Shown here in pieces: positions 1 through 64,000 of a DNA stretch of 64,000 nucleotides (its first letter is position 1; the number at the start of each line of letters is the position of its first letter). The notes under the pieces were generated by a model. It did not search any database, was not told where the DNA came from, and saw nothing but the letters and a program-made list of their open reading frames with translations. Source of the DNA: Eledone cirrhosa (lineage: Eukaryota); contig OZ024755.1 in NCBI GenBank assembly GCA_964016885.1, positions 38,626,001-38,690,000 on the forward strand, given 5' to 3'. The position numbers and the translations under genes were made by a program.

Positions 1-1760
1 ACATACACACACACATACATGTACACACACCTCCACATACACACATACATACACACACACATACACATACACACATACATATACATGTAAACACACCTCC
101 ACATACACACATACATACACACACACATACACATACACACATACATATACATGTAAACACACATACATATACACATATACACATATACATACATGTAAAC
201 ACACATAGATATACACACATACACATACATATACACACACACATATAGATACATCTAATGATTTACACATATACACACACACATACATGTAAACACACCT
301 ACACATACACATACACACACATATACATGTAAACACACATACACATACACATACACACACATATACATGTAAACACACATACACATACACACACATATAC
401 ATGTAAATACACATACACATACACATACACATATACATGTAAACACACTTAGATATATACATACACATATACATGTAAACACACATATAGATATACACAC
501 ATACACATACATGTAAACACACATAGATATACACACACACATATACATGTAAACACACATAGATATACACACATACACATATACATCTAAACACACACAT
601 AGATATACACACATACACACATACATGTAAACACACATAGATATACACATACACATATACATGTAAACACACATATAGATATACACACATACACATATAC
701 ATGTAAACACATATAGATATACACACATACACATACACATACACATACATGTAAACACACATAGATATACACACATACATACACATACACACACATATAC
801 ATGTAAACAGACATAGATATACACACATACACATACATGTAAACACACATAGATGTTTACATGTATGTGTATGTGTGTATATCTATATGTGTGTGTTTAC
901 ATGTATATGTGTATGTGTGTATATCTATGTGTGTTTATATGTATGTGTATGTGTGTATCTATATATGTGTTTACATGTATATGTGTATGTGTGTATATCT
1001 ATGTGTGTTTACGTGTATGTGTATACACACATACACGTAAACACACATAGATATACACACATACACATACATGTAAACACACATAGATATACACACATAC
1101 ACATATACATGTAAACACACATAGATACACCTAATGATTTACACATATACACACACATACACATACATGTAAACACACATAGATATACACACATACACAT
1201 ACATGTAAACACACATAGATATACACACATACACATACACGTAAACACACATAGATATACACACATACACATACATGTGAACACACAGATATACACACAT
1301 ACACATATACATGTAAACACACATAGATATACACACATACACACATACATGTAAACACACATAGATATACACATACACATACATGTAAACACACAGATAT
1401 ACACATACATGTAAACACACATAGATATACACACATACACATACATGTAAACACACATAGATATACACACATACACATACATGTAAACACACATAGATAC
1501 ACACACATACACATACATGTAAACACACATATATACACCTAATGATTTACACATATACACACACATACACATACATGTAAACACACATAGATACACCTAA
1601 TGATTTACACATATACACACACATACACATACATGTAAACACACATAGATACACCTAATGATTTACACATATACACACACATACACATACATGTAAACAC
1701 ACATAGATACACCTAATGATTTACACATAGATATACACACATATATTCACATACATGTTT
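1..1760. repeat. CA/TA-rich minisatellite (~34-bp unit, acacatacacatacatgtaaacacacatagatat-like) with an inverted block at ~853-1022
   Basis: Recurrent catgtaaacacacatagatat motif; it reads as the reverse complement between ~853 and 1022. Confidence 0.9.
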
Positions 1761-2003
1761 ACACAGACACACATCCACACACGCACACATATATATATAA
1801 ACATACACACATATACACATATAGAGACATCCACACACATACACACATATACATACACATATATACATACAGATATACATACACATAAATATACACGCAC
1901 ATACACACATACACACTAATATATATACACACTAACATATATACACACACATACACACTAATATATATACACATATACACACAAATATACACACGTATAC
2001 ACA

Positions 2004-2068
2004 CATCATCATCATCATCATCATCATCGTTTAACGTCCGTGTTCCATGCTTGCATGGGTTTGGACGG
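2004..2068 (-). mobile_element. 3' end of a SINE/LINE with a (GAT)n tail
   Basis: (cat)n followed by cgtttaacgtccgtgttccatgcttgcatgggtttggacgg; hairpin plus simple-repeat tail typical of a retroposon 3' end. Confidence 0.6.
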
Positions 2069-2502
2069 GAGTTTTCCCACTTGAGGCAAGACATATACAC
2101 ACTAATATATATACACACATATATACACACATATACACACAAATATATATACACACATATATACACACGTATACACACATATACACACTAATATATATAC
2201 ACACATATACACACTACTATATATACACACATATATACACACACATACACACTAATATATATACACACATATAAACACATATACACACATATACACACAT
2301 ATACACACACATATACACACGTATACACACATATACACATTAATATATATACACACATATATACGCACATATACACACAAATATATACACACAAACTCAC
2401 GTTAGGACGTGTGTGGAATACTATTTTGTTTTCCAAACATTTTGTAGATAGAAGAGGATTGTCGTCCCCCCCATCTATCTCTCCCCCCATACCTCATATC
2501 TC

Positions 2503-3610
2503 CTTCCCCACCCTCTCCCCTTCCCCACCGTCTCTCACACGCCACCCTCTGTCCTTCCCCACCGTCTCTCACACGCCACCCTCTCTCCTTCCCCACTGTC
2601 TCTCACACGGCACCCTCTCCCCTTCCCCACCGTCTCTCACACGCCACCCTCTCTCCTTCCCCACCGTCTCTCACACGCCACCCTCTCTCCTTCCCCACTG
2701 TCTCTCACACGGCACCCTCTCCCCTTCCCCACCGTCTCTCACACGGCACCCTCTCCCCTTCCCCACCGTCTCTCACACGCCACCCTCTCTCCTTCCCCAC
2801 CGTCTCTCACACGCCACCCTCTCTCCTTCCCCACCGTCTCTCACACGGCACCCTCTCCCCTTCCCCACCGTCTCTCACACGGCACCCTCTCCCCTTCCCC
2901 ACCGTCTCTCACACGCCACCCTCTCTCCTTCTCCACCGTCTCTCACACGCCACCCTCTCTCCTTCCCCACCGTCTCTCACACGCCACCCTCTCTCCTTCT
3001 CCACCGTCTCTCACACGCCACCCTCTCTCCTTCCCCACCGTCTCTCACACGCCACCCTCTCTCCTTCCCCATCGTCTCTCACACGCCACCCTCTCCCCTT
3101 CCCCACCGTCTCTCACACGCCACCCTCTGTCCTTCCCCACCGTCTCTCACACGCCACCCTCTCTCCTTCCCCACCGTCTCTCACACGCCACCCTCTCCCC
3201 TTCCCCACCGTCTCTCACACGCCACCCTCTCTCCTTCCCCCACCGTCTCTCACACGCCACCCTCTCTCCTTCCCCACCGTCTCTCACACGCCACCCTCTC
3301 TCCTTCCCCACCGTCTCTCACACGCCACCCTCTCTCCTTCTCCACCGTCTCTCACACGCTACCCTCTCTCCTTCCCCACCGTCTCTCACACGCCACCCTC
3401 TCTCCTTCCCCACCGTCTCTCACACGCCACCCTCTCTCCTTCCCCACCGTCTCACACACGCCACCCTCTCTCCTTCCCCACCGTCTCTCACACGCCACCC
3501 TCTCTCCTTCCCCACCGTCTCTCACACGCCACCCTCTCCCCTTCCCCACCGTCTCTCACACGCCACCCTCTCTCCTTCCCCACCGTCTCTCACACCCCAC
3601 CCTCTCCTCT
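2503..3610. repeat. 34-bp minisatellite (ccaccgtctctcacacgccaccctctctccttcc), ~32 copies
   Basis: Direct tandem repetition; explains ORF 2411..3703. Confidence 0.95.
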
Positions 3611-3687
3611 TTCCCCCCCTATCTCACACCCCACCCCTTCCCTTTCCCCACCCTCACCGCCAGCGTCACACTCACTATTTTCTATTA

Positions 3688-3870
3688 TTGGCAGAATCGG
3701 TAGAGGGTCGGACGCCATGCTTTGACGCATAGAGTTACGGCCCTTGTCATTCTGAGTTCAAATCCCGCCGAGGTTAACTTTGCCTTTCATCCTTACGGGG
3801 TCGATAAAATAAAGTACCAGTAATGCACTGGGTATTTGCTGGCCTTGTGCCTAAAGTAGAAACAATTATT
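3688..3870 (+). mobile_element. tRNA-derived SINE (family S1) with 14-bp TSD
   Basis: A box tggcagaatcgg, B box gttcaaatcc, central gcctttcatcc..ggggtcgataaaataaagtaccag, (att) tail; tattttctattatt at 3676-3689 and 3867-3880. Confidence 0.9.
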
Positions 3871-4018
3871 TTCTATTATTAATCGTCATCGTTGGTCGCC
3901 TCCCCCTCCGCCTCCTCCTCATCATCACCATCATCATCATCGTCGTCATTATCATCATCATCATCACAACCATCCTTACAACCACAAAATCACCACCACC
4001 ACCACACCACATCACCAC

Positions 4019-4990
4019 CATACACACCCCATACCACCACACAGCCACCACCACACTACACTCCACACCGCCCACTGCCATACACCCTCCACACCACACC
4101 ACCACTCCACTGCCATACACCCCCCATTACCCCCACCCACTACATCATCCCCCCACCCCCACCCCACCCCATACCACCACACAGCCACTACCACAACACT
4201 GCCATGCACACCACACTACACTCCACACCGCCCACTGCCATACACCCTCCCACACCACACCACCACCACCCCATTACCACACACCCCACGACCCCACACC
4301 CCACCATCGCCCCACACCACTACACCATACCCCCCACCCCATACCACCACACAGCCACTACCACAACACTGCCATGCACACCACACTACACTCCACCCCG
4401 CCCACTGCCATACACCCTCCCACACCACACCACCACCACCCCATTACCACACACCACACTACCCCCACACCCCACCACGACCCCACATCATTACACCATA
4501 CCCCCCACCCCATACCACCACACAGCCACTACCACAACACTGCCATGCACACCACACTACACTCCACCCCGCCCACTGCCATACACCCTCCCACACCACA
4601 CCACCACCACCCCATTACCACACACCCCACGACCCCACACCCCACCATCGCCCCACACCACTACACCATACCCCCCACCCCATACCACCACACAGCCACT
4701 ACCACAACACTGCCATGCACACCACACTACACTCCACCCCGCCCACTGCCATACACCCCCCCCCCCACCCCATTACCACACACCCCACGACCCCACACCC
4801 CACCATCGCCCCACACCACTACACCATACCCCCCACCCCATACCACCACACAGCCACTACCACAACACTGCCATGCACACCACACTACACTCCACCCCGC
4901 CCACTGCCATACACCCTCCCACACCCCACCACCACCACCCCATTACCACACACCACACTACCCCCCCCCCCACATCACTACACCATACCC
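4019..4990. repeat. ~170-bp C/A-rich minisatellite, ~5-6 copies
   Basis: ccataccaccacacagccactaccacaacactgccatgc recurs at ~4169, 4339, 4510, 4680, 4838. Confidence 0.9.
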
Positions 4991-5109
4991 ACCCCACCAC
5001 ACCACCACCCCACCGCCACCTCAGCCTATCAACAATAACTTGTACAAACAAATGAATCTTCCCAACATTACCATAACTTATTATGACGTCTGCCACAATC
5101 AATCAACAT

Positions 5110-5142
<33 letters not shown>

Positions 5143-5224
5143 CCTTACCACCACTATCACCAACACTAACACCACCACTGCTACTACTACTATCATTACC
5201 TACACCACTATTACCAACACTAAC

Positions 5225-5288
<64 letters not shown>

Positions 5289-5290
5289 AT

Positions 5291-5330
<40 letters not shown>

Positions 5331-6312
5331 ACACTACTACTACTACTACTACTACTACTACACCACTACCACTATTACCAACACTACCACACCACTACCA
5401 CTATTACCAACACTACCACACCACTACCACTATTACCAACACTACCACACCACTACCACTATTACCAACACTACCACACCACTACCACTATTACCAACAC
5501 TACCACTACCACTGCTATCAACACCACCACACCACTACCACTACTACCAACACTACCACACCACTACCACTATTACCAACACTACCACACCACTACCACT
5601 ACTACCAACACTACCACACCACTACCACTATTACCAACACTACCACACCACTACCACTATTACCAACACTACCACACCACTACCACTACTACCAACACTA
5701 CCACACCACTACCACTATTACCAACACTACCACACCACTACCACTATTACCAACACTACCACACCACTACCACTACTACCAACACTACCACACCACTACC
5801 ACTATTACCAACACTACCACACCACTACCACTACTACCAACACTACCACACCACTACCACTATTACCAACACTACCACACCACTACCACTACTACCAACA
5901 CTACCACACCACTACCACTATTACCAACACTACCACACCACTACCACTATTACCAACACTACCACACCACTACCACTACTACCAACACTACCACACCACT
6001 ACCACTATTACCAACACTACCACACCACTACCACTATTACCAACACTACCACACCACTACCACTACTACCAACACTACCACACCACTACCACTATTACCA
6101 ACACTACCACACCACTACCACTACTACCAACACTACCACACCACTACCACTATTACCAACACTACCACACCACTACCACTATTACCAACACTACCACACC
6201 ACTACCACTATTACCAACACTACCACACCACTACCACTATTACCAACACTACCACTACCACTACCACTGCTATCAACACCACCACACCACTACCACTACT
6301 ACCAACACTACC
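5110..6312. repeat. (CTA)n microsatellite grading into a 29-bp minisatellite (ccacaccactaccactattaccaacacta)
   Basis: Tandem repetition; the 29-aa periodicity in ORF 4374..6404 equals three 29-bp units. Confidence 0.95.
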
Positions 6313-6850
6313 ATCAACATCATCATCACCAACATCTCTGCCATCAAGAACATTTATACAACCGATCTTTCAAAGTGAGAACCCTTACAAATGTAACTCA
6401 GTAATGGCCACGCCTCTCAATAGTCTTCAGCTAAACTTTAACTATTCTTCAATAGTTTTTTTTGAATTTATTTTTTGAAAATAATTTAGAAACTGTTTTT
6501 TTTAAAGACTCTTTGAAATTTTTGGAATTTTTAAAGATTTAAAAAAAAATATTCCTCTAATTTGTTGCCATAGTGATGAACGAGTGCTTTAATGTAATGG
6601 AACTTTTAACCTATGTGAAATATGATTGATGTATGAATAAACTCTGATGACGTCGACTCTGAATCATCACCTGTTGGCTATGTTATGGAATTATAACATT
6701 TTAAAGTCTTGATATTTTTAATTGTAATATTATTGTCCAATGGCGGAGATTTTAGACAGAAACATATGTCACGTTGATAATACTTTGAATCTTCGGTGTT
6801 TTTGAAATTAATATTTATATATATATATGTATGTATGTATATATATATAT

Positions 6851-6948
6851 AATAATTGTTTCTACTTTAGGCACAATGCCAGCAATTATTCAAGTACATT
6901 ACTGGTACTTTATTTTATCGACCCCGTAAGGATGAAAGGCAAAGTCAA
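6851..6948 (-). mobile_element. SINE S1, 5'-truncated
   Basis: Reverse complement of the 3' half of 3688-3870. Confidence 0.85.
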
Positions 6949-7553
6949 TTTTATTTATACACTATATACAACTATAAACAGGAAAGGTCAGTAATTCATT
7001 TCTACCTTATTACCAGTAAGAGAAATAGCTCAATGTAAATACATGAGATGTTTTACAGAGCAGGAAAATAAATTACACAATAATCAAAGCTATGTTCAAA
7101 TCATTTTATTGCTGACAATCGTTTCTTCGGAGCAAGAGCCATATTTGTACATATAATTAACCTCCTATTCAACTGAACAATCATATAGATACATGGATAT
7201 TGCTTGTTTCCTTCCTGTATATGGCTAACGCATTTGCACTCTCTATACGCTTGCATATGTACTGCTAGTGTCCTCGTTTTACGAGTAACTTTCTACCTTA
7301 ATGCCTCTTTAATTATTATACTATTCCCTTGTAATCTCTGTCGCATGCATTCCACTCTGTGCCTTATATTATATATAATATATATAATATTGCCAGAAAT
7401 AATAATAAAACACACACACTGTTTAGTTCGGATTTTATATCCCAATAGTTGGCCAACGGTTAACATTTATTATTATTTCTGGCAATATTATAACAATATG
7501 ACCCTCCCCAAATATAACAATATTTGTTTCAACAAACGATTTCATATCAAAAA

Positions 7554-7667
<114 letters not shown>

Positions 7668-7992
7668 TAATAAAAACAATAATTATTTCTGAAGACAGCA
7701 TATATATGTGAAGGTATATATATTTCCTCTGATAGTTTGTAAAATATTTTTACACAGATCTATATGATATATATACCAACACACATATATATCCTAGGAA
7801 CGATCGTAAAATGATGAATTTTTTAATATAAGGGACTTGTTCTTTGTTTTTATTCATTGTTTTTATTAATTTATCTTGACTCTGTTTTCCTGGGATTTTC
7901 ATCGAAAATTTTTGAATACATCTTCTCTTTTCATGATATTTGATTACATTGAGTTCTTCATACGGATTGGACACTACCGTATATTTTTGGTA

Positions 7993-8093
<101 letters not shown>

Positions 8094-8137
8094 AAGTTAA
8101 ATAAAAGTCAAATGATCAAAATTTAGCCTCGTTTATT

Positions 8138-8192
8138 ACTGCTATATATATTTCAGTGACAGCCATCTTTGGCTGTGACCTCTTCAGGCAGT
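8138..8192 (-). ncRNA. Type I hammerhead ribozyme motif (family C), in a ~220-bp element at 8090-8310
   Basis: RC reads actgc CTGAAGA ggtcacagcc aaagat ggctgtcact GAAA tatata TA gcagt; second copy at 40576-40630. Confidence 0.8.
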
Positions 8193-9269
8193 TTGAATTA
8201 GTATGGTATAGACAAGTACATATGTTGTTTAGGTGTATGATATTGTCAATACTCTGATATGCCCAGTTCCTTGTTGGGTTGTTAATTCAATGGGGAACTG
8301 GAGTCATATCATATATATATATAAACGTTTGTATATGTATAATAAACCCAAAACAATGCAGGTATGGACATAGAATAAAGAATGAAAATGCAAAAGATAT
8401 TGTTGACAATTAGTCTTTTACCTTAGATTTATTTAAATGTCCTTAATTTTCGAGATAATATCTCTTCTTCGGAGGGAAGTAAAGCGGTTAAACCAGTGTT
8501 CTAAATAGCTTGCCAAGTCATGCATATATATATATAATTAGTATTGGTGCTCTTAAATAGCGATGTATATATGAACGTACGAATTGTATATTTAATAATA
8601 TACTGTATGTTTATTTAAAAACATTTTGAAGGCCATTCGCTATGAATTTTAAGGTAGTGACTAACGTGACAGACCAAGTCTCGGCAAAAGCAAAGGGGAG
8701 TAATCGACGGCGACCGTTTGTCACTTGTAAGTGGTTGTCAAGACTATATACCTCTTCGCTTTTGCCGAAAGCTATGGAAGATGGATTCTTCTTTAAAATA
8801 TACAATACATATATTCATAATTTCTAAATTTATGCTGGACCAGCAACCGCTCTGTATGTTAATGAGTTTAAACAGCTCATAAACATAACTGGAATTTTAT
8901 AAGAATTCATCTTCTATAGCTTTCGGCAAAGAAGCGAGATGTCTATAACACCAAAAACTACAAAGGGATCTCACTGGAAGTCACTATGGTTTCGGTTCAT
9001 TAAGGTTAATACCATTCATTCCTGTGCACATTAGGACAGTCATGCGAGCTGTTTTTGAAACTCTATATACAAGAAGTGGGAACAAAGTATCAATATAACA
9101 TGGACGGATTTGTTATTAATATAAAATATATTAATCTTATATTTATACTTCTTGTTATCATTAACTCTGCCTGTTACGGATACCGGAAGTGGTAAAGACG
9201 GAAACGTCAACTCCGATGTAAGTAACCGGATCCACATATTAACATTGACTGCTGAAACTTCTTGTGACG

Positions 9270-9880
9270 CTAGACTCCGCCAGATGCAGACTGTACATCA
9301 ACATGTGTCATCTCTCTCCACAAAGTTTGATCACCAGCAGCAGAGTTCAAAGAGGAAAGATCAAGTCCAGTCCATAAGTTGACATTGTCAAGCCATCATT
9401 TTGGCTGCCGGACTCTGCTTCTCTTACCAGCCAACCTTCCTTCCAGGAATATATAATTGTTTCTACTTTAGGCACAAGGCCAACAATTACCCAGTACATT
9501 ACTGGTACTTTATTTTTATCGACCCCGTAAGGATGAAAGGCAAAGTTAACCTCGGCGGGATTTGAACTCAGAATGGCAAGGGCCATAACTCTATGCGTCA
9601 AAGCATGACGTCCGACCCTCTACCGATACTGCCAATCCAACGTCCAGGAATATATAATACCTTTCCATCACCAGCAGCAAAGTTCCAAGAGCAAAGACCA
9701 AGTCCAGTCCATAAGTTGACATTATCAAGCCATAATTTTGGCTGCCAGACTCTGCTTCTCTTACCAGCCAACCTTCCATCCAGGCATAACCTACTCACAC
9801 CACGTGTTGATCTTTTTATGTGGCCGTTGAGTAGTCTTGACTTGGCCATTCATGTAGTTGGTCTAAGTTTGGTAAAGGAT
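9270..9880 (-). mobile_element. RTE-clade LINE 3' remnant with an internal ~135-bp tandem duplication
   Basis: Minus strand encodes GHIKRS..LDGRLAGKRSR..WLDNVNLWTGL..AAGD..LWREM, matching the RTE ORF C-terminus pattern (GKRSRGR..W.DN...WTG....A.DR..WR). Confidence 0.75.
9455..9639 (-). mobile_element. SINE S1 with 16-bp TSD
   Basis: Near-full copy; tccaggaatatataat at 9442-9457 and 9643-9658. Confidence 0.92.
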
Positions 9881-10182
9881 GACAAGGTCACTGATACAGA
9901 TACGGTTGCTGAGCCGCTTACTGAAACTAGTAAACCAATAGTAAATCAACGTTATACACCTTTTCCCGTCCCTTATCGATATGTTTTCTATTTGTGTTGT
10001 TTTCTTTTTATTTTGCTTGTAGTTCGTTGTGTTGTTTTCTGAAATAGCTATCCTAGAATAGTTATTGATGCACTGATCCTGTCTTTAATGTCATCGAAAC
10101 TATACTGATCCACAGAAGAGAGCTGATGATCAGGAATTGTTCAAGTATTTGTCTCTTCCGTGTTTTCTGATATCTGTGTTTG

Positions 10183-10234
<52 letters not shown>

Positions 10235-10239
<5 letters not shown>

Positions 10240-10503
10240 ATATTAAATAAATGGAAACTATATTTATAAAACCATATTTATTTTATTATATACATTATCG
10301 GTTGCATATTCTCTGGATAGTTAGACTATCCAGAGAATATCCAACCGATAAGGTATGATTTTCATGGGTATGTCTCTATTTATAAAGCAAACTTTGTATT
10401 TTATCTGAGGAAAGCGTACCAATGTGTCTTGGTACCCTTGAAATATATATAATAAAATAAATATGGTTTTATAAATATAGTTTCCATTTATTAATATCAT
10501 TGA
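10235..10503. mobile_element. Family A PLE-derived palindromic mini-element in (TA)n
   Basis: Inverted arms centred on ctggatagttagactatccag; left arm internally deleted; homologous to the 3' end of the PLE at 41020-45083. Confidence 0.8.
10397..10459 (+). ncRNA. Type I hammerhead ribozyme motif (family A)
   Basis: tattttat CTGAGGA aagcgtaccaa tgtgtc ttggtaccctt GAAA tatata TA ataaaata. Confidence 0.85.
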
Positions 10504-10539
10504 TATATATATATATATATATGCGTGTGTGTGTGTAGA

Positions 10540-10678
10540 TTCCAGAATTAGCCGTCGGAACGGCTTGAGCTCAGCCGTCGGGTCCCACTCGTTCCTATTA
10601 CCCACTCTACTACCGTAAGTATTGAGTACTTTGGTGCGTTATGGTCCACCTGGTTCCTTACCACATTTCCTTCGTTAT
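10540..10678 (+). mobile_element. Family E mini-element: 3' half of a hammerhead plus tail
   Basis: attagccgtc G(G/A)AA cggct tgagctc agccg TC ggg; other copies at 33333-33500 and 47191-47748. Confidence 0.65.
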
Positions 10679-10696
10679 ATATATATATATATGTAG

Positions 10697-10752
<56 letters not shown>

Positions 10753-10890
10753 GTGTAGAAATATCTGTAGGTGTGAAAAAGGAAAAAGGAAAACTGTTCA
10801 ATCGGGAAGAGAGAAGATATATTATATTCTATTATGTTCATACACGGAAGAAAACCGCTTTTGTTCCGTGTATGAACATAATATAATATG

Positions 10891-10971
<81 letters not shown>

Positions 10972-11050
10972 CCCACAATGAATTTTATACTTGAATTTTC
11001 AAATCTCAAATTTTAACTCTTCGTATTATTAATTTTTCTTAATATTAATC

Positions 11051-11098
11051 AACATTTGAAAAGATGGCTTTTGCAGACCCATCGAAACCGGTCATTTT
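11051..11098 (+). ncRNA. Hammerhead motif with U3-A8 core (family N; element 10966-11205)
   Basis: aacat TTGAAAA gatgg ..ccatc GAAA ccgg TC atttt; copies at 27965-28012 (-) and 28507-28554 (+). Confidence 0.7.
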
Positions 11099-11469
11099 TT
11101 ATACCCTTTATTCTTTCCTTACCTTATAAAATCATATGTTTTTTCACAAAAAAGTATTCTGTCTCTTATATATTCCATGTGCCATTACCAACCTCAATTT
11201 TCTCTCTCTCTCTATATATATATATACTGATATATAGATATATACATTCATGTTTGTTGGTTCACCACTGGATAGAACTGGTCATTCCGTATGGTCAACC
11301 TCGATGTAATATTAGGGAGAGCAGAGCACTCGACGTAATGCAGCTCACCCGTCTTTGTTTGTGTTGTATGTTGGTGGTGCGAGTACGGAGCTCATTATTA
11401 TAGAATAACAGGAGGCTGGACTGGTGTAATTCCTTAAAGGTTTATTATACTTGTCTCTTTGCCTTTTCA

Positions 11470-11827
11470 GCCCCATGGATTATATATATTAGAAAGTGAG
11501 GTTTTTTTTACAAAATGAAAAATAACCGAGGTGTCCTACACGAGTGAAAGTATAAAGAAAAAGAGATGAAATTGAAAATGCAACTGGAGTCTTATTTTTT
11601 AAAAAATATATATATTTATTTGGTTCCTTTATTATATTCTATTATGTTCATACACGGTTTCGCAGTTCTTCTGCTTTTCAAAAGGTGAGTGAGAAAAACC
11701 ACAGACCCTCCATCTCAACTCACCTTTTGAAAAGCAGAAGAACTGCGAAACCGGTAAAGGAACCAAATAAATATATATATTTAAAAAAAAAATAAGACTC
11801 CAGTTGCATTTTCGTTCATCTCTTTTT

Positions 11828-11832
<5 letters not shown>
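11470..11832. mobile_element. Family O palindromic mini-element; U3-A8 hammerhead at 11723-11760 (+)
   Basis: cctt TTGAAAA gcag aagaa ctgc GAAA ccgg TA aagg; inverted arms; same family as 26672-27122. Confidence 0.75.
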
Positions 11833-11869
<37 letters not shown>

Positions 11870-11934
11870 TATAGCTACAATTATACTCTTATACTCTTCT
11901 CCTGCTTGTCGAGTTTATACTTATAATTACCAGT

Positions 11935-12272
11935 ATGTTAATCAAAGACTATCTTCCTTTGTCACTGAAGAACATTCCAATCCCATCTAAGGATACCTAC
12001 GAGAACTTGATGATAAGTAGCATTAATTCATTTATTAAAAGAATAAGATGGCGTGTTTTCCATTATGAGGAAATAAACCTTTAGATTTACCTTCTATTAA
12101 TACTTATGGTCTCAAAATGTCCACCATGTAATGTCTTATTGGACCCTTTTGAGAATGATTTATTAATGCTCGTGAAGAAAGTATAGAAAACCTTATGTGA
12201 AAAACAATCAGTTCCTCAAAAAACTTAATTCCACTATTAAAGACTTTAATAAAAATAAGAATATCTTAAAAT
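11935..12272 (+). pseudogene. N-terminal fragment of a PLE ORF (same lineage as 42368-44379)
   Basis: MLIKDYLPLSLKNIPIPSKDTYENLMISSINSFIKRIRWRVF..TYGLK..KCPP..LDPFENDLL; FEND overlaps the start of ORF 43012..44379; frameshifted. Confidence 0.7.
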
Positions 12273-12273
12273 A

Positions 12274-12858
12274 AGAGAGAGAGAGAGAGAGAGGGAGAGA
12301 GGGAGAGAGGGAGGGAGGGAGGGAGAGAGGGAGAGAGAGGGAGGAGAGAGGGAGAGAGAGGGAGAGGGAGAGGGAGAGAGAGAGAGGGAGGGAGAGAGAG
12401 GGAGGGAGAGGGAGAGAGAGGGAGAGAGAGAGAGATAGAGAGGGAGAGAGATGGAGAGAGAGGGAGGGAGAGAGGGAGAGAGAGAGGGAGAGAGAGGGAG
12501 GAAGAGAGAGAGAGGGAGAGAGAGGGAGAGAGAGGGAGACAAAGAAGACAGAAAATGTAGAGAGAAACAATGAAAGAATCAACAAGATTTTGTTAGTAAT
12601 CCGGTGTAATTCTTGCGAAATTGAATAAAGATGTTTTCTGCAAACAATTGTATTTATATGTTTGTGGGGGGGGGGGTATCACCATGTGTGTGGGAGTGGG
12701 GTGGGGTTGGGGTATGTATCACTACATGTGTGTGTGGGGGAGGGGGGGGGGGGGTGTATCACCGCGTCTGTGTGGCGGGGGGTGTATCACCGTGTGTGTG
12801 TGTGGCGGGGGGATGTATCACCGTGTGTTTATGTGTGTGGGGGAGGGTATGTAATACC

Positions 12859-12893
<35 letters not shown>

Positions 12894-13223
12894 TGTATAA
12901 AGGTTTTACTATGTGTGTGTGTGTGTGTATAAAGGTTTCACCGTGTGTGTGTGTATGTGTGTGTGGGTGTATAATGGTGTCACCGTGTGTGTGTGTGTGT
13001 GTGTATGTGTGTGTGTGTGTATAATGGTGTCACCGTGTGTGTGTGTGTATGTGTGTGTGTGTATAATGGTGTCACCGTGTGTGTGTGTGTGTATGTGATA
13101 GAGATAGAGAGAGAAAGAGCAAGACAGAGAAAGAGAGAGAAAGAAGATGAGAGAGAGAGAAAGAGAGATAGAAAGAAAGAGAAAGAGAGAAAGAATGATA
13201 TAGAAAGTGAGAGAGAAAGAGAA

Positions 13224-13254
<31 letters not shown>

Positions 13255-13350
13255 AAGAGAGAGATAGAAAGTGAGAGAGAGAAAGAGAGGGATAGAAAGT
13301 GAGAGAGAGAGAGAGGAAGAGAGAGAGAAAGAGAGATATAGAGATATAGA
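12274..13350. repeat. (GA)/(GGGA) microsatellites and a GT-rich gtatcaccgtgtgt minisatellite
   Basis: Direct inspection. Confidence 0.9.
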
Positions 13351-13692
13351 GAGTGGGAATGACTTCAAGTCGGACCAGGTTTGCTCTTGCGTATTTATAC
13401 ATAAAATAAATATTTTAACCAAATAATTCTAAAGAATTTAATACAATTAAGAATATAAAATAGGAGAACGGCCATAGAAAGATGTTTGAAATAATATCAA
13501 CAACTTATGGAGGGAATAGACTCTCTAATTTCATTTGGACTTTCTGAATTTATTATGTACATACATACAAAAAGACAAACATGTACATATATATATATAC
13601 ACACATACACATATGTATATGAATATATATATACATATGGGAGTATTGAAGTTTGCTTGAAGCATTGTGGAATAATAAGATATATTTTCTTT

Positions 13693-15179
13693 AGGTCGTT
13701 TTGGAAGCCTCAAGGAGCAAATCAACGCCGCCTGGACCAACATCTGCGACCGGCGGAAGCTCCCGAAGAAGCTGAGATACAACTTCCTCACGAAGAACAG
13801 CAGACTACCCGCCTTCTACCACCTCGTGAAAACACACAAACAGGGACCCGACCTGAAGATCAGGCCCATCGTATCGAGCGTGGAAGGACCGCTCTACAAA
13901 ATTTCATGGCTCCTAGCCAGAATACTCAAACCCATCCTAGACACCTTGCCGGGACACGTAAACAGCCCCGAGGAGGTGTTGGAGCGCTTGCATCAAATGG
14001 ATCCCGACACCAGAAAGGCTAACAGATATGCCTTCAGCCTTGATGTAGTCGCTCTTTACACCTCGGTCCCGGCACTCCCGGCCGTTAATATACTGATGGA
14101 ACGCATCCAATCTACCGACCTACACTGCTTCGGGCTCACCACCACTGACATCCACCAACTCCTATCCATCGTCGTTGACAACTTCGGATTTATCGACCAA
14201 ACATACCAGCAAACCTCGGGACTGCCCATTGGCTCAAGCCTGTCGGGTGTGCTAGCGATCTCAAACATGGACAGCCTCAAGCACAAGGGACTCAACACCA
14301 CCCAACGCCGTCGCCTTTTTCTCAAGGTACGTTGGCGACATCCTCATCCTCACATCTTCCCAAGAGATGGCGAACAGAATCTATGAGACGTTCCACAACA
14401 CGGACGAGAACATTGATTTCAGTGTTGAACACCCCAGCGACGACGGGTCACTTGCCCTCCTCGACTTCCGAATCAACATCACGGAATAGGGAGGGATCCA
14501 CTCCAACTTCTACCGCAAGGCAGCCTGCAGGGATCTGTTCGTCCACTACAAGTCCGCCCTCCCTCAGAGTGCTAAAAGAGGGTACATCACGAACGAGATC
14601 ACGCGAATTAAAAACAGATGCAGCGATCCCGCGACTGGTGTCACCCATACCAAGCAATTCCTCAAAGTGCTGGAGACGAACGGGTACCCTGCTTCACTCA
14701 CAAACAGAATAAGAGACACCAGACGCAAGAGGCAGAGAAACACCCAAGACAAGTGCTTCCTTAAAATATCACACCTGGGCAAGAATACCACCAACGCTAT
14801 CCGCAAGGCTATACGGAGGGAGGGCCTCGGCATCCACCTGGCCCACTCGGGCTCCTCTCTGCGAAGATGCCTCTCCAGGAAACCCGGGAAATCGACTGAC
14901 GCGTGCTCCCTCAGAAACTGCCCGATGCGCCATACGAACTGTTGCCTACGCACATACGTCGTGTATAAGGTAGAATGTAACAAGTGCAACCACTGCTATA
15001 TAGGTAGCACAATCAGGCCGCTACACATCCGGATCAAGGAGCACATCAACACCAGGGCCTCGTCTTTCCGGAAACACATAACCAAATGCGGAAACAAAGA
15101 CTTAAGGCCCATTGTCACAGTTCTAGCGACGGAACGAATCATGGAAGCACTTTGGATCAAACACCTAGGGCCACAATAA
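13693..15179 (+). pseudogene. Penelope-like element, RT + GIY-YIG endonuclease, frameshifted and 5'-truncated
   Basis: FYHLVKTHK, IRPIVSS, SLDVVALYTSVP, YQQTSGLPIGSSLSG, RYVGD (degenerate YVDD at 14328-14339), NGYP, VVYKVECNKCNHCYIGSTIRPLHIRIKEH. Confidence 0.9.
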
Positions 15180-15884
15180 ATATCATAATGTATTAAAGGT
15201 ATCTATAGGAAGTTGATTACTCCTTATTATATATCGCTATAATTGAAATACCCACACAAAGTGCTATATCTTTATATCAAAATTCACTGTAAATACAGTC
15301 TAGTCACAAAACCTATTAAAGGACCAATTAGAATTTTGTCTACATAACCCCTGGTAAGCTATGGAGCAGCGTACGGCTGTTTGCATGATAAAATCAAATA
15401 CATCTCTTGGGTAAACAAATACATCCCTCATTTACAATGTCATTAATCTATCCAATAAGTTATACATGCATATATAACTCATATATAATTCATTGCACCA
15501 CCCTACATATAAGTTAGACAGATTCCTTATGTTAATGAATTAATCCTATATATCTGATGTTATTACTCCATACATTTAATTACAGATGCATATATAATTC
15601 ACTGCCGTATCTAGTATTTAAAGTTTATATAAACTGTATTATATTTCAATCCCTATATAATTATAAGTAATTAAAAGTAATTATATTAAAAGTTGGTGTT
15701 TATGGGGATATTTCTAGGGTATAAAGTTATAGATAGATAGAATGATTTGTGACGAGGAAAGGGTGGATCAGAGAGTGTGGTGTAGTGGTGGAAGGCAAAC
15801 CCTTGAGGTGTGGTGTTAGAAGCGGTGATAGGTTCAAGTCTGACATTGCTATATATTGGGTTTAAAGTTTTGGAAGGAGTGTCG

Positions 15885-16370
15885 GAAGCGGTGCTGGCAC
15901 GACGCAAACACTTCCGATTTTTTATTAAGGAGGTTAAGGTTTGAAAAGATTACAGTATGGGTCTCTAGTAGACAGAGGTTACGGAATTTATTAGGTGGTT
16001 TGTACGATGCCGCCTTACCTATCACTTCCCATTGAAGTGTATATGATCTATTTCTAGTTTTCAGATAGTGTATGTAGCTAGATAGTGAAGTGGAGTTGGC
16101 TAGACTGTGTTTTTTGAAAGAATGGAGATGTGAGTTGTATCTCGTTTTGAAGCAGTTCGAAGTAGAGCCTATATAGGTTTCAGAAGAGTTGCTAGTTCTG
16201 ACCGTGCAAGAGTAGATTATGTCCTTGATTAAGCAGTTTTTAGCTAAAGGGCAGGTTCTATTAGATCTACAGTTACATTTATATTGGATGTTAACCTGTA
16301 GATTATTATGTTGTGTAGAAGTCTGGTTGTTAGGTATTGCATTATGGCTATGAAGGTTGTCGCTCCTAAT
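15885..16370 (-). pseudogene. PLE GIY-YIG endonuclease fragment
   Basis: KCNCRSNRTCPLAKNCLIKDIIYSCTV..TYIGSTSNCFKTRYNSH..KSEVFASCQHR. Confidence 0.85.
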
Positions 16371-16397
16371 GCTATTGATTTCATTATTGATTTCATA

Positions 16398-16449
<52 letters not shown>

Positions 16450-16717
16450 TAGCTTAGAGTTTAGACTCAATGGGGTCATTTACAATCATTTCAGCTCTAA
16501 GAATCGCTTCTGAGCAGAATAAGGCTTTTTGCCCATATGAGGCTGTGAGTATTGATTTATTATTTTTTAGATCGTAAAGGCAAACTTTATGTTGTTGAAT
16601 TAAGATATTTCATTCTAGCGATTTTATTAGTCAATTGCAACTAAAACATGTAAATGTTCATCAAATATTAATTTAATTTATATATATATATATATATATA
16701 TATAAGTATATGTATAT

Positions 16718-16888
16718 ATTGTTTTTGTGTCTTTTGTGTGCTTAGTTTGCGCATGTGTTAGATCCAGGTGTCTGTGTGTGTTTATATTTGTTTATTTATT
16801 TGTTTATTTACATGTTACTGTTTGTTCTATGTGTGTGTGTGTTTTCATTTTGTCCTTAATTGTAAGTTATGATGTTGCTATTCCATTC

Positions 16889-16946
<58 letters not shown>

Positions 16947-17256
16947 ACACACACACAGACACCCGGATGTAACACATGCGCAAACTAAGTACACAAAACA
17001 CACAAAAACAAGATGGCGTAGGACAGAACAAAGGAGAAGCACAAAAACAAAGAAAAGAATCCCCAGTCACTGAAGAGGTCACAGAATGTGTGACGAAAGA
17101 ACTTTGACAATATACGAACAATCGTCTGGTTGTGGAACTAACCAACCAAATGGAAATTTATAAATTCTTAAATTTATAAATTTAACTTATAATAAATTGG
17201 AGTGAAAGCAACTGGTGCGTGTGTTTCTTATAGGCAACATGACCCTCCCAAAGCAT

Positions 17257-17262
<6 letters not shown>
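16718..17262. mobile_element. Family B inverted pLTR fragments; hammerhead at 17066-17108 (+)
   Basis: gtca CTGAAGA ggtcaca gaatg tgtgac GAAA gaac TT tgac; homologous to the 3' UTR at 29378-29790. Confidence 0.75.
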
Positions 17263-17333
<71 letters not shown>

Positions 17334-17577
17334 GGATCCTTTCAATATATATATATATATATAGTATTTACGTATCGAGAAAGAGAGAAAAAGGAGGGAT
17401 AGGTGATACATATAGTTATTTGCCAAGTAGCGTATGCCAAAGGTGCTCGATACTAATGCCGGCAGTATTAAATATTCGAAGTGTTAATATTTAGTGGGCT
17501 AGAGAGTTAGCAGAGCGTAAGCACGTGGGAAAGTAAAAAATCGGAGAATAGACCGTTAAAACATGTTTATTTAAAAT

Positions 17578-17620
17578 ATCACCTACGTACGTTTCGCCCA
17601 GTTGGGCTTCTCAAGGGCAT
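17578..17620 (-). ncRNA. Hammerhead motif with U3-A8 core (family I)
   Basis: RC: cc TTGAGAA gccc aact gggc GAAA cgtacg TA gg; helix I is weak. Confidence 0.65.
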
Positions 17621-17924
17621 AAATAATCACAAGTGTTCCTTATATAGTTCGGAAAGAGTTTTGGGGGTTAAATCTACATAAGATTCATTGCTCGCAAAAA
17701 TATCTTGTTTTGATTTTGCAGCAGGTCAAGGGAGGTAACTCTGGCCGGTGTTAGGGCAGTCTTTCCCGGATAATTTTTTTTTTTTTTTTTTTTTTTTTTG
17801 CCGCATCCGTTAGTAAAAGGAAAAGAAAATGGTGACAAATTTTTTCCAGTGAAAAATAGGTTAATTAGGAATAAGTAAAAATGAGTAATAAGTATTGGTT
17901 AGTATTCAGTTTTAGTTTTAAGTT

Positions 17925-17965
<41 letters not shown>

Positions 17966-18300
17966 AGAAGTTATATTTAATTTGTTGGGATACAACAAGC
18001 AAATATTTTTATAACTGATATAAAGCACTCAACAAAATTTTCGGAGTAAAAATACAATATATTAACAAATGGAAACTATATTTATAAAACCATATTTATT
18101 TCATTATACATATTTCAAGGACACCAAAGCAAATTATGGTGCGCTTTCATCAGATAAAATATAATATAGATAAGTTTTATAAACAAATATTGACATACCC
18201 TTAAAAGAATGCGACCATGTCTGTTGGAAGCTCCCTTGAAATATGTATAATGAAATAAATATGGTTTTATAAATATAGTTTCCATTTGTTAATATATTAT
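17966..18300. mobile_element. Family A asymmetric palindrome; hammerhead at 18097-18161 (-)
   Basis: RC tattttat CTGATGA aagcgcacca..tggtgtcctt GAAA tatgta TA atgaaata; the right arm starts inside stem II. Confidence 0.8.
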
Positions 18301-18311
18301 ATATATATATA

Positions 18312-19312
18312 TATTTTCTTTCCATCGCACATATTATTAAACCCTTAAATATTATTCTTAATACATATTAACATTTTCTTTCCATCACACATATTATTAA
18401 ACCCTTAAATATTATTCTTAATACATATTAACATTTTCTTTTCATCGCACATATTATTAAACCCTTAAATATTATTCTTAATACATATTAACATTTTCTT
18501 TCCATCACACATATTATTAAACCCTTAAATATTATTCTTAATACATATTAACATTTTCTTTTCATCGCACATATTATTAAACCCTTAAATATTATTCTTA
18601 ATACATATTAACATTTTCTTTCCATCACACATATTATTAAACCCTTAAATATTATTCTTAATACATATTAACATTTTCTTTTCATCGCACATATTATTAA
18701 ACCCTTAAATATTATTCTTAATACATATTAACATTTTCTTTTCATCGCACATATTATTAAACCCTTAAATATTATTCTTAATACATATTAACATTTTCTT
18801 TCCATCACACATATTATTAAACCCTTAAATATTATTCTTAATACATATTAACATTTTCTTTTCATCGCACATATTATTAAACCCTTAAATATTATTCTTA
18901 ATACATATTAACATTTTCTTTCCATCACACATATTATTAAACCCTTCAATATTATTCTTAATACATATTAACATTTTCTTTCCATCACACATATTATTAA
19001 ACCCTTAAATATTATTCTTAATACATATTAACATTTTCTTTCCATCACACATATTATTAAACCCTTCAATATTATTCTTAATACATATTAACATTTTCTT
19101 TCCATCACACATATTATTAAACCCTTAAATATTATTCTTAATACATATTAACATTTTCTTTCCATCACACATATTATTAAACCCTTAAATATTATTCTTA
19201 ATACATATTAACATTTTCTTTTCATCGCACATATTATTAAACCCTTCAATATTATTCTTAATACATATTAACATTTTCTTTCCATCACACATATTATTAA
19301 ACCCCTCAATAT
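18312..19312. repeat. 60-bp tandem array, ~17 near-identical units
   Basis: attttctttccatcacacatattattaaacccttaaatattattcttaatacatattaac repeats in register with the 60-nt lines. Confidence 0.97.
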
Positions 19313-19667
19313 ACAAACGTTAACTTTACATTATTTTTCTCTTCGTTAATTTTCAAATTCTTTTAATTTATACATTATCTTCCAACGGTTTTTCAACCTC
19401 TCTATGTAAAACAATATATTTTTCTCAGTTATAAAAGCTATCTCTCTCTCTCTCTATCACCCATCTCTCCTCCTATCTCATCTTTCCTCATTATACTCCT
19501 CCCCCTCCACTTTTTACTCTCATCTCCTCCTCTTTTTCATCCTTTCCACACCCCCACCTCAAATTTTTTTTTCACAATATCACACATCAATCTAAAACTA
19601 CTTTTCATATGTTGATTTAAAACTGCACTATCCACAAGTGTTTTTTAACCTTCATATCATGTCTTCC

Positions 19668-19738
19668 TATTTTATCTGATGAAAACACAAATGTTATTGC
19701 ATGATGATATTTGTTTTTGAAATGCGCATAATAAAATA
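19668..19738 (+). ncRNA. Type I hammerhead ribozyme motif (family H)
   Basis: tattttat CTGATGA, 16-bp stem II, GAAA tgcgca TA ataaaata; second copy at 48225-48295. Confidence 0.85.
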
Positions 19739-19861
19739 CATGGAACTCTTTTAACCATCTTTTGATCTTATATATTATGTATACTCCAGTCCTACAAACT
19801 GTAGAGTGCTTCTTATCCGATATCTGCATTGCTTTATTGTACTACAATAAAACTCACCTCC

Positions 19862-20132
<271 letters not shown>

Positions 20133-20164
20133 AAGGCTGTGCTTCATACTTCCTGGTAATGTGT

Positions 20165-20339
20165 TGGCACAAGGTCAGCAATTACCCGGTGCATTACAGG
20201 TACTCTATTTTATCGACCCCTCTATTTTATCGACCTATATAAGGCGGAGTTAACCTCGTTGGGATTTGAACTCGGAATGGCAAGGGCCATAACTCTATGC
20301 ACAAAAGCATGGCGTCCGACCCTCTACCGATAATCCAAT
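20165..20339 (-). mobile_element. SINE S1, internally rearranged
   Basis: B box and body match; tattttatcgacc is duplicated. Confidence 0.8.
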
Positions 20340-20454
20340 CCAAATAATAATAATTACGCAGAAGCAAATTATTCATTAAAGTATTACCAAATATACAGAC
20401 ACACATATATATATACATGTGTGTGTGTGTGCTGGTGGTGGGGGGGGGGGGGGG

Positions 20455-20613
20455 CAGGGTCGTCTTAACATCATTATAGGCCCCCGGGAAAAGCAGAGCA
20501 CTGGGGGCCCCTACCTACACTACCACTCATAGGAATAAAAATACAAATGGGCCCCCTATCCTCGTGGGGCCCCCGGGCAACTGCCCAGCGTGCCCATGCG
20601 TTAAGACGGCTCT

Positions 20614-20614
<1 letters not shown>
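20455..20614. mobile_element. hAT-like MITE
   Basis: TIRs cagggtcgtcttaac / gttaagacggctctg (13/15) with internal gggccc motifs; no TSD visible. Confidence 0.7.
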
Positions 20615-20644
<30 letters not shown>

Positions 20645-21768
20645 GAGCCCAATGTAGTGTGGATCTGAATAGCTTATCGAAGCAAAGTGAAATCTGTCTT
20701 TGTGGAAAAGTGGTATTTTATTATATGTTGTTGAGTATTCAAAGAATGACGATATCAGATGCATTGAACAGTGATAAAGAAACAGACGAGGTTCGGTGGT
20801 TAATTTGTCCATTGCTTTACGATCGCTTCAAAGGGGAAAAATGAACCGATAGAAAAAACATAAAAATAAAAACAAAACACATAATACTGCTAGACCAGAG
20901 ATGTCTGGAAGTTGTTGATAATCCCCGGACTGAGTTCTTGGTATAGACACAGTCGTGTTGTTCATGTCCCTTTTTGAGTGATTGGCATCAATGTCCACAA
21001 TGTTGTATTGCCAAAATGGTAGAAACACTGAAAATATTAAAGACACCAGACGTCCACAGAGAGTTCTTGGACTGTTTTGTCGTGAAAGAGATGAGCATTG
21101 TAAAAAATAAAAACGCCGACAATACCAGCTGTCCATCTAGGAATCTCTACAGATACTGAACCAAATTATACTTTCTAGACAATAACGAAGAAATTGTTCA
21201 AAAGTATCTAAAAGTTCTTTGGCAAATGAGACATGTAAGGGGAATAATCAGTGCTGTATTATAGATGAGTGAGAGCAACATGAAACAATTATTGAAAAAA
21301 CTGAAAGATATTGATATTTAAAAGAAGCTAGAGGAATACAAGTAACTGTCATCTTTTCTGCATGAATCTTTTACACTTGTCCCTGTGGACAGTTAGCGGC
21401 AATCAATCTAAAAACATGTCCTTTATTGACACGATCCTGGTCATCAAAGGCACAGGAAGAACACAGCACAATAGATGATCTACAATGCGATACTATAGAA
21501 ATAACCAAACATAGAGATTGATATACACCTACACAGGTTCATAAAATATGTATATAAAACTGAAAAGGTAAAATACAAAAAGAAAAGAAAATAATACGAC
21601 ATATGTGTTGATGTGTAGATGTGTAGATGTGAGTGCGTGTGTATGTGTTGATGTGTAGATGTGTAGATGTGTAGATGTGTGTGTCTGAGTATGTGTGTAT
21701 ATCGTCGTGAGAAATAAGTTTTCTTTGTAAAGGTTAAATGACGTTAATAAAATATATATTCCTCTCTT

Positions 21769-21816
<48 letters not shown>

Positions 21817-21822
21817 CATGTT

Positions 21823-21864
<42 letters not shown>

Positions 21865-21924
21865 CATGTACTTGTATATATATATATGTGTGTGTACATG
21901 TGTGTATATGTATATATATATAAG

Positions 21925-22377
21925 TAGAAGGGTGTATTTAATTTGTTGGAAGTCCGACAAATATAAATGTTTATAACTGATTTAGAGCACTCAACAGTTT
22001 ACTGGAGTAAATATTCAATGATATTAAATAAATGGAAACTATATTTATAAAACCTTATTTATTTTATTATATATATTTCAAGGGCTCCAAGACACATTGT
22101 TACGCTTTCATCAGATAAAATACAAAGTTTGCTTTATAAATAGAGACATACCCATGAAAATCATACATTATCGGTTGCATATTCTCTGGATAGTCAGACT
22201 ATCCAGTGAATTTCCAACCGATAAGGTACGATTTTCATGGGTATGTCTCTATTTATAAAACAAACTTTGTATTTTATCTGATGAAAGCGTACCAATGTGT
22301 CTTGGAGCCCTTGAAATATATATAATAAAATAAATATGGTTTTATAAATATAGTTTCCATTTATTTAATATCATTGT
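21925..22377. mobile_element. Family A palindrome with two complete hammerheads (22060-22122 -, 22270-22332 +)
   Basis: ~180-bp inverted arms centred on ctggatagtcagactatccag; only the left arm carries the extra ~90-bp tail. Confidence 0.88.
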
Positions 22378-22651
22378 ATATATATATATATATATTCATG
22401 CACATGTATGTATATGTACATGTACATATACATACATGTATATGTCTCGCTCGCTTCACCCTATTCTACGTGTCCCTGTGACTTTTTGGGGTTGTTGCTC
22501 GCGCCGGCCAGAGGTATATGATCTTTGGTGCGAGGAGGTGCCAATGACAGCTGGAGGATCATCTAATTCATTCATATGTATTATGTATCCCATTTGCAAC
22601 AACGCAGCACGCCATTTTTCATTTATATGTACATGTATATATATATATATA

Positions 22652-23593
22652 TCATTATCTATAAAAGGCAGATTGTTGTTGTTGTTGTGTGTGTGTGTGT
22701 GTGTGCATGTTCCATGTTTATACATTTGCACAATTTCAAACCGATTCGACTCAACGTCTGTAAGAATGTTGTAAATGATCTAACTAAGTTCAACGACTAT
22801 TTATTTCATTCAAACTCCCCACAATTACGGAAATAATGGATAAAACTAAATACATGACGCTTTACCCCTCTAATACAATCTGATAACCTCTCTCTACTCC
22901 CCTTAAAATTCGATAAAACTACATACATGCTGCACCTTTCTCTTATATACGCTTAAACTTACAAACTTCCTTTACGAACGTCGAAGAAAGAAGAGAGAAA
23001 GAAATGAAGGAGAGAGTGAGTGAGAGAGAGTGAGAGAACGTTTGTCTTTGAGTGTGGAACGGTCAAACATTTGTTTACTTCAATGACAACAATTATTCAA
23101 AAGCAACAGATAAATTTATTCAACAACAAAAAAAAAATAGCGATAAATCTTTTTTAAAACATCTCTCAACGAACGTGGCAGAAAGAAGTATCAGTTTATT
23201 TACTATACACAATAATATCCTCTATGAGGTCACTAAACCTGCTAGAAACAGCAGCTAACTCTCCCCCATATAACACCTCTCCCTACTGTCTTAAATTTAG
23301 AAAACACACATTAAACAACCATGCAGAACAACTCTATCGCAGCTCTGTTGTTCGGCTACGCGCGTGTTGCGCAAGTACTGTGAAACAATAAATTTCAACA
23401 CTTCTTTGCACAGCGATAATATCCATAGGCGAAACTACAATTGTCACTGCTGGCGCAGCTCCTGCTTCGGCAGTCCAGGTCTGCAATTCATTCACCCAGT
23501 GCCTGGCAGACAAAAAAGTGCTGCCATAAAATGGGTGGTGCAACCTAACTTTGGTAACTTACTGACCCCGAGCAACGCCGGGCTTTAATGCTA

Positions 23594-23594
<1 letters not shown>
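22652..23594 (+). mobile_element. Non-autonomous Helitron-like element
   Basis: A|TC start, 5' microsatellite, 3' hairpin cccgagcaacgccggg followed by CTAG|T. Confidence 0.7.
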
Positions 23595-23640
<46 letters not shown>

Positions 23641-23770
23641 TTAGTTAAGCAAAACAATACCACAAATTTCACAAGGAATACATTATTAAAAGATTGTCAA
23701 CATATTTAGTTTGATGTAAGGAATGTAGAGAATAATAATAATAATAATAATATTAATAATAATAATGCCC

Positions 23771-23891
23771 GTTTACAATTGTTTCGCTACTCCGTATAAT
23801 ATTTCTGGATCAGATGACTATGTATCATAATTGATCTGGTTCAGTTGAAAATAATTAACATATTTAAAAAAACAGAGTGGCTCATCGGAAC
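23771..23891 (-). ncRNA. Hammerhead-like motif with long loop II, downstream of the PLE at 24280-25560
   Basis: RC gtt CCGATGA gccactctg ..~80 nt.. cggagtagc GAAA caattg TA aac. Confidence 0.55.
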
Positions 23892-24279
23892 TCAAAGGAA
23901 TATAAATTAAAATAATGTTACATAATATAATGTTCCATGTATTAGTTTTTACTATGGTGCCTTTGTTTCATCAGCTGTCAGCCATAATCAAGCAGTACTC
24001 ATCTGTCGAGGCTGCATTTTGTGAGATCTGCCTATGGATAACAAGATGGCTGCCAAAGGGCATATTTACCTTACTAATTAGAGGGTGGTTTCAGGGGAAG
24101 TAACTTCTCGAGAGATTAGAGATTGTGTGTATTTTATAGTTATGTGCTAGTAATTAAATTATTTAATTGAGAGACAATGTAGGGGAGGTAACTTATAATT
24201 ATCGAGTTGTTCATAGCAATTTAACTTATTAGCTACAATTAGAGATGGGGCTACATGACTAAGTTGGGTCAAAAACTCT

Positions 24280-25560
24280 ATTGGCGAAGGAATTAGCCCT
24301 TCGATGTTGACAGCTAATGGTTACCTCCGTTCTATCGTTAATTGGTAGAGGTCTTGATAGAGTTATGTAATATGCTTCCGTAACACAGAGATCACAAGAT
24401 TTCCTTCGTCCATTGAACGGTTGGGCCCTAGCTACGATATCCCATTTTAGTGAGTGTTGAACGTTGTTTAATTTAAGGTTTTTAATGAGCCTAGCTAGCG
24501 ATGTCGAACATCTGTTGCTAGGGTCTCGGAAGGAAAAAGAGTGCGCGTTATAGCGTACCTTAAAAGGGTTAGAGGTGGACCCGATATAAGAGCTGGTATT
24601 CGAAGCAGTCTCAACTGTGCACCTATAGACTGTTGGGTGTCAGGCAGTGTTCATTTAATGGGCATGCATTAGGGTACCGGCAGTTGCAGTTGCTTCTGCG
24701 GTTAGTGAGAGTAGGGTTATTTAACCTAAGCAGTTGGTCCGTGCTAGAAGGATTAGATGGGGGAGGTGTGCTACTAGAGTAATTATTGGTTTAGTGGCGT
24801 GGTGTATTTGATAGGGGTGGTGGTACCGCGGTGTGGGAGTTATAGTGTCTTAGCTTATGATGGTTACTGAACGCGATGAGGCTAGCTAGGTTAGGTGTAG
24901 TGGAGAATGAGATTTTAATGTTGTTTTTATTAAGGAGTTTGTAATATCTATGGTTAGGGGGGGGGGGAAGTGTTTGGATAGGATAGAAAAGAAGCGATTG
25001 GGGATATTAGTGGCTAGATTAGATGAGAATGGTGTGTTAAGCCAGGTGATCCTTCCTAGGGTTATTATTACCTGGGGGTTTGTTATTTGTCATCCCATTT
25101 CTCATTCCTATTCTAGGGTTGATTCTTAGTTTGCTACTAGGAGTGGGGAGCAGGCCGCTGCCACCATTAAAGTTCCCTGTATAGGTGCTGTTACTGCTAA
25201 AATTCCGGCGAATCTGGCTATATGCTAAGGTATTTCTAGTTCTAGTGTTAAGTTTATTATGGTGAGTTGCTGTGTTATGGCATTTTGGTATGTAATAATT
25301 TGATTGTTTATAACCAGATTCAGAGAGAGCTTTATTATAATATTGTGCGTGGTTTATAAATATCTCATTTGCTGATAGCATTGAGATCCTATAGGAGATA
25401 AATTTGATTACTGCTCTGATGATTGCCGGTGGGTGGTTAGAGTGTGGGCTAATATATGTGAGTATTTCGCCTGGTTTATGGTAAGGATTATAAAGGTTAT
25501 TGTTGAGATCAAGGGTCACGTCTAGGAAGTTTACTACTTTATGGTTCAGCTCGATTTTAT
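24280..25560 (-). pseudogene. PLE, RT C-terminus + GIY-YIG, frameshifted
   Basis: VNFLDVTLDL..PYHKP..SNHPP..; NCNCRYPNACPLNEHCL; SYIGSTSNPFKVRYNAH; CDLCVTE; SCQHR. Confidence 0.88.
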
Positions 25561-25738
25561 GGTTTAACCCCTCACGTTTTGGTTCAACCCCTCACGTTAT
25601 GGTTTCACTCTTCATATCACGGTTTAACCCTTCACGTTATTGCTTAAACCCTCACGTTATGGTTTAACTCTCCACGTTATGGTTTAACCCTGGCGTTATA
25701 GTTTAACCCTGACGTTATAGTTTAACCCCTGACGTTAT
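25561..25738. repeat. 20-bp minisatellite (ggtttaacccctcacgttat) x9
   Basis: Tandem, diverged units abutting the PLE 5' truncation. Confidence 0.85.
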
Positions 25739-26202
25739 CGCCGTCGTTGCTACAATTCTTTTAGTTTGTGAGAATCGGCTCTAAAACATAATGGAGAGAG
25801 TTATCATTCTTGTATGACAGAGATTTAATTGTTTTCTGTTTAAATCTGACTTAAACAGTGCCGCCGTTGTTGTACTTCCAATTTATGAAAATATATGTTT
25901 TAAACACATATCTGAAGTCATTATTGTCATACATCGGTCTTTTCTGCCCTTAATAAATATCGTTTATTAAAGGCAAATCAAATAAAATATTCGCAATTTT
26001 TAATATCTACGACGGATACTTATCTGTAGATCAACTGAAGAGCAATCGGATTTGTAACTCTCTCCACCTATTTGCGAAGCAGTTCTACCGAAACCTGGAT
26101 GTGTTAGTTATCATAATTTCGGTTTGTAATTCTTAATTATTCAATTCCAATACTGGATTTGAATAATCAAAACCGTAGCGGTATGTCGATTATCAAATCT
26201 TA

Positions 26203-26264
26203 TATTTTGTCTGACGAAACGTACTTAAACACCATTGTACCTTTGAAATATGTATAATAAAATA
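26203..26264 (+). ncRNA. Hammerhead motif (family A-like)
   Basis: tattttgt CTGACGA aacgtac..gtaccttt GAAA tatgta TA ataaaata. Confidence 0.75.
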
Positions 26265-26405
26265 TATATTTTGATTATGAGAATATTTTTCATTTATTAA
26301 TATTTTGAATAATATTAAATACTCCAGAAAAATCTCATGTCGAGTGCTTCTAATCTATTGTAAAATTGTTTCGTTGAATAATCAACGAGCCATAATAATC
26401 TTTGG

Positions 26406-26476
<71 letters not shown>

Positions 26477-26639
26477 TATATAGTAATAATAATAAATTTG
26501 AAGACTAAAATCCAAAGAGGGCTCGATAAGGATAGCAGCGAATCTTTGCTTAAACTTTAATCTGTTATTTTAATATATATATATATGTAAAAGAAATCAA
26601 AGAACGCCTACATACTCATACAATTTTTCGTGGTTTACG

Positions 26640-26671
<32 letters not shown>

Positions 26672-26673
<2 letters not shown>

Positions 26674-27122
26674 GAAAAAGAGATGAAATCGAAAATGCAA
26701 CTGGAGTCTTATTTTTAAAAAAAATATATATATTTATTTGGTTCCTTTACCGGTTTCGCAGTTCTTCTGCTTTTCAAAAGGTGAGTTGAGATGGAGGGTC
26801 TGTGGTTTTTCTCACATCTGGTTGGTCTCTGAATGTGACTTGTTTTATATGGAAAAAGTGGCTCGAAATGCCAGGTTTTTCGGGAAGTAATTTGATTGGT
26901 TTGTCAAGATGTGAGAAAAACCACAGACCCTCCATCTCAACTCACCCTTTGAAAAGCAGAAGAACTGCGAAACCGGTAAAGGAACCAAATAAATATATAT
27001 ATTTAAAAAAAAAATAAGACTCCAGTTGCATTTTCGATTTCATCTCTTTTTCTTTATACTTTCACTCGTGTAGGACACCTCGGTTATTTTTCATTTTGTA
27101 AAAAAAAACCTCACTTTCCAAT
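26672..27122. mobile_element. Family O palindrome with two U3-A8 hammerheads (26744-26781 -, 26945-26982 +)
   Basis: ~147-bp inverted arms, ~90-bp spacer, tail on the right arm only, (TA)n flanks. Confidence 0.82.
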
Positions 27123-27182
27123 ATATATATATATATATGTGTGTGTGTGTTTGTCTCTCTTTATTATATTATGGACGCCATA

Positions 27183-27360
27183 CTATCGGTAGAGAGTCGG
27201 ACGCCTTACTTTGACGCATAGAGTTACGGCTCTTTATGGTCTGAGTTCAAATCCCGCCGACGTTAACTTTGCCTTTCATCTTTACAGGGTCGATAAAATA
27301 AAGTACCAGTAATACACTGGGATAATTATTGGCCTTGTGCCAAAAGTTGAAATAATTATA
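27183..27360 (+). mobile_element. SINE S1
   Basis: Matches 3688-3870. Confidence 0.88.
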
Positions 27361-27799
27361 TTATATTATAAACTCGGAAAATTTCTTTCTTGAGCTATTT
27401 TAATTATAAGGGACTATTGCGAGTTTTTAACTCAATATATACTTTTGATATATATATTTAAGTGTGTGTGTATGTGTGTGTGTGTGTGTGTGTATTATAT
27501 ATATATATATATAATATCTGGCTCGTGATCTGGGTTGGTACTCCAGACCAGACTCCAAGACTGCCTGATCCTCAGACCAGTGTTAACACAACAAAAAGCC
27601 CATCACATCTGAAGACCACCCAGCAGTAACAAGACACTAACAATGGAGTGACCAATGACGGGCCTAGAATCGGGCACACCTAGCCCGTGCATTACAAGAA
27701 AATATACGTGATCACACACATACATACACACTTGCATAAAATTCCTACGCTCACATTCAAATTCTACATGTACATACATATACATGCACACATACACAC

Positions 27800-27864
<65 letters not shown>

Positions 27865-27867
<3 letters not shown>

Positions 27868-28098
27868 TTGAGGTTGGTAATGGCACATGGAATATATAAG
27901 AGACAGAATACTTTTTTGTGAAAAAACATAATTTTATAAGGTAAGGAAATAATAAAGGGTATAAAAAATGACCGGTTTCGATGGGTCTGCAAAAGCCATC
28001 TTTTCAAATGTTGATTAATATTAAGAAAAATTAGTAATACGAAGAGTTAAAATTTGAGACTTGAAAATTCAAGTATAAAATTCATTGTGGGATTTCAT
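27865..28098 (-). mobile_element. Family N mini-element (hammerhead 27965-28012)
   Basis: Reverse complement of 10966-11205. Confidence 0.75.
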
Positions 28099-28480
28099 AG
28101 CAGTTTTCATCTAGGTAGCAACAACAGGTTGACTGCTGTGTCCCTTTCTGGTAGTGAATGAGAAGTTATTTGGGGTGTGGGTTATTTTATAAAGGTCAGA
28201 TTTAGCAATCGCCAGCTGCTGGTCAGTGAGGGGGTGGAAGCAATATACACACACATATCTTCCTGTGATGGGTAGGAGAGTGGAGCGTGATAGAAAAGGA
28301 TTTAGTGCACTTACACCTATATATACACACATACCTTCATCCACACATACATACATATACATATACATATATATATATATATATATATACATATACACAC
28401 ATACATACACACACACATACATATACATACACACATACACACACACACACACATATATATATACACATACACACACACAC

Positions 28481-28690
28481 ATTATTAATTTTTCTTAATA
28501 TTAATCAACATTTGAAAAGATGGCTTTTGCAGACCCATCGAAACCGGTCATTTTTTATACCCTTTATTATTTCCTTACCTTATAAAATTATGTTTTTTCA
28601 CAAAAAAGTATTCTGTCTCTTATATATTCCATGTGCCATTACCAACCTCAATTTTCTCTATAACCTTCGTTTTGTGTAGAAAATTACACT

Positions 28691-28697
<7 letters not shown>
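28481..28697 (+). mobile_element. Family N mini-element with tail (hammerhead 28507-28554)
   Basis: Inverted partner of 27865-28098; extra tail containing gtgtagaaaattacac. Confidence 0.75.
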
Positions 28698-28725
<28 letters not shown>

Positions 28726-29155
28726 TCCTCACATACACATAAATATACACACACATACATATACATGCACACATTCACACGTACATATATATATATATAT
28801 ATATACAGATCCTCACATACACATAAATATACACACACATACATATAAAAACACATACATACACATACACACACAAAAATTGCAAGAGTCTACCCTCAAA
28901 TTCCTGCAGAAGTACATTGTGTGAGGGGTTCCTACGTAACCCTTTAGGTCAGAAGGGTCAGCGTCAGGTGTGATGCAGTCCATGTCTGTGGCGTGGTCAA
29001 AAAGGTAAGCACACCACTGCAATCGTTAGGTAAATGAGTCCGTGTACTGTGCCATCCTACACTGGTAAGTGATGCTATCTGGTATTTGTATGTTCTGCAT
29101 CGAGTGCTGACATTGGAACTCTCACTAGTTTTCTTGGTACTTACTGAACCTTTTG

Positions 29156-29219
<64 letters not shown>

Positions 29220-29220
<1 letters not shown>

Positions 29221-29270
29221 GCTTCCTGATGATTTCTCCGGAATGAAACAGTTCTAGTCCTGTAGAAGCC
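29220..29270 (+). ncRNA. Isolated type I hammerhead (family F)
   Basis: ggcttc CTGATGA tttc tccg gaat GAAA cag ttctagtc ctg TA gaagcc, between TA tracts. Confidence 0.8.
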
Positions 29271-29336
29271 TTTATATATTAAATATATGTATACATATAT
29301 GCATATATATATATATATATGACCCTCCCAAAGTAT

Positions 29337-29377
<41 letters not shown>

Positions 29378-29384
<7 letters not shown>

Positions 29385-30660
29385 ATACTTTGGGAGGGTC
29401 ATGTTGCCAATGAGAAACACACGCAGCAGTTTGCTTTCACTTCAATTTATTATAAATTTCCGGTTGATTGGTTGGTTCCACAACTGGACGGTTGTTCATA
29501 TATTGTCAAAGTTCTTTCGTGACACATTCTGTGACCTCTTCCGTGACTAGGGATTCTTTTCTTTGTTTTGTGCCTCTCCTTTGTTCTGTCCTACACCATC
29601 TTGTTTTGTGTGTGTGTTGTATGCTTAGTTTGCGCATGTGTTACATCCGGGTGTCTGTGTGTGTTTTTATTTGTTTATTTATTTGTTTATTTACATGTTA
29701 CTAGTTAGTTGTTTGTTCTATGTGTGTGTGTTTTCATTTTGTCCTTAATTGTAAGTTGTGATGTTACTATTCCATTCATGTTTTCTATTTAATTTTGGTT
29801 GGAGTTCATTTATGTTTATTGCCTCTGTGATTTGTCTAAACAAATTGCGTCTTTTCTGTGTGTAGATTTTATTTTTATTTCTATGTTCTCTAATTTGCCC
29901 TTATGTTCTATTTTAGCATGTTGGTGGAGTACTGATGAGTCTTTTCTATTTTGGAGTTCTCGCCAGTGTTCATTTAATCGTTTTCCTATGCTACGAGCTG
30001 TCTCACCTATGTACACTACATTCTTATCTTTACATTGTCCCTCAGTACATCTTATGCTATATACTACATATTTAGTTTTACAGTTAATATGGGGGCTTAG
30101 TTTACAGATTATGCATTTCTTATCCATACAGGGAGGTCTTTGAAAAGGGTATGTATTACTAATTAGTGTTTTTATGGACGTACCTGGTCTTTCTATCTTA
30201 ATATTAATTTTATGTTTATCTAGGGCCCTTCTAAATTTGTAAGCTAGTTCACCTCTAGGGGTTGTATTGATGAACATTACATTCTGGTATTTATTACTAT
30301 CATACCATGAGTTTATTTTATTAACCTTATTCCTAGTTCTATCTATTCTATTCCAAAATTTGCTCCTATACAAGGGGCAGGTCCCATTTGTATCATTATT
30401 TACCATTTTTTCCCATTTGGTTCTGGCTCCTCTATATACTCTGAGTTTATCTCTCTGATTCTAACCAGAGAACTGCATACGGTGGATGAAGTGTTGTATG
30501 TGTCTCTCTAGTTCTTTGGGGTTACACATGCGGGACACGTTCATCATCACCCTTACTAAATCCGCAATCAATATGTTGATTTTGGTGTGGTCCGAAACAG
30601 CTGAGTTTCGGTGGATCAGGTATTTGGAAGTCATGGGTTTGACATAATGGGAATGGAGGA
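29378..30660 (-). pseudogene. PLE (second lineage) 3' half: RT thumb, GIY-YIG (ORF 29816..30406) and 3' UTR with hammerhead near 29504-29547
   Basis: HSHYVKPMTSKYLIHRNSA..; PLYRSK; YVVYSIRC..VYIGETARSIGKRLNEH..SVLHQHAKIEH. Confidence 0.88.
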
Positions 30661-30699
30661 TTTGTTTTTTGTTATTAATGTTTTTTGTTATTAATTCAA

Positions 30700-32640
30700 C
30701 AACAACAACAACACAAATATATACGGCAACACTACAGTGGACTCTGATGAATTGTCCATCCTACAGCTACCACCTAAATATACCACATATAATAAGGTAT
30801 ATATGATAAGATGCTTGTCAGAAATAGAAAAATCATTTACAAAATTACGTTGGAGCCTCAAAAACACAAACAAAAATAACACGAACAACACACGCACACA
30901 CATACACACACACAACACATCCCAACAACACACACAACAATAATAACAACATACACAGAGACAAGAGCAATAACAACAACAACAACAACACACATCAACA
31001 AAAACAACACACATATCCTATGCCTCCCACCCCCACCACAATCTTAACAGACACACAGACACAGAAAACAAATGACAGTCACACAGAGGTGAGAGAGGTA
31101 GAAAGACTAATGACAGGAGAAATAACCAGGACGAACACACAGACACACAAAATAGATTAGATAATAACAATGAGTCAAAGGGAAGAGACAGGAGTAACAA
31201 TGAGAGACATAGAAGCAGCCGTGAGGCTGCTGGTAGAAATAGAAACAACAACACAACTAATAATAGCAATAGAACACACAACACAACCTGTAATTCCACT
31301 TTCTATGACCCTTCCGATATGTCCTACGACTTCGTCGAGTTCACGCCACGATTTTAGCTTTTAACAAACGCACGCAATTACCGTCGCAGGTCGATGAACA
31401 AACAGAAGAAAAATTTAATATAGCTAGATCTAAACTTAGAAATATTATAGAACAGAAAGAAAGAAAATAGAATGGAGGCCCAGCAACTGGGAGAAAAATC
31501 CGCAAATGGCTTGCGTAAGCTCATGCAGCGCTCACGTAATGGAGAGATTGCATGCTTTCCAATAGACAAGTCTGGCAGAATGTCGGTTGAGAGTCTGTCA
31601 AACTACATCCAAGCAATGCAACCCCACATCATTAACACAAGAGAAGTAACACCACAATAGCATGAGGATAGGGAGAAAACCTTCAACGCTCATATGATGA
31701 TGTGGACAAACATAATGCAGCCAATAAACGGACTGCCAACAACTTACAGGCCTGGAACAATGACGTGCCAGCGTTGTATGGGAAAAGACCATAAGACGAA
31801 CAGTGACCCAGTCACAGGGCCACCAACACGGCCAGTCTGTGGAACTAACATTGCTAGCAACGACAGACTTTCCTACTTCCTCTCCCTGATCGTACGCCCC
31901 ATCATTGAAATGTCCCCGGATATATGTGACAGCACGAAGGACCTCCTCAGCCGAATCAGCTAAAATAACCTGTCTAGGGACCTAACAGACTGTATAATAG
32001 GTAGTATTGATGTAGTGTCCCTATATCCATCCATTGACGTGGATTTTGCTGTGGAGAAATGCGTGGAAATGATCAGTGAGAGCAATGTTGAATTCCGTGG
32101 GATTGATACCAGTGAGATGGGACTCCTACTTAAACTCACATATAATAATGATTACCTATGATACGTATGACCTTAGCAACCTCTTCCCCACAAGGCCAGC
32201 AAGAGGCAGACACCTACCATTACTTCATTGGCCAAGAAAACCCACACAGAAAGATGGAACGGGTGGACTAGAGCCATACGGGCCCCCGAAAACCATGATG
32301 AACTAAAGAAAATGATTGTACATGCTGTGTGGGCCAGTATAAAACTAACCCTTAAGGAACATATGTTCAAATTTAATGGAAAAACATATGCCCAAGAGGA
32401 GAGAGCAGCCATTGGCGTTAGCATTGCAGGTGACATAGCTAACCTATTTATGGTTTTGGTGGGGCAAAAAACTTAAAGAACAATTAGAAGACAACAATCT
32501 CTTAACCCTGATTATGTACTCCCGCTACGCTGATGATATAAACATCGTAGTAAAAACACCCCTACTACAGAACAGCCAGGAATTAGAGAAAAACACCATG
32601 GAAAGCATCCAGCAAATAGCTAACTCCATCCGCCAGAGTG
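30700..32640 (+). pseudogene. PLE (second lineage) 5' half with RT core, inverted relative to its 3' half
   Basis: LQLPPKY, FPIDKSGRM, GKDHK..GPPTRPVCG, GSIDVVSLYPSID, YAQEERAAIG, YSRYADDI; stops and frameshifts. Confidence 0.88.
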
Positions 32641-32673
32641 CATACTTACATTTATATATATATATATATATGC

Positions 32674-32865
32674 AATATAGAAATGGCTTCTACAGGACTA
32701 GAACTGTTTCATTCAGAGGAAATCACCAGGAAGCCCTGATGATTTCCTCCGAATGTAACAGTTCTAGTCCTGTAGAAGCCATTTCTATATTAGATATTTA
32801 TACTCTGCTATGTATTGAGTACGTTACTTACTGTGTCTACCCTCGATTGAACCTGGGATAAACAT
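32674..32865. mobile_element. Family F head-to-head hammerhead pair with tail on the right arm
   Basis: HHR at 32685-32735 (-) fused to HHR at 32736-32780 (+); each has one core mutation. Confidence 0.78.
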
Positions 32866-32882
32866 ATATACATATATATATA

Positions 32883-32958
<76 letters not shown>

Positions 32959-33035
32959 TGCATATATATATGTATAAATATATAGTGAAAGAGTTAAGAA
33001 TAACATGGTCGGCTGTACAAAAACGGTTTATTTAC

Positions 33036-33148
33036 AGTATTAACAATTGTTTCATTAATCAGGTGAGTCTAAAGGCCGCGGATCGCTAGAAATTTCGTCA
33101 CTCGACCTTAATTACAGTGTGTGTCTCTGATCAAATCATCGGAATACT
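33036..33148 (-). ncRNA. Hammerhead-like motif with long loop II
   Basis: RC agtatt CCGATGA tttgatcag..ctgattaat GAAA caattg TT aatact. Confidence 0.65.
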
Positions 33149-33296
33149 ACAAGAACCACCTGCGTGAGGATTCTCTTCAACTCGCCACCTAACTAAGGAA
33201 ACTTCTTGTTGAGTCAAACAACGCCATACGTTAAAACTAATCTCAACACAGAGTACTCACAACCTCTAACTGGATAACCTAAAAGGATAACTTGTT

Positions 33297-34280
<984 letters not shown>

Positions 34281-34409
34281 TTTTATATAATTCTGATTAA
34301 TGATTATTTCAATTCAATTATTATTCAATTCATTCATTCATAGACCCTCATCTTTGAAGGTGGGCTACACTCATATATGCTTATGTTTAAATATACATGT
34401 GTTTCCTCT

Positions 34410-34461
<52 letters not shown>

Positions 34462-34939
34462 AGAATATTTTCGAAACAGTGAGTTGGTTTGAAATTATTA
34501 GAAATGTAAGCTATCGCCGTATTTTGACTAAAGAAATTAAAGAAATTATTTAGCCTGATAGTGGGGTTAAGAACCCTCGGAGCAATGGAAAAAGATGAGT
34601 ATTGACGTACACGTCAATACTCATCTTTTTCCATTTCTCCGAGGGTTCTTAACCCCACTATCAGGCTAAATAATTTCTTTAATTTCTTTAGTCAAAATAC
34701 GGCGATAGCATATATATATATATTTATTAAAATAACAGATTAAAGTTTAAGCAAAGAATCGCTGCTTTCGCCCTTAACGGGATCTTCTGAAGATCCCGTT
34801 AAGGGTGAAAGCAGCGATTCTTTGCTTAAACTTTAATCTGTTATTTTAATAAATATTTTCTCTACGGTTCTTATATATTTGATATATATTTATCCTTATC
34901 TAGCCCTCTTTGGATTTTAGTCTTCAAATTTATTATTAT

Positions 34940-35013
<74 letters not shown>

Positions 35014-35142
35014 AAAGGAAACACATGTATATTTAAACATAAGCATATATGAGTGTAGCCCACCTTCAAAGATGAGGGTCTATGAATGAATGAATTGAAT
35101 CATAATTGAATTGAAATAATCATTAATCAGAATTATATAAAA
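34281..35142. repeat. Nested inverted repeats: outer 34281-34412/35011-35142; inner palindromes 34510-34709 and 34721-34855
   Basis: Reverse-complement matches read directly; the inner palindromes have 1-2 nt loops and one mismatch each. Confidence 0.9.
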
Positions 35143-35221
35143 TTATAAAAGTTTGAAGAACAGACATAAAATTTACCTAATTCTTCTCCTTAGTCCAGAG
35201 AAATTAACTAAATAAATAATC

Positions 35222-35405
35222 AATAATTGTTTCTACTTTTGGCACAAGGCCAGCAATTACCCAGTGCATTACTGGTACTTTATTTTATCGACCTCGTAAG
35301 GATGAAAGGCAAAGTTGATCTCGACGGGATTTGAACTCAGAATGGCAAGGGCCGTAACTCTATACGTCAAAGCATGGCGTCCGACCCTCTACCGATACTG
35401 CCAAT
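35222..35405 (-). mobile_element. SINE S1
   Basis: Near-full match. Confidence 0.9.
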
Positions 35406-35439
35406 CAATAATGAGGAGCCGTTGAGGAAATAACAGCAC

Positions 35440-36800
35440 ACGCTGGATTCTAAAACCTTTACACCTTATCATAAACCTAATGAAAAACTGTTTTACATTG
35501 ATAGCAATTCTAACCACACTAGATCTGTCTTAAATTCTATTATTAAAGGTGTATCTAATAGAATTAGTAATTTATCCTATAATGAAGCTATCTTTAACCA
35601 AAATTATTATAATAAAGCTTTATCACGTTCTGGCTATAAAAAAAAAAATTAAATTTATGCCTAAAAACTCTTTTGCTTGCTATAATAAATAACCTAATAT
35701 TATTTCACATAATATGGCTATGAAAAATCCTAGAAATATACAAACTAAAAAGATAATAATATTATTAACGGAAACACTGGATTAAATAATGACAGGCACC
35801 CTTTTACAGTTCCTCCCAGAACTAATGGCTATTTTCTCTATAATAAACATCTTAAAGATAAGAAAAATATTGTGAATAAAAAGCAGAGTAATAACACTAA
35901 ACCTAACATCTGTAATACTAAACATAATACTGAAGGTAATAATCATAATAATTTAAATCCTAATCACTTTAAAGATACAATTATTAGTAACAAAAATATA
36001 AAGAATAAAAGAAGTCTTAATTAATATTTTAATCCACCTTTCAACTTAAATGTTTCTACAAATATACCTAGAGTATTCTACTCTATTATTGAAAATAATA
36101 TCCCATTTAATCACAAATACCATAATTTAATTAATAAAAACACCATTAAAATCTCTTACTCTACCACACCTAACATTGCTAATCACATAGCAAGTAGTAA
36201 TAACAAGAAAATAAATAAATATTTTACTTCTTATAACTTCTCATAACAATTCACAACCAGTAGGAACGCTTAACAATATTGTACCTAATTATTTTAGTAA
36301 CCACTCTCAGAATACATTACTATCTAGGACTTATAGGAATATTAATAGTAATTCTAGTAACTCATATATCTAACTCTAATGACTCTTCACATCTTTACCC
36401 TCAAATCACTAGTTATAATTGTAATTGTAGACCTAATAATGTTTGCCCCCTTAATGGAAACTGCCTTGTTAAGAGTATTATTTATTCCTGCACTGTCATA
36501 ACTTCCACCAACTCCAAAACCTATATCCGTTCTACATCGAATAGTTTCAAAACGAGGTATAATTCCCGTCTTCATACTTTCAAGAACTCTAACCTTAAGC
36601 ATGCAACCTCTTTATCTAATTTCATATCATTTCTGAAGAGTAATAATACTCCTTACACCCTGACCTGGAATGTGATTGCTAAACCTCCCAATAAATTTTG
36701 TAACTTTTGCCTTCTTGAGTCTCATACTATTATTTATTCTAAACTAAATTTATTAAATAGGAAATCTGAATTTGTTTCCCACTTGTCCTCATATTATTCA
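35440..36800 (+). pseudogene. PLE, RT C-terminus + GIY-YIG, decayed
   Basis: PYHKPNEKLFYIDSNSNH; FNPPFNLNVSTN; NCNCRPNNVCPLNGNCLVKSIIYSC..TYIRSTSNSFKTRYN; CNFCLLE. Confidence 0.88.
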
Positions 36801-37428
36801 CCATTCTTTTCACTACTTTAGTCATTTACTATTTATTATAACCACCCCTTCACATTTAGGCAACTTAATATTACATTGTTTCCAAAGAAGCCCACTTATA
36901 TTTATTTTTGCTAATATTATATATAATAACCATTGCCTCACACTTTATTTTCGATACTTGTATAATTAACTAGTATAATTCTTTATCCTTTAATATTGCT
37001 TAACATTTTAAGTATATATAATTAATTTTTTAAATAATACATAACATTTTAGCATACATAGATAAACAACAGTAAGTGATTAAATGATTTAAACACTCTT
37101 TGATTGTCATCTACATTGTATTTCGACTCTGTAGTATACTTGTTATTTTACATTGAGCTATTTTCATACTTGTAATTGGGTAATATTTATTATTACATAC
37201 ATTATATATAAATTTATATATAGCTGTAATTATATATAAGGAATAGATTAATTTAACACTTGAAATAACAGAAAGAGGATCTTACAATTTAGGACGCTAG
37301 TCCTTCATCAGAACAAAGTATGAAAAGTTAGATAGATTGAAGGGTGGTCAAGGCGGAATCGGAAAAAAAGTTTTAGAGAAAAATTACAAATCTATTCATG
37401 TTGCCATCTCTTTGAAAACCTGACTTAT

Positions 37429-37519
<91 letters not shown>

Positions 37520-38356
37520 AGAAGAAGTTAGTAAGCCCATGGGTACTAAGTACCCCTAGAAATACAGAAATACATAGGTTGTCTATGATTTAAGGTTGTT
37601 CTATGGTATCAATTTGACATACCAGAACTATAATATTAATATAAGCAGAACAAGCAAAATTCAACCAATTTTTTAAAATAAATTAAAAAATATAATTTAA
37701 ATATTTACCTATTCATATGGCTCTTACCGATCGGTTTCGCCTTGTAAAACACCAGAGACCCAATGGATTTCTAACCGATCGGTTAAGAGCCATATGAATA
37801 GGTAAATATTTAAATTATATTTTTTAATTCAACCAATTTTAAAAAATTGGTTGAATTTTGCTTGTTCTGCTTATATTAATATTATAGTTCTGGTATGTTA
37901 AATTGATACCATAGAACAACCTTAAATCATAGACAACCTATGTATTTCCAGGGGTACTTAGTACCCACGGGCTTACTAACTTCTTCTATCACCCTCCATT
38001 TGTTGAGAACAATCATGTTGTTTCTATTTAGCTGCTATTTTTAGTAACGAGATAGACAACACGTCTATGTTTTTCCCGCTTTCACCTCGGGTAGTTCACG
38101 TACAGGTCATTTTTCGGCCTTTTGGATCTGTGCTAGCTGGCAGATAACAATATATTTTATCGTTCCTGGGTCTTTAGCCCTAGGAAGGGAAAATGCTTCT
38201 CTGATGAGCCTTGATTTTCAATTAGAAATCCATTGGGTTTCTGGTGTTTTACAAGGCGAAACCGATCGGTAAGAGCCATATGAATAGGTAAATATTTAAA
38301 TTATATTTTTTAATTTATTTTAAAAAATTGGTTGAATTTTGCTTGTTCTGCTTATA

Positions 38357-38362
<6 letters not shown>
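37520..38362. mobile_element. Family K non-coding element: palindrome 37520-37987 plus a direct HHR-to-HHR unit
   Basis: Inverted arms of ~215 bp; aaccgatcggt(t)aagagccatatgaatagg recurs in direct orientation at 37773 and 38260. Confidence 0.8.
38195..38276 (+). ncRNA. Canonical type I hammerhead (family K)
   Basis: gcttct CTGATGA gccttg..caaggc GAAA ccgatcgg TA agagc. Confidence 0.9.
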
Positions 38363-38423
<61 letters not shown>

Positions 38424-38509
38424 GGAGATAGTATAAAGTTTATTTGCGTGTATGGAGGTGGTGAGGGTATGTTTCTCGTTGGTGCAGCAGTGGGTGGTGG
38501 TATTTTATG

Positions 38510-38704
38510 TCTTCGGTGAATTGGCAGTATCGGTACAGGGTCGGACAAGCTTTCCAGCATAGTTACGTCCCTTTACGATCTGAGTTCAAATCCCGCTGAG
38601 GTTAACTTTGCCTTTCATCCATACAGAGGTCGATAAAATAAAGTACCAGTAATACACTGGAATAATTGCTGGCCTTGTGCCAAAAGTAGAAACAATTATT
38701 ATTA
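38510..38704 (+). mobile_element. SINE S1
   Basis: A/B boxes, body and att tail. Confidence 0.88.
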
Positions 38705-38967
38705 TTTGCTAGGTGAGGAGGAAGGGTCTGTATCTGTGACATTTGTATGACCTCTGAGATTGAAGCTGTTGGTGTTAAGTTTAGTCAACTCCTACATGAA
38801 AGACATGTGCAGACAAAGAATTCCAGGGGAATCACGTTCTGGGCGGAGGGAATGTGTATAGGTTCATCGTGGCTATTGCTGGGTCTGAGGAGATGGACAC
38901 TATATGTATGACGAGAGACAAATGAGGCAGGAGTGCCTGAATGAAAATGTTGTGAGTATACATCATT

Positions 38968-39006
<39 letters not shown>

Positions 39007-39521
39007 TAATGAGGCGTGTCTGTCAAGTATTGTCAGAGCTTTCTAAATGTGTCCTTTTCAGGTATTATCGGGGCTCTCTAATTCTGTCCTATCCAGGTAT
39101 CATCAGAACTCTCTAATTGTGCAATGTTCAGGTGTTGCCAGGGCTCTCTAATTGTGTGCTAATTTAAGGGCTATGGGCTACACACATGTTTCAGTCAGAT
39201 ACAATCAATAAAGCAAATGAACAATAAATCAGATCTTTCACTGATTGCAGTCATATAAGACATGGCCTTAAAAGTTTAGACGATGCTAGGAATTATTCCA
39301 ATCAATTACTTATCATCGATCTTTATTTTTCTGAAGTACTACGTTGCAGGCAGCAGAAATGCAAGAAAACACACACTCACAGATACACACACAGAGACAC
39401 ACTCACACATACACACGCACACACACACATATACACACAAAGAACATAAATGTGTTTCAAATAATCTACTTAGGCAGAGTTGCAATTATTAAGAAATTGT
39501 CCACTGATTGAGTCATCTTTT

Positions 39522-39550
39522 CCCCGAGCAACGTCGGGTACTACTGCTAG
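39522..39550 (+). mobile_element. Helitron-like 3' terminus
   Basis: ccccgagcaacgtcggg hairpin + CTAG|T, same as 23565-23594; 5' end not located. Confidence 0.6.
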
Positions 39551-39675
39551 TTTAATATATTGGCTCAATTTAATCCGAAATAAATATATTATAGAGAAAC
39601 AACTTGAGAAAAATATGTCAAAAATGTAATCCTACTAATATAAATTGACTTTTATTTACGATGAAATTGCTAAAG

Positions 39676-40108
39676 AAATAATGGTTTCTTATAAAGGCAC
39701 AAGGCCAGCAATTTTGGGGTGAGGGAAAAGTCAATGAAATTGACCCCAGTGCGTGACTGGTACTTTATTTTATCGACCCCGTAAGGATGAAAGGCAAAGT
39801 TAACCTCGGCGGGATTTGAACTCAGATCATAAAGGGCCGTAACTCTATGCAGCAAAGCATGGCGTTCGACCCTCTACCGATACTGCCAATCCACCGCCCT
39901 CAAATTGCTAAAAAATAATTGTTTCTACTTTAGGCACAAGGCCAGCAATTACCCAGTGCATTACTGGTACTTTATTTTATCGACCCCGTAAGGATGAAAG
40001 GCAAAGTTAACCTCGGCGGGATTTGAACTCAGATCATAAAGGGCCGTAACTCTATGCGGCAAAGCATGGCGTCCGACCCTCTACCGATACTGCCAATCCA
40101 CCGCCCTC
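39676..40108 (-). mobile_element. Two tandem full-length SINE S1 copies (long and short 3' variants)
   Basis: 39676-39900 and 39914-40108, separated and flanked by aaattgctaaa(g/a)aaataat. Confidence 0.9.
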
Positions 40109-40336
40109 AAATTGCTAAAAAAATAATAATCACTTTTTAGTGATCCAAGAAGTTGAAATACAAGCGTGAACACAGTGAGTGTATGGAACGTCAAAGTATT
40201 TTCTAAGAGCAAAAATATACAATATTCGCTGTCCTGGCATTCGCGGTTCTGGTTATTCGCTGATTTTTTCGCGGAAGCCACCGCATATTCATGGAATCAT
40301 AAATATCTTCCGCGTTTTTTATGGCTTTTTTCGTGG

Positions 40337-40386
<50 letters not shown>

Positions 40387-40575
40387 AGGAATGTTCTAAT
40401 AACTGACCAATGAGAGGAGAAGGGGACCTTTGACACTGAAATTCGTTTGTTTGAATTCATATGACTCCAGTTCCTCAGTGAAATAACAATCCAACAAGGA
40501 ACTGGGCATATCAGAGTATTGACAATATTATACACCTAAACAACATATGTACTTGCCTATACCATACTAATTCAA

Positions 40576-40630
40576 ACTGCCTGAAGAGGTCACAGCCAAA
40601 GATGGCTGTCACTGAAATATATATAGCAGT
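40576..40630 (+). ncRNA. Type I hammerhead (family C; element ~40455-40775 with tail)
   Basis: actgc CTGAAGA stem II GAAA tatata TA gcagt. Confidence 0.82.
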
Positions 40631-40951
40631 AATAAATGAAGCTAAATTTTAATCATTTGACTTTTATTTAACATTATTTTACACTACTCCGGAGTAACCA
40701 AACCAACCTGCGCACTTCGTCGAGTGCTCCAGCCTGCATACTGAGGTGTTGGTATACAACCAACATAAACTCAATATATATATATATAAAATATTAAACA
40801 TTAAATGTTTAATATTTTATCTTGACTCTGTATACCGTTTATCTTTCACCGAAAGTGATTTTTCATTACATCTCTTCTTTCCATGATATCCGGAATACAT
40901 TGAGTTCTTCATACGGATTGGACACTACCGTAAACTCTTGGTAGATTTATC

Positions 40952-41022
<71 letters not shown>

Positions 41023-42367
41023 GATATTAAACAAATGGAAACTATATTTATAAAACCATATTTATTTCGTTATATATATTTCTGGGATATCATATTAAAA
41101 ATATGTTATGCCTTCCTCAGACAAAATACAATACATAAGCTGTTTTATAAATAATTAGTGACATACCTTGTAATAATGCAACTTCCTTTTAAAAAGTTGA
41201 TTTGGTAGTGAAACTGTTATGATAGTTATATAGAAAGAAAACGAAGATGAGAAGAAGAAGGTGAAGAGATGTATGTAAATAAAAAAGAAGAAGATGAAGA
41301 GATGTATGTAAAGAGAAAAGAGATGTATGTAAAGAAAAACAACGGAGCGAGATAGAGAGACAAGGATAGAGAGAAATACATTGATGGTGAAAAAAAACAA
41401 ACAACATAGTAGGCTGCTTTTTGACAGATGATCATCGTATATGTGAGAGGTTAAGGGAAGGGATACAGTTAGATTAGTGTATAGGAGAAAAAGAAAGAAA
41501 GATGATATATTTAAAATATATAAAAAATATATTATGTCTCATCCATTTGAATTATCAATTTTTATGAATTAGGCATTATAATGTAAATATCAGTATTCAT
41601 GAATGAGACACATATCTATAATGTGTAAAAAAAAGTGACCACATGCTCAGTTTAAAAATTCTTAGGTCTATAAGCAAAATCTGAGACAAAACTTCAAACA
41701 TAAGTATATATGCATTCTCGTGAAAAATGAGAAAAGAGAAGGTTATCTCAAATTCAAGTTGATAAATATAGACGCACAAGTGAACCTAGGTGATACGCTG
41801 CACTGATTCTTATATTTCATGAAAAACTTCAATGTGTCAGAAAAGAAAAACTTCAATGCGTTAGAAGAGATTCCACCCTACATACATTTACATACATATA
41901 TACATATATATAGACACAAAACATATAAGATATACATTAACATCTTAAATAATCATCGATCAAGCATAGAGTAGACAACAGATATCAATATTAAAATTAA
42001 AAACGCCAAGAATATCTTCGTCACTCCACAGAGTATCTAGGGACGCAAGAGAACATAGTATGCCACGCATATCGGTCATAGAATCAGAGTCAAAAGCAAA
42101 CAAGACCAAAATTGCTCACCAAGCCTTATTTATCAGAAATCATTCAAAACTTATTCTACAAATGCTCTTATATTTATTATAGAAGTTTATCCAGCTTAAA
42201 AATTTATTCAAAAGATTGGGACCAACGCCAATTTTAGGGTAGTTTATTTAATCTCATTAATTATATATTCATGCGGAAAGGTTTTAAAGAAATTGAAGGA
42301 ATCGAAAGATTTATCGCCAAGTATCACAAATAGTCAAATACCTTAAGTAAATATACTACATTTTATA

Positions 42368-43042
42368 CTACATTTTAAATTTATATTTATATTTAAATGT
42401 TGAGTTCAATCTATGTCTGCAACAGCTGAATAAATTGGTTCGTAAATTAAGGGAATTTTTAGATTTTAATATAAAGAATATCTCCTCCGCGCAGAGGTCA
42501 CAAGTCTCAGAAGAGGAATTAAAAGGAATCCCTTTTGAGACTATATTCCAAACCATCGAATATCCAACTTTATCATGCTTAAGTTGCCAGAGTAACCCTG
42601 ACAGCGATGTTGATGATTTTTTATTTGGATCCGTGAAAGAATTTTTGTGATTATTATAGCGAAGTTTAAATTCTGTCGAGGTGGAACCAACATAATTAAA
42701 AGAATTTAAATCAGTTCTAACATTACAGTTGTATATTATATTTTTAACTAAGCAATTGTTATTTAGCGGACATTTAGATCTATCTCCACAGTTACAGTTT
42801 TTTAGTTGAATATTGTTTAGGCTATTTTCGGTATTTTGGCTAGGTTTTAGATTCCTATTATTTATTCTATTAATATTTTGTGCTAAATTTTTGGTGGACG
42901 AGTACGTTAATTTTATAGTATGTCTATTAAAATTTGAGTGATACTTATGTGTTCTAGGGAAGCGTTTGTCAAGAGCATTAAAAAATAGTTTAGCGATGTG
43001 GGTTTTAATGTTTAGTGAGAAAGGGGGGGGGGGGCAAACCAT
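42368..43042 (-). CDS. GIY-YIG endonuclease part of the PLE polyprotein (continues 43012..44379 across a frameshift)
   Basis: CNCGDRSKCPLNNNC linker, NIIYNC..NYVGSTSTEFKLRYNNH, CDLCAEE, LN..SCCRH. Confidence 0.88.
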   Translation of the reverse strand: MVCPPPPFSLNIKTHIAKLFFNALDKRFPRTHKYHSNFNRHTIKLTYSSTKNLAQNINRINNRNLKPSQNTENSLNNIQLKNCNCGDRSKCPLNNNCLVKNIIYNCNVRTDLNSFNYVGSTSTEFKLRYNNHKNSFTDPNKKSSTSLSGLLWQLKHDKVGYSMVWNIVSKGIPFNSSSETCDLCAEEIFFILKSKNSLNLRTNLFSCCRHRLNSTFKYKYKFKM

Positions 43043-44379
43043 ATTATATTTCTAGTTCTATTTCTTTTCTGGTTTTTGAAATTATTGTAGTGCTTTCTAT
43101 TATAGTTAAAGTTGTTACTGTAATTAAAATTGTTGTTATTTTGGTTAGTTTGTCTATTATCGATGTACATAATTTTATCACTATATCCTGCTCTAGCTAA
43201 AGCATCATTATAATATTGGGCTTTTTCGTCAAAAATATTTTTATTGGAAGAGATTCTAGAGATACGTTTTTGAACAGAGTTTACTATAGTATTTTTGACA
43301 GATCTGGGGTGATTGGAGCTAAAATTGACATAATTCAAGTTTTCATTTAACTTGTGAAATGGATAGTGAAGACATGTGTTGAGATTAAATGTTACGTCTA
43401 GGAAATTGACTATTCTATGGTTATTCTCAATTTCTATTTTTAGATTAAGGTAATTAAAAAATTGTATAATTTGTTTTCTTTTCTTATTTAGTTCAGAGTT
43501 ATTATTTTCAATAAGTAAAAGCATGTCATCTCTATATAAACCTCCGGTAACACCGGGTATTTTCCTATGCAGCGAATTAATTATAAATAGGCCCACAAGG
43601 TCCGTTACCTGAGCTGAGTCTGATGATCCCATAGTAATGTCAAAATTATTATCTCTATCTGCCCTAGTCCATAGTTGGTTATTAAATTCTATCAAAGTTT
43701 TCCTTGCCGATAATATAATGTGCATTTCATTGCTAGTTAGGTCTGTATGCTTGAATGCGTAATTTAGTGCCTTATTAAGTAGATTAGGGGTAATGGATGA
43801 ATAGTAGTTAGCAATATCTAGTTGAATAAATTTATTATTATTGTTATATTTAATTTCATTAAACCACTCAATGACCTCCCCAGTACCCTTCCACAAGGTC
43901 AAGCCAGGTAAACAATTCAAGTCCTTAATTTGCTGTATCACTCTGTCTAGAATGTTCTTGCTAAGTTTACCCAGGTCAGATTTTGATGGTGCAGTCAACC
44001 TGACTGGCAAGTCATTTTCAAAATTTCTCTTGTGATCTTTCATATTGATCTTGGGTTTCCTAGGCACGAAAGGTTGTGTTTTGTTCTCAATTTCCAACTC
44101 ATGCATTATACATGATGCCTCAACATTCATTTTCTCAAGTTCAGCCTTATCTGCTACCTTGTACTTTTTCCTTAGTTCTTTCAGTATGAGGCCATTATAC
44201 ATGTCTTTTTCCACTCCATAGAGGTTGTTGGTTTTGTCCGATTTCACCAAGATCTTCTCTGTTCTCTCTAAGCTCGCAATGTTATCCTTAATGCTTTTCA
44301 GATATTCCTGGCCATTGAAGCTTCTCTTGAATCTGACTCCTTGTATGATAGAAATTATATCGTTTTCAAAATCATTCAT
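43012..44379 (-). CDS. PLE reverse transcriptase (N-terminally truncated)
   Basis: SDKTNNLY, MKDHK, FIQLDIANYYSSI, FDITMGSSDSAQ, GLYRDD, NFLDVT, SNHP. Confidence 0.92.
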   Translation of the reverse strand: MNDFENDIISIIQGVRFKRSFNGQEYLKSIKDNIASLERTEKILVKSDKTNNLYGVEKDMYNGLILKELRKKYKVADKAELEKMNVEASCIMHELEIENKTQPFVPRKPKINMKDHKRNFENDLPVRLTAPSKSDLGKLSKNILDRVIQQIKDLNCLPGLTLWKGTGEVIEWFNEIKYNNNNKFIQLDIANYYSSITPNLLNKALNYAFKHTDLTSNEMHIILSARKTLIEFNNQLWTRADRDNNFDITMGSSDSAQVTDLVGLFIINSLHRKIPGVTGGLYRDDMLLLIENNNSELNKKRKQIIQFFNYLNLKIEIENNHRIVNFLDVTFNLNTCLHYPFHKLNENLNYVNFSSNHPRSVKNTIVNSVQKRISRISSNKNIFDEKAQYYNDALARAGYSDKIMYIDNRQTNQNNNNFNYSNNFNYNRKHYNNFKNQKRNRTRNIIWFAPPPLSH

Positions 44380-45109
44380 TTTTTTTTACACATTATAGAT
44401 ATGTGTCTCATTCATGAATACTGATATTTACATTATAATGCCTAATTCATAAAAATTGATAATTCAAATGGATGAGACATAATATATTTTTTATATATTT
44501 TAAATATATCATCTTTCTTTCTTTTTCTCCTATACACTAATCTAACTGTATCCCTTCCCTTAACCTCTCACATATACGATGATCATCTGTCAAAAAGCAG
44601 CCTACTATGTTGTTTGTTTTTTTTCACCATCAATGTATTTCTCTCTATCCTTGTCTCTCTATCTCGCTCCGTTGTTTTTCTTTACATACATCTCTTTTCT
44701 CTTTACATACATCTCTTCATCTTCTTCTTTTTTATTTACATACATCTCTTCACCTTCTTCTTCTCATCTTCGTTTTCTTTCTATATAACTATCATAACAG
44801 TTTCACTACCAAATCAACTTTTTAAAAGGAAGTTGCATTATTACAAGGTATGTCACTAATTATTTATAAAACAGCTTATGTATTGTATTTTGTCTGAGGA
44901 AGGCATAACATATTTTTAATATGATATCCCAGAAATATATATAACGAAATAAATATGGTTTTATAAATATAGTTTCCATTTGTTTAATATCGTAAACCTA
45001 CTCCAGAAACTGTCGAGTGCTTTTATATCAGTTATAAAATATTTACTCGTTGTAACCCAACAATCTTAAATAAAACTTTTGCATATATATATATATATAT
45101 ATATATGCA

Positions 45110-45290
45110 ATGTCTCAGGAAAGAATCGCTGAATAGATTTTACGGGCTACGGGCATAACCAACCGGAAAGAGACCCAGGGGTAGACCCAGAGCAAGATAA
45201 TTGGGTAACGTCCATTGGCTGGTCACGCTTGGGGAGCCAGCTGGAGATGGTTGCTTCTGACGGGACCGTCTCAAGAAGAAGAAGAAGAAG

Positions 45291-45320
<30 letters not shown>
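45110..45320 (+). mobile_element. RTE-like LINE 3' end with (GAA)n tail
   Basis: MSQERIAE*ILRA..PTGKRPRGRPRAR..LEMVASD followed by (gaa)n. Confidence 0.7.
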
Positions 45321-45323
<3 letters not shown>

Positions 45324-46363
45324 AGCCATTTGTTTTTGACGATGAAAAGTCGGGCAGAGCAACTGAAATTGGAGAAGAAGTCACAGGAAATACAAAAAAG
45401 TCATCCTTTCTCATTGAAACAATTCGAGAACTTTTGTTTTTCGACTTAACATCAACGTAGGACAAATTCTGAGGCATTGTGGCATTGGAAACCTGAGTTT
45501 GTGGTTCGTGACAAAGTTTTTGATATGTGAAATGTGTGACAACCGACGTCGGACTTGTGAAAATATCTTCAACATTGTGAATATGTATGGTTCCACATTT
45601 ATTGGAAATATTGTCACCACTGATGGGACTCCTATTAATCAATTCCTTCCTACGAATAATGGAAACTTCTAAATGAAACCCCATCAAAACAATTGAGAAG
45701 TGAAACAAGTCATCAATGTGCATAGATTATCACAGTTTTCTGAGATTAACACGGCATTGTGTAAATTGTTTTGCTGATAGAAACCCCAAAGGGAGCTAAA
45801 CCTTAACAGTTGGAACCAGAAACAACATGGATTTTTCCAGTTTTAACATCCAATCGAACGGTAATTTTTTGTAAGAGACGAGATTTCATCTTTGAATGAA
45901 CTTTGATGCGTTTCAACTATTTATTTTGATGATTTCTAGTTCAACAAGAGAAATCTAACCATGTAATATTACACAACATGAACCGTTTTTTAAAATCATG
46001 CACTAAAAATTGTAAACACAAGTGATGAATTAAAACAAAAATATCTTTTGTTTACCTGTAAGGTCTTAAGGACGTTCGAAAAAGGTTAAAACATTTAGCA
46101 ATTATTTTCATATTTCCCCACTTCTTATTAAACGCACCACACACACACACACACACACCCATATATATATATATTTAGGGAGGGACATGCTTCAATATTG
46201 CCAGAAATATATTGATTTTCATATAAAAAATCATGCAAAACCAATTCATATATATATAAAACCACAACTGAATACTAACCCATACAATTACTAATACTCT
46301 TTTATTCCTAATTAAACCATTTTTCAACTGTGAACAATTTGTCAGCATTTTCTATTCCGTTTA

Positions 46364-46427
<64 letters not shown>

Positions 46428-46432
<5 letters not shown>

Positions 46433-46611
46433 GTTTCTACTTTTGGCACAAGGCCAGAAATTAACAGTACATTACTGGTACTTTATTTTATCGTCCCCAT
46501 AAGGATGAAAGGCAAAGTTGACCTCGGCGGGATTTGAACTCAGAATAGAAAGGGCCGTAACTCTATGCATCAAAGCATGACGTCCGACCCTCTACCGATA
46601 CTGCCAATCCA
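46428..46611 (-). mobile_element. SINE S1
   Basis: Near-full match. Confidence 0.9.
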
Positions 46612-47138
46612 CTAACGTCTGATCGAGAGCTTTATTCGGTTTGTGGAAAGGAATTCATTCCTTTGTTCAAAATTTAAATTTTGACCGCCAAAAACCGGGG
46701 CTCGCCTCCCTTTGGGAAAACCATGTGACCGCCAGCAGTGTTAGTGCTAAAACTCACACCCGGCAGCGGCAGAGAACGGATACCTGTTGAGAAAGTGAAA
46801 CCTCTGTTCGATCTTCCAAAACCAATAACTTGGATACACCGCAAGTGGATTTTGTTGATTTCGAATTCACAGAAACCTAGCGGAGATATTGCTTAATATC
46901 GACGCGATGGCCCAGGTTTGTCAAATTATCCTGAGTCGGTTTTCTCGTTGCTTTGGTCCTTGCGGCTGGCTTACCGGTCGCAGTCTTCAATTTGCCAAGC
47001 TGTCTAAACGTAATGTTATTACTCTAAGGTAAAATACCTTATTGAGTGCTTAGCTGCACATTCCGATTGCATTCGTTAGCTTAGCTGCAGCCAGAGCTTC
47101 GATTATGCTGAACTTCCATCTGTATATATATACATATA

Positions 47139-47190
<52 letters not shown>

Positions 47191-47194
<4 letters not shown>

Positions 47195-47494
47195 AACCAG
47201 TAAGACCCCGACAGCTGAGCTCAAGCCGTTTCGACGGCTAATTCTGGACTAAATGAAAATTTATATATATATATATATATATATGAAAATTTATATATAT
47301 ATATAACGAAGGAAATGTGGTAAGGAACCAGGTGGACCATAACGCACCAAAGTACTCAATACTTGGCGTAGTAGAGTGGGTAATAGGAACCAGTAAGACC
47401 CCGACAGCTGAGCTCAAGCCGTTTCGACGGCTAATGCGTCCAGAATTAGCCGTCGAAACGGCTTGAGCTCAGCTGTCGGGGTCTTCCTGGTTCC

Positions 47495-47563
<69 letters not shown>

Positions 47564-47748
47564 CAAAGAAGGTGTGGTAAGGAACCAGGTGGAGCATAAC
47601 GCACCAGAGTACTCGATACCTTGGGTAGTAGAGAGGGTAATAGGAAAAGAGTCACGACCCCGACAGCTGGCCTCCAGCCGTTTCGACAGTTAGACCCTAT
47701 TATGGTCCGTTATGGTCCATCTGGTTCCTTACCACACTTTCTTCGTTT
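47191..47748. mobile_element. Cluster of family E arms, including palindrome 47305-47496
   Basis: The palindrome axis lies in hammerhead stem II (gacggctaat..attagccgtc). Confidence 0.75.
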
Positions 47749-47755
47749 ATGTATT

Positions 47756-47787
<32 letters not shown>

Positions 47788-47791
<4 letters not shown>

Positions 47792-48116
47792 TAAAAGGAA
47801 AAGAAAATGGTGACAAATTTTTCCCAGTGAAAAATAGTATAAATTAGTAATAAGTATTAGTTAGTATTCAGTTTTAGTTTTAAGTTTTTACCGGTTGCGC
47901 ATTTCTAATGCTTTTCAAAAATAATTTTGAGATAGAGCGCCCGTGATGTTTGCTCTAATCTAACCGGTAAAAACTTAAAACTAAAACTGAATACTAACCA
48001 ATACTTATTACTAATTTTTACTTATTCCTAATTAAACTATTTTTCACTGGAAAAAATTTGTCACCATTTTCTTTTCCTTTTACTAATATATCACAACTCG
48101 TGTGTAACACCTCTAT

Positions 48117-48122
<6 letters not shown>
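47788..48122. mobile_element. Family J palindrome; degenerate U3-A8 hammerhead at 47886-47921 (-)
   Basis: RC ttt TTGAAAA gcatt aga aatgc GCAA ccgg TA aaa; related arms at 17810-17926 and 46260-46368. Confidence 0.7.
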
Positions 48123-48170
<48 letters not shown>

Positions 48171-48224
48171 ATTTAAAACTGCACTATTCACAAGTGTTTT
48201 TTTAACCTTCATATCATGTCTTCC

Positions 48225-48295
48225 TATTTTATCTGATGAAAACACAAATGTTATTGCATGATGATATTTGTTTTTGAAATGCGCATAATAAAATA
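48225..48295 (+). ncRNA. Type I hammerhead (family H, tail-less arm)
   Basis: Same motif as 19668-19738. Confidence 0.85.
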
Positions 48296-48325
48296 CATGG
48301 AACTCCTTTAACCATCTTTTGATCT

Positions 48326-48420
<95 letters not shown>

Positions 48421-48572
48421 TAGATAGATATATAGATAGTTATTTCTGTATACATACAAAGTGTGTAACCGAGACTGCACCAATGTGTATATAAATATAC
48501 ATATTTTAATATGGCGGCATGTAGACATGCCAGAAAATACGAACCTCCCTGTAAATTGAAAGAATGTTAAAC

Positions 48573-48617
48573 ACCTCTAATCGATTTTCGGACCGAATTG
48601 ATCCCTCATCAGAAGAC
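48573..48617 (-). ncRNA. Type I hammerhead motif
   Basis: RC gtctt CTGATGA gggatc aattc ggtcc GAAA atcgat TA gaggt. Confidence 0.75.
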
Positions 48618-48696
48618 ATGTATGACACGGAAACTATAAAGAAGAGAAATGTGTTTGGTGGATTCATATATTCATTCCCTCTTACACGCACGCACG

Positions 48697-48765
<69 letters not shown>

Positions 48766-48781
48766 TAAAATAACAAATTAA

Positions 48782-48832
48782 AGTTTAAGCAAAGAATCGC
48801 TGCTTTCACCCTTAACGGGATCTTCTGAAACT
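48782..48832 (-). ncRNA. Hammerhead-like motif with CAGAAGA core (family G)
   Basis: RC agttt CAGAAGA tccc gttaa gggt GAAA gca gcgattctt tgc TT aaact. Confidence 0.6.
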
Positions 48833-48887
48833 ATCCTTATGGAGCCCTCTTCGGATTTTAGTCTTCACATTTATTATTATTACTATA

Positions 48888-48996
48888 TAAATCCCGCCGA
48901 GGTTAACTTTGCCTTTCATCCTTACGGGATCGATAAAATAAAGTACCAGTAATGCACTGGGTAATTGCTGGCCTTGTGCCTAAAGTAGAAACAATT
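48888..48996 (+). mobile_element. SINE S1, 5'-truncated
   Basis: 3' half match. Confidence 0.85.
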
Positions 48997-49100
48997 ACTA
49001 TATATATATATTTTCTTTCCGGGTTTTTTTTTTTACTACAAACTATCTTTTATTTTCTGCATCTATCCTCTATGATCCTGTCTCTACATCTCTACATCTA

Positions 49101-49237
49101 TGTGATAACTGAGGAAGGAGGGTGTGATAACTGAGGAAGGAGGGTGTGATAACTGAGGAAGGAGGGTGTGATAACTGAGGAAGGAGGGTGTGATAACTGA
49201 GGAAGGAGGGTGTGATAACTGAGGAAGGAGGGTGTGA
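49101..49237. repeat. 22-bp tandem repeat x6 (tgtgataactgaggaaggaggg)
   Basis: Perfect tandem copies. Confidence 0.95.
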
Positions 49238-49504
49238 GAAATGATAGAAGTACAGCGTTCTAAGATTTGTCACAGCTGTGTGTTTGTATGTTTGTATTAC
49301 TTGTGTGGGTGAGCACGAAAGAACCAATCAACCAACCAATCAATCAACAAACAAACATCTCTTTTTTATATTATGCATAGATGTTACACTTATCCCTCAT
49401 TTTTGATGGCACGGGAGCCAGCTAGTATATTATAACATTTAAGGAATGGTATCAAGATTGATATGTGAAATAAAAGTGTGATGTAACAATAGGAAGTAAA
49501 ATAT

Positions 49505-49778
49505 AATTGTTTCTACTTTAGGCACAAGGCCAGCAATTATCTCAGTGCATTACTGGTACTTTATTTTATCGACCCCGTAAGGATGAAAGGCAAAGTTAAC
49601 CTCGGCGGGATTTGAACTCAGAATGGCACGGACCATAACTCTATGCGTCAAAGCCAATAATAATTGTTTCTACTTTAGGCACAAGGCCAGCAATTACCCA
49701 GTACATTACTGGTATTTATTTTATCGACCCCGTAAGGATGGATGAAAGGCAAAGTCAACCTCGGTGGGATTTGAACTC
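49505..49778 (-). mobile_element. Dimer of truncated SINE S1 inside one 18-bp TSD
   Basis: ataggaagtaaaatataa at 49489-49506 and 49779-49796. Confidence 0.85.
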
Positions 49779-50101
49779 ATAGGAAGTAAAATATAAAATA
49801 GTGTGGTGAAGTTTTAGTGTGTTATACTTAATTGTCAGACAAGAGGTACCAATGCTATGAAAGTATAACGTAGTACAATAATAGTATTACTATTAGTAAT
49901 CGTATTTCTACTAATAGTGGTAGGCTAGCTATAGAACAAGGGTTCTCTCTCTCACGTACGTCCATACTATATGATCTGGTGCCACCCGAACGTACATCCA
50001 TAGACGTGCGTCCGTGTGCATATGTAGAAATTAGGTACACACCTGTCTACATCCCAGATCTGTACACAGGTGTCTAATCTATGAGCATACACTGTGAATA
50101 C

Positions 50102-51422
50102 GTACCCGTACATGCACATTGATCGATCAATATGTATGCATATATATAGGTACCCGTACATGCACATTGATCGATCAATATGTATGCATATATATAGGTA
50201 CCCGTACATGCTTATTGATCGATCAATATGTATGCATATATAGGTACCCGTACATGCACATTGATCGATCAATATGTATGCATATATATAGGTACCCGTA
50301 CATGCTTATTGATCGATCAATATGTATGCATATATAGGTACCCGTACATGCACATTGATCGATCAATATGTATGCATATATATAGGTACCCGTACATGCT
50401 TATTGATCGATCAATATGTATGCATATATAGGTTCCCTGTACATGCACATTGATCGATCAATGTGTATGCATATATAGGTACCCGTACATGCACATTGAT
50501 CGATCAATGTGTATGCATATATAGGTACCCGTACATGTACATTGATCGATCAATATGTATGCATATATAGGTACCCGTACATGCACATTGATCGATCAAT
50601 GTGTATTCATATATATATAGGTACCCGTACATACACATTGATCGATCAATGTTTATGCATATATAGGTACCCGTACATGCACATTGATCGATCAATATGT
50701 ATACATATATAGGTACCCGTACATGCACATTGATCGATCAATGTGTATGCATATATAGGTACCCGTACATGCACATTGATCGATCAATGTGTATGCATAT
50801 ATAGGTACCCGTACATGCACATTGATCGATCAACATGTATGCATATATAGGTACCCGTACATGCACATTGATCGATCAATAATCAACATGTATGCATATA
50901 TAGGTACCCGTACATGCACATTGATCGATCAATAATCAATATGTAAGCATATATAGGTACCCGTACATACACATTGATCGATCAATGTGTATGCATATAT
51001 AGGTACCCGTACATGCACATTGATCGATCAACATGTATGCATATATAGGTACCCGTACATGCACATTGATCGATCAACATGTATGCATATATAGGTACCC
51101 GTACATGCACATTGATCGATCAATAATCAACATGTATGCATATATAGGTACCCGTACATGCACATTGATCGATCAACATGTATGCATATATAGGTACCCG
51201 TACATGTATATTGATCGATCAATATGTATGCATATATAGGTACCCGTACATACAGATTGATCGATCAACATGTATGCATATATAGGTACCCGTACATGTA
51301 CATTGATCGATCAACATGTATGCATATATAGGTACCTGTACATACACATTGATCGATCAACATGTATGCATATATAGGTACCCGTACATGCACATTGATC
51401 GATCAACATGTATGCATATATA
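50102..51422. repeat. 46-48-bp palindromic minisatellite, ~28 copies
   Basis: ggtacccgtacatgcacattgatcgatcaatgtgtatgcatatata. Confidence 0.95.
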
Positions 51423-51987
51423 GGGACCCACATAGAACCCAGGTGGGTACACAGTGGCCTAATCCGAGGACACAGACTATCCCCATGTATCCATATGTGC
51501 ACACATATACAGCAACCCATGCACATATACAAACATACACACATACACACGTGTAGACATGTATATATTCATATAAGTACATACAGGCGTAGGCACACAA
51601 CACATATATACCCAGCACATAACCACACATATATATGTACATATACATACATATATATACATATGCACGTGTAGACATGTATATATTCATATACGTACAT
51701 ACAGGCGTAGGCACACATCACATATATACACAGCACATAACCACACATATATATGTACATATACATACATATATATATATACACACGTGTAGACATGTAT
51801 ATATTTATATAAGTAAATACAAACGTAGGCACACATCACATATATACACAGCACATAACCACACATATATATGTACACATACATACATATATATATATAA
51901 ATATATAAATATACACATACGCATACATATGTCGATATGGACACACACAGACAGACGCCTACTTCCTATACATACACACACGTGCAC

Positions 51988-52021
<34 letters not shown>

Positions 52022-52026
<5 letters not shown>

Positions 52027-52213
52027 GTTATTCCGGGTTGAATCGGAGGTAACCACAGTAAGTAAGGTACTCAATACATTGCAGAGTATAAAAGTTTTAA
52101 TATAGATGAGATTCTACAGGACTAGAACTGTTTCATTCTTTAGAAATCATCATTTTGATTTCTAAAGAATGAAACAGTTCTAGTCCTGTAGAATCTCATC
52201 TATATTAAAACTT
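52022..52213. mobile_element. Family F asymmetric palindrome
   Basis: Arms meet at the hammerhead core (~52150); tail on the left arm. Confidence 0.78.
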
Positions 52214-52227
52214 ATATATATATATAT

Positions 52228-52564
52228 GCAAAAGTTTTATTTAAAATTGTTGGGTTACAACAAGTAAATATTTTATAACCGATATAAAGCACTCAACAAG
52301 TTTTTGGAGTAGATATACGATAGTAAACAAATGGAAACTATATTTATAAAACCATATTTATTTCATTATACATATTTCAGGGATATTCAGCTTCCTACCA
52401 TAATGGTGGCTTATATTTATGGTACGTCAAAATTATTTATAAAACAGTTTATATATTGTATTTTATCTGACGAAGGCATGCCATATTTTTAATATGGTAT
52501 CCCTGAAATATGTATAATGAAATAAATATGGTTTTATAAATATAGTTTCCATTTGTTTACTATC

Positions 52565-52567
<3 letters not shown>
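52228..52567. mobile_element. Family A asymmetric palindrome; hammerhead at 52459-52524 (+)
   Basis: tattttat CTGACGA aggcatgccatat tttta atatggtatccct GAAA tatgta TA atgaaata. Confidence 0.85.
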
Positions 52568-52605
<38 letters not shown>

Positions 52606-52795
52606 TATTTATATATATATATATACACACACATATTTATATATATATATATATACACACACACAGATACACACACACACATATACACACGCATGTATAC
52701 ACCAAAACATACAAATAAAGACACAACCCAACATGTTTAGATGAGGATATATATTTGCAGGGTTACTGATAGTAGTTAATAATAACAATAATACA

Positions 52796-53014
52796 TTCTA
52801 CTATAGGCCAGTAATTTGGGAAAGTCGATTAAATTGACCCCCAGTACATTACTGGTACTTTATTTTATTGACCCCGTTAGGATGAAAGGTAAAGTTAACC
52901 TCGGCGGGATTTGAACTCAGACCATAAAGGGCCGTAACTCTATGCTGAAAAGCATGGCCTCCGACCCTCTAGCGATACTGCCAATCCACTGCCCTCTATA
53001 ATAATAATAATAAC

Positions 53015-53067
<53 letters not shown>

Positions 53068-53338
53068 TGTTTCTACTTTTTGGCACAAGGCCAGCAATTA
53101 CCCAGTACATTATTGGTACTTTATTTTATCGACCCCGTAAGGATGAAAGGCAAAGTTAACCTCGGCGGGATTTGAACTCAGATCATAAAGGGACGTAACT
53201 CTATGCTTCAAAGCATGGCGTCCGACCCTCTACCGATACTGCCAATCCACAATAATAATAATTGTTTCTACTTTTGGCACAAGGCCAGCAAATACCCAGT
53301 GCATTACTGGTACTTTATTTTATCGACCCCGTAAGGAT
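52796..53338 (-). mobile_element. Three SINE S1 copies separated by (AAT)n
   Basis: ~52796-52995, 53063-53250, 53258-53338. Confidence 0.88.
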
Positions 53339-53392
53339 AATAATAATAAAGGATTTGGAACTGCCATGAAGTCAAAGTTAACCATACACATC

Positions 53393-64000: not shown

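Follow-up and report, generated by a model that had tools for sequence, protein, structure and literature searches.

Hydra-clade Penelope-like elements (PLEs) carry a bulged hairpin twice, as a first (M1) and a second (M2) copy, between the hammerhead and the start codon, and their genomic copies end 4-8 bases before either of them. Comparison of these sequences makes it likely that each hairpin is a protein-bound RNA ruler, setting an internal start of the reverse transcriptase (RT). The elements were studied in a stretch of 64,000 nt of Eledone cirrhosa (positions 38,626,001-38,690,000; genome of 3.0 Gb), referred to as a whole as the window, and in a larger sample of 1,064,000 bases of this genome, used for the motif and arm counts.

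The carriers of the motif are Hydra-clade PLEs. Regarding the protein, family A has open frames of 741-749 aa in copies other than that of the window, with YRDD and a GIY-YIG-type motif, while the two frames of the truncated, frameshifted window copy gave no Pfam match. The marks of the clade were taken from Craig et al. 2021 (PMC8557442), which lists DKT, RW[K/R], a CxCX5C linker and, at the C terminus, GIY-YIG; the family A protein possesses DKTN (DKT instead of DKG), RWR and not RWK, CNCRDRSKC as the CxCX5C linker and a C-terminal endonuclease (EN) having CDLC and CRH as the CxxC and CxH around its end, and no CCHH. Its RT shares 33-51% identity with the 120 unnamed or hypothetical relatives listed, the clade being assigned from these marks, and the nearest named relatives among the matches listed are those of Argonauta hians. 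The AlphaFold model of the protein has a mean pLDDT of 89.7, and its top three structural matches are all TERT entries. In addition, family A elements are inserted in (TA)n, as in the Hydra clade, for which Craig et al. (PMC8557442) likewise describe a (TA)n target, a hammerhead, an inverted 5'-truncated arm and an optional tail; the family A unit, of about 3.7 kb, exceeds the usual <3 kb given there for the clade.

The family A insertion of the window spans 41020-45083 (4.06 kb), with (TA)n runs on both sides, and consists of a minus-strand long arm with a truncated ORF, whose 3' end lies at 41020, and a short inverted arm bearing the tail (Table 1). The hammerhead-like motif of this family finishes about 45 nt 5' of the tail-less end; its core boxes and stem I were recognized by eye, and it is not the minimum-energy fold (RNAfold) and has no Rfam match. 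Other family A copies are young, and 25 of the 44 matches listed for the family A end share the top score at 100% identity, the first-look candidates for this end amounting to 1,901 in the genome. In family A, back-to-back arms mostly meet between -174 and -191 (44803-44835 in the window), where these inner junctions lie beside a palindrome at 44820-44827. The window also holds minisatellites and a SINE-like repeat of roughly 190 nt, with many copies at 82-96% identity.

Table 1. Positions in the window of the family A insertion and its parts, of the first-copy hairpins (M1) and of other repeats.
Feature	Position	Strand	Remarks
(TA)n target, left side of family A insertion	40956..41021		
Tail-less long arm, 3' end	41020..41638	-	Meets (TA)n 5-7 nt ahead of would-be M1 start
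Hydra-clade RT + GIY-YIG ORF	42371..44379	-	5'-truncated; frameshift near G run at about 43023-43034
Tail-bearing short inverted arm (3' UTR), 619 nt	44376..44994	+	99.8% identity to tail-less arm
Hammerhead-like motif, family A	44886..44951	+	Core boxes and stem I by eye
Family A tail, 89 nt	44995..45083	+	5-nt spacer, M1, then two more predicted hairpins
M1, family A	45000..45021	+	ACTC stem, 3-bp inner stem, 2-nt bulge, GAGT, GCT
(TA)n target, right side of family A insertion	45084..45105		
M1, family A subfamily	18024..18047	-	
M1, family A subfamily	21986..22008	-	
M1, family A subfamily	52288..52310	-	
M1, family C	40686..40728	+	Tail-less sister end at about 8090, minus strand
M1, family E	10604..10630	+	
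M1, family E	47351..47377	-	Paired tail-less arm finishes at about 47495
M1, family F	32802..32823	+	
M1, family F variant, ending ACC	52066..52087	-	Paired tail-less arm finishes at about 52212
M1, family H	19783..19810	+	Tail-less sister end at about 48328
M1, family L, 1-nt bulge	53470..53492	+	Tail-less sister end at about 53552
M1, family X	26321..26348	+	
M1, further family, 7-bp inner stem	47021..47050	+	Beyond those in the first-pass annotation
SINE-like repeat copies	3683-3870, 9453-9636, 35222-35410, 39909-40097		And more than ten other places
Minisatellite, 34-nt unit	2508-3652		
Minisatellite, 29-nt unit	5218-6313		
Minisatellite, 60-nt unit	18313-19312		Adjoins family A arm
Minisatellite, 46-nt unit	50098-51429		

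The first-pass annotation had named seven tail motifs of the form ACTC-N-GAGT(A/G)C(T/G), and all seven bear it, on the plus strand and 38-61 nt ahead of a (TA)n run. The motif is longer than first noted, being a bulged hairpin, RCTC-[variable stem-loop]-UY-GAGY-RCY, with an inner stem and a 3' bulge usually of 2 nt. Its enrichment is seen from 13 non-redundant matches in the window versus 0-3 in each of 20 dinucleotide shuffles, and 50 of the 55 motif matches in 464 kb scanned have a (TA)4 run within 140 nt. With a relaxed pattern, the 1,064,000-base sample gave 241 matches, 150 of them with TATATA within 130 nt, these being ACTC/GAGT (129), GCTC/GAGC (11), GCTC/GAGT (8) and ACTC/GAGC (2). 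The families had been regarded as otherwise unrelated, which does not hold, as A, C, E and H all lead into Hydra-clade ORFs, although nothing is alignable among the tails of these four families outside the motif. The view of the tail as a conserved element applies to the covarying hairpin and not to the tail as a whole, the hairpin occurring twice and the second copy, beyond the tail, fixing the tail end.

This tail motif is a bulged hairpin with strong compensatory changes. Across 20 family representatives the inner stem beats shuffles (Fisher p=2e-4), several single families not doing so by themselves. Structure counts were made on 73 non-redundant motifs of metagenome relatives, in which the bulge reads TT (50), TC (12) or TA (9) and the 3' triplet is ACT in 67. 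The first inner pair, mostly C-G (48) or U-A (21), is formed in 70 of the 73 with a 2-nt bulge, compared to 1, 2 and 13 with bulges of 0, 1 and 3 nt, and the second and third inner pairs are Watson-Crick in 46 and 41 motifs versus 21 and 18 in permutations (p=2e-4 each, relatedness being uncorrected). Regarding the outer stem, an alignment of 50 rows, formed by 44 of the 73 metagenome motifs and 6 window motifs, has 197 of 197 cells paired, with G-C in 44 and A-U in 6. Moreover, positions -7 to -4 before the hairpin are U/A-rich, with T (42) or A (25) at -5 among 71 motifs.

Rfam gave only sub-threshold matches in the window among the matches listed (150 of 347), none of them at the family A motif, and a single chance match at E=3, with no family, in the hammerhead-M1-M2 region. 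The hairpin as a relic hammerhead stem III was rejected, as there is no CUGANGA/GAAA core directly 5' of the stem; in most metagenome loci the tail motif lies 45-63 nt 3' of the GAAA box. As a separate observation, stem III of several Hydra-clade hammerheads in File S2 of PMC8557442 reads ACTC-n-GAGT, the outer-stem pairs of the hairpin.

The position where copies end was analysed in 290 arms of the 1,064,000-base sample, of which 123 have a tail and 167 do not, the junction of the latter being resolved in 120 and unresolved in 47. Among the resolved tail-less ends, 89 overlap -8 to -4 of M1 and 31 fall outside, compared to about 13 expected in this interval if ends fell on any TA from -45 to the tail end, copies not being fully independent; end points are far from random relative to the motif, random ones being what would have spoken against the annotation. 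By family, ends at -8 to -4 were counted in E (29/35), A (23/29), H (13/16), F (12/22), X (4/4), C (4/6), L (3/3), G2 (1/3) and G (0/2), both ends of the last lying at -3 to 0. The six tail-less ends named in the first-pass annotation are all true junctions to (TA)n, and their closeness to the ACTC stands, with about 4-8 nt in place of the proposed 3-15 nt; the family H end is ambiguous further 5' because the template itself is TA-rich.

The annotation also had the tail-less arms stop at a TA, which would pair with the nicked target. Stopping at a TA is common and is not required, since at the main junction of family F the homology amounts to a single T and a TA at -2/-1 is passed over, indicating that distance, and not TA pairing, picks the site. 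A site just upstream of the motif is indeed fixed, TA pairing being minor, with 1-5 bp of primer homology, and the end position being set by distance. This bears on the reading in which TA microhomology alone sets the ends in an AT-rich region and the hairpins are kept for promoter activity, RNA processing or translation of the ORF, which lies 40-90 nt farther on. Some TA or T homology is present at most junctions and M2 keeps a fairly constant distance to the start codon, most metagenome loci having it at -34 to -52, as such a reading would have it; however, there are many further TA steps, both within 45 nt and in the tail, at which no copies end, and the distance to the hairpin is kept while the tail varies from 55 to 99 nt or more and the loop from 3 to about 60 nt, so that this explanation is regarded as improbable.

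Arms frequently stand back to back, as seen in 97 pairs, of which 73 consist of one tail arm and one TA-ended tail-less arm, followed by 7 of a tail arm with a short arm lacking a clear TA, 2 tail-tail (the only pairs with tails on both arms), 2 short-short and 13 others; 96 arms had no partner in this count, and in a separate set of inverted-arm elements 1 of 10 had tails on both arms. The independence of such events was checked in family A with 30 genome-wide loci selected by the tail end, 22 of which have an adjacent inverted arm. The partner arm visibly ends at the same base (+/-1) in 19 of the 22, two leaving the locus and one stopping early, and the 22 insertions possess 20 distinct inner junctions. 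Distinct inner junctions with the same partner end indicate that family A events are independent and that the ends are made anew at each insertion; inheritance of the tail-less end from a master copy is consequently rejected for this family, and may hold for part of family H, where junctions are repeated.

The same pairs bear on the origin of the tail-less arm, which might lack a priming event of its own if a single cDNA started before M2, folded back and halted at a barrier formed by M1. A large number of the short insertions form almost perfect palindromes, their inner junctions lying at inverted repeats, as expected from folding back, which needs the tail arm to be the longer one; in family A the tail-less arm is longer in 12 of 20 cases, the tail arm in 4, and 4 are equal. 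Furthermore, the tail-less arm of the window copy holds the whole ORF present there, and M2 would be left unexplained. Fold-back alone was rejected on the 12 of 20 cases, since a tail-less arm that is often longer and ends that are made anew mean that fold-back of one cDNA cannot explain all ends, and this origin of the tail-less arm is judged highly improbable overall.

In full-length tandem copies of family A the tail continues into the 5' UTR, and M2, which is not in the window, starts 8 nt past the base where the tail of the window copy stops. This M2 is a compensated copy, GCTC...TT-GAGC-GCT, with 17 matches in 40 loci, some overlapping. The prediction of M2 from family A was tested in other families by a search for the tail end plus GCTC, which gave 273 matches in family H, with M2 complete in 13 of the 15 loci examined, 51 in family C (complete in 14 of 15) and 7 in family E, where M2 is present in 2 of 7 and a third has a point change. 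Family F yielded no M2 (0/9 and 0/1 loci). A Hydra-type ORF follows downstream (tblastn) in 15/15 loci of H, 14/15 of C and 2/7 of E. As a side observation, the family F tail extends at two loci into a sequence having only the 3' part of an M2-like motif, one of these loci then entering a Hydra-type ORF.

Tail ends were followed in 75 tail copies of families A, H, C and E; 64 were resolved and 51 of these overlap -8 to -4 of M2, the intervals relative to M2 being wide in A (-9 to -3) and E (-6 to 0). The tail corresponds to the M1-M2 spacing, because tail-less and tail arms stop 4-8 nt before M1 and M2, respectively; this spacing is about 92 nt in A, 90 in H, 99 in C and 78-82 in E. When a Hydra-type family was chosen by its EN protein alone, 6 of 20 loci end at one base, 7 have a tail, and a hairpin with a loop of ~60 nt starts 8 nt past that base in the 3 tails examined. 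An older family has a degenerate hairpin and scattered ends. In the window, a Hydra-type family at 24262-25591 (minus strand) has a tail of about 180 nt, and the loop of its hairpin is long, at about 60 nt. Additionally, in full-length family A elements the 5' pLTR is nearest to its own 3' pLTR in 7 of 7 informative elements (0-5 differences, versus at least 5-11 when set against the closest other one; a further 3 overlapped too briefly to be informative), which fits a circle or a tandem transcript in which one template is copied twice. At one locus more than two family A units stand in tandem, from which RNA having M2 behind the 3' UTR could arise.

Regarding the breadth of the signal, a metagenome scan provided 77 loci in 65 groups, 34 of them with the full 5' flank, and in the latter two hairpins were found in 21, one in 8 and none in 5, with an M1-M2 spacing of 55-83 nt. 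The motif occurs in the metagenome 5' flanks 67 times in sense versus 6 in antisense (11.3 kb), and in the ORF bodies 26 versus 7 times (156 kb). Among 13 comparisons listed of metagenome 5' and 3' ends, 7 stop or diverge at -2 to -4, two of these passing into clean (TA)n. Two other PLE families of E. cirrhosa, which we take to be Neptune-like and Penelope/Nematis-like, have tails of their own, and the canonical pattern, which misses long-loop variants, is present in 0 of 20 loci of each. The window itself holds a Neptune-like PLE at 29300-30460 (minus strand), with its own two-ended pattern, a tail of about 63 nt and no RCTC/GAGY hairpin, and a third PLE family at 13495-15900 (EN 14490-15176), having a fixed end before (TA)n and no motif; the Neptune-like family may use a different paired signal.

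As seen by eye in the published Hydra consensi (PMC8557442 File S7), the motif is present in 4 of 6, from three phyla: the 3' end bears it in Hydra-2_Amil (coral) and Hydra-2_Ajap (sea cucumber), the 5' end of Hydra-1_Ajap (sea cucumber) has it twice, and Hydra-1_Crog (copepod) has a variant at both ends, with GCCC/GGGC at the 5' end; it was not seen by eye in the consensi of Hydra-1_Obim and Hydra-1_Amil. Naiad and Chlamys gave no clear case among the matches listed, and the RNA stretch printed in Fig. S1B of PMC11167929 for PAc, an element of the Poseidon clade from Anolis, has no RCTC/GAGY-RCY. The hairpin is thus a signal of the clade and not a universal PLE signal, as it was not seen in the two other PLE families or in the PAc stretch.

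As M2 is never found in tail-bearing inserts, it acts on a precursor, most simply the RNA. With the hairpins as paired RNA rulers, the EN would nick both strands of (TA)n, and one nicked 3' end would come to lie on the U/A patch of M1 (-7 to -4) and the second on the one preceding M2, each start involving 1-5 bp of primer pairing to the nicked (TA)n, so that there would be one RT start per hairpin and per target strand. Both 3' ends would then be extended on an RNA continuing past M2, either a tandem transcript or a hammerhead-made circle, the template order required being 3' UTR-hammerhead-M1-M2, and short inverted repeats would be the places where the two cDNAs become joined, head to head. 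The tail would then be the RNA stretch from one start site to the other. More tentatively, the sequences leave room for an RT dimer with one protomer per hairpin on a unit-length, hammerhead-circularised RNA, starting on both (TA)n strands at once. If so, the hairpin pair would be a portable two-site initiation cassette, one mechanism would explain tails, back-to-back arms and pseudo-LTRs, and retrotransposition would be primed without any RNA 3' end.

The hairpin could also act in DNA, where the GIY-YIG EN would recognise its single-stranded or extruded form and cut the TA-rich patch 4-8 nt away, the ends then being cleavage sites. The patch at -7 to -4 resembles the (TA)n target in being T/A-rich, while family F ends at a U-run without a TA step. 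As described by Craig et al. 2021 (PMC8557442), the tail is ascribed to EN-mediated resolution, and DNA recognition by the D. virilis EN requires the tail, as cited in Frangieh 2024 (PMC11167929); yet in that same report the PAc RT starts mapped on RNA coincide with the genomic tail ends. In bacteria, the GIY-YIG enzyme SsnA cleaves ssDNA close to a hairpin, for which both sequence and structure matter (PMC11893778). As to the strand that folds, G-U versus A-C pairs count 13:5 in the metagenome motifs and 5:5 in this genome, and 18:10 when combined (p=0.09), so that either strand may be the one that folds; the antisense strand has the lower folding energy in 52 of the 73 metagenome motifs. Cleavage would moreover require an extra priming step 3' of M2 and ligation to the target, of which there is no sign, and an action in DNA is therefore considered unlikely.

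Returning to the RNA rulers, tails, inverted arms, TA targeting and internal initiation are already published, and the hairpin as a new cis-element of a known clade is well-supported. In the literature searched there is no description of the hairpin, its duplication or a ruler, subscription papers and Repbase reports being further sources that may bear on it; the available parts of PMC8557442, PMC13282606 and the preprint 10.64898/2026.07.22.740005 describe no such hairpin. How PLEs make tails and inverted arms is a named open question in Craig et al. (PMC8557442), where EN resolution is held to produce the tail and its length is put at 30-40 bp, compared to the 55-99 nt or more found here as hairpin-to-hairpin spacing. 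In vitro work is limited to one study, which observed internal initiation and did not identify the feature that fixes it (PMC11167929). For this question, the hairpin offers a short, covarying, cross-phylum signal that is duplicated within the element and whose ruler distance can be measured, and the proposed mechanism is specific and cheaply testable. It also provides annotators with an exact boundary rule for Hydra-clade elements, which are abundant in this genome.

A close known case is PAc, whose RT starts in vitro at two internal RNA sites matching the genomic tail ends, with both target strands cut and extended, a requirement for RNA 3' of the start site and a predicted dimer (PMC11167929). 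Two internal starts bounding the tail are thus common to PAc and to the elements described here, while no conserved motif or ruler is defined for PAc; its initiation involves a stem-loop that is AC-rich, lies within the ORF and is described as non-homologous to the target, and no reads were found at the hammerhead site (Frangieh et al., PMC11167929). Hammerhead-made circles, as required by one form of the template, have been shown for animal retrozymes (PMC7229834). Concerning SsnA and its NTS (PMC11893778), the likeness lies in a GIY-YIG protein together with a hairpin in which the sequence of the stem is important and the loop is not; however, SsnA is bacterial, single-domain and without an RT, being a precedent only for the action in DNA. 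If the ruler holds, it would offer a compact means of positioning RT starts within an RNA, among the nearest relatives that telomerase has. RT-bound RNA structures set a copying start or stop in telomerase RNA template definition, hepadnavirus epsilon and the DGR spacer. Unlike these, the signal described here is duplicated, each copy marking one end of a double-ended insertion, and the parallel with telomerase is an analogy at the RNA level.
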